Below are positions 1 through 64,000 of a stretch of DNA of 64,000 nt, piece after piece. This stretch comes from Acidobacteriota bacterium. GTDB taxonomy: Bacteria; Acidobacteriota; Terriglobia; Terriglobales; Acidobacteriaceae. Position 1 is the first letter of the stretch, and every line of letters begins with the position of its first letter. A program made the position numbers and the translations under genes. The notes beneath the pieces were generated by a model, which saw only the letters and a list, made by a program, of their open reading frames with translations, was not told the DNA's origin and made no database searches. Location: contig JAJXZL010000024.1 of NCBI GenBank assembly GCA_021780075.1, forward strand, positions 3,975 through 67,974, written 5' to 3'.

Positions 1-197
1 AGGCACTGGCCAACGACGGGCCCCGCATGAAGCGCATTCGCCCTGCGCCCATGGGTCGCGCATTTCGCTACCAGCGCAGGCTGGCGCACATCGTGGTTTC
101 AGTGGCCGAGCGCGAAGCGGGCGAGGGCCTGGTGACCAAGGCTGAAGAGCCTGTTGCGGCGAAGGCAACCAAGAAAAAGGCCGGCAAGAAGGCCTAG
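1..197 (+). CDS. rplV: 50S ribosomal protein L22, C-terminal part (5' end lies outside the window)
   Basis: The frame starting at nt 3 reads ...GPRMKRIRPAPMGRAFRYQRRLAHIVVSVAEREAGE...KKKAGKKA, the conserved L22 C-terminal core. Stop TAG at 195-197. It sits directly upstream of rpsC, as in S10 operons. Confidence 0.85.
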   Translation, partial: ALANDGPRMKRIRPAPMGRAFRYQRRLAHIVVSVAEREAGEGLVTKAEEPVAAKATKKKAGKKA

Positions 198-216
198 AGG
201 GTTTTGAGGGAAGAAT

Positions 217-885
217 ATGGGACAGAAAGTCCATCCTTACGGATTCCGGCTGGGAGTGAACAAGCCGTGGCGTTCGCGCTGGTTCTCTGAGCGCGACTAT
301 GACAAGCTCCTTGTCGAGGACGTGAAGCTCAAGGCTGAGCTGCGCGACAAGCTGAAGGCCGCGGGTGTGAGCTCGGTGGAGATCGAGCGGCCGGGCAACA
401 AGCTGCGTTTCCTCATCCGCACCGCTCGGCCGGGTATCGTGATCGGCCGCAAGGGCGCGGAGATCGAAAAGCTGAAGACGGAACTGGGCAAGCGCACCAG
501 CCGCGACGTGTTCATCGACATCATCGAGGTGAACAAGCCGGAGTTGGACGCGCAGCTGGTCTCGGAGAACATCGCGCTGCAGCTGGAAAAGCGCGTCAGC
601 TTCCGCCGCGCCATGCGCAAGAGCGTGGACTCGGCCCTCCGCTTCGGTTGCAAGGGAATCAAGGTGCGCGTCTCCGGCCGGTTGAACGGCAATGAGATTG
701 CCCGTTCAGAGTGGTATCTGCAGGGACGTTTGCCGCTGCATACGCTGCGCGCAGACATCGACTACGGCTTTACCGAGGCGCACACCACCTATGGCGTGAT
801 CGGCGTCAAGACGTGGATCTATCGTGGCGATATCTACGAGCAGAAGCGCCGCCAGACTCCGCCGGTTGGAACGTCAGTATTTTAA
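217..885 (+). CDS. rpsC: 30S ribosomal protein S3
   Basis: 222-aa ORF starting [14 protein letters not shown]..., with [12 protein letters not shown] (KH domain) and the S3 C-terminal domain. GAGGG lies upstream of the ATG. Confidence 0.97.
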
Positions 886-886
886 G

Positions 887-977
887 ACAGTTGACAGCGA
901 ACAGCTTTCAGCTGTCAGTAAGACCGGGATGTGCATTGCACCAGATTGCAGGCTGACAGCTGAAAGCTGATCGCTGT
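887..977 (+). repeat. Heptad-periodic array forming a 25-bp inverted repeat (hairpin) followed by a T-tract, in the rpsC-rplP spacer
   Basis: ACAG/TCAG cores at 887, 894, 901, 908 and 915. The partner arm has CTG at 953, 960, 967 and 974. Positions 894-918 are complementary to 953-977 at 24 of 25 positions. TTTTTCGAGGTTTTTCG follows. Confidence 0.85.
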
Positions 978-996
978 TTTTTCGAGGTTTTTCGTT

Positions 997-1434
997 ATGT
1001 TGATGCCAAAGAAGGTGAAGTTCCGCAAGCAGCAGAAGGGCAAGCGCCGCGGTAAGGCGTGGCGGGGCTCTTCGCTCTCGTTCGGTGAGTACGGTTTGAA
1101 GGTCATGGAGTGCGGATATATCACCGACCGGCAGATCGAGGCCAGCCGTATCGCCATGACTCGCTTCATCAAGCGCGGCGGCAAGATCTGGCTGCGGCTG
1201 TTTCCGGACAAGCCGATCACCAAGAAGCCTGCCGAAGTCCGCATGGGCTCGGGCAAGGGCGCGTTGGACCACTGGGTAGCCGTCGTGCGGCCAGGCAAGA
1301 TCCTCTTTGAGATGGAGGGCGTGGCCCCGGAAGTGGCGCAGGAAGCCATGCGTCTGGCGTCGAACAAGCTGCCGCTGAGGACCAAGTTTGTGCAGCGGCC
1401 CGGCGCGGAAAAAATTGAGGCTGCGGCCAAGTAG
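997..1434 (+). CDS. rplP: 50S ribosomal protein L16
   Basis: [22 protein letters not shown]...; L16 signature and operon position. The true start may be the second ATG at 1003. Confidence 0.96.
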
Positions 1435-1511
1435 CCGGGCTCGTTGAGCCAGATGAGAAGGACGCGCCGCCCGCCCGGCAAGGGGCAGGCTGAGCGCCGG
1501 AGAGAGAAGCA

Positions 1512-1754
1512 ATGGAACTCAATAAAATGCGCAATTTGAGCGACGCCGAACTGCTGCACCAGGAGAAGACAGCCTCCGAGCAGCTTTTCCGGCTTCGCTT
1601 CCAGGTCTCGCTTGGGCAGAACGACGGAGTCAAGAGGCTTCGTCAGCTGCGCAAGGAGATCGCACAGATCAAGACCGTGGCCCGCGAACGCGAGCTGGGC
1701 ATCCGCGGCGCGGCAAAAGAAGCCGCGGCAGATGCCGGAAAGGGAGCCCGCTAA
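1512..1754 (+). CDS. rpmC: 50S ribosomal protein L29
   Basis: 80-aa ORF with LSDAELLHQEKTASEQLFRLRFQVSLGQ, the L29 pattern. Its stop abuts the rpsQ ATG. Confidence 0.93.
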   Translation: MELNKMRNLSDAELLHQEKTASEQLFRLRFQVSLGQNDGVKRLRQLRKEIAQIKTVARERELGIRGAAKEAAADAGKGAR

Positions 1755-2078
1755 ATGACGGCGACGACAGAAGCAGTGCAGGCAGCGCCGGCAACCTCGC
1801 GACGCAACGAGAAGGTTGGCCAGGTGGTTTCGACCAAGATGCAGAAGACCATCGTGGTCGAGGTCGAGATGCGCAAGGCGCATCCCAAATACAAGCGGAT
1901 CGTGCGCAGCTCGAAGAAGTTCTACGCACACGACGAGCAGAACTCGGCGCGGGTTGGCGACGTGGTGCGCATCCGCGAGACGCGTCCGCTGAGCAAGCTG
2001 AAGCGTTGGTCCCTTGAAGAGATTGTTCGGCGCTCGTCCCTGAATCAGATTGAGGACGCTGCGCCCATCGCGAAGTAG
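1755..2078 (+). CDS. rpsQ: 30S ribosomal protein S17
   Basis: [41 protein letters not shown]...[11 protein letters not shown], the S17 OB-fold signature. Confidence 0.95.
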
Positions 2079-2102
2079 CAGCGGCGGGTAAGGAGAAGAA
2101 CC

Positions 2103-2474
2103 ATGGCAGTGCAAATGAGAACCATGCTCGCGGTGGCCGACAACTCCGGCGCGCGCAAGCTGCAAGTGATCCTGCCCCTGGGCGGCGGTCTGGGCAAGAA
2201 GGCCGGCCTCGGCGACATCGTGACTGCCGCGGTCAAGGAAGCTTCGCCCGACGGCACGGTGAAAAAGGGCAAGGTGGTGAAGGCGGTCATTGTCCGCACC
2301 CGCAAGGAGCATCGCCGCCGCGACGGCACCTACATCCGCTTCGATGAGAACGCGGCCGTGGTGATCAACGAGGCCAATGAGCCGGTGGGTACGCGCGTCT
2401 TCGGGCCGGTGGCTCGCGAACTGCGCGAAAAGAAGTTTCTGAAGATTGTTTCGCTGGCCCCCGAGGTCGTTTAG
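2103..2474 (+). CDS. rplN: 50S ribosomal protein L14
   Basis: 123-aa [26 protein letters not shown]..., highly conserved L14. [12 protein letters not shown]. Confidence 0.97.
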
Positions 2475-2528
2475 CGGTTGGCAGCGATGGGCGAGAGCGG
2501 CCCCGCAAGGGCCGGAGTGAGAGAAAAA

Positions 2529-2855
2529 ATGCCGAGTTTGAATATTCATCGCAATGATACGGTCAAGGTGCTCACGGGCGCCGACCGCGGCAAGACGGGC
2601 CGCGTGCTGCGCGCCTTTCCCGACAAGGGCACTGTGCTCGTAGAGCATGTGCGCATCGTCAAGAAGACAATTTCGAGCAAGACCGGGCAGCGGACCAAGG
2701 GTGGCATCGCGGAGCATGAGTCGCCCATCGACGTGTCCAACGTGGCGCTGGTCTGCCCCAATTGCGGTCCCACGCGCGTGGGCTTCAAGACTGAAGGGGA
2801 TGCGAAGGTTCGCATCTGCAAGAAGTGCGGGCAGGAGCTGCCCACGAAGAAGTAG
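2529..2855 (+). CDS. rplX: 50S ribosomal protein L24 (variant with four Cys, zinc-ribbon-like)
   Basis: KOW motif [21 protein letters not shown]. The start is trimmed from the 2478 ORF to the ATG at 2529, which is preceded by GGAGTGAGAG. C-terminal CPNCG...CKKCG. Confidence 0.92.
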
Positions 2856-2979
2856 CGGGATTCAAGGCCCGCGCGGATGGAATGGATTTCCGCCCGTGCG
2901 GCCAGCACCCTTCCGCAACGGTAAACGGCTGCTGAAAACAGGGCCACCCCGGGCGCCGGAAGAAAGAGAGCGAAACGCA

Positions 2980-3528
2980 ATGGCAGCAAGGCTGAAAGAG
3001 AAGTACAACAAAGAGATCAAGCAGGCTCTGAAGAAGGAGCTGGGCATCGAGAACCTGATGGCGGTGCCGAAGCTGGAAAAGATCGTGATCAACATGGGTC
3101 TGGGCGAGGCCACGCAGAACACCAAGCTGCTGGATCCGCTGGTGGGCGATCTGACGGCAATTGCCGGGCAGAAGCCAGTCACCACCAAGGCGAAGAAGTC
3201 GATTGCCGCCTTCAAGGTGCGCGCCGGCATGTCCATCGGCGCCATGGTGACACTGCGCAACGACAAGGCCTACGAGTTTCTTGACCGGCTGATCTCCACG
3301 GCGCTGCCCCGCGTACGCGACTTCCGCGGCGTTTCGACCAAGAGCTTTGACGGGCGCGGCAACTACACGCTCGGCCTGCGCGACCAGCTGATCTTCCCTG
3401 AGATTGACTACTCCAAGGTGGAGAAGCTGAAGGGTATGAACATCACCATCGTGACCACGGCGAAGGACGACAACCAGGCGCGCGCACTGCTGCGCCACTT
3501 TGGAATGCCCTTCCGTCAGGGCGCGTAG
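2980..3528 (+). CDS. rplE: 50S ribosomal protein L5
   Basis: [44 protein letters not shown], the canonical L5 N-terminus. The ORF-track start at 2647 is an artefactual upstream extension. Confidence 0.96.
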
Positions 3529-3532
3529 GAAC

Positions 3533-3673
3533 AGCTATTAGCTTTTAGCTACTAGCTTTAAGCTTCGACGGCGGTAGGATCCGCCGAGGAGGCGAAACTG
3601 AATTTGACGCCTGTTCCGGAATGCTGGCTCAGCAAGGAACAAGCTAACGGCTAAAAGCTGATGGCTGATAGCT
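3533..3673 (+). repeat. Two facing heptad-periodic AGCT arrays (imperfect long inverted repeat) in the rplE-rpsN spacer
   Basis: AGCT at 3533, 3540, 3547, 3554 and 3561. RGCT at 3642, 3649, 3656, 3663 and 3670. The arms are complementary at about 23 of 33 positions (hand count), mainly at the AGCT cores. An inner small hairpin GGCGG-N6-CCGCC is present. Confidence 0.8.
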
Positions 3674-3690
3674 GGGGTTGAAGAGGATTT

Positions 3691-3876
3691 ATGGCAACCA
3701 CTGCAAAACGAGTGAAAGACGCGCGGAAGCCGAAGTTCAGCTGCCGCAAGCACAATCGGTGCAAGCTCTGCGGACGCCCGCGGGGATATCTGCGGAAGTT
3801 CGGCGTCTGCCGTTTGTGCTTCCGCGCCCTGGCGCTCAAGGGTGAGATTCCCGGCGTCGTCAAGTCGAGCTGGTAA
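3691..3876 (+). CDS. rpsN: 30S ribosomal protein S14, short type Z (zinc-binding form)
   Basis: 61-aa ORF with [28 protein letters not shown] (CxxC...CxxC) and C-terminal KSSW. Confidence 0.95.
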
Positions 3877-3879
3877 AGA

Positions 3880-3980
3880 CAGCGACCAGCTCCTAGCCGC
3901 CCGCTGCCATCACTTCATGCCAGTTTGAAGAGATGTGCTGAGAGCGTGAGCTAGAAGCCGGAAGCTAAAAGCGAGAAGCT
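3880..3980 (+). repeat. Heptad-periodic arrays in the rpsN-rpsH spacer
   Basis: CAGC/TAGC at 3880, 3887 and 3894, beginning 4 nt after the rpsN stop. AGCT/AGCC/AGCT/AGCG/AGCT at 3949, 3956, 3963, 3970 and 3977, followed by GTTTT. Confidence 0.75.
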
Positions 3981-4059
3981 GTTTTAGAACATTCCCGCTG
4001 GTTCTCCCCAGGCGCTGCGCAGGCAGGGCCGGGAGCGAACGGGGAATGAAGGAGAAGGA

Positions 4060-4455
4060 ATGAGTCTGACCGACCCAGTAGCAGATTTTCTGGCGCGGAT
4101 CCGGAATGCGATCCGGGCGCGTCATCAGAAGCTGGATGTGCCGGCTTCCAAGCTGAAGACCGAGATTGCCCGCATTCTCAAGGAAGAGGGCTACATCTCG
4201 AACTACAAGACCCAGGAAGAGGACGGCAAGCCGGTGCTCCGCGTGTACCTGAAGTACGGCGGCAGCGAAGCGGCCATCCGCGACCTGGCGCGCATCTCGC
4301 GTCCCGGCTGCCGCGTTTACATCGGCCGCGACGAGATCAAGCGCGTCCAGGGCGGCCTTGGCATCTCGATCATGACCACGCCCAAGGGCGTGATGACCGG
4401 CCGTCAGGCACGCCGCGAGGGCGTGGGCGGCGAAGTGCTCTGCGAAGTCTGGTAG
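4060..4455 (+). CDS. rpsH: 30S ribosomal protein S8
   Basis: MSLTDPVADFLARIRNA..., the invariant S8 N-terminus. [13 protein letters not shown]. Confidence 0.97.
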   Translation: MSLTDPVADFLARIRNAIRARHQKLDVPASKLKTEIARILKEEGYISNYKTQEEDGKPVLRVYLKYGGSEAAIRDLARISRPGCRVYIGRDEIKRVQGGLGISIMTTPKGVMTGRQARREGVGGEVLCEVW

Positions 4456-4611
4456 GGCTGGCCGTCCAGGCAACTGCCTTCGGCAGCTCTGCCCGGGTTT
4501 TGTGGGGATTCAAGCAGTTTGTTTGACTGGGGGGTAGTTCCCCCAGGGCTGCAGTGGAACGAAGCGGCGTTATCCGCTTCGGGACTCGCAAGCCAATCAA
4601 GGATTGATTCG

Positions 4612-5151
4612 ATGTCGCGTATTGGAAAGAAACTGATCCCGCTGCCGGCGGGCGTCAAGTATAAGGTCGAAGGCAACACCGTGCTGGTCGAGGGTCCCAA
4701 GGGCAAGGTTTCGGCGCTGATTGCCAACGGCATCTCCCTGGAGACGGTTGACGGGCATTTGCATGTGAAGCGCGAAGGCGACAAGTATGCCGCCATGCAC
4801 GGGCTGACGCGCGCGCTGGTGTTCAATGCCATCGAGGGCGTGACCAAGGGCTGGAGCCGCGAGCTGGACATCGTCGGCATCGGCTACCGCGCGGAGCTGA
4901 AGGGCAAGGGGACTGTGGTCTTCACGCTGGGCTACTCGCACCCCATTGAGTTTCCGCTGCCCTCGGGCATCGAGGTGGCGATTGACCCCAAGCAGACGCA
5001 CCTGACCGTCTCCGGCATTGACCGGCAGAAGGTGGGCCAGGTGGCGGCCGACATGCGCTCGTTGCGCAAGCCGGACCCGTACAAGAACAAGGGCGTGCGC
5101 TACTCGAACGAGAAGCTGAAGAAGAAGGCCGGCAAGACGGGCTCGAAGTAA
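4612..5151 (+). CDS. rplF: 50S ribosomal protein L6
   Basis: [31 protein letters not shown], the L6 N-terminus. The ORF-track start at 4519 is trimmed to the ATG at 4612. Confidence 0.95.
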
Positions 5152-5221
5152 CCCGCGGCTAATCGCGGCATCACAACCGAACGGGGCCGCACGGCGGCTC
5201 CGCTGATAGGAACGAGAGACC

Positions 5222-5578
5222 ATGATTACGCAGACCAAGAGAAACGCAATCCGGCAACGCATTCACGCGCGCATCCGCCAGAAGCTTTCGGGCACGACAG
5301 AGCGCCCCCGGCTGAATGTCTACCGCTCGCTTAACCACATCTACGCCCAGGTCATCGATGACCAGAAGGGCGAAACGCTTGTCTCGGCCTCCACGCTGGC
5401 GCTGAAGGTGAAGACCGGCGGCAACCTGGCCGCTGCCAAGGAAATTGGCAAGGCCGTTGCTGAAAAGGCAGTCGAGAAGGGTATCAAGAAAGTGGTCTTC
5501 GACCGCGGCGGCTTCCTGTATCACGGCCGCATCAAGGCGCTGGCCGATGCAGCCCGCGAGGCCGGGTTGGAATTTTAA
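5222..5578 (+). CDS. rplR: 50S ribosomal protein L18
   Basis: [35 protein letters not shown]...[22 protein letters not shown], the L18 signature. Confidence 0.96.
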
Positions 5579-5671
5579 GGGTCACCGGACTGAAGATCTT
5601 GCTGAATCAGCCAGGACTCTAAACCGAAACGCCGAACCGCCGAGCGGCCCGGAAGAACAGACGAGAGAGCA

Positions 5672-6181
5672 ATGACGATGTTGAAAAAGAAACTCGATGC
5701 CAACCAGTACAACCTGAAGGATCAGGTGGTAGCCATCAATCGCGTGACCAAGGTGGTCAAGGGCGGCAAGAATATGTCGTTTGCCGCGCTGGTGGTGGTG
5801 GGTGACGCCGCTTCGGGCGTGGTGGGCTACGGTTCGGGCAAGGCCAAGGAAGTTCCCCAGGCCATTCGCAAGGGGATTGAGGCGGCCAAGAAGAACCTGG
5901 TCCGGGTCAACCTGACCGAGACAACGATTCCGCATCTGGTCCTGGGCCGCTTCGGCGCCGGGCAGGTCCTGCTGAAGCCAGCCCCTGAGGGCACCGGCGT
6001 GATTGCCGGCGGCGCAGTGCGCGCGGTCATGACCTCGGCTGGCGTGCAGAACGTGCTGACCAAGAGCCTGGGAACCGCCAACCCTCACAACGTCATCAAG
6101 GCGACATTTGACGCCTTGGTGCAGCTCCGTGACAAGGGCGAAGTGGCTACCATGCGCGGCAAAACCGTGGAGGAGATGTAA
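5672..6181 (+). CDS. rpsE: 30S ribosomal protein S5
   Basis: [27 protein letters not shown]...[14 protein letters not shown]5 dsRBD and C-terminal domain. Confidence 0.96.
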
Positions 6182-6183
6182 AC

Positions 6184-6372
6184 ATGGCTGAGTCCAAGAA
6201 GATTCGCATTCAGTACTACCGCTCGGCCATTTCCACGCCCGTCAAGCACAAGCTGGTGGTCAAGGGACTGGGCTTTACGCGCCTCAACCAGATTGTCGAG
6301 CGCGTGGATAACGAATCGGTTCGCGGCATGGTCAAGGCCATCCCGCATCTGGTTCGCATCCTGGCCGACTAA
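6184..6372 (+). CDS. rpmD: 50S ribosomal protein L30
   Basis: 62-aa ORF KIRIQYYRSAISTPVKHKLVVKGLGFTRLNQ. Position between rpsE and rplO. Confidence 0.92.
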   Translation: MAESKKIRIQYYRSAISTPVKHKLVVKGLGFTRLNQIVERVDNESVRGMVKAIPHLVRILAD

Positions 6373-6454
6373 TCCAACCGCCCGGCTCTGGGCCGCGGCG
6401 CATAACGCGAGTCGGCAGGGAGCAAAGCTCCGCCGGCGCTACAGCGAGGAAATC

Positions 6455-6916
6455 ATGGCAAAGAATCTATCGAATCTGCGCGCGCCCAAGAAGGCCAACA
6501 CCGGGCGCAAGCGCGTGGGCCGGGGCATGGGATCCGGCATGGGCAAGACCTCAACCCGCGGCCACAAGGGCCAGGGTTCGCGCTCCGGCTCCAGCCTGAT
6601 GCGCGGTTTTGAGGGCGGCCAGATGCCGCTGCACCGCCGCCTGCCGAAGCGCGGTTTTACCAACATCTTCCGCACCGAATACACGGTCGTGAACCTGGAT
6701 CGCATCGAGGCGCTTGGCGTGGCCGAGATCGGTCTGGACGACTACAAGAAGCTCGGCCTGGCCTCCAGCAAGAAGGCCTTGATCAAGGTTCTTGGCTCGG
6801 GCGAGCTGACCTCCGCCAAGACGATTCACGCCCACAAGTTCTCCAAGTCCGCCGTCGAAAAGATTGAGAAGGCGGGCGGCAAGGCAGTGGTAGCGGGCGC
6901 CCCAGCTGCGGTTTAG
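6455..6916 (+). CDS. rplO: 50S ribosomal protein L15
   Basis: MAKNLSNLRAPKKANTGRKRVGRGMGSGMGKTSTRGHKGQ, the L15 N-terminus. The ORF-track start at 6293 is trimmed. Confidence 0.95.
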   Translation: MAKNLSNLRAPKKANTGRKRVGRGMGSGMGKTSTRGHKGQGSRSGSSLMRGFEGGQMPLHRRLPKRGFTNIFRTEYTVVNLDRIEALGVAEIGLDDYKKLGLASSKKALIKVLGSGELTSAKTIHAHKFSKSAVEKIEKAGGKAVVAGAPAAV

Positions 6917-7014
6917 TCCCTGCAGCCTGGGGCGACACGCCTCGCCCTTCGCGGATAAGATGGTCTGTTGCACAGTTTCCACCGGCGGCCAACGCCTGAA
7001 GCGGATACGCAAAC

Positions 7015-8400
7015 ATGCTTGAGAAGTTTCTCAATATCTTCCGGATTCCCGACCTGCGCAAGCGGGTACTGTTCACGCTCGGCATTCTGGCTGTTTATCG
7101 CCTGGGCGCATTCATTCCCACGCCGGGCGTAAACACCCACCAGCTCGAACTGCTCTTCAGCCAGCAGAGCGGCTCGGCGCTGGGCCTGATGGACCTGTTC
7201 GGCGGCGGCAACCTGCGCCGCATGACCATCTTCGCCCTCGGCATCATGCCGTACATCACGGCGTCGATTATTTTCCAGCTCCTCACCGTGGTCTATGAGC
7301 CGCTGGCGCGCATCCAGAAGGAAGGCGAGCTGGGCCGCCGCAAGATTACCCAGTGGACCCGCTACGTCACCGTCGTTCTGGGCGCTCTCCAGTCCATCGG
7401 CATTGCCGCCATCCTTACGCGGCAGGGCCTGGTGCTGCATCCGGGCATCAGCTTCAGCCTGATGACGGTGCTTACCCTCACCACGGGTACCGCCTTCATC
7501 ATGTGGCTGGGCGAGCAGATTACCGACCGCGGCATCGGCAACGGCATGAGCCTGCTGATCTTTGCGGGCATCGTCGCGGGCCTGCCCCGCGGCGTGGGCG
7601 ATCTGCTCCAGAAGATCCAGACCAACGCCTGGGGCTCGTTCACCATCATGGCCGTTCTGATTCTGCTTGCCGCCATGATTGCTGTCGTCGCCTTCATCGT
7701 TTTTGTGGAGCGGTCTGAGCGGCGCATTCCCATCCAGAGCGCGCGGCGTATCGTTGGCCGGCGCATGATGGGCGGCCAGTCCAGCCATCTGCCTCTCAAG
7801 GTGAACTCGGGCGGGGTCATGCCGGTCATCTTTGCCAGCTCCATCCTGTCTGCGCCGCTGCTCTTCGGCCAGGTGGAATGGGTGCAGAACAGCCGTCTTC
7901 TGCAGCCGATTATGGAAGCCCTTCAGCCCGGCTATCCGTGGTATGAGGCGCTGTACATGATGGGCATCGTCTTCTTTGCGTATTTCTACGTGTCCATCAT
8001 CATGAAGCCGGATGACATTGCAGACAACTTCCGCAAGTCAGGCTCGTTCATTCCCGGCATCCGGCCCGGCAAGCGCACGTCCGACTTCATCAACGACATT
8101 CTTACCCGCATAACGCTGGTCGGCGCACTCTACCTGATTATCATTTCCCTGGTGCCTACCTTCCTGATTTCGGGCATTCGATTCGACAAGATCTGGCTCA
8201 TTGGCAGGTTCTTTGAGAGCCTTCCCACCTGGGCAACGCACGGTTTGGGGGTCAATTTCTACTTTGGCGGCACCTCCCTGCTCATTGTGGTGGGTGTGGC
8301 CATGGACACCATAAACCAGATCGAATCGCAGCTGATCATGCGTCACTATGACGGCTTTTCCCCGCGCTCCGGTCGCATTCGCGGAAGGAAAACCTGGTAA
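7015..8400 (+). CDS. secY: Preprotein translocase subunit SecY
   Basis: 461-aa polytopic membrane ORF with RMTIFALGIMPYITASIIFQLL and GEQITDRGIGNGMSLLIF. Conserved position after rplO. Confidence 0.97.
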   Translation: MLEKFLNIFRIPDLRKRVLFTLGILAVYRLGAFIPTPGVNTHQLELLFSQQSGSALGLMDLFGGGNLRRMTIFALGIMPYITASIIFQLLTVVYEPLARIQKEGELGRRKITQWTRYVTVVLGALQSIGIAAILTRQGLVLHPGISFSLMTVLTLTTGTAFIMWLGEQITDRGIGNGMSLLIFAGIVAGLPRGVGDLLQKIQTNAWGSFTIMAVLILLAAMIAVVAFIVFVERSERRIPIQSARRIVGRRMMGGQSSHLPLKVNSGGVMPVIFASSILSAPLLFGQVEWVQNSRLLQPIMEALQPGYPWYEALYMMGIVFFAYFYVSIIMKPDDIADNFRKSGSFIPGIRPGKRTSDFINDILTRITLVGALYLIIISLVPTFLISGIRFDKIWLIGRFFESLPTWATHGLGVNFYFGGTSLLIVVGVAMDTINQIESQLIMRHYDGFSPRSGRIRGRKTW

Positions 8401-9116
8401 TGTCTTCAACTGCAGCTGCGGTGGAAAGCGACCCGGATACGGCGGCCAAAATCATTCCCGGTCCGATTCTTTTGTTGGGTGCGCCAGGCGTGGGCAAGGG
8501 AACCCAGGCCAAGGAGCTGGTGAAACTGTGGGGCATTCCCCAGATCTCCACCGGCGACCTCCTGCGCGCCAACGTGGCGCAAGGCACCGCGCTGGGCAAT
8601 GCGGCCAAGGACATCATGCAGCATGGGAACCTGGTTCCCGATTCGCTGGTCAATGAGATGGTCGCGGTTCGTCTGCAACAGCCCGACACCTCCATCGGCT
8701 ACATCCTCGACGGTTTTCCGCGTACTTTGCCCCAGGCCAGCTGGCTTGACGACCGCCTGGGAACCCATCCGGAGGTGCTTCCGGTGGTTGCTGTCAGCCT
8801 GCATGTGGACTATAATCAGTTATTGCGCCGCATTACGGGGCGCAGGAACTGTCCAGTCTGCCAGCGTATTTACAACATCTATTCGAACCCGCCCCTGAAG
8901 GCAGGTTTTTGTGATGTCGAGGGCGCCGCGCTGGCCCAGCGATCCGATGACACGGAAGAGGTCTTTGCCGAGCGCATACGCGCTTATGACGCACAGACGG
9001 CACCCGTCGTCGAGCACTATCGAGAGCAGGGGCGTTTCGCCGAAGTGGATGGAGACGGGCAGATCGCCGCAATTGCGGCTCGTATTGTTGCCGCCGTCAG
9101 GCAGCTGCGCAAGTAA
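8400..9116 (+). CDS. adk: Adenylate kinase (about 20-aa N-terminal extension; Cys-containing LID)
   Basis: P-loop LLLGAPGVGKGTQAKEL, ILDGFPRTLPQA, and LID CPVCQRIYN...FCDVEG. The ATG overlaps the secY stop (TAATG). Confidence 0.93.
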   Translation: MSSTAAAVESDPDTAAKIIPGPILLLGAPGVGKGTQAKELVKLWGIPQISTGDLLRANVAQGTALGNAAKDIMQHGNLVPDSLVNEMVAVRLQQPDTSIGYILDGFPRTLPQASWLDDRLGTHPEVLPVVAVSLHVDYNQLLRRITGRRNCPVCQRIYNIYSNPPLKAGFCDVEGAALAQRSDDTEEVFAERIRAYDAQTAPVVEHYREQGRFAEVDGDGQIAAIAARIVAAVRQLRK

Positions 9117-9173
9117 GGCAGCTGGCGGGCGGAAATTTGTGCGCATGGGCGCACTGAGAGCAGGTTTAGCCGG

Positions 9174-9926
9174 GTGGCGGTGGTACTGAAGTCGTCCCAG
9201 GAGATCGAGAAGATGCGCCGTGCGGGCCGGGTGGTCCGCGAGGTGCTGGAGTTGGTGCGCAGCCATGTGAAGCCCGGCGCCACCACGCTCGATCTTGAAA
9301 AGGTGGCTGAGGCGCGCATCGCTGAGCTTGGCGCGCGGCCCGCGTTCAAGGGGTATCACGGGTTTCCGTGCGTCCTTTGCACCTCGGTCAACAGCGAAGT
9401 GGTGCATGGCATTCCATCGCCGAAGCGGGTCCTGAAGGAAGGCGACATCGTCTCGGTGGACTGCGGGGCGATTATCGACGGCTTTTTTGGCGATGCCGCC
9501 ATCACCGTGCCCGTGGGCGAGAAGATTCACCCGGATACCGCGCGGCTGTTGCGCGTCACCGAGGCGTCTTTGCAGACGGCCATCGCCGCGGTCAAGCCGG
9601 GAGCGACCCTGGGCGACATCGGCGCAGCGGTGCAGGGCGTGGTGGAGGCCGAAGGTTTTTCGGTGGTAAGGGATTTTGTGGGGCACGGCATCGGTTCCCA
9701 CATGCACGAGGATCCGCAGGTGCCGAACTTTGGCGAAGCTGGCCGCGGCATGAAGTTGCGCCCCGGCATGGTCATCGCCATTGAGCCCATGGTGAATGCC
9801 GGAAAGCCGGATGTCCGGGTGTTGAAGGACGGCTGGACGGCAGTGACCGACGACGGAAGCATGAGTGCTCATTTTGAGCACACGGTGGCGGTAACGGCCA
9901 CCGGAGCGACAGTCTTAACCGAGTAG
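9174..9926 (+). CDS. map: Type I methionine aminopeptidase
   Basis: EIEKMRRAGRVVREV..., VVHGIP, DCGAIIDGFFGD, GHGIGSHMHE, IEPMV, FEHTV: the M24A metal-ligand motifs. Non-ATG (GTG) start as given by the ORF track. Confidence 0.94.
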   Translation: MAVVLKSSQEIEKMRRAGRVVREVLELVRSHVKPGATTLDLEKVAEARIAELGARPAFKGYHGFPCVLCTSVNSEVVHGIPSPKRVLKEGDIVSVDCGAIIDGFFGDAAITVPVGEKIHPDTARLLRVTEASLQTAIAAVKPGATLGDIGAAVQGVVEAEGFSVVRDFVGHGIGSHMHEDPQVPNFGEAGRGMKLRPGMVIAIEPMVNAGKPDVRVLKDGWTAVTDDGSMSAHFEHTVAVTATGATVLTE

Positions 9927-9983
9927 TTTGCTCGGCTAACAGGCCGGATGCGCGCGAGCGCACTGGCAGAAGCGGGATACGGT

Positions 9984-10202
9984 TTGTCCAAGGAAGACGC
10001 GATTGAGGTGATGGCGACGGTCATTGAGACGTTGCCGAACGCCATGTTCAAGGTCAAGCTCGAGAACAATCACGAGGTCCTGACCCATGTCTCAGGAAGG
10101 ATGCGCAAGAACTTTATCCGCATCCTGCCCGGCGACCGCGTGGCCGTGGAGCTGAGCCCCTACGACCTGAATCGCGGACGAATTGTGTACCGCTACAAGT
10201 AA
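9984..10202 (+). CDS. infA: Translation initiation factor IF-1
   Basis: [71 protein letters not shown]. Most likely a TTG start at 9984, giving the usual 72 aa. The in-frame ATG at 9948 is an alternative. Confidence 0.9.
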
Positions 10203-10254
10203 GTTTTTTTGATAAGCCGCGCCTGTGTTTCCTGCGCGGAGAAGGGCAGTAAGA

Positions 10255-10368
10255 ATGAAGGTCCGTGCATCGGTCAAGAAGATTTGCGTCAAGTGCAAGG
10301 TCATCAATCGCCGCGGTGTGGTGCGGGTGATCTGCGAGAACGCAAAGCACAAGCAGCGCCAGGGCTAA
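10255..10368 (+). CDS. rpmJ: 50S ribosomal protein L36
   Basis: Not in the ORF track because it is under 60 aa. ATG 10255, TAA 10366-10368. Translates to [37 protein letters not shown], 37 aa with the C-C-C-H zinc motif. Confidence 0.95.
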
Positions 10369-10524
10369 CCATCGCTCCGGCATCCGCGAAACCCTCCAAT
10401 GCCAGTACGGCAAGGGGCTAGTTAGCTTGAGTCAAGGCTAGCGATGAACCCCGGAGGAACCGCATAACCCGTGCGAGCCGGCCAAGGCCGGAGGCACACA
10501 ACCCGAAGCAGCAAAGGAATCAGA

Positions 10525-10911
10525 ATGGCACGTATTGCTGGCGTCGATCTGCCCCGCAACAAGCAGGCCCGGATCGCGCTCACATACATCTTCGGGATCG
10601 GTGATCCGCGCGCCGCCAAAATTCTGGAGAAGGCGAATGTTGACCCCTTCAAGAAGATCCAGGATCTGGGCGAGGACGAGGTAAACCGCATCCGTCAGGT
10701 GATCGAGGACGAAGGCGACGTCGAGGGCGATCTGCGCAAGGATGTCTCCATGCACATCAAGCGCCTCATCGACATCCAGAGCTATCGCGGCAACCGCCAC
10801 CGGCGGTCGCTGCCGGTGCGCGGACAGCGCACCCACACCAACGCCCGCACCCGCAAAGGCCCCCGTAAGGGCACCGTGGCCGGCAAGAAGAAAGCGACGG
10901 GTAAAACCTAA
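10525..10911 (+). CDS. rpsM: 30S ribosomal protein S13
   Basis: [26 protein letters not shown], the canonical S13 start. The ORF-track start at 10471 is trimmed. AAAGGAAT upstream. Confidence 0.96.
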
Positions 10912-11334
10912 ATGGCGAAACCAGAGCAAAAGGCCGGAGCCGGCAAGGCTGGCAAGAACAAGAAGTTCAAGAAGCGCGAGCGCAAGAATGTGCCATTCGG
11001 CATTGCGCACATTCAGGCATCGTTCAACAACACCATCGTCACCATCACCGACCAGGTGGGCAATACGCTGAGCTGGAAGAGCTCGGGCTCGCTGGGCTTC
11101 CGCGGTTCGCGCAAGGGCACGCCCTTCGCGGCCCAGCAGGCTGCGTCCAACGCCGCCGGCATGGCTCGCGATCACGGCCTGCGCGCCGTCGATGTCCGCG
11201 TTGCGGGACCGGGTTCGGGCCGCGAGTCGGCCATCCGCGCCCTGGCTGCCGCTGGCATTGAGGTGCGCTCCATCCGCGACGTCACGCCGGTGCCGCACAA
11301 CGGCTGCCGTCCGCCGAAGCGCCGCAGGGTGTAA
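10912..11334 (+). CDS. rpsK: 30S ribosomal protein S11
   Basis: [46 protein letters not shown]...[18 protein letters not shown]. Confidence 0.97.
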
Positions 11335-11336
11335 GA

Positions 11337-11403
11337 ACAGGGAACCGGGGTCAGGGATCAGTCAGAGCGTTCTGGCATTCGAACCTTCAACTGATCCCGG
11401 ACC
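11337..11403 (+). repeat. Heptad-periodic array plus 14-bp imperfect hairpin in the rpsK-rpsD spacer
   Basis: ACAG/ACCG/TCAG/TCAG at 11337, 11344, 11351 and 11358, starting 3 nt after the rpsK stop. 11349-11362 pairs with 11390-11403 at 13 of 14 positions. It shares the 11-mer TCAGGGATCAG with the mreB-mreC element. Confidence 0.75.
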
Positions 11404-11481
11404 TCTGACAACAGCAACAGGGCCGGGAGGAAATGTCCTCTGGACACGTAAACCGGCCGTCATCCGAAGTCAGGAGAAGAA

Positions 11482-12111
11482 ATGGCTCGTTATACCGGAG
11501 CAGTCTGCCGCCTTTGCCGTCGCGAAGGCACCAAGCTTTTTTTGAAAGGCAACAAGTGCACCTCTGAGCGCTGCCCGCTGGAGAAGCGCAACTTCGCGCC
11601 CGGCCAGCACGGCAAGGATCGCAAGGCCAAGATCGTGGGCTACGGCCTGCAGCTGCACGAGAAGCAGAAGGCCAAGCGCATCTACTTCACGCTCGAGGGG
11701 CAGTTCCGCCAGTACTACGAAAAAGCGAACCGCGCCACCGGCGTCACCGGCGAACTGCTCATTCAGCAGCTTGAGCGCCGCCTGGACAACGTGGCTTTCC
11801 GCCTGGGCTTTGCCATCTCGCGCCGCCAGGCTCGCCAGGTCGTCCGTCACGGCCATGTCACCGTCAACGGGCGCAAGGTCAACATTCCTTCCTACCAGGT
11901 GAACGTGGGCGATGAAATCGCCATCCGCGAGAGCGCCAAGAAGCTCGTCATCGTGGAGCAGGCAGCGCAGTACGCCGCGCAAAACCCCGTGCCCGCCTGG
12001 CTTGAAGCCAGTTTTGAGAACCTTTCCGGCCGTGTGCTCTCGCTGCCCAAGCGCAAGGATGTTTCCCTGCCAATCAACGAGCAGCTCATCGTCGAACTTT
12101 ACTCGAAGTAA
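11482..12111 (+). CDS. rpsD: 30S ribosomal protein S4
   Basis: [26 protein letters not shown]..., an S4 N-terminal Cys cluster plus the S4 RNA-binding domain. Confidence 0.96.
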
Positions 12112-12226
12112 GCACCACCGGGCAGCCTGGCAACGGGCTGCCCGCAAATTCAAACGAAGGAGAACTTGCGCGGCCGCCGCAAAATGCATCGCGACGTACA
12201 TGCCGCGCGGGAAACGAGAGACAGAT

Positions 12227-13321
12227 ATGCTTTGGAGAGGATTTCAAAAACCGAAGCGCCTGGCAGTCGATGCCGAGACGCTCACCGAAACATACGGCAA
12301 GTTCAGCGCACAGCCTTTTGAGCGCGGCTTTGGCACCACCATCGGCAACGCCCTGCGCCGCACCCTGCTCAGTTCCATCGAGGGCGCCGCGGTCACCGCG
12401 ATCCGCATCGAGGGCGTGCTCCACGAGTTCCAGTCGATCCCCGGCGTGGTCGAGGATGCCACCGACATCATCCTGAATCTCAAGCAGGTTCCCTTCAAGC
12501 TCAACGGCGAGGGCCCAAAGGCGCTGTATCTGCGCGCCGACCAGCCCGGCGTCATCACCTCCGGCATGATTGAAGCCGACGGCGACGTCGAGATCCTGGA
12601 CAAGAACGTCTACATCGCCACCGTCTCTGAGGGCGGCAGGCTTGAGATGGAAATGCGCCTCAAGCGTGGGCGCGGCTACATCTCCGCCGACAAGAATTAC
12701 GACTCCGATCTCGGCCTGGGCTTCATTCCCGTGGACTCGGTCCACTCGCCCGTGCGCCGCGTCAACTATGTGGTGGAAGCCGCCCGCCTGGGCCAGATCA
12801 CCGATTACGACAAGCTCACCCTCGAAGTGTGGACCAACGGTGCCGTGCTGCCCGCCGATGCCGTCGGCCTGGCCGCCAAGCTGCTCAAGGACCACATGAA
12901 TATCTTCATCAATTTCGAGGAAGAAATTGAAGCCGAGGCACGCGGCGAAGAAGGCCGCACCCTGCTGCGCAATGACAATCTGAATCGCTCGGTGGAAGAG
13001 CTGGAGCTTTCAGTCCGCAGTTACAACTGCCTCAAGAATGCCAATATTCAGTCCATCGGCGAACTTGTGCAGAAGACTGAAGCCGAGATGCTCAAGACCA
13101 AGAACTTTGGCCGCAAGAGCCTGAACGAGATCAAGGAAATCCTCGCGCAGATGGGCCTCTCGCTGGGCATGAAGATTGACGAAAACGGCAATGCGGTTCC
13201 CGGGCCGACGAGCATTCCCCCGGCCACCGCCCTGGCCGCCAACTACAGCCACTTCGACGACGAAGACGAGCCGCTGGATTCGGTTGATCTCCAGTTGCCC
13301 ACTGAGACTGAGAACTTCTAG
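12227..13321 (+). CDS. rpoA: DNA-directed RNA polymerase subunit alpha
   Basis: [15 protein letters not shown]...[24 protein letters not shown], and a C-terminal domain with [24 protein letters not shown]. The ORF-track start at 11912 overlaps rpsD and is trimmed to the ATG at 12227. Confidence 0.96.
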
Positions 13322-13435
13322 GTCTCGTCGCCGCAGAGAGTACGCGATTTTTTTGGATGTCCGCCGGTTGCCCGCGTTTCCACACTGAGACGCGGAAAGC
13401 CCCGCAAGAGATTATTCGGGAAAGAGAGTTTCACC

Positions 13436-13909
13436 ATGCGCCATCGCAATGCAGGATTCAAGCTCGGACGCAACACCAGTCACCGCCGCGCGCTGCTGCG
13501 GAATCTGGTCACGTCCGTCCTTGTGGAAGATCGTGTGGAGACCACCGTGGCCAAGGCCAAAGCCGTCCGTCCGCACGTTGAAAAGATGATCACCCTGGGA
13601 AAAAAGGGCGATCTGCACTCGCGCCGTCAGGCGCTCAGCTTCCTCATGACCGACGCGGTTGTGGAGCGGCTGTTTGAAACCGTGGCTCCGCGCTACGGCG
13701 ATCGCCAGGGCGGATACTTGCGCATCGTCCGCACCGGCTTCCAGAAGGGCGACGGCGCCGAGAAGGCGTTCATCGAGCTGCTGGGCGCCGAGAAGCAACT
13801 GGACGAGAAGCGCCAGAAGCGCGCCGACATCAAGGCCAAGAAGCGCGCCGAACTGGAAAAGCAGATGGAAGAGTCAAAGAAGGAAGAAGGCGGCGAAGAG
13901 GCCGCGTAA
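13436..13909 (+). CDS. rplQ: 50S ribosomal protein L17
   Basis: MRHRNAGFKLGRNTSHRRALLRNLVTSVL..., with a Lys/Glu-rich C-terminal tail. Confidence 0.96.
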   Translation: MRHRNAGFKLGRNTSHRRALLRNLVTSVLVEDRVETTVAKAKAVRPHVEKMITLGKKGDLHSRRQALSFLMTDAVVERLFETVAPRYGDRQGGYLRIVRTGFQKGDGAEKAFIELLGAEKQLDEKRQKRADIKAKKRAELEKQMEESKKEEGGEEAA

Positions 13910-13957
13910 AGCGGTCCGGCTTCGGCCGTTTTTTACCCCTTTTTCTGAAGGTCGCAC

Positions 13958-13996
13958 GGGCGCATCTCCACGCGGGATGCGCCCGTGTTTGTTTGC
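13958..13996 (+). terminator. Intrinsic terminator candidate at the end of the alpha operon
   Basis: GGGCGCATC (13958-13966) and GATGCGCCC (13976-13984) form a perfect 9-bp stem with a 9-nt loop, followed by GTGTTTGTTTG. A weaker hairpin plus T6 lies just upstream at about 13912-13936. Confidence 0.7.
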
Positions 13997-14035
13997 AGTT
14001 CTGTGAGCAATGATTGCGCGAGAGCGCAGATGCGC

Positions 14036-14530
14036 TTACGCCTCTCTCGCCAGCTTCTTCGGCCTGAATATCCGCAGAATGATGTAGACCACGAGTTGCA
14101 GCGTGATCGCGCCGCTGCAATCCAGCAGCACATCCCAGGGCGAGCCCGTGCGGCTGGGCAGGAAGCTTTGGTGGAACTCATCCGAACTGGCCACCAGCCC
14201 GCATCCAAGCACGGCCAGCAGCGCATCCACAACAAAGCGCGAGTGCGGCAGCGAGAGCCACCATGCACGCAGCCATAGCAGGCCAAACACGCCGTAGCCT
14301 AAAAAGTGCCCCGTCTTCCGCATGTAGAAGTGGATGATGTGCCACCGCACATCGTTGACCGGCCCGCAGAATGTCTCGTACAGCCACCGAAATGGTCCGT
14401 TGGTATGTTCCGCGCTGAATAGGCTGGACGACGTGGATGCAATCAACGCCGTGCCAATCAGGACCGGCAGCCAGGCGTTGAGCAAGCTCGTCTGCGTCTG
14501 CGTCTGTTTCTGAACGGTTTCAGAGTGCAA
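14036..14530 (-). CDS. VanZ-like family membrane protein
   Basis: 164-aa multi-TM ORF with SSDEFHQSFLPSRTGSPWDVLLDCSGA, resembling the VanZ DExHQ...R...D motif. Confidence 0.7.
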   Translation of the reverse strand: MHSETVQKQTQTQTSLLNAWLPVLIGTALIASTSSSLFSAEHTNGPFRWLYETFCGPVNDVRWHIIHFYMRKTGHFLGYGVFGLLWLRAWWLSLPHSRFVVDALLAVLGCGLVASSDEFHQSFLPSRTGSPWDVLLDCSGAITLQLVVYIILRIFRPKKLAREA

Positions 14531-14620
14531 GCGGTAGAGCCTTTCGTGTGGAGTGCGGATGGCTCCACTCTGTGATCCTGCAGCAACGCTGTGCCGCTTG
14601 AGCCGTCGGAATGCCAGCGG

Positions 14621-16201
<1,581 letters not shown>

Positions 16202-16423
16202 TCACCTATTGTAGCGGAGAGCCAAGGGCGATACATTCTGTCCGAGGAATGCCCGGAAAACCCGATATCCTGAATCATTCGCTCGTGCCAATGCGGAGCC
16301 GTTTCAGATCAGGCGTCAACGGCAGCGGCCTTGCCGCACTCAGCACGGAGGAGATACCGTCGCTTTGCAGAGCCAACTCCCCTCCATGCAACGGATATCG
16401 GCAATCCAAACATGAACCATGAA

Positions 16424-17290
16424 TCAATCGCTGATGGCCGCCTTGTGTATCGCCAGCAGCCGCTCCAGCAGCGGCTTCAGCAGCTTCAGGTCCAGTGCAT
16501 TCGCGCCATCGGACTTCGCGTTCGCCGGGTCGTCGTGCACCTCCAAGAACAGCCCATCCACGCCCGCCGCCACCGCCGCGCGCGCCAGCACCGGGATAAA
16601 CTCCGGCTGGCCGCCGCTCACGCCGCCTGCCGCCGAGGGCTGCTGCACGCTGTGTGTGCCGTCAAACACCACGGGGGCCATTGTGCGCATCACCGGCAGG
16701 CCGCGCATGTCCACCACCAGCGTGTTGTAGCCAAAGCTTGCGCCGCGCTCCGTAAGGAACACGCGCTCATTGCCCGTGGAGCGCACCTTTTCGACTGGAT
16801 GCACCATGTCCCACGGCGCCACAAACTGCCCCTTCTTGATGTTGACGGCGCGCCCCGTCTTGCCCGCCGCCACCAGCAGGTCCGTCTGGCGGCACAGGAA
16901 CGCTGGAATCTGCAGCACGTCTACGGCCTCGGCTGCCACTTCGCAATGGCCGGGCTCGTGTACATCGGTCAGCACGGGCAAGCCGGTGTCCTTCGCCAGC
17001 CGCCCCAGAATGGCCGTGCCTTCCTTCAACCCAGGCCCGCGAAAACTCTTCACGCTGGTGCGATTTGCCTTGTCGTAACTGGCCTTGAAAATATAGGGAA
17101 TCCCAAGGTCGCTGGTGATGCGCTGGATGGCCTCGGCCATGCGGCGCACGTGCGCTTCGGACTCAATCACGCACGGTCCGGCGATAAGAAAAAGCTGGCC
17201 CGCGCCAACGTGCACGGGGCCAATTTCAAATGAGTGGCTCACGAGGGCGATTCTATCGCGCCGGGCCGTCACTCTGTACGATTCGAGCAC
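16424..17290 (-). CDS. kdsA: 3-deoxy-8-phosphooctulonate (KDO-8-P) synthase
   Basis: FLIAGPCVIESE..., YIFKASYDKANRTS..., TDVHE, LQIPAFLCRQTDL, THSVQ: the KdsA family pattern. Confidence 0.93.
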   Translation of the reverse strand: MLESYRVTARRDRIALVSHSFEIGPVHVGAGQLFLIAGPCVIESEAHVRRMAEAIQRITSDLGIPYIFKASYDKANRTSVKSFRGPGLKEGTAILGRLAKDTGLPVLTDVHEPGHCEVAAEAVDVLQIPAFLCRQTDLLVAAGKTGRAVNIKKGQFVAPWDMVHPVEKVRSTGNERVFLTERGASFGYNTLVVDMRGLPVMRTMAPVVFDGTHSVQQPSAAGGVSGGQPEFIPVLARAAVAAGVDGLFLEVHDDPANAKSDGANALDLKLLKPLLERLLAIHKAAISD

Positions 17291-17344
17291 AGTCCGGGCA
17301 CCGCCGGCGAGAAGCCCGGCCGCGATCGCTCCGCCTCGCCAGCG

Positions 17345-17908
17345 TTACCTGATCGGCTCGCCATGCGTGCGCGACCACTCCCACAGCGCCCGCTCCAGCG
17401 CATGAAGGTTTGTCGGGCCGGGCAGGTCCTTCTGCGCCTTCACCAGGCCGCTCTGCGCCAGCTTCTGGCAACTGGCCACGTACTCGGCATAAAAGTCGAT
17501 GTTGTGCCGTGCGTGACCCAGCGCCTCAAGAGTGCGAAAATCCAGCACTGCGTAGCGCTCGGGAAAGATTGCCGTCAGAATCGCCGAGGCGATGGGCAGG
17601 TCAATGCCATGCAGCGTGGTCAGTGCGCCAATTGCCTCGCGCACTGAAGAGTCGGGTGAGGCGGCTACCGCAAGCGCGTGCCTGATCTTCTCCCCGCTGT
17701 TCGCAATCAGATAATGCACCACCCGCTCCGACTTCCAGCGAACTATAGCTTCCAGGTTGGCCAGCGTGTACTCCCCATGGCGGATAGCCACTCCGGCCTC
17801 GAATGCCTCCTCCTCCAATTGCTTTTCCTTTTCGCCCGCCTGTTTCCAGTACTGCTCTGCCAATTCCTGCAGTTCCCCTTGCTGGGGCTGAAGATCAAAA
17901 TGAGACAT
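17345..17908 (-). CDS. Hypothetical protein with a helix-hairpin-helix-like segment
   Basis: 187-aa ORF with ordinary (not GC-artefact-like) composition. LTTLHGIDLPIASAILTAIFPERYAVLDFR resembles the HhH element of OGG/HhH-GPD-fold proteins. I did not recognise a confident family. Confidence 0.6.
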   Translation of the reverse strand: MSHFDLQPQQGELQELAEQYWKQAGEKEKQLEEEAFEAGVAIRHGEYTLANLEAIVRWKSERVVHYLIANSGEKIRHALAVAASPDSSVREAIGALTTLHGIDLPIASAILTAIFPERYAVLDFRTLEALGHARHNIDFYAEYVASCQKLAQSGLVKAQKDLPGPTNLHALERALWEWSRTHGEPIR

Positions 17909-18115
17909 GACACCGGATCCTTTCCTTCTTCTGGGAAAAACCTAGACACAATAGGCCCGGTAAATTTCGTTTGTCAAGAGCAAGGCAGGGGCCGCCTGCA
18001 CGGATTGGCAGGACCGCGTCGGGGGGATGAGTTGGGGAAATTGGACGGGCTTGCTGGTCCCCGGCCGTATTCCGGCCGGAGCTATGCCCAGAGCACCTGG
18101 TCGTGTGAACGGACC

Positions 18116-20632
<2,517 letters not shown>

Positions 20633-20944
20633 CGCCGCGGCATCGCCCCCCGCCGCTTGCCCCAGCCGCTCGCGCACGATATTCACCTACTTGCTCATTA
20701 CCTCACCCATCTTTGCAAAAAGAGCCCCCCAGTTAGCACACGATAAAACTTGGCAAAGCTTCGCCATCGCTCTGCGAAACCAGGAAGGGGGGATCCTTCC
20801 GGGGTTAAGGATATTTGTGCTTTTCCACTTCACTCTTGATGTGAGTTACGCCCAGCGTGAAACAATCGGCGAATGCTACAATCCTCGCCAACCAGATAAC
20901 AAGAGTGATACAACGCTCGCCGGAAGGCAGAAGGAATCGTAAAA

Positions 20945-21403
20945 GTGAACCAACCTGCTCGAACCATGCGCATCATGAAATTCAGTTTCTTTGTGGCGGG
21001 ACTCTTGTTTCTCTACGTCGCCGTCAAGGTTCCGGCCAATTCGCCGGCGCATGTTGCTCCTGCGTTTGAGTTCGCGATTACCGCCATGGGGCTTGCCGCT
21101 GTTGTAGCCGCATTCATGCTCCCGCGTTTTCTTGCGAATGCAGCAAAGAACAAAGCGCAAAGCTCATCCACATCTACCCCGATCCAGCAATGGTTTTCCA
21201 GAAACGTCCTCGCCCTCGCATTTCTTGAATCGTGCACTCTTTATGGAGTTGTTCTTCACTTCGTTGGCGCACGCGTTCAGTTTGTCGCAGTCCTGTTCAC
21301 CGTCGGTCTCACTTCTCTCCTGCTCTGGACACCGGAAGCTCCTCTAAGTGAGGAGGCGCAGATAACACCTCAGGACGGAATCACGCAGACGCCTCGCCCG
21401 TAA
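20945..21403 (+). CDS. Hypothetical small membrane protein
   Basis: 152-aa ORF with about four hydrophobic helices (FFVAGLLFLYVAV, AITAMGLAAVVAAFML, VLALAFLESCTLYGVVL, FVAVLFTVGLTSLLLW). No family recognised. Confidence 0.55.
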   Translation: MNQPARTMRIMKFSFFVAGLLFLYVAVKVPANSPAHVAPAFEFAITAMGLAAVVAAFMLPRFLANAAKNKAQSSSTSTPIQQWFSRNVLALAFLESCTLYGVVLHFVGARVQFVAVLFTVGLTSLLLWTPEAPLSEEAQITPQDGITQTPRP

Positions 21404-21507
21404 CAGGCGTTTGGGAAAGCTTCCCCTTCCTACCCCGCGCTGGCACGCCCATCATTTGCAGTCTCTCACCGCCCGGCCTACGATGCTCATGGAGAAGGAT
21501 CTCATCC

Positions 21508-22503
21508 ATGACACGGTCAGCCATCGAACGCCGCAAGCTGGGCCGCTCCGGCCCGTACGTCTTCCCCATCGCCCTCGGCTGCATGGGCATGAGCGGCATG
21601 TACGGCCACGCCGACGAGTCTGAGAGCATCGCCACCATACACGCCGCCATTGACGCTGGCGTCAGCCTGCTCGATACCGGCGACTTCTACGGCATGGGCC
21701 ACAATGAGATGCTTCTCGGCCGCGCCCTGCGCTTCAGCCGCGAGCGGGTGCTGCTCAGCGTCAAGTTCGGCGCGCAGCGCGGACCAGACGGCGCATGGCT
21801 CGGCTACGACGCCCGCCCCGCCGCCGTCAAAACCGCCCTCGCCTACTCCCTCAAGCGCCTCGGGACGGACTACATCGACATCTACCGTCCCGCGCGCCTC
21901 GATCCCCACGTGCCCATTGAAGACACCATTGGCGCCATCGCCGAACTCGTCCAGGCCGGCTACGTCCGCCACATCGGCCTCAGCGAGGTCGGCCCGGAGA
22001 CCATCCGCCGCGCCGCCAGTGTTCACCCCATCGTGGACCTGCAAATCGAGTACTCCCTCGTCAGCCGCAGCCCCGAGGCCAAAATCTTCCCCGTGCTGCG
22101 CGAACTGGGCATCAGCGCCACGGCCTATGGAGTGCTCTCGCGCGGCCTGCTCTCCGCATCCCAGCCCGCCGCTGCCGGAGACTTCCGCGCACGCCTGCCG
22201 CGCTTCACCGGCGAAAACCTCACCCGCAACCAGCAGCTCGTCGCCCGCCTCGCGGAAATCGCCGCCGCCCATCGCGTCTCGCCCACGCAGCTCGCCGTGG
22301 CCTGGGCGCTGGCCAAGGGCAACTTCATCGTGCCCGTGATGGGCGCGCGCACCCGCAGCCAGCTCAAGGAAAGCCTCAGCGCCCTCGACGTCAAACTCAC
22401 CCCGCAGGAGATCGCCGCCCTCGAAGAAGCCATCCCCCACCACGCCGTAGCCGGCACCCGCTACGACGAACACCAGATGAAGGTGCTGGACAGCGAGAAG
22501 TGA
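21508..22503 (+). CDS. Aldo/keto reductase family oxidoreductase
   Basis: RKLGRSG..VFPIALGCMGMSG.YG, LLDTGDFYGMGHNE, YIDIYRPARLD, HIGLSEV: the AKR pattern. Confidence 0.92.
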   Translation: MTRSAIERRKLGRSGPYVFPIALGCMGMSGMYGHADESESIATIHAAIDAGVSLLDTGDFYGMGHNEMLLGRALRFSRERVLLSVKFGAQRGPDGAWLGYDARPAAVKTALAYSLKRLGTDYIDIYRPARLDPHVPIEDTIGAIAELVQAGYVRHIGLSEVGPETIRRAASVHPIVDLQIEYSLVSRSPEAKIFPVLRELGISATAYGVLSRGLLSASQPAAAGDFRARLPRFTGENLTRNQQLVARLAEIAAAHRVSPTQLAVAWALAKGNFIVPVMGARTRSQLKESLSALDVKLTPQEIAALEEAIPHHAVAGTRYDEHQMKVLDSEK

Positions 22504-22982
22504 GAACAATCGCCTCCAGAAGCTCGCACTTTCCACACGCAATGGGTGCCCCAGGTCTCGCTTTTGAGACCTGGGATGAACAACCTCCACCCGTCTGGGA
22601 AAAGTCCAACCCACCACGACAGGCGGGAACAGGATGTAAGATGTCCGCATGACGAAGGGACTCGTCCGTTACCAGCCGGGTTGCCCCATCCTTGTCCTTC
22701 GCCCCAGCGGAGGACAGGGTGGGAACGCGAAAAATCTTCCCCGCAGTTTGCAGATCATTTCCCCCGTCTGTCGCACAATGGAAAGTGAGTTGGAACTCCG
22801 CGACCAGTTCGTGCTCAGCCTGCCCACAAAGCACTGACCACTGGACGGGTACCCCCTACCCCCCTACCCCCCCTTTTTCGATCCCCGCCTTCCAGCGGCC
22901 AGTCCCGGCAAGCCACCGCGCACAGCGAACGGCTCGCAGCCATGCGGGCTGCGAGCCTCTTAAATCGTTCTGAATCAATGCG

Positions 22983-25667
22983 TTAGAAGTTGAGCGTCAC
23001 CTTTGCCGTGAGCGCGCGCGGCGTGATGTAGTGCGTGCCGCTGAACGTGGAGAGGAAGTTGTAGAGCGCGTACTGGTTGGCGATGTTCACCGCGGTCAGG
23101 TTCAGGTCCAGCTTGTAGCGGTCCGCGCGGAACAGATTGTCCTGCCCGATGGAGAGGTCAAACAGGCTGCGCGGTGCGACGCGCACCGGGTTCTTGTCCG
23201 GGTTCTGGGTACCCGGCGCAGGCAGCGAGATGAGCGACGAGCCGTACTGCGACGGCGCGCACGACGTGAACCCCTGCGTCAGCGTCGCCTTCACGCCGCC
23301 GCAAGTTACGCCTGCCTCAAACTGCTCGTCGTTGGTCAGGCCGCTCAGGTCCACGGGCGTGGTGTTGTTCACTGCAAACGGCATACTGCCCGCGACCGCG
23401 CCGGAGTCAAAATGCCAGTTCCAGCCCGCCCACGGCCCGCTCTTGCCAATTTGATATTGCAGGTGCGTGGTCTCGTTGAACTTCTCGTCGTGGTCAATGC
23501 GGAAGGGTTGCCCGCTCTGGCCCACTGTGGCTCCCGCACCCGCCACCTGCGGCGGAAAGAAGCGCGCTGACACCGAGGACATCACCGCATAGGCGCTGAA
23601 GTGATGCACCTCCGGCACCTCCACATTGAGCGCGAAGCCGGGAATCTTGGAGTTGTGCCAGTCAATCGGGAAGGTGATGGGCGTGTTGCCCAGCACGGCA
23701 AAGTCAAAGGCGTTGTGCGTGTACTTCCAGATGTACTCGCCGCTGACGACGACGTGCTGGCCCACGGCCTGCTGAAAGCCCGCGTGAAATTCATTGCGGA
23801 AGCCCGGATTCTCAGTCCCGGAAACTCCCGGCGTGCAACTGAGCAGCGGCGCCAGCACCGCGTTCAGGCAGCCCTCGCTCGAGAGCACCAGGTTTTCATT
23901 GAACGGCGTCTCCAGCGTGCGCGCATAGCTCACGCGCAGCACGGTGTTCGTGGGCTTGACGCTGTAGGCGATGCCCAGCCGCGGCTCTGCCTGGCTGGCC
24001 GCCGTCAGGCCGTTGTACACGTCGCCGCGCAGCCCCACGCTGAAGAGCCAGTTGCCTGCCTTGATCTGGTCCTCGATGTAGGCGGAAATCTCCTTGATAT
24101 CCGCTTGGCCAAAGTAGTTGTAGAAGCTGCCGCCGCGCGTCAGGTCGTAGGGCCGCAGCACAGAGAAGTAATTGGGATTGATGCTGGCGAGGCCATTGGC
24201 ACACTCGGCGGGGTCAGAGTAGCCCGGCAGCGGATTGCCCGCGGCATCCACGCAAGGCGCGTTATAGGTCGAGTCCACAATGCCGGGGTTGTCGTGCTCG
24301 CGCAGAAAGGTGTGCTCATAGGTGACGCCCGCTTTGGCGTTGTGCCTGCCCCGCGCGTAGGTCAGGTCTGCATGAATGCCGGCGTTCAGCAGCGTGCGGT
24401 ACTGCCCGATGGACGAGGTCTGCAAATTCACGGGGCCCAGATCGGCCAGCGGATTGCCGCTCGCATAGTAGTGGTAGAAATCCTTGCGCGCAAACGCCCC
24501 CACGTTCAGCACGGAGTCATTGCTGACGATGCGCGTGTACGTCGGCGCAATGTTGAAGGTGTCAATCTGCGAGCGCTGATCCGCGTTGCCTACGTTGGCA
24601 AAGGTGGGGCTGGCCGTGGTGCCGCCGCTCACCACGTTCATCACGTTCAGATTGTCGTAGGAGTTCGGCGTCTGGAACCACGAGCGGCTGTAATTCAGGT
24701 TCAGGTGCACGGAGTCGGCGGAGGTAAAGCTCTTGTCTGCGCGGTTAAAGAAGTTTTCCTCGTTCCCCCTGGCATGGAAAACCTTGAACTCCGGCGGGTC
24801 AAGAAAGCGTCCGGTGTTAAGGCCGTCCATCTCAAAGAAGTTGCCCCAGTTCGCGTTGCCGTAGGAGAGGTCCAATCCGCCTGCCGCCGAGCCGAAGGAG
24901 CCATACGACGAGTAGATGCTTCCAGTGGGCTTGGTGACGCCCTGGCCGGAGCGCGTGGTGGCCACGATAACGAGGCTGGTCTTATCGCCATACTCGGCTG
25001 GCGGCGCGCCGGCGATCACCTGCATGGATTGAATCGCATTCGATGGGAGCTGGTTGGAAAATACCTTGCTCTGCTGGTCTGAGATTGCCTGGCCATCGAC
25101 GGAGAACGAGTTGGAGGCATGGTCGCCGAGCCCGTGAAACAGGCCGTTGGAGTCGGCCGAGACGCCGGGCGTGGTGAGCGTGACCAGCGAACTGAGCGAT
25201 GACGACTGGCTCTCCAGAGGCAGCTTTGCAAACTCATCGCGGTCCACGTCGGTGTGAAAAGTCGGGTCGTCTTCAACAAGATCGCCAGAGGCCTCGACCG
25301 TGACGGTGGAAGCCGCGGCCGCAATCTGCAGAATCAGGCTCAGATTGGTGCGCACCGCAGAACGCACAATGATGTTTTCGCTCAAGGGTGCAAAGCCCGC
25401 GGCCGAAACGTCAACCTTGTAGTTGTTGAAGGGAACATTGCCGATGTCAAACTGGCCGGTGGCGTCGGTGGTGGTGGTACGGCTGAGCCTGCTGGCGGAA
25501 TTGGAGAGATGGACGGTCGCGCCGGGAATCACGGCGCCGCTGGGGTCAGTCACCGTGCCATGCACGGTGGCAGCGTTGCCGCCCTGCGCTGCCCATGCAC
25601 CCATGCACCCGGGCAGCAGAAAGAGTGCGGTGAGAATGACAAAAATTGTGCTGTGCTTAAACGGCAA
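22983..25667 (-). CDS. TonB-dependent-receptor-like outer membrane protein with N-terminal carboxypeptidase-regulatory-like domain
   Basis: 894 aa. Signal peptide, then GTVTDPSGAVIPGATVHLSN...TDATGQFDIGNVPFNNYKVDVSAAGF (CarboxypepD_reg fold), a long beta-barrel-type alternating sequence, and C-terminal ...KVTLNF. Confidence 0.85.
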   Translation of the reverse strand: MPFKHSTIFVILTALFLLPGCMGAWAAQGGNAATVHGTVTDPSGAVIPGATVHLSNSASRLSRTTTTDATGQFDIGNVPFNNYKVDVSAAGFAPLSENIIVRSAVRTNLSLILQIAAAASTVTVEASGDLVEDDPTFHTDVDRDEFAKLPLESQSSSLSSLVTLTTPGVSADSNGLFHGLGDHASNSFSVDGQAISDQQSKVFSNQLPSNAIQSMQVIAGAPPAEYGDKTSLVIVATTRSGQGVTKPTGSIYSSYGSFGSAAGGLDLSYGNANWGNFFEMDGLNTGRFLDPPEFKVFHARGNEENFFNRADKSFTSADSVHLNLNYSRSWFQTPNSYDNLNVMNVVSGGTTASPTFANVGNADQRSQIDTFNIAPTYTRIVSNDSVLNVGAFARKDFYHYYASGNPLADLGPVNLQTSSIGQYRTLLNAGIHADLTYARGRHNAKAGVTYEHTFLREHDNPGIVDSTYNAPCVDAAGNPLPGYSDPAECANGLASINPNYFSVLRPYDLTRGGSFYNYFGQADIKEISAYIEDQIKAGNWLFSVGLRGDVYNGLTAASQAEPRLGIAYSVKPTNTVLRVSYARTLETPFNENLVLSSEGCLNAVLAPLLSCTPGVSGTENPGFRNEFHAGFQQAVGQHVVVSGEYIWKYTHNAFDFAVLGNTPITFPIDWHNSKIPGFALNVEVPEVHHFSAYAVMSSVSARFFPPQVAGAGATVGQSGQPFRIDHDEKFNETTHLQYQIGKSGPWAGWNWHFDSGAVAGSMPFAVNNTTPVDLSGLTNDEQFEAGVTCGGVKATLTQGFTSCAPSQYGSSLISLPAPGTQNPDKNPVRVAPRSLFDLSIGQDNLFRADRYKLDLNLTAVNIANQYALYNFLSTFSGTHYITPRALTAKVTLNF

Positions 25668-25854
25668 GGCGTCCCTCCGGATGGCCGATGATGGGGATGT
25701 AATGGGCCGTGGCGCGCGAGCGGCGATATCCCAGAAGCTATCGGAATATCATTCCGCTTCGTGCGTCCTGCTCCTGCAGAGCCACTGCTCTTCGCTTGCG
25801 CGATAGGCAAGTAGAAGCTGGAGTAGCAGACAGGAGAATGCAACCTGAAGATGC

Positions 25855-26175
25855 TTAGCAGGCGGAGGGCGGAGGACGTGTGAAGAGCTGCGGATGCCAG
25901 TGGCGGGCAGGCGCGCGCGCTTCCAGTACAGGCGCGGTAGCCGCAACCTGCACAAGAATGATGACGGCGGCGCTGGCGGCAACCGGAGCGGCCGAGTGCA
26001 TGGTCATGCACAGCGGGCATCGATCGGAGCCGCTGGCGGCTGCGTGTACGTGCGCCACCTGAACCACGGTCAGCAGAGTCACGAGCGCCAGACACACGAG
26101 TATCGTGGCCGCCAAAGAGATTGGCCTGGCGCTGCGATGACTGCGGCGGAAACGTGTCGGGAATCCGGTGATCAA
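25855..26175 (-). CDS. Small membrane protein with His-rich segment and CxxC (DUF2946-like architecture)
   Basis: Reading frame of ORF 25855..26277. A likely TTG start at 26175 is preceded by AAGGATAGAG. It has a TM helix ISLAATILVCLALVTLLTVV, then QVAHVHAAASGSDRCPLCMTMH, a second hydrophobic stretch, and ...FTRPPP. It lies 187 nt upstream of, and co-oriented with, the receptor gene. Confidence 0.45.
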   Translation of the reverse strand: MITGFPTRFRRSHRSARPISLAATILVCLALVTLLTVVQVAHVHAAASGSDRCPLCMTMHSAAPVAASAAVIILVQVAATAPVLEARAPARHWHPQLFTRPPPSAC

Positions 26176-26302
26176 CTTGACCTCTATCCTTAAGGATACA
26201 CAGATTTGGACGCAGTTCAGCGTTCGAGGTCGCACCCGGGCCGGATTCGAACCATGCCCAGCGCAAACACCGGTCATGCGAATTCGTCTAAACTGTGGGT
26301 CA

Positions 26303-27334
26303 ATGAGGCGCTTCCTTCACATGCGGCGGATGCTGACCACGGGCCTGGCTTGCCTGCTTCTGACAGCGACGGCCGCCGCAGCCCAGAGCCAGAAGCCGCT
26401 TCCGCTGAAGCCCGACGTGCCCGGCATGGGCTCGAACCACCGCCTCATCCTCAAGGACGGCAGCTACCAGATCGTACGCCAATATGAAATTGTCGGTGAT
26501 CGCGTGCGCTATATCTCCGTGGAGCGCGGAGGCGGCTGGGAAGAGTTGCCCGCGGACCTGGTGGACTGGGACGCGACTCGCAAGTGGGAGCGCGACCACG
26601 CCAGCGAGGCGACAGACGCCTCACCCGCAATGAAAGAAGCCGAAGAGCTGGACAAGGAAGAGGCCGCCGCACGCGCCGATGAGCGCTATCGCATGCCCGA
26701 AGTGGCCAGGGGGCTGGAGTTGCCCGATGAAGACGGCGTGTTTGTGCTGGACACGTACCGGGGTACGCCGGAGCTTGTGGAGCTAGTACCCACGAATCTC
26801 GACATGAACTCGCGCACATGGCACGGGTGGAGCACGCTGAATCCGCTGGCCGGTTCGCGGACCAATCTTGAGCTGGACGGTGCGCATGCCAAGGCTCATC
26901 TGCATGTGAATGACCCGGCGATATTTCTCTCGCTGGACTCGCGGGATGACGCGGAGCAGATTACAACCCAGGCTCTGACTGTGCAGACAGGTGGAGCGAA
27001 GCAACTGGCCAACGGCAAGCATGGCGCGCATTCGGCGACGTCGGGCTTTGCCATTGTGCATGCGGACGAGCGCAGGGCCGTGCGCATTGTCGGCGCGATC
27101 CACGTGAGTCCCACGGGCAAGGTGACGCAGAGCGAAGACGTAATTCCAGCGAAGGTGGAAGTGCTGCCAGGAAATCACTGGCTCAAGCTCACGCCGGAGC
27201 AGCCTCTGCTGATTGGCGAATACGCGCTCATCGAGATTCTGTCGCCAACGGACATTAGCCAGACTATCTGGGACTTCCGCGTGGACCCAAGACTGGGCGA
27301 TAACCCCGGGTCGCTAAGTCCAATTCTGAAGTAG
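26303..27334 (+). CDS. Hypothetical secreted protein
   Basis: MRRFLHMRRMLTTGLACLLLTATAAAAQS is a signal peptide. The composition of the remaining ~340 aa is ordinary. No family recognised. The ORF-track start at 26168 is trimmed. Confidence 0.65.
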   Translation: MRRFLHMRRMLTTGLACLLLTATAAAAQSQKPLPLKPDVPGMGSNHRLILKDGSYQIVRQYEIVGDRVRYISVERGGGWEELPADLVDWDATRKWERDHASEATDASPAMKEAEELDKEEAAARADERYRMPEVARGLELPDEDGVFVLDTYRGTPELVELVPTNLDMNSRTWHGWSTLNPLAGSRTNLELDGAHAKAHLHVNDPAIFLSLDSRDDAEQITTQALTVQTGGAKQLANGKHGAHSATSGFAIVHADERRAVRIVGAIHVSPTGKVTQSEDVIPAKVEVLPGNHWLKLTPEQPLLIGEYALIEILSPTDISQTIWDFRVDPRLGDNPGSLSPILK

Positions 27335-27363
27335 AGAGAGCGGAAACACGACCACCGGCTTCT

Positions 27364-27394
27364 CCATGCGTGTTCAGTGAGCGCATGGCTTTTG
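27364..27394 (+). terminator. Intrinsic terminator candidate after the 26303-27334 gene
   Basis: CCATGCG(T) at 27364-27371 pairs with (G)CGCATGG at 27381-27388, followed by CTTTTG. Confidence 0.5.
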
Positions 27395-27465
27395 CGGAGC
27401 CCCATCCTTCATGCAAACACGCTTAAAGGGTGGGACTCTGCCGATGCATTCAAACACACACAAAA

Positions 27466-28776
27466 CTATGCTCCAGCCAGAACGGCGGGCTCGCGCTCTT
27501 CCATCGGAACAAACTGGCGTCTACGCTGCCCGGTGTAGATTTGCCGCGGACGAGCAATCTTCTGTTCCGAGTCCATCAGCAACTCCTGCCACTGCGCCAG
27601 CCAGCCGACCGTGCGCGGGATGGCGAAAAGCACCGTAAAGAGCTCTGGCCTGAACCCCACGGCCTGGTAAATGATTCCTGAATAGAAGTCCACGTTCGGA
27701 TACAACTTCCGCTTCACGAAGTACTCATCCTGCAATGCAATCTTCTCCAACTCCAGGGCGATTTCCAGCTTGGGGTTATTGCCCGTGACCTGAAAGACCT
27801 CATCGGCTACTTTCTTGATGATTTTGGCGCGCGGGTCGAAGTTCTTGTACACGCGATGCCCGAAGCCCATCAACTTGCCATGTCCTTCTTTGACTTTACG
27901 GATATAGGCAGGCACGTTGTCCTTGGTTCCGATCTCATCAAGCATCTTGAGCACTTCCTCATTTGCGCCGCCATGCAGGGAACCTGACAACGCAGCAGCG
28001 GCAGCGGCAACGGAAAGGTAGGGATCGGCGAGCGAACTGCCCACTGAACGCATGGTATTTGTGCTGCAGTTCTGCTCATGGTCGGCATGCAGGATGAACA
28101 GGACGTCGAGAGCACGCGCCAGCACCGGGTTGGCCGCATACTTCGGCTCCACCATCTTCCACAGCATGTTCATGAAGTTTCCGGTATAGCTCAGATCGTT
28201 GTCCGGGTAGACGTAGGGGAACCCGACACTGTGGCGATAGGACATGGCGGCGATGGTCGGCATCTTTCCGATCAGGCGCTTGATCTGGTGCAGGCGGGTC
28301 GCAGGATTGTGAACATCCTTGGCTTCCGGATACACCGCGGACAACGCGGCCGCGGTGCTTACCAGCATGGCCATGGGGTGGGCATCATGGCGGAAACCCT
28401 CCATAAACTGCTTGGTGGTCTCGTGCAGCATGGTGTGGTGGGTAATCTCATGCACCCAGTTTTTCAGTTCCGCCTCGTTGGGCAGCTCTCCGAAAAGCAG
28501 CAGATAGGCCACTTCGAGAAAGGTGCAGCGCTCTGCAAGTTCCTCGATCGGATAGCCACGATATTCCAGGATGCCGCGGTCGCCATCGATATAGGTGATG
28601 CTGCTCCGGCAGGAGGCCGTGTTCATGAATGCGGGATCGTACATCATGAGCCCGAAGTCCTCATCGCTGGTACGAATTTTCCTAAGATCCATGGACCGGA
28701 CTGTTCCATCTTCAATGGGTATCGTGTACGTCAGATTGGTGCGATTGTCGGTGATGGTAAGAGTGTCGGATGCCAT
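27466..28776 (-). CDS. gltA: Citrate synthase (type II, hexameric-type length)
   Basis: 436 aa: ITYIDGDRGILEYRGYPIEELA, ILHADHEQNCSTNTMR, GSLHGGANE, MGFGHRVYKNFDPR. Confidence 0.96.
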   Translation of the reverse strand: MASDTLTITDNRTNLTYTIPIEDGTVRSMDLRKIRTSDEDFGLMMYDPAFMNTASCRSSITYIDGDRGILEYRGYPIEELAERCTFLEVAYLLLFGELPNEAELKNWVHEITHHTMLHETTKQFMEGFRHDAHPMAMLVSTAAALSAVYPEAKDVHNPATRLHQIKRLIGKMPTIAAMSYRHSVGFPYVYPDNDLSYTGNFMNMLWKMVEPKYAANPVLARALDVLFILHADHEQNCSTNTMRSVGSSLADPYLSVAAAAAALSGSLHGGANEEVLKMLDEIGTKDNVPAYIRKVKEGHGKLMGFGHRVYKNFDPRAKIIKKVADEVFQVTGNNPKLEIALELEKIALQDEYFVKRKLYPNVDFYSGIIYQAVGFRPELFTVLFAIPRTVGWLAQWQELLMDSEQKIARPRQIYTGQRRRQFVPMEEREPAVLAGA

Positions 28777-28902
28777 AAAAATTTCCCCTCGTCTCGAAGT
28801 CTCGCGTCCTATGAAGAAACAGCCGAAAAGCAGGCCCGCTCAAAGCATGTGGCCGCCCGCCATTGCAACCCTAAATATGATGCGCCTTTGTATACGCTTG
28901 AA

Positions 28903-28918
28903 TGTGATTGTGGTCACA
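28903..28918. promoter_or_regulatory. Perfect CRP/Crp-Fnr-type palindrome TGTGA-N6-TCACA (site 1)
   Basis: TGTGA 28903-28907, TTGTGG, TCACA 28914-28918. The centre is about 134 nt upstream of the gltA start codon (28776, minus strand). Confidence 0.6.
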
Positions 28919-28987
28919 GAAGAAGTTGGCAAAGAAAGAAAAACGGAATGTGCAATCGATTTGATGCGCCCCCTGAGCGTGCGCGAA

Positions 28988-29003
28988 TGTGATTCGAGTC
29001 ACA
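28988..29003. promoter_or_regulatory. Perfect CRP/Crp-Fnr-type palindrome TGTGA-N6-TCACA (site 2)
   Basis: TGTGA 28988-28992, TTCGAG, TCACA 28999-29003. The extended 19-mer AATGTGATTnnnGTCACAG is identical to site 1 apart from the three central bases. The centres are 85 bp apart. Confidence 0.6.
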
Positions 29004-29048
29004 GGAGGAAGGCGGAATAGAGAATAGATGCAGCGGGCGGGCCGCAAC

Positions 29049-30404
29049 TTACTCGCGCACACTGATGCCGAGGGCTTTCATCTTGCGATAGAGGTGGCTG
29101 CGTTCCAGGCCCAGCATCTCGGCGGCGCGGCTCACGTTGTTGCGCGCTTCCTCAATCTTTTTGAGTATGTACTCCCGTTCGTATGCGTCGCGTGCCTGTT
29201 GCAGCGTGGAGAACTCTTCAGTGGAACGGGTGCCGGCCTTGTGCGTAAGAGGCGGCAGATGTTTGCGCTCAATGCGCAGGGTACGCGGGTTGAGAATAAG
29301 CACGCGTTCGATGACATTTTTAAGTTCGCGCACGTTGCCGGGCCAGTGGTAGTGGGCCAGCGCTGCGAGCGCGTCCTCGCTGATCTCCATGCGCGGGCGA
29401 CCGTACTGGCGGCCAAACTCGGCTAGAAATTCACGTACCAGCAAGGGAATGTCCTCCTTGCGCTCGCGCAGCGGGGGTACGAAGAACGGAACCACGTTGA
29501 GGCGGTAGAACAAATCTTCGCGAAAGTTGCCCTTGGCGATTTCTTCTTCGAGATCCTTGTTGGTTGAGGCGATAAGGCGCACGTCGACGCGTAGCGGCTG
29601 CGTGCCTCCGACGGGCGTGAAGAGCTGGTCATCAAGCGCAGAGAGCACCTTGGCCTGCGTTTTCAGGCTCATGTCGCCTACTTCGTCAAGAAAGAGCGTG
29701 CCGCCGTCGGCGCGTTCCAGCGTGCCGCGCTGTTCGGGCGGGCCGCCGGGGCGCGCGCCGTGGCGATAGCCGAAGAGTTCAGCCTCAATGTGCGCCTCAG
29801 GGATGGCGGCGCAGTTCAGCTCAACGAAGATGCCGTCGCGGCGCAGGCTCTCCGCATGGATGGCGCGCGCGATGAGTTCCTTGCCCGTGCCCGACTCACC
29901 ATAGATGAGTACGCGGCCGTTGGTCGGCGCCATGAGGCGTATCTGCTGACGCAGCGCCTTGACGGGAATGCTTTCGCCGGTGAGCACTGAGGCCACGTTG
30001 AACTGGCGCTTGAACTCGATATTTTCCGAGCGCAGGCGGCGCGCCTGCACGGCGTTCTTGAGCGCGATGAGAGTACGGTCGAGCGAGAGCGGCTTCTCAA
30101 GAAAATCGTATGCGCCCAGCTTGGTGGCCTTGACGGCGGCCTCGATAGTGCCGTGGCCGGAGATAATGACGACTTCGGGGCGCGTCTCGGGCGCGAGCGC
30201 ATGAATGTCGGCGAGCACGTCGAGGCCGTCGCGGTCAGGCAGCCAGATGTCGAGCAGCACGACATCGTATTGTGCGTCCTCAAGCAGCACCATGGCTTCA
30301 GCCGCAGTGGCGGCGGTGGATACGCCGTAGCCCTCTTCGCGCAGGATTTCTTCCAGCGAGCTGCGAATTTCCGCCTCGTCGTCCACCACAAGAATGTGGT
30401 TCAT
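29049..30404 (-). CDS. Sigma-54-interaction-domain response regulator (NtrC family, NtrX-like: degenerate GAFTGA loop)
   Basis: Receiver domain ILVVDDE...DVVLLDIWLPDRDG. AAA+ domain GESGTGKELIARAIH...LFLDEVGDM. C-terminal HTH SRAAEMLGLERSHLYRKMKALGI. ELFGYRHGARPGGPPEQ stands in place of ELFGHEKGAFTGA. Confidence 0.9.
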   Translation of the reverse strand: MNHILVVDDEAEIRSSLEEILREEGYGVSTAATAAEAMVLLEDAQYDVVLLDIWLPDRDGLDVLADIHALAPETRPEVVIISGHGTIEAAVKATKLGAYDFLEKPLSLDRTLIALKNAVQARRLRSENIEFKRQFNVASVLTGESIPVKALRQQIRLMAPTNGRVLIYGESGTGKELIARAIHAESLRRDGIFVELNCAAIPEAHIEAELFGYRHGARPGGPPEQRGTLERADGGTLFLDEVGDMSLKTQAKVLSALDDQLFTPVGGTQPLRVDVRLIASTNKDLEEEIAKGNFREDLFYRLNVVPFFVPPLRERKEDIPLLVREFLAEFGRQYGRPRMEISEDALAALAHYHWPGNVRELKNVIERVLILNPRTLRIERKHLPPLTHKAGTRSTEEFSTLQQARDAYEREYILKKIEEARNNVSRAAEMLGLERSHLYRKMKALGISVRE

Positions 30405-32737
30405 GAATGTGCTCCCGTGAGTGGTGTCCCCGTAAATGATGCAGCGGAACTGCCCTCGAGCGGGGGCTGTGCGCCAAGCTCCATAAGCGGCAAGCGCACC
30501 AGGAAGCGCGCGCCCTTGGGGCTGTTGCTCTCCGCGCTGATGGAGCCGCCGTGCTCCTGCACGATTTTGGCGGCGATGGAGAGGCCGAGGCCGGTGCCGC
30601 GCTGCTTGGTGGAATAGAACGGCAGAAAAAGCCGCTCGCGAATTTCAGGGGTGAGCCCGTGGCCCGTGTCAGAGACAACGACCTCGACAGCGGCCCCGTC
30701 TTCACAGAGCCCGCTACTGATGTCAAGCTCGCGCAGCAGGCTGCCCTGCATGGCTTCGGCTGCGTTGTCAATGAGGTTGGCGAGCGCGCGACGGATCGCA
30801 TCGGGGTCGGCGAGCACCATGGGCAGGCCCTGCTCAAGACTGCGCCGGATCGTGATGCCTTCAAGCCGCCCGGTAAACAGAGCCAGAGCTTCCTCGGCAA
30901 CTTTGTTCATGTCACAGGCACGCGGCTGCGGCGCGGGAAATTGCGCCAGCGCGGAGAACTGATCCACGAGCTTGCGCAGCGTGGCCACACATCCCAGAAT
31001 CACCTCACTGCATTTGCGGATAATGGCGGGCGAGTCAGGCTGGCCCCGATCAAGATGCTTGCCGATGCGCTCGGCGGAGAGCGCGATGGGCGTCAGCGGA
31101 TTCTTGATTTCGTGGGCTACGCGCTGCGCCACTTCTTTCCAGGCCAACTGCCGCTGCGCGCGCAAAAGCTCGGTCGTGTCTTCCACCACCAGAACACATC
31201 CCGTCTGCCCATGCGCCAGTTCCAGCCGGGCGCTGGTCACGGCCAGATGCATCGCGCGTCCGCGGGCGTGAAACTCAATCTCAGTGGAGGCCGCGCCCAT
31301 ACGCTGGCCCCGGCGGATGACCCCGGCCAGATCGTCAACACACTCGGGCGGCAACAGGGCGCCGAGCTTCTGTCCGCGCAGTGCGGCGTCTTCACGCTGC
31401 CCCATGAGCACGGCAAAGGCGCGATTGGCCTGCAACACGCTGCCTGCGCCGTCCAGGGTGACAACGCCGCTGGGGATGGTTTCGACGATGGTCTCCAACT
31501 CGCGGCGGCGCTCCTCGATGGCAAGGTTGGCTGCGGTCAGTTGCGCGGACGAGCTCTCTGCCAACTGCCGGCTGGCATCCAGATCGGCCGCCATGTGGTT
31601 GAAAGAGCGCACCAGCTCGGCCATTTCGCCGGTGGTCTCCAGCGCCACGCGGTGGTCGTATTTGCCGGTAGCGATCTTGTCCATGGCATCGGCCAGCGCC
31701 TCCACCGGGCGCGTGATTTGCTTGGATAGAAACAAGGCCAGCCACACGCTGGAGAAGAAAACCACCACCGTAATCAGCAGCAGCATCAGGAAGAAAGTGG
31801 AACGGATGCTTCTGCGCGAACGGAACAGAATCCAGTAAGCGGCAGCGCCTGAGCGGATGCGCGTCGTGGTCTGGCTGAGCCCCTGCGGCATAGGCAGCGC
31901 TGCCAAGACGATGCGGCCAGAGGCTGTGGCCGACATGCCCAGCGCATACTCCCGGTCTCCGATCCGGATCACCGGCTCATCGCTGCGCTGCGCTGAGGTG
32001 AGCAGGCTTTCTGAAAGCGGGCCGCGTAGCGGAATGGCGGTTCCGGTCACGTCTTCGTCTGTCTTGTCGGGCAGCCACGGAATCAGGCTGGCCGGGCTGG
32101 TCTCCGGCGGCGCCTGAAAGCTGGCCAGCATCTTCTGGTCTTTGTCGTAGACCACTACAAAGCCGCCGTCCAGCGTGATGCGGTGCGAGCTAAGTACACC
32201 TTCTAGAGTCTGTAAGTCGCGGTCGGGAGCTCCGGTGGCCGCGATGGACTCCGCCTCGCCACGCGCGTTGCTGGTGACGTACTGCGCCAGTTCCAGCACG
32301 ACGCGGGTCGAGTCTTCGCGCAGCTCCGATGTGTTCGGCGAGAACCAGCGGTCGATGGACCGGTTCATCAACTGGAAGCTGAACAGGAACATGAAGACCG
32401 CGGGGGTGAGTGCGATCAACACCGCTCCCAGCACCATCCGCGTGCGTAGCCGCGCGCCCAGGGCGCTGCTGCTTCCCTGGTCGGCATACAGCTTAAGGAT
32501 GTTCCTGAGCAGCAGCATCAGGAGCATCATGAGCAGGAGAAATACCACCACCGTAACGGCGGTAAAGGCCAGCGTCTCACCGGCCGTATCTGGATTTAGA
32601 AAGCTGACGTTGGATGTGTTGAAGGCCTGCAGACCGCCCAGCACGGCAAAGAACAGCAAGACGCCCGCCCCAAGCAGGACCACCAACCGCCGCCGCGGAT
32701 TGCCCTCAGTAGGCATGCGGCGATTATAGGCGCTCAC
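30401..32737 (-). CDS. Membrane sensor histidine kinase (NtrY-like: TMs-HAMP-PAS-HisKA-HATPase)
   Basis: 778 aa with N-terminal TM helices, HAMP (ITRPVEALADAMDKIATGKYDHRV), H-box VAHEIKNPLTPIALSAERI, N-box NLIDNAAEAM, and G-boxes DTGHGL / GTGLGLSIA. The stop overlaps the regulator start by 4 nt. Confidence 0.9.
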   Translation of the reverse strand: MSAYNRRMPTEGNPRRRLVVLLGAGVLLFFAVLGGLQAFNTSNVSFLNPDTAGETLAFTAVTVVVFLLLMMLLMLLLRNILKLYADQGSSSALGARLRTRMVLGAVLIALTPAVFMFLFSFQLMNRSIDRWFSPNTSELREDSTRVVLELAQYVTSNARGEAESIAATGAPDRDLQTLEGVLSSHRITLDGGFVVVYDKDQKMLASFQAPPETSPASLIPWLPDKTDEDVTGTAIPLRGPLSESLLTSAQRSDEPVIRIGDREYALGMSATASGRIVLAALPMPQGLSQTTTRIRSGAAAYWILFRSRRSIRSTFFLMLLLITVVVFFSSVWLALFLSKQITRPVEALADAMDKIATGKYDHRVALETTGEMAELVRSFNHMAADLDASRQLAESSSAQLTAANLAIEERRRELETIVETIPSGVVTLDGAGSVLQANRAFAVLMGQREDAALRGQKLGALLPPECVDDLAGVIRRGQRMGAASTEIEFHARGRAMHLAVTSARLELAHGQTGCVLVVEDTTELLRAQRQLAWKEVAQRVAHEIKNPLTPIALSAERIGKHLDRGQPDSPAIIRKCSEVILGCVATLRKLVDQFSALAQFPAPQPRACDMNKVAEEALALFTGRLEGITIRRSLEQGLPMVLADPDAIRRALANLIDNAAEAMQGSLLRELDISSGLCEDGAAVEVVVSDTGHGLTPEIRERLFLPFYSTKQRGTGLGLSIAAKIVQEHGGSISAESNSPKGARFLVRLPLMELGAQPPLEGSSAASFTGTPLTGAHS

Positions 32738-32955
32738 GGAATTTTGCGGCCAGACGATAGAACAACATGACCCGGGGCCAGCACCCTCCGCTCACCCTGC
32801 GTCCCGTCCCCACCGGCGGCCATTCAAGAGAGTGGAGGAAGCGCTGAAAAAGTCCATTTGCTCCTATGTCCTGAAGCGGGGAACGCGCAATCCAATAAGC
32901 GCGTCCGACCCGCATCCGCAGGCAGGTGTTTGCGGATGCGGGTCGGCAAAAGCTG

Positions 32956-34071
32956 CTATCCCAGCACGCTGGATGCCGCGGTCCAGGGGCGCAGCTGGCT
33001 CTCGGCGACGCCGCGATGGGTCAGCACGCCGAGCCAGGTGTTCAGCCCATCGGCCAAGCCTGCATCCTGCTTGAGCGCCTCGCGGGCACCCAGGTTGGCC
33101 AACCGCAGCAGATACGGGAACGTCGAGTTGGTCAGCGCCAGCGTTGACGTGTGCGGCACCGCGCCCGGCATGTTGGTGACGCAGTAGTGCACCACGCCAT
33201 CCACCACATAGCTCGGGTTGGAGTGCGATGTGGGGCGCGCCGTTTCCACGCAACCGCCCTGGTCGATCGCTACATCCACGATCACCGCGCCTTTCTTCAT
33301 CTGCGCGACCATGGCGCGGGTGACGATTTTGGGAGCCGTGGCACCCGGGATCAGCACCCCGCCGATGACGAGGTCGGCCTCGTGCGTGGCTTGGCTGATG
33401 TTGTAGCTGTTCGAGGCCAGCGTGTGGAGGCGGCCATTGAAGATGTCGTCCAGTTCGCGCAGACGGTTCATATTCACGTCAACCAGGGTGGTTTTGGCGC
33501 CAAAGCCCAGCGCGATGCGGGCTGCGTTGGTGCCCACGATGCCGCCCCCGATGATGGTGACATGAGCGGGGGGCACGCCGGGTACGCCACCCAGCAGAAT
33601 GCCGCGTCCGCCGCGTTCCTTCTCGAGATAGCTTGCACCCACCTGCACGCTCATGCGGCCTGCCACTTCGCTCATGGGCATGAGCAGCGGCAACATGCCG
33701 CGGCGATCGCGCACTGTCTCATAGGCAATGCCGATGACCTTCGACTCCAGCAGCTTGTTGGTCAGATCAGGCAAGGGAGCAAGGTGCAGATAGGTGAAGA
33801 GGACCAGGCCCTCGCGGAAGAAGACGTACTCCTTCTCGACCGGCTCTTTGACCTTGACCACCATCTCGGACTTGCCCCAGACGTAGCCGGGCTCGCCAAC
33901 AATCTCCGCGCCGGCATCCTGGTACTCGGCATCGGTAAAGCCGGATTGCGCGCCGGCCATGGTCTCAACCAGCACGGTATGGCCGGCCTCGATGAGCGCC
34001 TTTGCGCCCGCCGGGGTTACGCCCACACGGGCTTCATTGTCTTTGATCTCTCTGGGGACGCCGATAATCAT
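32956..34071 (-). CDS. ald: Alanine dehydrogenase
   Basis: [22 protein letters not shown]..., NAD site [26 protein letters not shown]. Confidence 0.95.
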
Positions 34072-34255
34072 GGGTTCTGCTCCTCTCGGGGTTGATGCGC
34101 ATTGAGGAGCGCCAGACCCCAGGAAGCGACCGCGCCGGCGTTGGATGTCAAGGGAGGGCTATTCCGGCGCGGCTGGATAGTGCGCTTCCAACTGCAGGCA
34201 ATACTACGGTGCATTTGGCTTTCAATGTGTGCAAATTTCGTGGTAAAACTCCTTC

Positions 34256-34771
34256 ATGGGAACGAAACGTGATGAAATAAATCATTTATCGCAAGAAATA
34301 TTCAAACTGGCTTCTGACAGTGGGCTGGACGAGCTGGATGCGGCCATTCTGCGTTACCTGGAGGGCCACGGGCGGGCCACCAATTATGAGGTGGGCGAGG
34401 CGGTTGGGCTGTCAGCGTCTGCGGCTTCGCGGCGCATCCAGGCGCTGGAAACGGCGCGGGCCATTCGCGGCTACCGCGCCTTGATTGATGATCGGCTGCT
34501 GGGCAAGCGGATGACCGTCTACATCCGCATTACGCTGGAGCGCCAGTCGGCTGGCGTGCTGAACGCGTTTGAGACTGCCGTGCGGCACTGCCACGAGATT
34601 GTGAGCTGCCACCTGATGGCCGGCCAGTATGACTATATGCTGGTAGCGCGCGTGAGCGACATTGATGACTATGGCCGGCTGCACCAGAATGAGCTATCGC
34701 GCCTGCCAGGCGTGATAAGGCTGGAAACCAGCTTTGCGCTCAGGGACGTGCTGGACGGCGACAACGCATAG
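34256..34771 (+). CDS. Lrp/AsnC family transcriptional regulator
   Basis: LDELDAAILRYLEGHGRATNYEVGEAVGLSASAASRRIQALE (HTH) plus an ACT-like RAM domain. Divergent from ald, the common ald-regulator arrangement. The exact start is uncertain. Confidence 0.88.
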   Translation: MGTKRDEINHLSQEIFKLASDSGLDELDAAILRYLEGHGRATNYEVGEAVGLSASAASRRIQALETARAIRGYRALIDDRLLGKRMTVYIRITLERQSAGVLNAFETAVRHCHEIVSCHLMAGQYDYMLVARVSDIDDYGRLHQNELSRLPGVIRLETSFALRDVLDGDNA

Positions 34772-34919
34772 CCGCGAGGGAGCAGTCTGGCCGTGTGTAT
34801 TCGTGGACACGCAGGCGGCATGGGCGCAAATTCAGGTTGTCAACACCTGGGACGCATGGTCCAATCTGCTTAGACTCCCAGGCATTGATAGCACAGCACG
34901 GGGACGAGGTTTTGCGTAC

Positions 34920-36023
34920 ATGGGTGATTCTGGGCAGCAATTTCCCGGCGGCGCGGCGGGGAGCAATCAACCGGGCGCCACCTTTGATTCGACAGCCTTC
35001 CGATCCGCGGAGACGTCGGGCCTTGGCCTCCCAGAAGGCTTCGGAATTCCAGAGCCCAAGCCACCGCGGAAATTGCCCAAGGACCGTCGCCCCTTGATAC
35101 TGGCCGGATTTGGGGCCCTTGCGCTGGTGATGATCGTTCTTGTGGTGGCCAGCCTGCCTAAATCGAAGGCTGATGCCGATGATTGGGGTGAAGGCGTCTT
35201 CCATGCCGCCGCACTGCGCGGCCATCTTGTAACTCGCTGGGATGGCCAGGCGCAGTATCAGTTGGAGATTAAGCCCATCGATCCGCGGCAGAATACGCAG
35301 TTTGCCTATGTGGCCGGCAATCCGCCGGGACCTCTTTATCTGAACATCCGATTGCTGGATCAGGCAGGCTTCGCGGTGTGCGGCAAGCAGGTGCTGTTCG
35401 CGTTTGACCCAGCAAAGTCGGCGCCCGCGCCGATCCCGGATGCCGGTCCCAAAGCGCGCAAGGCAGTGGCTGAGCGCATTGCGCGGGAGCAGGCCGCGCA
35501 GCGGGCAACATTGCAAAGTCAGCAGGCTCAGGAGCAGGCAAGAGAGCACGGGAACGACATACTGCAGAATGAGCTCGGCGAAGACGGAACGATCGTGTCA
35601 GTCAATGCGGCGGGCACGCTCCCCTGTTCGCGGGAGCAGTACAAGCGCATCTATTACTGGGACTTTGCCACGAACTTTCCCACGGTCGACGAGCAGGATG
35701 CGCTGATGTACCATGAGAAAGAGACGCAGGCCAGAAAGGCTTATGAAGCGCGCATGGCCGCGCGTCGCAGGAATGCGGCAGCGTCGCTCTCTGCCTTCTA
35801 CGTGGAGGGAGAGGACAGGGCTACCGGATACGAGACAGCAAGGAACCTGCTGGAAACCGCCGACAGAAAGCGCTTCTTTATTGGGAAAAAGAGCGACCAG
35901 GCAGTAGCGGCCGGCTGGGCTGCCGATTCCTCGCTGATTCACTACAAGTGTGACCAGCACGCAAACTGCGCATTGAAACATGCGGGCACGGTACTGGTAA
36001 TTTACGGCAGCTTGAATGAGTAA
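34920..36023 (+). CDS. Hypothetical membrane-anchored protein
   Basis: Gly/Pro-rich N-terminus, one TM (PLILAGFGALALVMIVLVVASL), then a ~270-aa domain of ordinary composition. No family recognised. The ORF-track start at 34734 overlaps the Lrp gene and is trimmed to the ATG at 34920. Confidence 0.55.
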   Translation: MGDSGQQFPGGAAGSNQPGATFDSTAFRSAETSGLGLPEGFGIPEPKPPRKLPKDRRPLILAGFGALALVMIVLVVASLPKSKADADDWGEGVFHAAALRGHLVTRWDGQAQYQLEIKPIDPRQNTQFAYVAGNPPGPLYLNIRLLDQAGFAVCGKQVLFAFDPAKSAPAPIPDAGPKARKAVAERIAREQAAQRATLQSQQAQEQAREHGNDILQNELGEDGTIVSVNAAGTLPCSREQYKRIYYWDFATNFPTVDEQDALMYHEKETQARKAYEARMAARRRNAAASLSAFYVEGEDRATGYETARNLLETADRKRFFIGKKSDQAVAAGWAADSSLIHYKCDQHANCALKHAGTVLVIYGSLNE

Positions 36024-36154
36024 GCGCGAAGTATTGAGGCAGTGATTCAGACAGTTCTCGTGCAAAAAGGGATAAGGTCGCATGTCATCGACCTTATCCC
36101 TCTTCTTTCACCTATCTTCAATTTACGAACTATTCTCTTCGACTTACTTTGCGC

Positions 36155-37645
36155 TCACTCCGCGTTGTCGATCTGCGCCCGCTGGAGCTTGTCGGAGTAA
36201 TCGACGTACACCGCCTTCCACGTCGTGAAGAAGTCGATGGCGCCCAGGCCCTCGCGGTGGCCGTTGCCGGTTTGCTTGACGCCGCCGAAGGGCAGATGCA
36301 CCTCTGCGCCAATTGTCGGCGCGTTGATGTAAGTAATGCCCGCCTCCAGGTCGCGAATGGCCGCAAAGGCGCGGTTCACGTCCTTGGTGTAGAGAGCAGT
36401 GGACAGGCCATAGTCGATCGAGTTGGCGATTTCGATGGCCTGCTCGAAGGTGTCAAACTCAATGAGGCTTACGACCGGCCCGAAGACTTCTTCGCGTGCG
36501 ATGCGCATATTGGGCGTGACTCCGCCGAAGACCGTTGGCTCAAAGAAAGTGCCCTTGCTGTAAGCTCCCTCAGTCAGTGGGTGGCCTCCGGCAAGTAACT
36601 TGGCGCCCTCTGCCAGAGCGATCTCAACATACTGCTTTGAGGTTTCAATCTGCCCCGCATTGACCTGCGGACCTACCTCGATGGACTCATCAAGGCCGTT
36701 GCCGACTTTGAGCGCCTTGGCGCGGGCAACAAAGCGGGAGGTGAACTCGGCAGCAATGCCCTTCTGCAGCAGGACGCGGCTGGTGGCAGTGCAGCGCTGG
36801 CCGGTGGTGCCGAAGGATCCCCAGAGCGCGCCGTCGAGGGCCAGCTCAAGATTGGCGTCGTTGAGCACGATCTGCGCGTTCTTGCCACCCATCTCCAGCG
36901 ATACGGGCTTGAAGGTGGCGGCGGCGCGCTGGCCGACAAAGGAGCCGACCTCGCTGGAGCCGGTGAAGCTGACGGCGCGCACGTCGGGGTGCTCGATGAG
37001 CGGCGTGCCGGTGGCCCCGCCGCTGCCGCTGACAATGTTGACCACTCCAGGCGGCACGCCGGCATCCACCAGCGCCTGCACCAGGTTATAGGTGGAAAGC
37101 GGGGTATCCGTGGCCGGCTTGATGACGCAGGTGTTGCCGGAGACGAGCGCCGGGAACAGCTTCCAGCTTGGAATGGCCATGGGGAAATTCCATGGCGTGA
37201 TGAGGCCAACGACGCCCACGGGCATGCGCACGCTCATGGCGAACTTGTTCTGGAGTTCGCTGGGCGTGGTCACGCCAAAGAGGCGCCGCCCTTCTCCGGC
37301 CACATAGAAGGCTTCGTCGATGGCCTCCTGCACGTCGCCACGGGTTTCCGCGATCACTTTGCCCATTTCGCGGGTCATATCGCGTGCGTATTGCTCCTTG
37401 CGCTGCTGGAGGATAAGGCCGGCGCGTGCCAGGATCTCTGCCCGCTTGGGCGCGGGAACAAGGCGCCACGTGGCGTATGCCTTTTTGGCGGCCGCAACGG
37501 CTAGGTTCACGTCTTCAGCATGAGAGGAGGGAAACGCCCCAACGATGTCGGAGTGGTCCGCCGGGTTAAGGTTCAGGATGGTCTTGCCGCTCCGGGCGGG
37601 CAGCCATTCGCCGCCAATCAGATTGTGGTATGTGGGATAAGTCAT
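36155..37645 (-). CDS. NAD(P)-dependent aldehyde dehydrogenase family protein
   Basis: 496 aa: [23 protein letters not shown], catalytic [16 protein letters not shown]. Confidence 0.94.
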
Positions 37646-37814
37646 AAGGTCCTCTGGATCAGTGCAAAGCCCGGCTGTTCAGTTGGATGTCAGGGCCAGT
37701 GCAACCCACTGAGTTTACCGCAACGGGCACAGGCCGCACAGTGCAGCGGAAGTTCGGGACTGAAGGGCAGGGTTTACGGCCACATGCGGCCCGCTGGCCG
37801 TACAATGTGAATGA

Positions 37815-38896
<1,082 letters not shown>

Positions 38897-38897
<1 letters not shown>

Positions 38898-38975
38898 CAG
38901 GGGTCAGGGCTCAGAGATCAGGGATCAGAGGTTGAGGGTCCGTGTCTGCTGATTTCTGCACCCTGAGCCCTAACC
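38897..38975 (+). repeat. Heptad-periodic TCAGRGN array and long imperfect hairpin in the mreB-mreC spacer
   Basis: ACAG/TCAG/TCAG/TCAG/TCAG/TTGA at 38897, 38904, 38911, 38918, 38925 and 38932, beginning in the mreB stop codon. 38902-38914 pairs with 38963-38975 at 12 of 13 positions. The 3' arm ends 4 nt before the mreC ATG. Confidence 0.8.
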
Positions 38976-38978
38976 ACG

Positions 38979-40181
38979 ATGGAAACATTCTTCGCCCGCT
39001 ACCGTAATCTCGTGGTGCTGCTGGCTATGCTGGTGGCGCAAATCATCGGTCTTGCCATGCAGGTGCATCGGACCGAAGGCGGGCGCATGAGCGTTGATCG
39101 CCGCGATGGCAGCGGTGTCCGTCTTATCCGGTTGTGGGCCAATGGGCTTGTTTCGCCGCCGGAGCGGCTGATTCACTCTACCAGCCTGGGCGTGGCCAGC
39201 CTGTGGCAAAACTACCTGGACCTGCGCCACGTACGCCAGCAGAACCAGGACCTTGAAAAGACCGTCGACCGGCTGCGGTTGGAGCAGGCAGCCCTGCTTG
39301 AGGATGCGCGCCAGGGCCAGCGCCTGCAGGGCCTGGTGAACTTCCAGCAAAAGTACATCTACAAGACAATGCCGGCGCAGGTGATCGGCTCCAGCGGCAG
39401 CATGCAGTCGCGCGTCTTCTATCTCGACAAGGGATCGGACGAGGGGCTGCGGCGCGACATGGCGGTCATTACGCCGGATGGCATCGTGGGCAAGGTGCGC
39501 GAGGTATTTGCGCACTCGGCACAGGTGTTGCTGATTAATGACCAGACGAGCGGCGCGGGCGTGATTCTTGAGACAACGCGCACGCGCGGCATTCTGCGGG
39601 GCAACGCGGCGGGCCAGCCGCAGGTTGTGGGCATCATGGCCGACAATCGCATCAAGCCGGGAGAAAGAGTTCTGACCGCGGGCGGCGACGAGGTTTTTCC
39701 TCGCGGCCTTCCGGTGGGTGTGGTGGAGAAGGTGGTGCAGGATCCGGAGCGCGATTCGTTCATCCAGGCGATTGTGAAGCCGGCGGCGCATCTTGACCGC
39801 CTGGATGAAGTGCTGGTGATCATCTCCACCGAGCCGCGCTTCCCGCCTGACCAGCAGCAGGACATGGCCACCAGTGAGACCCTGAAGGGTGCGGAGGCCG
39901 AGGCCGAGAATGCGCAAAAGAAGGCGTCGGAGATCATGGCTGAGCGGCTACCCGGCCTGATCGACCCCAACCTGCCCGCAAACCAGCAACCGCTGAACGA
40001 CAGCACGCCGCCGATCCCGGTGGCGCATACGCCGCAGCCGCTGCATCCTGACCGCTTTACGCCGGGCGCCACGCAGGACCACCCAACGGAACCGCAAACG
40101 GGACAGGCCGGTGATGCCGGGCAGGGAGTGCCTGCGGCTGCAAAGCCAGGAACTGAAGCTCCACAGCGGAGGCAGCCGTGA
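38979..40181 (+). CDS. mreC: Rod shape-determining protein MreC (with Pro/Gln-rich C-terminal extension)
   Basis: N-terminal TM, coiled coil (LRHVRQQNQDLEKTVDRLRLEQAALLEDA), and beta domains with ITPDGIVGKV and FPRGLPVGVV. About 120 aa of low-complexity tail. Confidence 0.9.
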   Translation: METFFARYRNLVVLLAMLVAQIIGLAMQVHRTEGGRMSVDRRDGSGVRLIRLWANGLVSPPERLIHSTSLGVASLWQNYLDLRHVRQQNQDLEKTVDRLRLEQAALLEDARQGQRLQGLVNFQQKYIYKTMPAQVIGSSGSMQSRVFYLDKGSDEGLRRDMAVITPDGIVGKVREVFAHSAQVLLINDQTSGAGVILETTRTRGILRGNAAGQPQVVGIMADNRIKPGERVLTAGGDEVFPRGLPVGVVEKVVQDPERDSFIQAIVKPAAHLDRLDEVLVIISTEPRFPPDQQQDMATSETLKGAEAEAENAQKKASEIMAERLPGLIDPNLPANQQPLNDSTPPIPVAHTPQPLHPDRFTPGATQDHPTEPQTGQAGDAGQGVPAAAKPGTEAPQRRQP

Positions 40182-40705
40182 GCATGTCGGCCCTGACGGC
40201 CAACACCCGCCGTGCGGTGGAGGTTCGCCGCTACCCGGTGCTCGTCTATGCGCTCGTGCCGCTGGTGGCGCTGGTGCTGCAGGCCTGGCTGCCGCGTGTG
40301 CTGGGCAACTATGCGTGGTTCGATCTACCCCTGGTGGTGACTGTCTACTTTGCGCTGGGCCGGCGTAACCCCATTGAGGGAACGCTTATGGGGGGCGCGC
40401 TAGGCATCTTTGAGGACGCGCTTACACAGCACGCAATTGGCATCAACGGCATCGCCAAGACGGTGGTGGGCTTTCTGGCGGCTTCTGTGGGCGTCCGTAT
40501 CGATGTGGAGAATCACACGATCCGGCTGATGCTCACCTTCCTCCTCTCTCTGCTTTCGAGCGCGGTGTATGTATTCATCTTCCGTATCCTGTTGGGGCTT
40601 GCGCTGGAGTGGAGCTGGATTGGCGAACTATCCAAAGCGCTTGGCAACGCAGTAATAGCTCTGCTGGTGTTTCCCCTGCTCGACCGCTTCAAGACAACGG
40701 ATTGA
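40178..40705 (+). CDS. mreD: Rod shape-determining protein MreD
   Basis: 175-aa polytopic membrane ORF that overlaps the mreC stop by 4 nt and lies between mreC and mrdA. Confidence 0.8.
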   Translation: MSMSALTANTRRAVEVRRYPVLVYALVPLVALVLQAWLPRVLGNYAWFDLPLVVTVYFALGRRNPIEGTLMGGALGIFEDALTQHAIGINGIAKTVVGFLAASVGVRIDVENHTIRLMLTFLLSLLSSAVYVFIFRILLGLALEWSWIGELSKALGNAVIALLVFPLLDRFKTTD

Positions 40706-40798
40706 GATAACGGCTCCGCACTTGTCCTGAGCAGGTTCGCCGGCGCGCCGGTCGTGAGGTTTTCAACTGATAACGCGGTATTCTGAAGAAGTAGGCAA

Positions 40799-42871
40799 AT
40801 GGTTTTTGACAAGGTCACACGAGGCGAGAAGCTCTCCAGCGTCAAGCTGACAGCGGTGCAATACGGCATCCTGTTGATGATGCTGGCTCTAGCTGCCGGC
40901 CTGTGGCGGCTGCAGGTGCTCGGCGCTGACAACTTCCGCGTGCTGGCCGAGCAGAACCGCATTCGCAAGGTGCCTATACTGGCCGGGCGGGGCAAGCTCT
41001 TTGACCGCGAAAACCGGCTGATCGTGGACAACTACCCATCTATCTCCTGCTTTCTGGTGCGCGAGCAGAGCCGTAACGTGGACGCCGATCTGCCTCTGAT
41101 TGCGCGTGGACTGCATCTGGACCTGGACCAGTTGCGTACTGCTCTGCATCGCTACCGCACCGCGCCGGGCTATCAGCCCATCCCCATCAAGCAGGATGTG
41201 ACCGCCGACGAGCAGGCGTTTATCGAGGCACACCGCAACGAGCTGCCCGAGTTGGAGACGATCGACGAGGAGCGCAGGCTCTATCCGCGCGACGGCTATG
41301 CTGCGCATCTGATCGGCTATGTGGGCGAGGTGAGCGAAGAAATGCTCAATGACCCACGCTATGCGGCCTATGAACCGGGCGACGTAGTGGGCAAGGCGGG
41401 TGTTGAGGAGACCTACGACCAGTTGCTGCGGGGCCGAGATGGCTCCCGCGATGTGATTGTGGACAGCCACGGGCGCGAGGTGGGCTACCTGCGCACCCAG
41501 CATGCCATCCCCGGTCAAGATCTGCGCCTGACCATCGACAACGATCTGCAGCGCGCCGCGGAGCTTGCCATGGGCGACCGCGATGGCGCCATCGTGGCCA
41601 TGGACCCGCGCAACGGCGAGATTCTGGCCATGGTCTCGCGGCCCAGCTTCGACCCAAATGCCTTTGCTGTCCGCATCGGCCGCTCGGACTGGAACAAGTT
41701 GTTGTCCGACCCGTCACATCCGCTGATGAATAAGGCCATCCAAGCACAGCTTGCGCCGGGATCAACCTTCAAGATCCTCATGTCCGTGGCGGGACTGCAG
41801 GAAGGGCTGGCGCAGGATCTGCACGTCTACTGCAATGGCGGAGCCAATTTCTACGGCCACTACTACCATTGCGATGCCAAGCACGGGGCGGTGGACATTC
41901 ACAATGCCATTCCCTACTCCTGCGACACGTTTTATTACACCCTGGCCGACAAGCTGGGGATCGACCGCATTGCTGCCTACGCCACGCGCTTTGGCTATGG
42001 CCAGAAGACAGGCATTGACCTGCCCGGCGAGCAGGCGGGGCTGATGCCCTCCGCGCAGTGGGTGATGAAGTATTACCACCGCAAGTGGTATGCGGGAGAA
42101 ACCATTTCCGTAGGCATTGGACAGGGCGCCATTGAGGCCACGCCGCTGCAACTGGCGCGCATCATCGGCGGCATCGCTTCCGACGGCCACATGGTGAGGC
42201 CGCATGTCACCTTCCCCGATGAGCTACCGGCCGACTTTCGGCATGCGCTGCAGGACACCTATCCAGGCTCCGGCAATGCATACATTCCGATCAATCCCGA
42301 GGACTGGATTACGATTACCGACGGAATGGCCCAGGTGACAGAGCCGGGGGCATTTCATACCGCGGGTTCGGCGCACCTGGACGGCATTGATCTGGCGGGG
42401 AAGACAGGCACCGCCCAGGTGATGAGCCATGAGGCCCTGGACCGTTCGAACAAAGGCCGGTCTACCTTCCCCAATGCTTGGTTTGTGGGCGTCACGCCGC
42501 GCCGTAACCCGGAGCTGGTGGTGGCCGTGCTGTGGCAGAACGGCGAGTTCAGCTACTATCCCGCGCGCATCGGCGCCAAGGTGGTGGCGGCCTACGTGGA
42601 GAAGCAGCGTCGGCTGGCGCATAACCTGCAGCCCACCAAGGCTCCGGCTCCCGTGGAAGTAGGTGCGGTGTGGTCCGTGCCCAATGCGAAGGGCGGCAAG
42701 GACACGGGCGAAACGGCACACATCCGCGCCGGGCATTTCTTCGTGAATCCCGGCGCAGATTCACGCCCGGCTTTGGCGCGGGATGCGCGTGGTCAGGCAG
42801 CTGGCCCGGCACATCCGGGTCCCGCGCAGATGGGTATGGCCCTGCGGGAACTGCCCTGGAGGAAGCCATGA
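40799..42871 (+). CDS. mrdA: Penicillin-binding protein 2 (elongasome transpeptidase)
   Basis: 690 aa: PBP dimerisation domain, active-site APGSTFK, SCD(T) motif YSCDTFY, KTGTAQV. Confidence 0.94.
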   Translation: MVFDKVTRGEKLSSVKLTAVQYGILLMMLALAAGLWRLQVLGADNFRVLAEQNRIRKVPILAGRGKLFDRENRLIVDNYPSISCFLVREQSRNVDADLPLIARGLHLDLDQLRTALHRYRTAPGYQPIPIKQDVTADEQAFIEAHRNELPELETIDEERRLYPRDGYAAHLIGYVGEVSEEMLNDPRYAAYEPGDVVGKAGVEETYDQLLRGRDGSRDVIVDSHGREVGYLRTQHAIPGQDLRLTIDNDLQRAAELAMGDRDGAIVAMDPRNGEILAMVSRPSFDPNAFAVRIGRSDWNKLLSDPSHPLMNKAIQAQLAPGSTFKILMSVAGLQEGLAQDLHVYCNGGANFYGHYYHCDAKHGAVDIHNAIPYSCDTFYYTLADKLGIDRIAAYATRFGYGQKTGIDLPGEQAGLMPSAQWVMKYYHRKWYAGETISVGIGQGAIEATPLQLARIIGGIASDGHMVRPHVTFPDELPADFRHALQDTYPGSGNAYIPINPEDWITITDGMAQVTEPGAFHTAGSAHLDGIDLAGKTGTAQVMSHEALDRSNKGRSTFPNAWFVGVTPRRNPELVVAVLWQNGEFSYYPARIGAKVVAAYVEKQRRLAHNLQPTKAPAPVEVGAVWSVPNAKGGKDTGETAHIRAGHFFVNPGADSRPALARDARGQAAGPAHPGPAQMGMALRELPWRKP

Positions 42872-43980
42872 GCCAGATGCGCCGCTTCCTCAGCTTTCGT
42901 GACTTCGACTGGGCCCTGCTGGCCATGGTGGCTCTGCTCTGCGCTTTGTCAGTGTTCGAGATTTACTCGGCCACGCTGCATACCAAGTACACGGGCTTCC
43001 ACACCAAACAAATGTTCTGGATTGCAGGTGGACTGGCAGCAATGTTCCTGTTCGCCAAGATCGACTACCACCGCCTGCTCGACTGGGTTCCGTGGGCGTA
43101 TGGCTTCTGCGTGGTAGCGCTGGTGGCAGTGATGGTGCCGGGCATTGGGCACAAGGCCTTGGGAGCGCGGCGCTGGATTAAACTTGGGCCGATCCTCTTC
43201 CAGCCTTCCGAGTGGGTGAAGGTCGTCCTCATCCTGGTCGTGGCACGCTACTTTGCCAACCTGGGCGCGCGCAGCCTCACCGGAAGAGACATCCTGAAGG
43301 CCCTTGCGCTGGTGGGCATCCCCATGCTGCTGGTGCTGAAGCAGCCCGATCTGGGAACCGCGCTGACCTACACGCCGATTCTGATTGCCGGGCTGTTTCT
43401 GGGCGGCATCAACCTGCGGCAGTCGCTCATTCTGATCACGGCCGCAATTGTTCTTGTGGCGGGTGCCTGGTCCAGTGGGAAGGCGCTGAAGCCCTACCAG
43501 AAGGCGCGCCTGACCAGCTTCATCAATCCCGACAATGACCCACGGGGCACCGGCTACCAGATTCGCCAGTCTCTCATTGCCGTGGGCTCGGGAGGCATCT
43601 GGGGTCAGGGCGCGGAGAAAGGCACCCAGACCCAAGGGGACTTTCTGCCCATCCCGCACGCGGATTTTATCTTTGCCGCGTTCAGCGAGGAACATGGCTT
43701 TGCGGGCGCGGTTTTAGTGCTGCTGCTATACTTCCTCATATTGATGCGTTTGATTCAGAACGCTCAAACAGCAGCCGACTTGCCCGGGGCCCTGATTATT
43801 ATGGGGGTCGTGGCTGTGTTGACCTTTCAGATTGCGGTCAATGTGGGCATGGTAATCGGGTTTATGCCCGTCACCGGAATCCCTTTACCGTTAATGAGTT
43901 ACGGCGGGTCTTCGGTGTTGTTTACCTTCCTGGCGCTGGGCGTGGCGATGAACGTGCGCATGCGCAGGTTTGTAAACTGA
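42868..43980 (+). CDS. rodA: Peptidoglycan glycosyltransferase RodA (SEDS family)
   Basis: MSQMRRFLSFRDFDWALL..., FQPSEWVKV, KQPDLGTAL, DFIFAAFSEEHGF, GIPLPLMSYGGSS. The ATG overlaps the mrdA stop (ATGA). The ORF-track start at 42670 is trimmed. Confidence 0.95.
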   Translation: MSQMRRFLSFRDFDWALLAMVALLCALSVFEIYSATLHTKYTGFHTKQMFWIAGGLAAMFLFAKIDYHRLLDWVPWAYGFCVVALVAVMVPGIGHKALGARRWIKLGPILFQPSEWVKVVLILVVARYFANLGARSLTGRDILKALALVGIPMLLVLKQPDLGTALTYTPILIAGLFLGGINLRQSLILITAAIVLVAGAWSSGKALKPYQKARLTSFINPDNDPRGTGYQIRQSLIAVGSGGIWGQGAEKGTQTQGDFLPIPHADFIFAAFSEEHGFAGAVLVLLLYFLILMRLIQNAQTAADLPGALIIMGVVAVLTFQIAVNVGMVIGFMPVTGIPLPLMSYGGSSVLFTFLALGVAMNVRMRRFVN

Positions 43981-44544
43981 CGGTCCCGGCCATTGGGTTG
44001 TGGGACCGGGAAGCACAGGTTCAGCTCTTGTGCGCCACCGGAGTTTCCGGGCCACAAGTGATTTTATTTTCAAGTATGTAGCCGGCCAGGTCCGATGGAT
44101 CCGAGTCCGGCAGGATTGAGTTCATGAGCACGCAGAGACGGGAAATCCGTTGGCAGCGTACAGGTTGCACGGCATGCGCCGCAGCATCCGGGGGCCCTCG
44201 CGGGAGATTCTTGTCGCAGGGGTGGAAGGAATCGGGGTATGGAACCCCCTCCTCCGGCACGCGAGCAGACCATACGAACGCCAGCGGTGGAACGGCCCCG
44301 CCAGCAGCCCTGGTAAGGTTGGCCACAAACTCTCTGCAGTCGGATCACTTTTTCGGACAGCTTGTTCGGCAGGACATCCGCCGCGGTTCGTCGCCCCCCG
44401 GGGCAGGCAGCCGTGCGGCTACCGGCGTACCAGCGACACGCAGGTCATCCCATTTGCCCATCTCCATCCCGCCCGGTTCCTCCTCTTTCCATCCAGCCTC
44501 GCCGCAGGCCCCAGAAGGTAATCCCCACTGGGCGGAAAGGTACG

Positions 44545-47442
44545 ATGGCAAAAGAGATTTGTATTTCCAGCACGCCGCATGAGACGCGGCTTGCGATTCT
44601 TGAAGACGATCAACTCGCGGAAATCTACTACGAACGCGAAAATGAATATACCCTTGCGGGCTCCATTTACAACGGGCGCGTTACACGCGTGCTGCCCGGC
44701 ATGCAGTCGGCCTTTGTCGATATCGGGTTGGAGCGCGACGCATTCCTTTATGTAACGGACTTTCTGGAGCTTGAAGACCAGGAAGAGACCGACGAACTGG
44801 AGAAGGCAGCATCCAGCGGCGGTGTGCAGCCTCCCCGCGAGGTGCGCCGCGGTGCAGGCCAAAAGCAGGACCAGCGGCGCGAGCGCCCCGTCCGGGAACG
44901 CGCCACGGCGGCCGACGCCGGAGCCGAAGCCGAAAACACAGAAGCGACTGAAACCCTGATCATTTCCGAGCAGACAGAGACTGTAGAGGAACCCTCAGGC
45001 GAACCAGGCGCGAAGCGCTGGCGCGGACGCAGACGGCGTCGCGGCGGGCGCGGCGGAGCGGGCACAAACGAGGGCCAGGCGGAAACCACTGAAACCGCGG
45101 AAGCCGCTCCCATAGCTGCTCCCGAGCCGGAACCAGCGGTGACGCACGAGATTCATGCCACGGCCGCAACCCGCGCAGAGCGAGGAGAGCGCAGAGAACA
45201 CGCAGAGCATGCCCCGGCGCCCTTTGTGCTGCCCGGCGAGACGCTCTCAAAGTACGGCGGCAAGCCAGCGGAAGAAGCGGCCCGTCCCGAAGCCCAGCCG
45301 GCCAGACAGCCCGCCCGTCCGGTCAGTACATACAAGCCCGCTTCGCTGATTGAAACACCCATCGTGTGGGATGGAAGCGGCCTGCTGCCCGGCGAGACTC
45401 TCTCAAGGCACCGCAGGGAGCCGGAGCCTACCCTGGAGGTGGATGCCGAGCCGCAGGGCGTCTTTTCCGATTCGGCTGAAGCCCGCGCCGAGGAAGAGAC
45501 CTTTATCGAGGAGTTGATTGAGTATCAGCCTGAAGCGGTCACCGAACCCGCGGAGGAACTGCCGGTCGAAGAGGAGCTGACGGAGGAGACCACTGTGGCA
45601 GCGGCCGAGCAGCCCGGCACCGAGCCCAGCGTCGAGCCCGGAACGGACGAGCCGGAGCCGAATGCAACCGCCTCGCATCATGTAGATCCCCTGCCGCCCA
45701 GCAGCTTTAGAATTTTCGGCCTCGGCGGCAAGAAGAAAAAAACCGAAGAGCACGCACAGCCCGCAGAAGAAGTTGCCGCGGCACCCAAACCCTCATCGGT
45801 GACGTCCGTCTCAGCCTTTGCGCCCGGCAGCGGGCTGGTTGAGGAAGAGGTCATCGAAGGAGAGGAGCTGGATGTGCCCGGCCACCACGTGCACCACAAG
45901 GCCGAAGAGCATGACCTGGATGAGTATGAGGAGGAGACGCTGCAGACCCAGATTCGCTCCGGCGAACTGGGCGAGATGCTGCAGGAGGCTCACCTCGACC
46001 ACCGCCTCCAGTTGGACTTTGACGACAAGAGTACCGAAGAAGAGGAAGACGAGATCTTCGGGGGCGAGGAAGAAGAGGACGAGCCCGTTGCCGCTGAAGG
46101 CCAGCCCGCAGGCGAAGGACAAGGGCAGCCGCGCCGCGATCGCGGAGGGCGTGGCCGTCGTGGCCGTGGAGCACAAGGCGCTCCAAGCCAGGGCGGGCGC
46201 CGAGGCCCCTCGCGCCGCGCTGCACAAACCAGTGATCTGCCCATCATCAGCGACCTGCTGAAGCCGGGCCAGGAGATTCTGGTTCAGATTGCCAAGGAGC
46301 CGATCGCCAAGAAGGGGGCGCGCATCACCAGCCACATCGCCCTGCCAGGCCGCTTCCTGGTCTTTATGCCCACGGTGTCGCATGTGGGCGTGAGCCGCAA
46401 GATCGCCTCCGACGAGGAACGCCAGCGGCTGAAGCGGATTCTGGTAAGCGAGCGCGGCGAGGCCTCGGGTGGCTTTATCGTCCGCACCGCGGCCGAGGGC
46501 GCATCCGAGGAAGAGCTGCGCGCCGACCTGCGCTTCCTGATTCACCTGTGGAACGAGATCAAGCAGCGCTCGGAGAATTCGAAGTCGCCTGCGCTGATCT
46601 ACCACGATCTGTCTCTCATTGAGCGCATTCTGCGTGATCAGATAAGCGCGAACTTCTCCTCTGTCTGGGTTGACTCCGAGGCAGACTACGAGCGGATTGT
46701 GCGCTTCCTGAACCGCTTTTCGCCGTCCTTGGTGCGGCGCGTGAAGCTCTACACCAAGGAGACTCCGCTCTTTGAGCATTTCGGCATTCAGGACGAAATC
46801 TCAAAGGCGCTGCGCTCCAAGGTATGGCTTAAGAGTGGCGGATCGATTGTCATCAACCAGACTGAGGCGCTGGTGGCCATCGACATCAACACAGGCAAGT
46901 ACGTGGGCAAGACGGCACGGCTTGAGGACACCATCGTCAAGACCAACCTGGACGCGATTCCCGAAATCGTGCGCCAGATTCGCCTGCGCGACCTGGGCGG
47001 CATCATCATCATCGACTTCATTGACATGGATGAGCGCAAGAACCGCTTCAGGGTGATGGCTGCACTTGAGGAAGCTCTCAAGAATGACCGCGCGCCCACC
47101 AAAGTTCTGCAATTCAATGACTTCGGGCTGGTTGCCATTACGCGCAAGCGGGTCAAGCAGTCGCTGGAGAGGACGCTCAGCGTGCCCTGTCCGGTGTGCC
47201 AGGCGACGGGCATGGTCAAGAGCCCCGCAACGGTGTGCAACGAGATTTATACCGAGTTGCGCAAGATGCGGAAGCACTTTGAAAGTGCGGATGTGCTCCT
47301 GCGCGTGAACCCCGAAACGGTAAAGGTGCTCAAGGCCAATAATGCGCGCTGGCTGGTGGAGTTCGAGGAACTGGTGGGCAAAAACATCCTGGTGAAGAGT
47401 GACGCCAGCCTGCACCCGGAGCAGTTTGACATCCAGGGGTAG
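44545..47442 (+). CDS. rne: Rne/Rng-family endoribonuclease (RNase E/G) with a ~490-aa insertion inside the S1 domain
   Basis: N-terminus MAKEICISSTPHETRLAILEDDQLAEIYYERENEYTLAGSIYNGRVTRVLPGMQSAFVDIGLERDAFLYV (S1 first half). The homology resumes at LKPGQEILVQIAKEPIAKKGARITSHIALPGRFLVFMP. The catalytic core has TEALVAIDINTGK, DLGGIIIIDFIDM and Zn-link CPVCQATG. The ORF-track start at 44362 is trimmed. Confidence 0.9.
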   Translation: MAKEICISSTPHETRLAILEDDQLAEIYYERENEYTLAGSIYNGRVTRVLPGMQSAFVDIGLERDAFLYVTDFLELEDQEETDELEKAASSGGVQPPREVRRGAGQKQDQRRERPVRERATAADAGAEAENTEATETLIISEQTETVEEPSGEPGAKRWRGRRRRRGGRGGAGTNEGQAETTETAEAAPIAAPEPEPAVTHEIHATAATRAERGERREHAEHAPAPFVLPGETLSKYGGKPAEEAARPEAQPARQPARPVSTYKPASLIETPIVWDGSGLLPGETLSRHRREPEPTLEVDAEPQGVFSDSAEARAEEETFIEELIEYQPEAVTEPAEELPVEEELTEETTVAAAEQPGTEPSVEPGTDEPEPNATASHHVDPLPPSSFRIFGLGGKKKKTEEHAQPAEEVAAAPKPSSVTSVSAFAPGSGLVEEEVIEGEELDVPGHHVHHKAEEHDLDEYEEETLQTQIRSGELGEMLQEAHLDHRLQLDFDDKSTEEEEDEIFGGEEEEDEPVAAEGQPAGEGQGQPRRDRGGRGRRGRGAQGAPSQGGRRGPSRRAAQTSDLPIISDLLKPGQEILVQIAKEPIAKKGARITSHIALPGRFLVFMPTVSHVGVSRKIASDEERQRLKRILVSERGEASGGFIVRTAAEGASEEELRADLRFLIHLWNEIKQRSENSKSPALIYHDLSLIERILRDQISANFSSVWVDSEADYERIVRFLNRFSPSLVRRVKLYTKETPLFEHFGIQDEISKALRSKVWLKSGGSIVINQTEALVAIDINTGKYVGKTARLEDTIVKTNLDAIPEIVRQIRLRDLGGIIIIDFIDMDERKNRFRVMAALEEALKNDRAPTKVLQFNDFGLVAITRKRVKQSLERTLSVPCPVCQATGMVKSPATVCNEIYTELRKMRKHFESADVLLRVNPETVKVLKANNARWLVEFEELVGKNILVKSDASLHPEQFDIQG

Positions 47443-47459
47443 ACTGTCTAGTACACATC

Positions 47460-47500
47460 GAGCCTGAGGCTGGAGCATCCCTCCAGCCTCAGGCTCTTCT
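47460..47500 (+). terminator. Terminator hairpin downstream of the RNase gene
   Basis: GAGCCTGAGGCTGGAG (47460-47475) and CTCCAGCCTCAGGCTC (47481-47496) form a perfect 16-bp stem with a 5-nt loop. Only a short TTCT follows. Confidence 0.65.
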
Positions 47501-47608
47501 GGAGGAGCCGCGCAACCTCACAGCGAAAAGCTGTGTCTAAGCAGTTATCTGAAGCTGCGTAAGGGATCGCGCAGGTACTGCAAAAATTTCGACCCACGAG
47601 GTAAAAGC

Positions 47609-48475
47609 ATGTCATTGCTAAGATCGACATCGTTGATGCGGCATGTCACCATCCTTTCGGCTGCGGTGGTTTTCGCAGCCGGCTCCGCGAGTGCCCAGTT
47701 CGCCGCCTCTGCCAGCGCGCCCAGCGCGGCAACTCCTTCGGCTGGCGAATCCAGTTCCAGCACATGGGAGCTTGTGGCCAATAACGCCGGCAGCGCAGAT
47801 GGCCTGCCCGCAGCTCCTGCTCCCGAGGGCGCCGCCGCCGGACAAGGAGGCGGATATCAGTCGCACAGCATCTGGAGCCATCTGACGTATGAAGTGGGCG
47901 GCGGCTTCAACGCGCCGTCGACCGGGTCATCCAAGTACATTACCTGGGGCGGTCAATTCAACCTGGGTGCGGGCTACCGCTTCAATCCGCACTTCAGCAC
48001 GCTGATTGAATACCAGTTCATGGATGACAAGATCCCGGGTGCGATCATTGCGCAATCGGGAGCCACAGGCGGCAACGATCACATCTGGTCGTTCACGCTC
48101 GCGCCAGTGTATGAGCTGTTCCCACAACGCACGAATGACATCTACGTCACCGGCGGCGGCGGCTTCTATCGGAAGTTGACGAACTTCACCGTCCTGCAGT
48201 CGACACAATTCTGCAGCTACTTCTATTGCGGCTATGGATACGCGCCTCAGACGGTTGGACACTTTTCAAGCAATCAGGGCGGCTGGAACATTGGCGGCGG
48301 CTTCAGCCACCGGATGGGCGGCCAGTACGGCGACAGCAAGGTAAAGCTGTTTGCCGAGGTGCGCTTCCTGGATGTGCTCTCGCCCGCGATGACGCTTGCG
48401 CCCAGCGGGCTGGGCGTGACCTCGGTGGGCCAGTACACCAAGGTGATTCCGGTTAACTTTGGCGTGCGCTGGTAA
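47609..48475 (+). CDS. Outer membrane beta-barrel (porin/OmpA-like beta-barrel family) protein
   Basis: Signal peptide ending AGSASAQ, alternating beta-strand pattern (NLGAGYRFNPHFSTLIEYQFMD), and terminal ...VNFGVRW (aromatic C-terminus). Confidence 0.75.
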   Translation: MSLLRSTSLMRHVTILSAAVVFAAGSASAQFAASASAPSAATPSAGESSSSTWELVANNAGSADGLPAAPAPEGAAAGQGGGYQSHSIWSHLTYEVGGGFNAPSTGSSKYITWGGQFNLGAGYRFNPHFSTLIEYQFMDDKIPGAIIAQSGATGGNDHIWSFTLAPVYELFPQRTNDIYVTGGGGFYRKLTNFTVLQSTQFCSYFYCGYGYAPQTVGHFSSNQGGWNIGGGFSHRMGGQYGDSKVKLFAEVRFLDVLSPAMTLAPSGLGVTSVGQYTKVIPVNFGVRW

Positions 48476-48495
48476 CCCCGGCGCGCCGCATCTCA

Positions 48496-48565
48496 ATCGC
48501 CCCCAGCTTTTCTGCTTTCACCCCCGCAGGAGAATGCAGAGAGGCGGGGGCGATATTTTCTTTTA
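48496..48565 (+). terminator. Hairpin plus T-tract between convergent genes
   Basis: ATCGCCCCC (48496-48504) pairs with GGGGGCGAT (48546-48554) across a long loop, followed by ATTTTCTTTTA. Confidence 0.45.
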
Positions 48566-48952
48566 CAGGATACCCAGGACTCTGAGCCGCACCAGGCCGC
48601 CGGCAAGCACGCCGAGCGGCGCAATGGCTACCTGTGCCAACTGGTACAAGATGGGCTGAAGTCCGCGAGACTGCAAGGTGCTGAGCGCGGCGAGCGCCAG
48701 AATGATGATCCCCAGCGCGAGCACATGAACCAGGGGATTGACCGCTCCGAGCCATGCGGTGACGTAACCGCCCGCAGCGCCGGCCAAAAACGAAGCGCCG
48801 AGGTTGACAACCGTATAGCTCAGGCCCGGCCTTGCCTCCACTGCGGTCAGGCTCGGCGCCAGCAGCTGCAACAGTCCCCGCAGCGCCAGGGCCACCAGCA
48901 CTACGGCGGCAAAGCCCGCCGCCAGCGACAAAAATGCATGCAGAATCACCAT
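48563..48952 (-). CDS. Hypothetical membrane protein (4 predicted TM)
   Basis: 129-aa, very hydrophobic ORF. The start overlaps the stop of the upstream ORF (ATGGTGA), indicating translational coupling. Confidence 0.6.
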   Translation of the reverse strand: MVILHAFLSLAAGFAAVVLVALALRGLLQLLAPSLTAVEARPGLSYTVVNLGASFLAGAAGGYVTAWLGAVNPLVHVLALGIIILALAALSTLQSRGLQPILYQLAQVAIAPLGVLAGGLVRLRVLGIL

Positions 48953-49320
48953 GGCTTTTTTCCCGTTTCAGTCGGTGTGCCCACTTCGCCCCGCTCGATG
49001 CGGCCAAGAAACGACCGCGCCAGGCGCGGCTCGCCGGGGTGACTCTCGCCGTGGATGGTGCAGAGGTCAAGAAACTCGTCGCTGAGAGCATTGGGTTCGC
49101 CTGACTGGTGGGAGATGGCCTGCAGGGCAAAGGCCAGTTCGCGCAGACGCGCGGCCTCAGGCCAGGCCTGTCCATCGCCTTCATCGCTGAACGGCTCGTA
49201 GTCCGAGAAGAGTCCATGGCGGCCGCTGGCGCATTCCTGAAGGCAGGCTAGCAGCTGGTTGGCAAAGACACGGCTCAGCGTTTCGAGTTGCTCGGGGTCG
49301 ATCGTGTTGTGCGGGTCCAT
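48946..49320 (-). CDS. Hypothetical acidic cytoplasmic protein
   Basis: 124 aa from the ATG at 49320 (MDPHNTIDPEQLETLSRVFANQLL...). It lies 16 nt downstream of the aminopeptidase stop. The longer 297-aa ORF-track version overlaps the aminopeptidase gene and is rejected. Confidence 0.55.
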   Translation of the reverse strand: MDPHNTIDPEQLETLSRVFANQLLACLQECASGRHGLFSDYEPFSDEGDGQAWPEAARLRELAFALQAISHQSGEPNALSDEFLDLCTIHGESHPGEPRLARSFLGRIERGEVGTPTETGKKPW

Positions 49321-49336
49321 GGGATTTTCCCTTCGG

Positions 49337-50683
49337 TTACTTAGCCCGCATTGCGGCTTCCACTTCCTCGGCTGTGTGGGGCAGGGCAGCGTCGAGATCG
49401 ATGAGCTTGCCATCAGGGCCGACGAGGAAATCGCACTCGATGCGCACGCCAATTTTCTCTTCGGCAATGTAGACGCCGGGTTCGATGGTGAAGACCATGC
49501 CGGGCTTGAGCACGGCGGGATAGTTGGCGGGATCGTGCACGTCGATGCCCACCATGTGGCCAAGCCCGTGAAGCCAGTACTTGCCGAGCGGCTGGCCATG
49601 CAGGTCCTTGCCGTGGGTGTTGATGTAGTTGTAGGCTGCGGTGTCGAGCGAGGCAGGATCCTTGTGATAGTAGTCGTCGATGGTGGACTTGCCCGCGACG
49701 AAGGCCTGAATAGCTGCCTGTTGCGCGCCCAGCACAATGTTGTAAATTTCGCGCTGGCGCGCGGTGAAGTGGCCGTTGGCAGGCACAGTGCGGGTGATGT
49801 CGGAGGCGTACATCGAGTATTCGCAAGCCGCATCGACAACCACTACGTCGCCGTCTGCAATGGTGCCAGAATTCGCGGAGTAGTGGAGCGTGGTCGAGTT
49901 GACGCCCGTTCCGACGATGGGCGCGTAAGAAGGGCGCTCGCAGCCCTGCTCAAGCCACACTGCCGTCATTTCGCCGGCAATGGCGCGTTCAGTCACGCCC
50001 GGCTTCACGTCGCGCATCATGGCTCTCTGTGCGGCGATGGAGGCCGTGCTGGCCTTCCCGATCAGCTCGATTTCGCCGGCGTCTTTCACTTGGCGCAATG
50101 GCATGGTCAGGGTGGTCACGTCATGGGCGGCAGGCGCGGAGTCCGCCCCGAATGTGACGGCGTTGAAGCTCACCAGCGCCTTGGCTTGCGAAGACAGCGG
50201 CTGCGTCCACAGGTTCAGGGCGAGCTTGCGGTCGGCGGCGACCAACTTGTTCAACTCAGCAGGCAGTGCGGCCATCGGTTCCACGGCGTTCACGCCGGTG
50301 GCCTGCACCACGCCGGGAGTTGCGGCATCCATTTTGGCGCCGGTGTAGTTCTCCATGCGCAAGTTGCGCGTGGGCAAAAACAGGATTTCCTGATAGCTGC
50401 GCTTTTCATCCGAGTTGGTGGAGGGACCGACGATCATCAGCGCCGCGCCGGGCTCATTCCATCCAGTGAGGTAGTAGAAGTCAGAGTCCTGGCGATATGG
50501 CATGAAGTCCAGCAGCGGCTCGGGGGCGGAGAACAGAACAGCGACACCGCCCTTGAGCGAGGCGGCCAGAGCCACGCGACGGGCGTGGTACGCGCTGGCG
50601 GGCTGTTTTTCAAGGGCATATAAGGCAGGAAGGGCAGCAAGCGCGGCCACAAGGACAATCAACGCAGAGCGGAGCGAATTCAT
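49337..50683 (-). CDS. Xaa-Pro aminopeptidase family (M24B) protein, secreted
   Basis: Signal peptide MNSLRSALIVLVAALAALPALYA, an AMP_N-type N-domain (FYYLTGWNEPGAALMI), and M24 metal ligands DAACEY..DITR, HGLGHMVGIDVHD, FTIEPGVY, IECDFLV. Confidence 0.9.
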   Translation of the reverse strand: MNSLRSALIVLVAALAALPALYALEKQPASAYHARRVALAASLKGGVAVLFSAPEPLLDFMPYRQDSDFYYLTGWNEPGAALMIVGPSTNSDEKRSYQEILFLPTRNLRMENYTGAKMDAATPGVVQATGVNAVEPMAALPAELNKLVAADRKLALNLWTQPLSSQAKALVSFNAVTFGADSAPAAHDVTTLTMPLRQVKDAGEIELIGKASTASIAAQRAMMRDVKPGVTERAIAGEMTAVWLEQGCERPSYAPIVGTGVNSTTLHYSANSGTIADGDVVVVDAACEYSMYASDITRTVPANGHFTARQREIYNIVLGAQQAAIQAFVAGKSTIDDYYHKDPASLDTAAYNYINTHGKDLHGQPLGKYWLHGLGHMVGIDVHDPANYPAVLKPGMVFTIEPGVYIAEEKIGVRIECDFLVGPDGKLIDLDAALPHTAEEVEAAMRAK

Positions 50684-50743
50684 TCCGCTATTGTCACGCC
50701 TGAGCCTGCCCTGCGCAAAAGCTGATTTGCGAATTCGCGTGGC

Positions 50744-52171
50744 TTACTCGGAGGCAGCCCTCAGCATTGCGGCCAGGCTGCGGTCCACATCGTCTTCGGT
50801 GGTGGCCCATGAGGACACGCTGATTCGCATGGCGGTGTGGCCTTGCCATACCGTGGAGCCGCACCAGCAGGTGCCGTCGGCTTGCAGGCGGGCAATCGTC
50901 CGCAGCGTCTTTTCCGGCGAGCCGAAGGAGACGAGCACCTGGTTAATGACCACGTCGTTGAGCACGTCGAAGCCGGCGGCGCGCAGGCCAGTGGCAAAGC
51001 GGCGCGCTAGGCTCGATGTGCGCTCCACGATCTGAGCCATGCCGGAGCGGCCCAGCGAGCGCAGGCCTGCCCACAACTCAACGCCGCGCGCGCGGCGCGA
51101 AAGCTCGGGGTTGTAGTTGGAGGGCTCGCGTTGCTCGCCTTGAATGAGATACGGGGCCTGAATCGACATGGCCGCGCGCAATGCCAGCGGATCGCGTACC
51201 AGCGCAATGCCGCAGTCGTAGCCGATGTTGGGCCACTTGTGGCCATCGGTTGCCCAGGAGTCAGCCTGCTCAAAGCCCTTGGTCAGATGCTCGTACGCGG
51301 GCGACGCGGCTGCCCACAAACCGAACGCCCCGTCCACGTGAATCCACGCGCCGGCAGCGCGAGCCGCCGGGCAGATGGCCTGCGCCGGATCGAAGGCGCC
51401 GGTGTTCACATTGCCCGCCTGCAGGCAGAGGATCGTTTGTGCATCCATATGCGGCAAGGCATCGGCTCGCATGCGGCCCTGGCCGTCCGCGGGAACACGC
51501 ACTATGCGGTTGCGGCCCAGACCCAGCAGGCCAAGTGCCTTGGCGACCGAAGGGTGCGCTTCCTCGCCCACCACCACTGTGATGGGCGGGGCGCCAAACA
51601 GGCCATCATTTTCGACATCCCACCCCGTGCGCTCGCACACGGCATGGCGGGCTGCAGCGAGGGCGGAAAAGTTGGCCATGGTGGCCCCTGTGACGACCGC
51701 ACCTCCCGTGCCCGCGGGCAGGTTGAGCAATCCCCTAACCCATTCGAGCGCAACCTCTTCCAGCGTAACGGCCACCGGGGACTGCGCCCGCTGAGCGGCG
51801 TTCTGATCCCAGGCGCTGACCAGCCAGGAGGCAGCGAGGGAAGCGGGTAGACAGCCACCGTTGACAAAGCCAAAGAAGCGGCCGCTGTTCTTGGCCACAG
51901 TGGCCGGGGAGCCGTACTCATGGAGCAAATGGAGAACCGCCTCAGGACTGGTGGGTCCGGGCGGCAATGGCCCGCGCAATGCGCTCAGCGCGGCAACGGC
52001 CTGCGGGCTGGGCGCAACTGACCGGGAATCTTCGTCTTCCAGATAATCCATCGCGTCGCGGGCAGCCCGCTTCAGCAGCGCGGTGCGCGTTTCGGAGTAA
52101 GAAGCAGCAGATGAGTGAAAAACATCCATAGATAATGCTGAGTCTAGCATCGGCATTGAATTTCCCGGCAA
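50744..52171 (-). CDS. Pyridoxal-phosphate-dependent decarboxylase family protein (group II decarboxylase fold)
   Basis: 475 aa. GATMANFSALAAAR, HVDGAFGLWA, and ADSWATDGHKWPN (PLP-lysine context). The start is uncertain among several N-terminal Met. Confidence 0.8.
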   Translation of the reverse strand: MPGNSMPMLDSALSMDVFHSSAASYSETRTALLKRAARDAMDYLEDEDSRSVAPSPQAVAALSALRGPLPPGPTSPEAVLHLLHEYGSPATVAKNSGRFFGFVNGGCLPASLAASWLVSAWDQNAAQRAQSPVAVTLEEVALEWVRGLLNLPAGTGGAVVTGATMANFSALAAARHAVCERTGWDVENDGLFGAPPITVVVGEEAHPSVAKALGLLGLGRNRIVRVPADGQGRMRADALPHMDAQTILCLQAGNVNTGAFDPAQAICPAARAAGAWIHVDGAFGLWAAASPAYEHLTKGFEQADSWATDGHKWPNIGYDCGIALVRDPLALRAAMSIQAPYLIQGEQREPSNYNPELSRRARGVELWAGLRSLGRSGMAQIVERTSSLARRFATGLRAAGFDVLNDVVINQVLVSFGSPEKTLRTIARLQADGTCWCGSTVWQGHTAMRISVSSWATTEDDVDRSLAAMLRAASE

Positions 52172-52245
52172 ATCGCCGTATGCTAAGGAGGCAGACGAAT
52201 TTGTCCGCCTGAGTTGCTGTGGGTATGCCGGCTGGCGGAGAGATG

Positions 52246-52272
52246 AGTGGGCTTATAGCCCACTTTTTATTT
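52246..52272 (+). terminator. Hairpin plus U-tract in the rimP-nusA-infB leader (candidate attenuator)
   Basis: AGTGGGCT (52246-52253), TAT, AGCCCACT (52257-52264), followed by TTTTATTT. It lies about 100 nt upstream of the rimP start, with no upstream plus-strand gene to terminate. Confidence 0.55.
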
Positions 52273-52367
52273 GGGCGCAGTTTTTCAAGATAAACGCCCT
52301 GCAATCAAGGCCACCGGATGGACAGATCCTCATCGACGGGGTTTTGTTGCCAGGGTAGCTGGGCGGC

Positions 52368-52967
52368 GTGGGAACGATGGCGGCAAAGCTGGACGAAATC
52401 CGGTTGGCGGCGGAACGAGTGGCCGCTTCGCACGGATTGGACGTGGTGGATATTGAACTCGTCGGCCCCGCCAAAGAGCGCGTTCTCCGCGTCTATCTGG
52501 AGAAGAACGCCGAAGGGCGAGCGCGGCTGAAGGCGGAGATTGCAGCCGGTGCAGAGGGACTTCCCGAGCGGTTTGCCGAGGGCAAGCTGAGCGTGGAGCA
52601 GCTTTCAGGCGTGACCCACGAGGATTGCGCAGCGTTCAGCCGCGATTTTGGAGTGCTGCTGGATGTGGAAGATCTGGTTCCCGGCGGCGAGTACACGCTG
52701 GAGGCCAGTTCGCCCGGCCTGGATCGCAAGCTGACGAAGCGTGAGGATTTTCAACGATTTGCGGGGAGCCTGGTGAAGGTGCAGACCTTCGAGCCGATCC
52801 GCAACAACCGCCACTGGCAGGGCCGGCTGGCGACCGGAGCGGGTGAGACGATTACGCTCGACCTGGCTGCGGTCAAGCAGAACAGCAAGAGCCGGAAGAC
52901 CGGTGTGAACGCAGTGGAGATTGCGCTCGACAACATTGAGAAGGCGCAACTGATTCCAGAGATTTAA
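52368..52967 (+). CDS. rimP: Ribosome maturation factor RimP
   Basis: VAASHGLDVVDIELVGPAKERVLRVYLEK..., EYTLEASSPGLDRKLTKREDFQRFAG. Directly upstream of nusA. The start is GTG at 52368 or ATG at 52377. Confidence 0.9.
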   Translation: MGTMAAKLDEIRLAAERVAASHGLDVVDIELVGPAKERVLRVYLEKNAEGRARLKAEIAAGAEGLPERFAEGKLSVEQLSGVTHEDCAAFSRDFGVLLDVEDLVPGGEYTLEASSPGLDRKLTKREDFQRFAGSLVKVQTFEPIRNNRHWQGRLATGAGETITLDLAAVKQNSKSRKTGVNAVEIALDNIEKAQLIPEI

Positions 52968-53097
52968 GCACGCGCTCGCAAGCAGCGCGCAGTGCCGGGG
53001 ACGGGCCGAAGTCCGCCTCAAAATGCAACGATTCAACTGAACGGTTTGGCCCTGAACCGGCCGTGCCGCCAGAACAACCCGAGAGAGTAAGCACAGT

Positions 53098-54666
53098 ATG
53101 GCCAGCGCTTTGTACCAAAGCATCGAACTCCTCAGCCGCGAGAAGGGCATTGAGCCCGAACTCGTGGTTGGAGCCGTGGAAGAGGCTATTGCCCTAGCCA
53201 CGCGCAAGTATTACAAGACGCAGGAAAACATGCGCGGGGAGCTGAACAAGGAAACCGGCGAAATTACGGCCTACGTGTACAAAACCGTGGTGGCCGACGA
53301 AGACCAGATCGAAGATCCCGTGAACCAGATCACGCTTGCCGAGGCCACTGAGCTGGCTCCCGGTGTTGAAGTAGGTAGCGAGATCCGGCTCTACAAGGAC
53401 ACCAGTCCGCTGGGCCGCATTGCCGCGCAGTTGGCCAAGCAGGTGATCTTCCAGAAGGTGCGCGAGGCAGAGCGCGATACGGTCTTCAACGAGTACGCGC
53501 ATCGCGAAAAGGAAGTGCTGAACGCGACGGTGAAGCGCATCGAAGGTCAGGACGTCATTTTCGACCTGGGCAAGGCTGAAGCCCGCTGCCCCAAGCGCGA
53601 GCAGTCGCGGCTGGAGCAGTTCTCGATCGGCGAACGCGTGCGCGTGGTGCTTTTGAAAGTGGACCGGGCAGCCAAGGGGCCGCAGGTGATCGTCTCCCGC
53701 GCTGCTCCCGAACTGGTGTCGAACCTTTTCCAGTCGGAAGTGCCGGAGATCTACGACAACACTGTCGTGATTCGCGCGATTGCGCGTGAGGCTGGCGAAC
53801 GTACCAAGATTGCCGTGCAGAGCCGCGACAAGGACGTGGATCCGGTGGGCGCGTGTGTAGGCATGAAGGGCATGCGCGTGCAGTCGATCATCCGCGAACT
53901 GCGCGGCGAAAAGATCGATATCATCGAGTTCAGCGACGAGATTACGACGTTCGCTGAGAAAGCGCTGCAACCGGCCAAAGTGAGCCGCGTCTCCATCTCG
54001 GACTTGACCGACAAGCAGCTCGAAGTGATTGTGGACGACACGCAGCTTTCGCTGGCCATCGGCAAGAAAGGCCAGAACGTGCGCCTGGCGGCCAAGCTGC
54101 TGGGCTGGAAGATCGACATCAAGAGCGAAGAGGAAAAGCGTCAGGAAGTGGAGCAGCAGATGCAGGCTCTCTCCAGCGGTCCCTCGACGCCCATTGAGCA
54201 GGTAACAGAACTCGGCGATGGCATCATCCAGAAGCTTGTAGCTGCGGGCATTACGACCGTGGAGTCGCTGGCGGACATGACGCCTGAGCAGCTGGAAGAG
54301 ATTCCGGGCATCGGCGAGAAGACGCTGGAACGCATCGGCGTGGCAGTGCGGCACTACTTCGGGCACTTTGAAGAGGGCGAAGAAGGCTATGTGCCGGAGG
54401 AGCCAGGCGAGCCGCTTCCGGGCCAGGCTGAAGTGGAGAACGCGCCCGCTGTTGTCGCAAATGTCGAAGCCGAGACCGAGAACTCCGCCGAAGTACTGGA
54501 AGAGGCGGAGGGCGTTGCAGCCGTCGCTGCGGGCGTGGAGCCGCTGACCACAATGGAAGATGTGGTTGAGAATGTGCCGGACGCCGATGTGACGCTGGGA
54601 TCGGAATCGGGCGAACTGGAAAGTGAAAACGAGAACAAGCAGGCGGCCAAAGAGGGCGACGCGTAA
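53098..54666 (+). CDS. nusA: Transcription termination/antitermination factor NusA
   Basis: 522 aa: N-terminal domain, S1 (VLNATVKRIEGQDVIFDLGKAEA), KH1/KH2 (DPVGACVGMKGMRVQSI, AIGKKGQNVRLA), HhH repeats and an acidic tail. Confidence 0.96.
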   Translation: MASALYQSIELLSREKGIEPELVVGAVEEAIALATRKYYKTQENMRGELNKETGEITAYVYKTVVADEDQIEDPVNQITLAEATELAPGVEVGSEIRLYKDTSPLGRIAAQLAKQVIFQKVREAERDTVFNEYAHREKEVLNATVKRIEGQDVIFDLGKAEARCPKREQSRLEQFSIGERVRVVLLKVDRAAKGPQVIVSRAAPELVSNLFQSEVPEIYDNTVVIRAIAREAGERTKIAVQSRDKDVDPVGACVGMKGMRVQSIIRELRGEKIDIIEFSDEITTFAEKALQPAKVSRVSISDLTDKQLEVIVDDTQLSLAIGKKGQNVRLAAKLLGWKIDIKSEEEKRQEVEQQMQALSSGPSTPIEQVTELGDGIIQKLVAAGITTVESLADMTPEQLEEIPGIGEKTLERIGVAVRHYFGHFEEGEEGYVPEEPGEPLPGQAEVENAPAVVANVEAETENSAEVLEEAEGVAAVAAGVEPLTTMEDVVENVPDADVTLGSESGELESENENKQAAKEGDA

Positions 54667-54784
54667 CATGCGTCGCACCCTGCAAGGCCAATCAGGCGAT
54701 AATGGAAGTACAAGAAGCGGCCATTGCCATGAGGTAGCCATGAGCGACTAAAGGCTTTGGGTAGCATTTTTTGAAAAGAGGCGG

Positions 54785-57700
54785 ATGAGTAAGGTTCGAA
54801 TCAACGATCTCGCGCGCGAGATGGAAGTCAAGAGCCGCCAGGTTCTTGACGTGCTGGCGGAGCTTGGCCTGGGCGAAGGCAAAACTCACTCCAGTTCTAT
54901 TGAAGATCATGAGGCCGAAAAAGTGCGCGCTCAGTTTGCGCGCGGCTCGCGCTCGGCGGGCAGCGGTGCGTCTACCCGCGGCTCACAAACGATTGCACCC
55001 AAGATCGATCTCTCCCACGTCTCGAAGCCCGGCGACGTGATGAAGGCCATACTGGCAAAGAAGCAGGAAGAGGAAGCGGAAGCCCGGCGGAGCCATGCGC
55101 CCGCGAAGCCTGCTGCCGCTGCTTCAGCCAAGACGGCTGCTACGGCGGCTGTGCCCGCTGCCCCTGCGCCGCCCGCCACGCCCGCCAAGCCGGAGCCGCG
55201 GAAGATTGTTCCGTCAGCCCGGCCCGCACCGCCCATCATCGCTGCGCCTCATACTCCGCCAGCCATTGCAAGTCGTCCGCCGGCTGGTCCGGTGGTGGCC
55301 AAGGCTCCCGCCGGAGCAGCGCCTGCGCGTCCCGCCGTTGCGGTGGTTCCACCAGCAGCTGCAGTCGTGGTGAAGCCGCCGGCTGCGCCAGCTCGTGAAG
55401 CTCATCCGCATCCTGCAGAGCACGCTGCTGCGACCGCCAAACACGTTACGCCTCCAGCCCCGGTTGTCGCTGTGGAGGCCGCTGCCGCGCCTGTTGCAGC
55501 TGCACCCGTCTCAGCCGCTCCGGTCGCGTCGCCGGCGGAGAAGCCCTCTGTGGCCGCCGCTGCCGTCGCGGAGCAGGCGCCTATCGCCGCTCCGGTAGCG
55601 GCGGAGCCTGTGCCCGCGCCTGAGGCAGCAGCCACAGAGACGAAAGCGGCTAAAGTCGCCCCGCCAGAAGCTGCCACGCATGCGGCTCCGGCAGTTCCCG
55701 TTCGCCGTGTTGTGATGCCCCAGACGGGACCGCGCCCGGTCTATAAGGCGCCGCCCGTGGTTCCCAGCCAGCCTGCCCCTACCGCCCAGGCTGGTGGACT
55801 GCAACGCGGCAGGCCCATTTTTGATCGCAGACCCACTGGCGGCCCTGGCAGCTATCCTCAGCGCACCCCCGGCGGTGCTCCTGGGCAGTTCCCGGCCGGA
55901 CCACGACCCAAACATCCCACGCGCACCACACCCGGGGGCTACGCAGGACCCGGAGGTCCAGGAGCTCGTCCCGGCTTCGGAGCTCGTCCTGGCTTCGGCG
56001 CGCCGCGCCCCGGCGGCTTCGGCGGCCCACGTCCCGGCCCCGGCGGAGCACCACCGCCCGGAGAGGCTCCCCGTCCACAGCGCGCAGCCCCAAGAGGACG
56101 CGGTGGACGCCCGCAGTACCCCAAGACGAAGGAAGGCCCGATGAAGGGCTTTGTGCCGCCGCCGCGCTTTGGCGGTGCGACACAGTTCAGCAATGAGCCG
56201 CTGCCCATCACGCGTGAGATCACGGTTACCGAGGGCATCAGCGTCAAGGACCTGGCAGAAAAGCTGGAAATCCGCGCCAAGGATCTGATTGCCACCCTGC
56301 TGATGCGGGGAGTCTTTGTCACCGTCAACCAGTCTCTCGACGCTGAGATGGTGAAGGACGTCGCTGCCAAGTTCGGCGTCGGCGCCAACGTGATCAGCTA
56401 CGAAGAGGAAATCGCCAACCAGGCCATCGAAGAGGTTCTGGAGGCGGAAAACACCGGTGAGCTCGAAGTGCCGCGTTCGCCCGTTGTCACCGTCATGGGC
56501 CACGTGGATCACGGCAAGACCTCGCTGCTCGACGCGATCCGCGAAACCGACGTGGCGGCAGGAGAAGCCGGCGGCATCACCCAGCACATTGGCGCCTACA
56601 AGGTGCGTTTCTCCAAGGAAGGCTCGCCAGCCTCCGGGCGCGAGATTGTCTTCCTCGATACGCCCGGCCACGAGGCCTTCACCCGCATGCGCGCTCGCGG
56701 AGCCAAAGTGACCGACATCGTGGTCATCGTGGTGGCCGCCGACGACGGCGTGATGCCGCAGACTCTTGAAGCCATCGATCACGCGAAGGCTGCCGAGGTG
56801 CCCATCATCGTGGCCGTCAACAAGATTGACAAGCCCGAAGCCAATCCCGACCGCGTGAAGAAGCAGCTCGCAGATCGTGGCCTTATCCCTGAAGAATGGG
56901 CTGGCGGCGGCGAGGGCAGCACGGTCTTTGTTGAAGTCTCGGCCAAGAAGCATCTCAACCTCGACCTGCTGCTGGAGATGATCTGCCTGGTTTCGGACAT
57001 CAAGGCTCCCAAAGCCACGCCTGGCCGCAAGGCTGTGGGCAGTGTGCTGGAAGCCAAGCTGGACCGCGGCCGCGGCGCCGTGGCCACCGTGCTGGTGCAG
57101 GATGGCACCCTGCGCCTCAACGACAGTTACATCGTGGGCAACACCTTCGGCAAGGTCCGCGCCATGTTCGATGATCGCGGACGCGCCATCGAAGAAGCCG
57201 GCCCTTCCACCCCGGTTGAAGTGCTGGGCCTCGAAGCCATGCCCGACTCCGGCGACACATTCCTCGTTGTGGCCGATCGCGACAAGGCCAAGGGCATCGC
57301 GCAGTACCGCAAGATGAAGGAGCGCGAGGCGCAACTGGCCAAGAGCTCCCGCGTATCGCTTGAGGGACTTGCCGAGCAGATTCGCCAGGCCGGCGTGAAA
57401 GACCTTGCCCTCATCATCAAGGGCGACGTTACCGGTTCGGTCGAGGTGCTGGCCGACTCGCTGGTCAAGATGTCTACCGAGAAGGTGCGCGTGAAGGTCA
57501 TCCACTCCGGCGTCGGCTCCATCACGGAGAGCGACGTGCTGCTGGCCACTGCCTCGAACGCCATCATCATCGGCTTCAACGTGCGCCCCGAGCGCAAGGC
57601 CGCTGAACTGGCGCAACAGGAAGGCGTCGAGATTCGCCTGCACTCCATCATCTACGAGTTGCAGGACGAGATGCGCCTGGCCATGATGGGCCTGCTCGAA

Positions 57701-58033
57701 CCCACGTTCAAGGAGAACTACGCGGGCCGCGCCGAGATCATCAACGTCTTCCGCATTCCCAAGGTGGGGACGATCGCCGGCTGCCGCGTACAGGATGGCG
57801 TGATCCGCCGCGACTCGGAAGTGAAGGTGATGCGCGACGGCGAACAGGTGTTCAAGGGCAAGATCGGCTCGCTCAAGCGCTTCAAGGACGATGTCCGCGA
57901 AGTCACCAACGGCATGGAGTGCGGCATCGGTCTCGCCGGATTCGGCGACCTGAAGGAAGGCGACCTCATCGAAGCCTTCACCACGGAGAAGATGGCAGCC
58001 GACCTGGGCGCACTGACTTCCGCCAAGGCGTAG
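54785..58033 (+). CDS. infB: Translation initiation factor IF-2 (long Ala/Pro-rich N-terminal region)
   Basis: [24 protein letters not shown] (IF2_N), G-domain [29 protein letters not shown], and the C-terminal beta-barrel. Confidence 0.97.
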
Positions 58034-58059
58034 CTCTTAATCAGGACGAAGAAAAACAC

Positions 58060-58106
58060 GGCCCGCTTCTCAATCTGAGAGGCGGGCCAATTTTCTGTGG
58101 CCCGCC
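58060..58106 (+). terminator. Hairpin(s) after the intact infB stop; three mutually complementary GC segments
   Basis: GGCCCGCTTCTC (58060-58071) pairs with GAGAGGCGGGCC (58077-58088), 12 bp with one G-U, followed by AATTTTCTG. GGCGGGCC (58081-58088) can alternatively pair with GGCCCGCC (58099-58106). Confidence 0.55.
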
Positions 58107-58280
58107 AATGCGGACACGTCACGACGACCTCGTCGAGAGGCTCTGCAGGTTAGTCGCCCACGGCGCGACGGCTCGCGCGGCACACCATGCAAGCGGCCAC
58201 GCGCCTCGAATACAAAACATCGCATGGCGTCTATAGGTCAGACCTCAACAGTGGCGCAGGAAGCAAAAACTATTGAAATC

Positions 58281-58310
58281 TTGACATTGCCCTCCGGAAA
58301 AGCGTATAAC
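58281..58310 (+). promoter_or_regulatory. Sigma-70-like promoter upstream of the GH28 gene
   Basis: TTGACA (58281-58286), an 18-nt spacer, and TATAAC (58305-58310). It lies 71 nt upstream of the ATG at 58381, which has a GGAGG RBS. Confidence 0.55.
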
Positions 58311-58319
58311 CTCGCGATA

Positions 58320-58336
58320 ATGTGGTCAGACCACAT
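58320..58336. promoter_or_regulatory. Perfect 17-bp palindrome ATGTGGTC-A-GACCACAT (candidate operator, GntR/FadR-like TGGT-N3-ACCA core)
   Basis: All 8 arm positions are complementary around the central A at 58328. It starts 10 nt downstream of the putative -10 hexamer. Confidence 0.55.
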
Positions 58337-58380
58337 ATTCTCATGCCAGATATGAAAGTGGCATCATTGGAGGCTGTTCC

Positions 58381-59625
58381 ATGCATTCTGATCGCTGGGC
58401 GAATTTGCTCGCCGCAAGCGCAGTTTTCCTTCTTTCCGTGTCGTTCCTGCCGGCTCAAACGCTGGCGACAGGCGATGCGCGCAAATTCATTCCTGAACCG
58501 CAATACCCGGCTGTTTGTACCGTCCTTAAAGCACAATTCAGTTCATCCCAGCGGTCAGCCCCGCCGAGCGCCGACGACACGAGTCGCCTGCAAGCAGCAC
58601 TCGCAAATTGCGCGGGCACCGGCAAAATGGTTCTGCTTACGCCCTCGGCTGCGGGAGACGCCTTCTACTCCGGTACGCTCAAAGTCAAAGGTGAAGCGCT
58701 CGTGGTTGGCGCTGGCGCGACACTGTTTGGCAATAACAATTATTCCGGGGAGTTGCTGAGCATCTCCGGCAACAATCCGGCCGTCATGGGCCCGGGCACC
58801 ATCGATGGCCGTGGTGACTTGATCCACGGCACGCCTCGCCTGATCAATTCAAAGGGTGCGATCGGCCTGACGGTGTATTACGTGACACTGATGCATGCGG
58901 CAAAGATGCACCTCTACGTGGAAGGAGGCAGTGACTTTACCGCGTGGAGGGTGACCGTGGCCACGCCCGCCAATACCAAGAACACTGACGGAATCGATAT
59001 CGATAGCGTAACCAACGCGACAGTATTCAATTGTTCCCTGGAGGACGGCGATGATGGCGTGGCAATCAAAACCAACTCCGGGCCTGCCTCGAACATCACC
59101 ATTCGCAATAACATGTTTTACGGGACACATGGCATCTCGATCGGCAGCCAGACGATGTATGGCGTAAGCAATGTTCTATGGGAAAACAACCAGTTGTACG
59201 GCACCGACAAGTTCGGTAATGTCTCGACCGACAGCAACGGCATCAACATCAAGTCTGATATTGAGTGTGGCGGCATGGTCAGGCAGGTCACCTATCGGCA
59301 GACACATCTCGTCGGCGTGAAGCACCTGCTGATCTTCAATACCTACTACGGAAGCTGCTCGGGGCACACCGGCATTCCCACGTATCAGGACATTGTGGTG
59401 GACGGCGTGTTTGCAACCGACTCGCAGGCTGGCGCGTATTCGCTGTTCCAGGGGTACAATGACGCCAATCCGCTCAACATTTATCTCGCCAACGTCTTCC
59501 TGGACGTGAACAAGCTGAAGACTAGCCAATACTCCATCATCGGAATCGACAACTCCAGCATCACTCCGTCCGGCACTGGGGTCACAACGTTTCCCTTCAA
59601 ACTGTACGGGAAGCTGCCGCAATAG
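58381..59625 (+). CDS. Glycoside hydrolase family 28 (polygalacturonase-like, right-handed beta-helix), secreted
   Basis: Signal peptide LLAASAVFLLSVSFLPAQT. GH28 motifs NTDGIDID, EDGDDGVAIKT, GTHGISIGSQ, GINIKS. Confidence 0.88.
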   Translation: MHSDRWANLLAASAVFLLSVSFLPAQTLATGDARKFIPEPQYPAVCTVLKAQFSSSQRSAPPSADDTSRLQAALANCAGTGKMVLLTPSAAGDAFYSGTLKVKGEALVVGAGATLFGNNNYSGELLSISGNNPAVMGPGTIDGRGDLIHGTPRLINSKGAIGLTVYYVTLMHAAKMHLYVEGGSDFTAWRVTVATPANTKNTDGIDIDSVTNATVFNCSLEDGDDGVAIKTNSGPASNITIRNNMFYGTHGISIGSQTMYGVSNVLWENNQLYGTDKFGNVSTDSNGINIKSDIECGGMVRQVTYRQTHLVGVKHLLIFNTYYGSCSGHTGIPTYQDIVVDGVFATDSQAGAYSLFQGYNDANPLNIYLANVFLDVNKLKTSQYSIIGIDNSSITPSGTGVTTFPFKLYGKLPQ

Positions 59626-59648
59626 GGTTGCAGACACCAGCTCAGGAA

Positions 59649-59761
59649 ATGCGCCATTGATGTGCCGGCTTCGGCGGCTTCAAGGCAGGCGATATCATCG
59701 AAGCCATCTCTACGGAGAAGATGGCCGCGACCTCGGCGCGCTGGCCTCTGCCAATGCCTAA
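59649..59761 (+). pseudogene. infB: Relic of an infB 3' end (frameshifted, diverged copy of infB codons ~1045-1082)
   Basis: 59667-59761 aligns with 57938-58033. My hand count is 76 identities over 96 columns with one 1-nt gap. It reads GFGGFKAGDIIEAISTEKMAA, then after the 1-nt deletion DLGALASANA-stop (TAA 59759-59761). Intact infB reads [31 protein letters not shown]-stop. Confidence 0.8.
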
Positions 59762-59782
59762 CCCTCATCCAGTTCCAGGAAC

Positions 59783-59820
59783 AATCCCGCTGCTCACAAT
59801 GAGTAGCGGGATTCTTTTTT
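59783..59820 (+). terminator. Strong intrinsic terminator (probable original infB terminator)
   Basis: AATCCCGCTGCTC (59783-59795) pairs with GAGTAGCGGGATT (59801-59813), 13 bp including one G-U, with a 5-nt loop, followed by CTTTTTT. Confidence 0.85.
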
Positions 59821-60033
59821 GCCGCTCTCGCAGCACCTTTTCTCCAGTGCGTTACAGGCTATCCCTACCGGACTGAACGAGCCCTTCCTCCGCATTCCCA
59901 TCGCTGCAGCGCGCGAAGGTTTTTTTGTGCGCTTTGATGCGAGCAAGATATTTCCTCATTTCGCCATTGATTCTTAATGTGCTCGCCAATCTGCAATGCA
60001 AGTGCTTAAATATCAATGCCATTCAAATAGCGA

Positions 60034-60062
60034 TTGACAGTCTAGTTTGTATGGGATTAAAT
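60034..60062 (+). promoter_or_regulatory. Possible sigma-70-like promoter in an AT-richer spacer
   Basis: TTGACA (60034-60039), a 17-nt spacer, and TTAAAT (60057-60062). It lies about 37 nt upstream of the ATG at 60099, which has an AAGGAGGA RBS. Confidence 0.35.
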
Positions 60063-60098
60063 TAGTGATGGTTACTGTCAATGCTAAGGAGGAATTAT

Positions 60099-60494
60099 AT
60101 GCGCCGTATCCACATAGCAAGCGTCCTCATCTTCCCGTTGCTTTGCACCGCAGCGGCTGTCGCAAGCTCGCCCGCGACCGAAGCCGCCGCTGCCTCAACC
60201 GGCGTTCTACGTGTCAGCACCGGCGTGACACCCGCCGAAGTCATCTACGCCCCGCACATCGCGCTTTCCCAGGAGGAAATCGCCGAAGGGTTCCCCAACA
60301 CGGCTGAAATCGTTGTGCACATGAACGTCGACCAGATGGGCAAAGCGCAGGACGTGAAGGTTGTCCACTCGTTTTACCCCACGCTCAATGAAAACGTGGT
60401 GAATGCAGTGCGCCAGTTCCGGTTCCGCCCGGCCAAGCTGGACGATCAGGCCATCCCCATTGACATGAACCTCAATATCCAGGTGAAGCGCTAA
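60099..60494 (+). CDS. Secreted protein consisting of a TonB C-terminal-like domain only
   Basis: Signal peptide MRRIHIASVLIFPLLCTAAAVA. AEIVVHMNVDQMGKAQDVKVVHSFYPTLNENVVNAVRQFRFRPAKLDDQAIPIDMNLNIQV matches the TonB_C/energy-transducer pattern (G..V.V..S....LD.AA..AV..W.F.PA). The strong RBS favours 60099 over the ORF-track start at 60081. Confidence 0.65.
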   Translation: MRRIHIASVLIFPLLCTAAAVASSPATEAAAASTGVLRVSTGVTPAEVIYAPHIALSQEEIAEGFPNTAEIVVHMNVDQMGKAQDVKVVHSFYPTLNENVVNAVRQFRFRPAKLDDQAIPIDMNLNIQVKR

Positions 60495-60530
60495 CGCGCA
60501 AATCAACTGACTTCTGTTTCCAATCTTCCA

Positions 60531-60582
60531 CTCCTCCATCCTCGAGAAAGACCTTCTGTCAGGATGGAGGAGTTTTGTTTTT
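60531..60582 (+). terminator. Intrinsic terminator
   Basis: CTCCTCCATCCT (60531-60542) and AGGATGGAGGAG (60561-60572) form a perfect 12-bp stem, followed by TTTTGTTTTT. Confidence 0.8.
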
Positions 60583-60738
60583 GGCTGCCTGCGTGCGTGA
60601 GCGTTACCGGATCCGCCGGTCCGGTAACGCCAACCTCAACCAAAACATAACGCTCCTCCATAACGAGTAGAAAATCGCCAGCCTCTCAAAACGAGAAGCG
60701 GGCCGATATATTTTTAAACTTCAGTGCGCAAAATCTCT

Positions 60739-60763
60739 GAACACCCCGCATCCATTCTCCGTC
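60739..60763 (+). promoter_or_regulatory. ECF-type promoter candidate (GAAC-N17-CGTC) upstream of the ECF sigma gene
   Basis: tctGAAC (60739-60742), 17 nt, CGTCtta (60760-63). It lies about 55 nt upstream of the sigma-factor ORF start and fits the autoregulated ECF promoter architecture. Confidence 0.5.
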
Positions 60764-60816
60764 TTAGCATATGAACACAAAGTAAAAGTGCCTCACGCCC
60801 CTTAACTTATGCGTGA

Positions 60817-61383
60817 GTGCAACGTCTGGTTGCGGAAACGAGAGATAGCCCGGTCTTGGCCACAGACGAAGAGGTGGAGTTTACGGCACTCGTCCAGCGC
60901 CAGTCGCGCTTCGTCTTTCGTGTCGCCTATGCGGTGCTGCTGAATTCCCGCGATGCCGAAGACGTGGTGCAGGAGACCTTCTTGAAGCTCTATCGCAATC
61001 GCGGATGGCAACACCTCGACAATGAACGCGCCTTTCTGGCCCGCGTTGCATGGCGCATCGCCGTCGACCATCGCCCTCGATCCGTTGCATCCCCGTTGAA
61101 GCCGCTTGATGACGGCATCGAGATCGAGCCGCGCTCGAGCGAGCCTGGCCCCGAGCAAATCACGCTGGCTGCAAATCGGGAGGCCGTGATTCACTCCCTG
61201 ATCGACGCTTTGCCTGAGGAACTGCGTGTGCCCCTTGTGCTTTCCGCGTTCGACGAAATGAACTCACGTGAGATTGGCAACATTCTGGCCATTCCTGAAG
61301 GTACGGTGCGAACACGCCTGCAGCGGGCGCGCCAGATACTGCGCCAGAAACTAACGGCTCTTGAGGCAATACGCTATGCCTGA
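60817..61383 (+). CDS. RNA polymerase sigma-70 family, ECF subfamily
   Basis: Region 2: FVFRVAYAVLLNSRDAEDVVQETFLKLYRN. Region 4: LPEELRVPLVLSAFDEMNSREIGNILAIPEGTVRTRLQRARQIL. GTG start as in the ORF track; a later TTG or GTG is possible. Confidence 0.9.
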   Translation: MQRLVAETRDSPVLATDEEVEFTALVQRQSRFVFRVAYAVLLNSRDAEDVVQETFLKLYRNRGWQHLDNERAFLARVAWRIAVDHRPRSVASPLKPLDDGIEIEPRSSEPGPEQITLAANREAVIHSLIDALPEELRVPLVLSAFDEMNSREIGNILAIPEGTVRTRLQRARQILRQKLTALEAIRYA

Positions 61384-61948
61384 ACGCGATGATCTCAATT
61401 CAATGCTTGACTTGGCCCTGATGACTTATGGCGATCCCGGTCCGGACTCGGGCCTTGAGCAGCGCGTACTGGCCCGCGTGGCCGCGGAAGCTGCATCCTC
61501 GCCGCTCCGCCGCTGGCTACCCTGGGCCATCGCGCTTCCCGTTGCGGCCTGCCTGTTGATCTTTGTGATATCAAGGCCGAAGATCAGCCACTCGCCAGAT
61601 ACCCATTCCACCGGAGTCACCCAGGCCTCTGAGCCGGCAGCAGCCCGCCCTGTACCCCAACCGGCACTCCAACCCGCGCCTGCCCGCAGGGGCGAATCGG
61701 CGGCAAGGAAATCGCGACCCCAGTCCGTAGCCATCGCAGCCAAAAGCGTCCCGCTGCCCAAACTTGATGTCTTCCCCACGCCGCAGCCGCTCACGCCTGG
61801 GGAGCAGGCTCTTGTTGCATTCGTCAGGCAAGCCCCAGCGTCTGAGCGTCAGGCGCTTCTGGAGGCGCAAAAAATAAAGGACGAGCCGCTCCGCATCGCC
61901 GCCATCCACATTCCACCACTCGAACCGCCCGAACGGGACGGAAACTAA
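61376..61948 (+). CDS. Putative anti-sigma factor (single-pass membrane protein)
   Basis: The ATG at 61376 overlaps the sigma gene stop by 8 nt. There is a short cytoplasmic N-terminus, one TM (WLPWAIALPVAACLLIFVI), and a Pro/Ala-rich periplasmic part. No HxxxCxxC zinc motif. The call rests on position and topology. Confidence 0.5.
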   Translation: MPERDDLNSMLDLALMTYGDPGPDSGLEQRVLARVAAEAASSPLRRWLPWAIALPVAACLLIFVISRPKISHSPDTHSTGVTQASEPAAARPVPQPALQPAPARRGESAARKSRPQSVAIAAKSVPLPKLDVFPTPQPLTPGEQALVAFVRQAPASERQALLEAQKIKDEPLRIAAIHIPPLEPPERDGN

Positions 61949-61957
61949 GGAGAAACC

Positions 61958-62539
61958 ATGCGCAAGATCGCCCTCTACTGCTGCCTACTGCTCGTCGTCC
62001 TGACCGTCGGGCATCAAGCGTTTGCCCAAGAGACCTCCAAAGCCCCAGACGATTCCAATGCCCATAGCCCGTCAAAGGTTCAGGATCTTCCAGTTCACTA
62101 CTACCATCTTTCCTTTCTGATCCAGGAGACCGGAGCAGACGGCAAGCCCACCAATAGCCGCACCTACACAACCACGGTCACCACCGACCCACAAGAGAAT
62201 TTCGGCTCCATCCGCATCGGAGCCAGAATTCCAATCGTTACATCCCCAGCAGGTTCGCAGTTTGCACCGCAATACCAATACGTGGATGTCGGCGTGAACA
62301 TTGACACGCGCCACGCTCAGGAAATCGACCACAAGCTCTCGCTCGGCCTGATTGCGGATGTGAGCAGTATTGCCTCTCCCACGGACCCTGCCCTGCACCA
62401 GCCACCCATCACTCGCCAGAACAAATGGGGGTCTACCGTTCTCATTCCCATCGGCAAGCCCACAGTGGTCTTCACGTCAGACTCTCTTGACAGCAAAGGC
62501 GGCATGCAGGTGCTGGTGACTGCAACGCAGATCGAATAG
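61958..62539 (+). CDS. Hypothetical secreted protein co-transcribed with the ECF pair
   Basis: Signal peptide MRKIALYCCLLLVVLTVGHQAFAQE, and a beta-rich sequence of ordinary composition. It starts 9 nt after the anti-sigma stop. No family recognised. Confidence 0.6.
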   Translation: MRKIALYCCLLLVVLTVGHQAFAQETSKAPDDSNAHSPSKVQDLPVHYYHLSFLIQETGADGKPTNSRTYTTTVTTDPQENFGSIRIGARIPIVTSPAGSQFAPQYQYVDVGVNIDTRHAQEIDHKLSLGLIADVSSIASPTDPALHQPPITRQNKWGSTVLIPIGKPTVVFTSDSLDSKGGMQVLVTATQIE

Positions 62540-62577
62540 AACTGCAGCCATTTCCTCTGCCTGCAGAGACGCGCACA

Positions 62578-62618
62578 GTGCGAAGGCTCAACAAGCCAAC
62601 CTGCTTGAGCCTTCGCAC
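62578..62618. terminator. Perfect 14-bp hairpin between convergent genes (no T-tract)
   Basis: GTGCGAAGGCTCAA (62578-62591) pairs with TTGAGCCTTCGCAC (62605-62618) with a 13-nt loop. Confidence 0.5.
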
Positions 62619-62630
62619 ACAACGGGCCGC

Positions 62631-64000
62631 CTACTCGACGACGCGGAGTTCCTGCTTGCCTGCCACGTCAGGAATCACAACATGCAACGCATGCTGCGTC
62701 GGATCGTAGGTTGTCTTCAACTCCGCGGTTGAGCCAGCCAGCGTCGCCTGGGCCTTTGCGGACGACCATCCGTAGACGACAACCTCGATGCTCTTCCACC
62801 ACGGCGTCCAACTGCCCTCACGCGCACCAAAGTCCAGCGCAACGGTATTGCCATCGGTCTTACACGTGAAGCCCTGCCGCAGGTAGTCGCCCTGCTTGTA
62901 GCGGAAGGTGTGTCCGTCGTCGAGATAGAGCGAGCCCTCGCACTGCGGCCCCGGATAGACGCGCAGTTCCAGCGGCCCGTCAGGCGTTTCGTCCGTGCTT
63001 TGCACCAGCGGCTGCAGCGGGATGATGCTGCCACCGCGCACGTAGACCGGCAGTGTTTCGAGCGTGGGGTGAATCGGGTGCGGCGGCGGAAACTTCGACA
63101 TCGACTCGCCCTTGGCGACGGTGTCTTCACTCTGTGTGGTGTTGGGCTGCTTCGGCTGCAACCCATCCCCGGTCCAGAAGTCGAACCACACGCCGGGCGG
63201 GAAAGAGACTGTGTAGTCGTCCACTGTGTCAGGCAGAGACGCTGGCGCGACGAGCAGATCACGGCCCATCAGGAACTCCGTGTCGGACGCTTCAAAGTAG
63301 TTGGGGAACTCCATGAAGAGCGGACGCACCAGCGGCAGGCCCGTGCGCGAGGCCTCCTCCGCCAGCGTGTAGATGTAGGGCATGAGGCGATAGCGTGTGT
63401 CAATGTAATGACGGCGGATTGCCTCTTGCGCGCGGCCGTGGACCCACACCTCCTGCGGTAGCGAACCGAAGGTGGTGTGGTCGCGGTACATGGGGTTGAA
63501 GGCGCCGAACTCGACCCAGCGCGTCAACAGGTCAGGCTGCGGTGAGCCGTTGAATCCGCCAATGTCGTCACCGACCATGGAGATGCCGCTCATGCCCAGG
63601 TTCAGCAGCATCTGCGTGGAAAGGCGCAGGTGATTCCAGGTGGATGAATTGTCGCCCGTCCAGGTAAACCCGAAGCGCTGGCCACCGGCGTAGGTGGCGC
63701 GCGTGAGCACAAAGGGACGCTCGTCGGGCCGTAGCTTCAGCAGGCCGTCGTAGGTCGCGCGCTCGTTCTCCATGCCGACGATGTTGTGAATCTCCGCATG
63801 GGTGGCAGTGCGCGTTTTGAAGCCCGGCTCGTCGATACGATGCACAGTGTCGAGGGGCATAGTCTTATCGGGCCCGTCGAAGACTGAGGGTTCGTTCATG
63901 TCATTCCAGAAGCCGGCTACGCCGTCCTGTACGAACTGCTTGTAGAGGCCGCCCCACCATTCGCGCGTCTGGGCGCGCGTAAAGTCTGGGAAGACTGCCG
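62631..64000 (-). CDS. Glycoside hydrolase family 31 (alpha-glucosidase-like), C-terminal part; the gene continues beyond the window
   Basis: The reading frame stays open upstream of the ATG at 63899. The window edge reads ...FPDFTRAQTREWWGGLYKQFVQDGVAGFWNDMNEPSVF, containing the GH31 WNDMNEP nucleophile signature. Further on: TWTGDNSSTW, GFNPMYRDH. Confidence 0.9.
   Translation of the reverse strand, partial: AVFPDFTRAQTREWWGGLYKQFVQDGVAGFWNDMNEPSVFDGPDKTMPLDTVHRIDEPGFKTRTATHAEIHNIVGMENERATYDGLLKLRPDERPFVLTRATYAGGQRFGFTWTGDNSSTWNHLRLSTQMLLNLGMSGISMVGDDIGGFNGSPQPDLLTRWVEFGAFNPMYRDHTTFGSLPQEVWVHGRAQEAIRRHYIDTRYRLMPYIYTLAEEASRTGLPLVRPLFMEFPNYFEASDTEFLMGRDLLVAPASLPDTVDDYTVSFPPGVWFDFWTGDGLQPKQPNTTQSEDTVAKGESMSKFPPPHPIHPTLETLPVYVRGGSIIPLQPLVQSTDETPDGPLELRVYPGPQCEGSLYLDDGHTFRYKQGDYLRQGFTCKTDGNTVALDFGAREGSWTPWWKSIEVVVYGWSSAKAQATLAGSTAELKTTYDPTQHALHVVIPDVAGKQELRVVE

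Follow-up and report, generated by a model that had tools for sequence, protein, structure and literature searches.

Serial copies of the infB 3' end and its terminator beside small gene cassettes in a Terracidiphilus genome

In the stretch of DNA analysed here (64,000 nt, referred to below as the window), an intact infB gene is followed by a polygalacturonase-like gene of family GH28 and, beyond it, by a damaged second copy of the infB 3' end. This raises the question how the terminus of an essential gene came to lie downstream of an unrelated gene. The original prediction was that the GH28 cassette had entered the infB terminus in the manner of elements whose integration into a gene's 3' end comes with a replacement for that end. 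We found that the locus contains three serial infB termini, namely, the live end, relic 1, and relic 2, with cargo genes between them (Table 1). The host of the window is a soil bacterium of Terracidiphilus.

Table 1. Features of the infB 3' region, with positions counted from the first letter of the window
Feature	Positions	Strand	Description
infB	54785..58033	+	intact; IF-2, 1082 aa; Pfam IF-2, GTP_EFTU, IF2_N and related domains
Copy 0, live terminus	57901-58033	+	final ~133 nt of infB
T1	58060..58098	+	terminator hairpin of live infB (58060-58088) and weak U-tract
Leader	58099..58234	+	non-coding stretch separating T1 from the GH28 control region; 64-66% identity in the alignment with L087
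GH28 control region	58235..58336	+	upstream palindrome, -35, -10 and 17-bp palindrome; read from sequence
Upstream palindrome AGGTCAGACCT	58235-58245	+	part of GH28 control region
GH28 promoter	58281-58286 (-35), 58305-58310 (-10)	+	TTGACA, 18-nt spacer, TATAAC
17-bp palindrome ATGTGGTCAGACCACAT	58320-58336	+	perfect; 3' of the GH28 -10; putative operator
GH28 gene	58381..59625	+	polygalacturonase-like, 414 aa, N-terminal signal peptide; Pfam PF00295, 7.9e-32
Relic 1 (copy 1)	59631..59761	+	displaced, frameshifted copy of the final ~133 nt of infB, stop codon included
Post-stop spacer copy and T2	59762..59820	+	spacer copy 59762-59782; hairpin 59783-59813 with T6 tract
Older cargo unit	60034..60583	+	promoter-like site, TonB_C-domain gene, own terminator
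Promoter-like site of TonB_C unit	60034-60063	+	
Small TonB_C-domain gene	60081-60494	+	Pfam domain match
TonB_C terminator	about 60530-60573 (hairpin)	+	hairpin and U-tract, -25.8 kcal/mol
Relic 2 (copy 2)	60610..60675	+	last ~42 nt of infB, stop codon, 27-nt post-stop spacer
T3	60677..60705	+	decayed third infB-terminator copy; inverted and direct match to T1
ECF-type promoter and sigma-p195-p193 operon	60739..62539	+	Pfam Sigma70_r2/r4
ECF-type promoter	60739-60744, 60760-60766	+	GAACAC, CGTCTTA; motif invariant in the alignment of relatives

Three infB termini and their terminators

The recurrence of the infB 3' end at 59667-59761 was borne out, with a local alignment score of 103 that lies far above all of 500 shuffles (16.5±2.3, maximum 26). 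The translation of 57938-58033 into 31 residues and that of the frameshifted copy, GFGGFKAGDIIEAISTEKMAA at 59667-59729 followed in the shifted frame by DLGALASANA* at 59729-59761, were reproduced exactly as first read, and so were the 76 identities in 96 columns with one gap; over the final 96-97 nt the live end and relic 1 are separated by 19 substitutions and one 1-nt gap. A weaker similarity of about 20 nt further 5' had also been proposed. Similarity does extend in this direction but its reach was understated, because the homology runs about 37 nt further 5' and, on the 3' side, continues via the post-stop spacer into the terminator hairpin. With these flanks included, 57901-58086 aligns with 59632-59810 over about 185 nt with a score of 107 against 20±2.5 for shuffles (z=35), and the coding part of this alignment has two 1-nt gaps overall.

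T1 (13 pairs, -28.4 kcal/mol, z -6.6, tail AAUUUUCUGU), a GC-rich hairpin followed by a U-tract, and T2 (14 pairs, -25.5 kcal/mol, tail CUUUUUUG) are both predicted rho-independent terminators. The structure at 59783-59820, which had been called the best terminator in the window, is a real hairpin with a T6 tract but ranks within the top five terminator-like sites, and the T1 hairpin is stronger than that of T2 although its U-tract is poorer. T1 belongs to an infB-specific terminator family, CCGCnnCTC-loop-GAGnnGCGG, and the same hairpin is found 25-50 nt past infB in about 30 relatives. This family is otherwise rare and its copies in the window are T1, T2, and T3 only. The view that the terminator behind relic 1 is the original one of infB was not supported, because T1, T2, and T3 are one family and it is T3, not T2, that is still joined to the sigma promoter.

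The third terminus, relic 2, is older than relic 1 and was overlooked in the first reading of the locus. Its alignment with the infB terminus of L087, one of the two closest relatives, has 49 of 69 columns identical (z 9.4, reached by 0 of 1000 shuffles), and among 2506 tiles of the whole window it ranks at the top outside infB and relic 1. Relic 2 spans no more than 66 nt at 71% identity, its match to the window's own live terminus is weak, and z exceeds 4 against the infB termini of 9 of the 83 relatives compared. T3, which folds at just -14.3 kcal/mol, is together with the sigma promoter collinear with the infB-stop/terminator/sigma promoter region of L004, L005, L006, L012, and L037. Since this intergenic region is uninterrupted in the five relatives, T3 marks the ancestral infB-sigma junction, and the sigma-p195-p193 operon, which directly follows infB in all five, is on this comparison the probable ancestral neighbour of infB.

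It had been suggested from the divergence of about 20% between the two copies that one of them came from another lineage. Relic 1 is 80.2% identical to the infB end of L087, 80.2% identical to the inferred ancestor of the clade, and 77.1% identical to infB of the window. Its 26 differences from that ancestor are distributed 7:9:10 over codon positions, with 3 indels in addition. Because the differences are even over codon positions and the nearest sequence is the ancestor of its own clade, the coding part of relic 1 looks like sequence that decayed neutrally where it lies, not like an import from another lineage. No foreign signal is seen at the live terminus either. Sliding identity between infB of the window and of L087 is 90-98% as far as the stop codon and has no breakpoint before it, and the live terminus showed no phylogenetic discordance with the rest of infB, no relative being significantly closer there than over the infB body in a comparison that at 132 nt has little power. 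That the absence of rbfA and truB is informative was not supported, as in two more distant Acidobacteriaceae, L078 and L064, the ORFs 3' of infB that are 90 aa or longer likewise had no RbfA or TruB Pfam match.

The GH28 cassette and the variable region in relatives

The TTGACA/TATAAC promoter and the perfect palindromic operator before GH28 are present exactly as the original prediction described them, and the coordinates confirm that the gene lies with both of them between the live and the displaced infB termini. The motif GGTCAGACC has two sites in the 64-kb window, both inside the GH28 control region, and the control elements are conserved 5' of GH28 orthologues in six loci, unrelated genomic contexts among them. 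The protein has the N-terminus MHSDRWANLLAASAVFLLSVSFLPAQTLA and is predicted to be a GH28 member (PF00295, 111 bits against a gathering cut-off of 22.9); the motifs N201-T202-D203, D224-D225, and H250-G251 are invariant across 16 orthologues. Orthologues with 72-82% identity lie 3' of infB in L087, L088, L090, and L093, and at other sites in L089, L091, and L092. With the same promoter and operator the gene is found at ftsI-murE in L091 and in a TetR neighbourhood in L089, and since it occurs in such unrelated contexts with its control elements we conclude that the gene has moved. The GH28 cassette lacks its own terminator, and in every context similarity ends at the GH28 stop codon. Relic 1 begins within about 6 nt of this stop codon, and T2 probably now terminates GH28. 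Rfam families gave no match within 57.8-60.9 kb, the leader included. A metagenome scan with the single GH28 protein as query found nothing, and one with the GH28 alignment as query found 45 loci.

The relatives compared are metagenome contigs or MAGs, except L078, which is an isolate of Granulicella mallensis. Six independent metagenome contigs of this species (L081-L086, 99-100% identical), which come from five or more samples, have the arrangement of the window. The closest relatives, L087 (infB 93% nucleotide identity, GH28 82% amino acid identity) and L088 (89% and 79%), share the GH28 insertion with the duplication of T1 and T2 (z 9.6 and 8.4, respectively). The insertion is old because it predates the split of the window from L087 and L088, and the divergence of about 20% between the copies fits this age. 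In L087 the coding part of relic 1 is gone through a deletion bounded by CAGGAA repeats, with the T2 hairpin kept after GH28, and in L088 relic 1 is scrambled, with marginal coding similarity, and a copy of the spacer and the T2 hairpin is kept after GH28. Thus, relic 1 is dispensable. The TonB_C unit is syntenic with L087 at 71.5% nucleotide identity.

The region between infB and the acyl-CoA dehydrogenase gene, both of which are conserved, is variable and its cargo differs in each relative. The five loci with uninterrupted junctions are empty sites, in which infB, its terminator, and the ECF sigma gene follow one another with no cargo. Relatives with infB directly before T2 and no GH28 had been expected; relatives free of GH28 do exist, namely, these five, but among 80 genome loci none has infB followed directly by T2. 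A donor or an intermediate of the form infB-T2-TonB_C lacking GH28 was not found. The sigma operon of L004 has an infB-terminator copy on either side, and in L092 an infB-type spacer and terminator come after the sigma operon, with GH28 behind them (z 10.7). L090 and L093 have infB and GH28 with no detectable relic or second terminator. Comparison of each relative locus with itself for a second infB-end copy yielded hairpin copies only, in L004 and L087, and a permissive tiling scan for such copies gave mostly spurious gappy alignments except in L004 and L088. In L083 a distant infB passes into 100% identity with the window at about 57874. This contig could be a real recombinant and was dropped as evidence because an assembly chimera at a conserved 10-residue motif is at least as likely.

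Origin of the stacked termini

Based on these findings we propose that two successive cassettes were inserted by recombination anchored in infB, each insertion stranding the previous end, spacer, and terminator downstream, and we regard this as the probable explanation. The ancestral order would have been infB, terminator, and sigma promoter. The TonB_C gene with its own promoter and terminator would have been inserted into this junction, displacing the old terminus as relic 2 and T3, and the GH28 cassette of about 1.5 kb (leader, operators, promoter, and gene, with no terminator) would have followed, turning the then-current terminus into relic 1 and T2. Homology in the infB 3' region most likely anchored the recombination, for which a dedicated recombinase would be unnecessary. 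One form that this could have taken is Campbell-type (single-crossover) integration of a circle that bore an infB end, a terminator, and cargo; another is homology-facilitated illegitimate recombination in which the non-homologous end was joined just 5' of the resident stop codon. Afterwards the coding parts of the relics would decay neutrally and displaced terminators would be kept while they terminate the upstream cargo. The three serial termini, the interposed cargo, the empty sites, the age of the insertion, and the neutral decay are observed, whereas the recombination route and the sequence of insertions are inferred. Serial insertion is supported by the similarity of copy 0 to copy 1 (z=35) and of copy 2 to the L087 infB terminus (z=9.4), by a hairpin family that is specific to infB, by T3 at the ancestral junction, by the descent of the GH28 insertion in L087 and L088, by the dispensability and neutral decay of relic 1, by the mobility of GH28, by the same footprint with other cargo and order in L004 and L092, by the variability of the region up to the acyl-CoA dehydrogenase gene, and by the lack of a recombinase domain in the main ORFs scanned. 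It is weakened by the missing donor or intermediate, by L090 and L093, by the shortness of relic 2, by a live terminus at which import of a foreign end is not seen, and by the nearly all metagenomic nature of the relatives.

Another explanation is that the infB end was copied locally, either as a slipped-strand or tandem duplication or through gene conversion that started at homologous hairpins, and that the cargo arrived in a separate event, with selection favouring the supply of a terminator to a promoter-bearing gene that had come without one. This agrees with the lack of a terminator in the GH28 cassette, with the conservation of T2 but not of the coding relic in L087 and L088, and with the derivation of the relic from the clade's own infB next to a live terminus free of foreign signal. 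However, two events would have had to coincide in every one of the two or three stacked units and also in L004 and L092; supplying a terminator does not require a coding stretch of 133 nt; and the start of relic 1 so close to the GH28 stop codon is what is expected if the edge of the relic is the insertion junction. We consider local duplication unlikely. That chance or an assembly artefact accounts for the similarity was considered solely because the comparison data are metagenomic, and it is refuted by the z of 35 against shuffles, by the identical arrangement in the six contigs, and by synteny in two other species.

The original prediction of an element integrating into the gene 3' end would make the units what is left of e14/icd- or ICE/CIME-type elements, site-specific integrative elements that targeted the infB 3' end, brought a replacement end, and lost their recombination modules. 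By tandem accretion they would have left cargo between attL- and attR-like copies of the terminus, and a recombinase encoded elsewhere could mobilise them. The displaced end beyond the cargo, which is part of this prediction, stands: infB is intact and relic 1 lies directly 3' of the cargo, which is the attL/attR topology around a target-restoring element. Two serial relics also resemble accretion at a single att site, and both cargo orders occur, with GH28 5' of the sigma operon in the window and 3' of it in L092, which is what integrating repeatedly at the same site would give. The part that calls for a recombinase and an identical core found no support. A Pfam scan limited to the ten main ORFs at 50.7-64 kb agrees with the first reading in that it detected no integrase, excisionase, or transposase domain, and none is present in the gene calls of L081, L087, L088, and L090. 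There is no identical att core at both junctions, the longest exact match being 14 nt (ACGGAGAAGATGGC) with divergence along all of the approximately 185 nt, though an old core may have decayed. In addition, the units are just 1.0-1.7 kb and relics 1 and 2 differ in their 5' limits. A site-specific origin seems to us quite improbable. In a last reading, itself distinctly doubtful, the infB terminus and terminator would be a reusable docking site of a cassette system in Terracidiphilus that is independent of recombinases or dependent on those of the host. The units, namely, GH28, TonB_C, and the ECF sigma operon, each bounded by an infB-terminator copy, would be excised by recombination between terminator copies, circularise, and insert again at the head of the array, either in the genome they came from or in a related one. 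If true, this would be an integron-like array made from the terminator of an essential gene.

The serial insertion that we favour has partial counterparts in known systems. Integrative elements that enter the 3' ends of protein genes and bring a replacement end include prophage e14 in icd of E. coli K-12 and ICESt1/ICESt3 in fda with CIME accretion. As there, the target gene is intact, a truncated copy of its 3' end lies beyond the insert, and tandem accretion can stack units. Unlike there, the infB locus has no integrase, excisionase, or identical att core, its units are 1-1.7 kb, and the duplicated stretch also includes the spacer and the terminator. Minimal mobile elements of Neisseria, reportedly a concept of Saunders and Snyder, are likewise lineage-specific whole-gene cassettes between two conserved flanks with no mobility genes, and the flanks here, infB and the acyl-CoA dehydrogenase gene, are comparable to theirs. 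They move via homologous recombination in the flanks, a double crossover that leaves the flank unduplicated, whereas here the terminus is duplicated at each step. Integron arrays share insertion at the head, the shift of older units to the back, and an imperfect palindrome after each unit. However, the palindromes here are intrinsic terminators with U-tracts homologous to that of infB, one relic includes a coding stretch of 133 nt, the cassettes come with their own promoters, and neither intI nor attI was found in the examined region.

In layout the locus resembles the 3'-end displacement arrays of Rhs, CDI, and T6SS effector loci, for which Kirchberger et al. 2017 (PMC5361080), citing Jackson et al. 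2009, propose homology-facilitated illegitimate recombination. In both cases the conserved body of the upstream gene anchors new 3' sequence that enters beside it, the 3' ends already there move downstream as orphaned fragments with the newest first, and no recombinase is in the array. An array of at least two serial orphaned 3' fragments is also what is seen here, where relic 1 and relic 2 have GH28 and TonB_C cargo interposed. The displaced ends of those systems are variable toxin domains with immunity genes retained by selection, whereas the ends here are those of a conserved housekeeping protein, the IF-2 C-terminus, and are neutrally decaying. There is no polymorphic toxin or immunity gene in the infB array, and the cargo consists of unrelated single genes, GH28 and TonB_C, plus the ECF sigma operon.

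The infB scar is old and mostly an ordinary trace of genome evolution. On the proposed explanation, small accessory cassettes that lack mobility genes can land more than once at the 3' terminus of an essential, highly conserved gene. Each insertion would be recorded as a displaced terminus copy, so that a stack of relics dates gene gains relative to one another, and terminators would be recycled for newly arrived genes. Serial copies of a gene end with its terminator may be a signature by which recombination-driven hotspots for cassettes could be sought genome-wide in little-studied phyla, Acidobacteriota among them. For annotation, the segment at 59.6-59.8 kb should be taken as a pseudogene fragment and not as a small gene.

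Several repeats near GH28 in other loci were considered as footprints of its movement and rejected. No direct repeats surround GH28 in L091 and L090. The repeat in L123 is merely a 27-nt hairpin, and a 41-nt repeat in L105 resembled a tRNA 3' end, where ARAGORN and Rfam found no tRNA. The repeat at GH28 in L089 is an element of about 110 nt with terminal inverted repeats of 15-19 bp that also occurs 5' of another gene, and it is probably a repeated motif.

Displaced infB termini downstream of GH28

The original prediction was that a frameshifted copy of the infB 3' end and a terminator lie beyond the GH28 gene, and its translations of both ends were matched exactly on re-translation. Between the last 96-97 nt of infB and 59667-59761 there are 19 substitutions and a single 1-nt gap, and the local alignment of the infB end with this copy (relic 1) scores 103 against 16.5±2.3 for shuffled sequences. 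With the flanks included the homology covers 57901-58086 and 59632-59810 (score 107, z = 35) and therefore includes, besides about 133 nt of coding sequence, the spacer after the stop codon and the terminator hairpin. Six metagenome contigs, independent of one another and all from the window's species, have the identical arrangement. The alignment and these contigs confirm the displaced infB end, and the repeat is somewhat longer than had been claimed.

Features of the infB region (window positions)
Feature	Position	Remarks
rimP, nusA, infB	infB, 54785-58033	at head of region, before GH28; infB end is copy 0
T1	58060-58088	infB-type terminator hairpin
Palindromes	58235-58245 and 58320-58336	bracket the GH28 promoter
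GH28 gene	58381-59625	after infB
Relic 1 (copy 1)	59631-59761	displaced infB end
T2	59783-59813	infB-type terminator hairpin
Small TonB_C-domain gene	60081-60494	between GH28 and ECF sigma operon
Relic 2 (copy 2)	60610-60675	displaced infB end
T3	60677-60705	infB-type terminator hairpin, decayed
ECF-type promoter	60739-60766	upstream of sigma gene
ECF sigma operon	60817-62539	after TonB_C gene
GH31 gene		convergent; closes region

The locus is richer than was first seen: two displaced termini are stacked in it. In about 30 relatives a hairpin of the T1 family, CCGCnnCTC-loop-GAGnnGCGG, follows infB at a distance of 25-50 nt; the family is rare otherwise, and only T1, T2 and T3 fit it in the 64-kb window. 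In five relatives the region from the infB stop through the terminator to the sigma promoter is uninterrupted, and T3 with the sequence beyond it is collinear with this region. Relic 2, immediately upstream of T3, can be aligned to the final ~42 nt of infB, the stop codon and the 27-nt spacer of a relative, L087 (49/69 columns identical, z 9.4, 0/1000 shuffles). In a scan of the whole window no other tile beyond infB and relic 1 scored higher than relic 2, which also has z>4 against the infB termini from 9 of the 83 relatives. Therefore, there are three serial infB termini at this locus. GH28 separates copy 0 from copy 1, the TonB_C gene, with a promoter-like site and a terminator of its own, separates copy 1 from copy 2, and the sigma operon comes after copy 2. 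Copy 2, shorter and more decayed than copy 1, would be the older displaced terminus, and the sigma operon is probably the ancestral neighbour of infB.

The ECF-type promoter (TGAACAC, N15, CGTCTTAG) is invariant in six Terracidiphilus loci, which suggests an autoregulated sigma, and the two Pfam-less proteins encoded downstream of sigma (195 and 193 aa) may be its anti-sigma factors or partners. The N-terminal third of infB (54900-56250) has a GC content of 68-74% compared to 61% window-wide, consistent with a low-complexity linker whose length varies among relatives (IF-2 of 1065-1173 aa).

Empty sites and shared insertions in relatives

A search with the infB C-terminus gave 80 loci from Terracidiphilus and other Acidobacteriaceae genomes (up to 94% aa identity), and in none of the 80 is GH28 next to infB, nor does any contain another infB end. 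In L004, L005, L006, L012 and L037 a single terminator hairpin is all that separates infB from the ECF sigma promoter and operon; this arrangement is an empty site. The absence of rbfA and truB, remarked on earlier, is probably a family trait because in two more distant relatives, Granulicella (L078) and L064, the ORFs of 90 aa or more downstream of infB gave no RbfA or TruB Pfam match.

A look-up of the closest GH28 proteins found L087 (GH28 82% aa, infB 93% nt) and L088 (79% and 89%), both syntenic with the window as infB-T1-leader-operators-GH28; L090 and L093 (74%) also have infB-GH28. In the infB tree the GH28-bearing loci group in a single clade together with L001 and L002, whose cargo is different, and within this clade the cargo between infB and the acyl-CoA dehydrogenase gene differs from genome to genome. 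In another relative the infB terminator is immediately followed by tandem repeats of ~190 nt (L013:10960-11460) that contain 43-nt blocks with 97% identity; they may be a MITE-like or satellite element.

Origin of relic 1 and mechanism of insertion

Relic 1 is 80.2% identical to L087 and to the inferred clade ancestor, 78.6% to L088 and 77.1% to the window's present infB. From the clade ancestor it differs by 26 substitutions, distributed 7:9:10 across codon positions, and 3 indels; the third-position excess seen in comparison with the window's infB is largely due to synonymous changes in the live gene. Identity between the infB genes of the window and L087 stays at 90-98% as far as the stop codon and is ~65% beyond it in non-coding DNA, and in no relative compared is the terminus significantly closer than the gene body. 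Import of one copy from another lineage, argued from the ~20% divergence of the copies, is unneeded and unsupported, as relic 1 is nearest to its own clade; neutral decay since an old event would be expected to give such divergence. L087 lacks the segment about 59649-59781 and keeps both flanks and the T2 hairpin, and CAGGAA repeats at 59643 and 59776 in the window bound this gap; the difference is due to deletion in L087 and not to gain in the window. L088 has its own infB post-stop spacer and hairpin copied after GH28 (z 8.4), and the preceding ~90 nt have marginal collinear similarity to the infB end. Thus, the duplication is older than these species splits. The coding relic is dispensable, and the displaced T2 has been kept, presumably as the GH28 terminator.

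In a metagenome contig (L083:3424-3951, window equivalent about 57506-58033) with a 922-aa infB and a YlxR gene upstream, the 5' part of infB is from a distant lineage (about 60-75% identity) and switches at a conserved infB motif (window ~57874) to 100% window identity for at least 4.4 kb, as far as the contig runs. Either the contig is an assembly chimera or it comes from a recombinant in which the crossover and the 5' edge of relic 1 are ~27 nt apart.

The structural reading, a cassette inserted at the infB terminus with the displaced end left behind, is right, and the event is ancient, with relic 1 native and decaying. An integrase-type 3'-end element, as proposed originally, is not evident because no recombinase domain was found in the main ORFs scanned across the region and the infB-end copies have no identical core; a site-specific element whose recombinase was lost or acts in trans is a possible rival. 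The topology is that of one crossover joining the resident infB terminus to a circle that bears an infB end, a terminator and the cargo, and equally that of a homology-anchored illegitimate event with the far end joined just upstream of the resident stop. GH28 orthologues with 72-74% identity and the same promoter and GGTCnGACC operators occur at unrelated sites, and their similarity ends at the stop codon in every context compared; therefore, the cassette travels with its control region and without a terminator. Local duplication of the terminus, giving a terminator to a terminator-less gene, is a further rival to insertion.

Similar footprints and the GH28 cassette elsewhere

Two infB terminator copies flank the sigma operon in L004. 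In L092 (1389-1634), a contig too short to include infB, sigma-p195-p193 comes first, next an infB-type spacer with its terminator (z 10.7 against the L090 terminus) and last GH28, a cargo order opposite to that in the window. L091:5850-7491 has a GH28 orthologue (72-75% aa) with ftsI on one side and murE on the other, within an otherwise conserved dcw cluster (mraZ-rsmH-ftsL-ftsI-murE), with no flanking repeat detected around it; its control region keeps the promoter and the GTGGTCAGACCAC operator, yet is the most diverged of six. The palindromes in the window share the core GGTCAGACC, which occurs only at these two places in the 64 kb, and no candidate regulator gene adjoins them. We take the pair to resemble a putative GntR/FadR-type operator pair.

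A 41-nt direct repeat surrounds a GH28 homologue (67% aa) in L105 (4563-4603 and 6332-6372); its minus strand resembles a tRNA 3' end (GGTTCAACCCCGG...GGCTCCA), but ARAGORN and Rfam show no tRNA in the locus. L089 has two copies (5142-5297 and 7255-7420) of a ~110-nt element without an Rfam match, with 15-19-bp terminal inverted repeats, an internal GC hairpin and a 63-nt core 78% identical between the copies. One copy is upstream of a 152-aa ORF and the other is just after GH28, upstream of a Big_2 gene; the element could be a MITE-like repeat or a cis-regulatory RNA.
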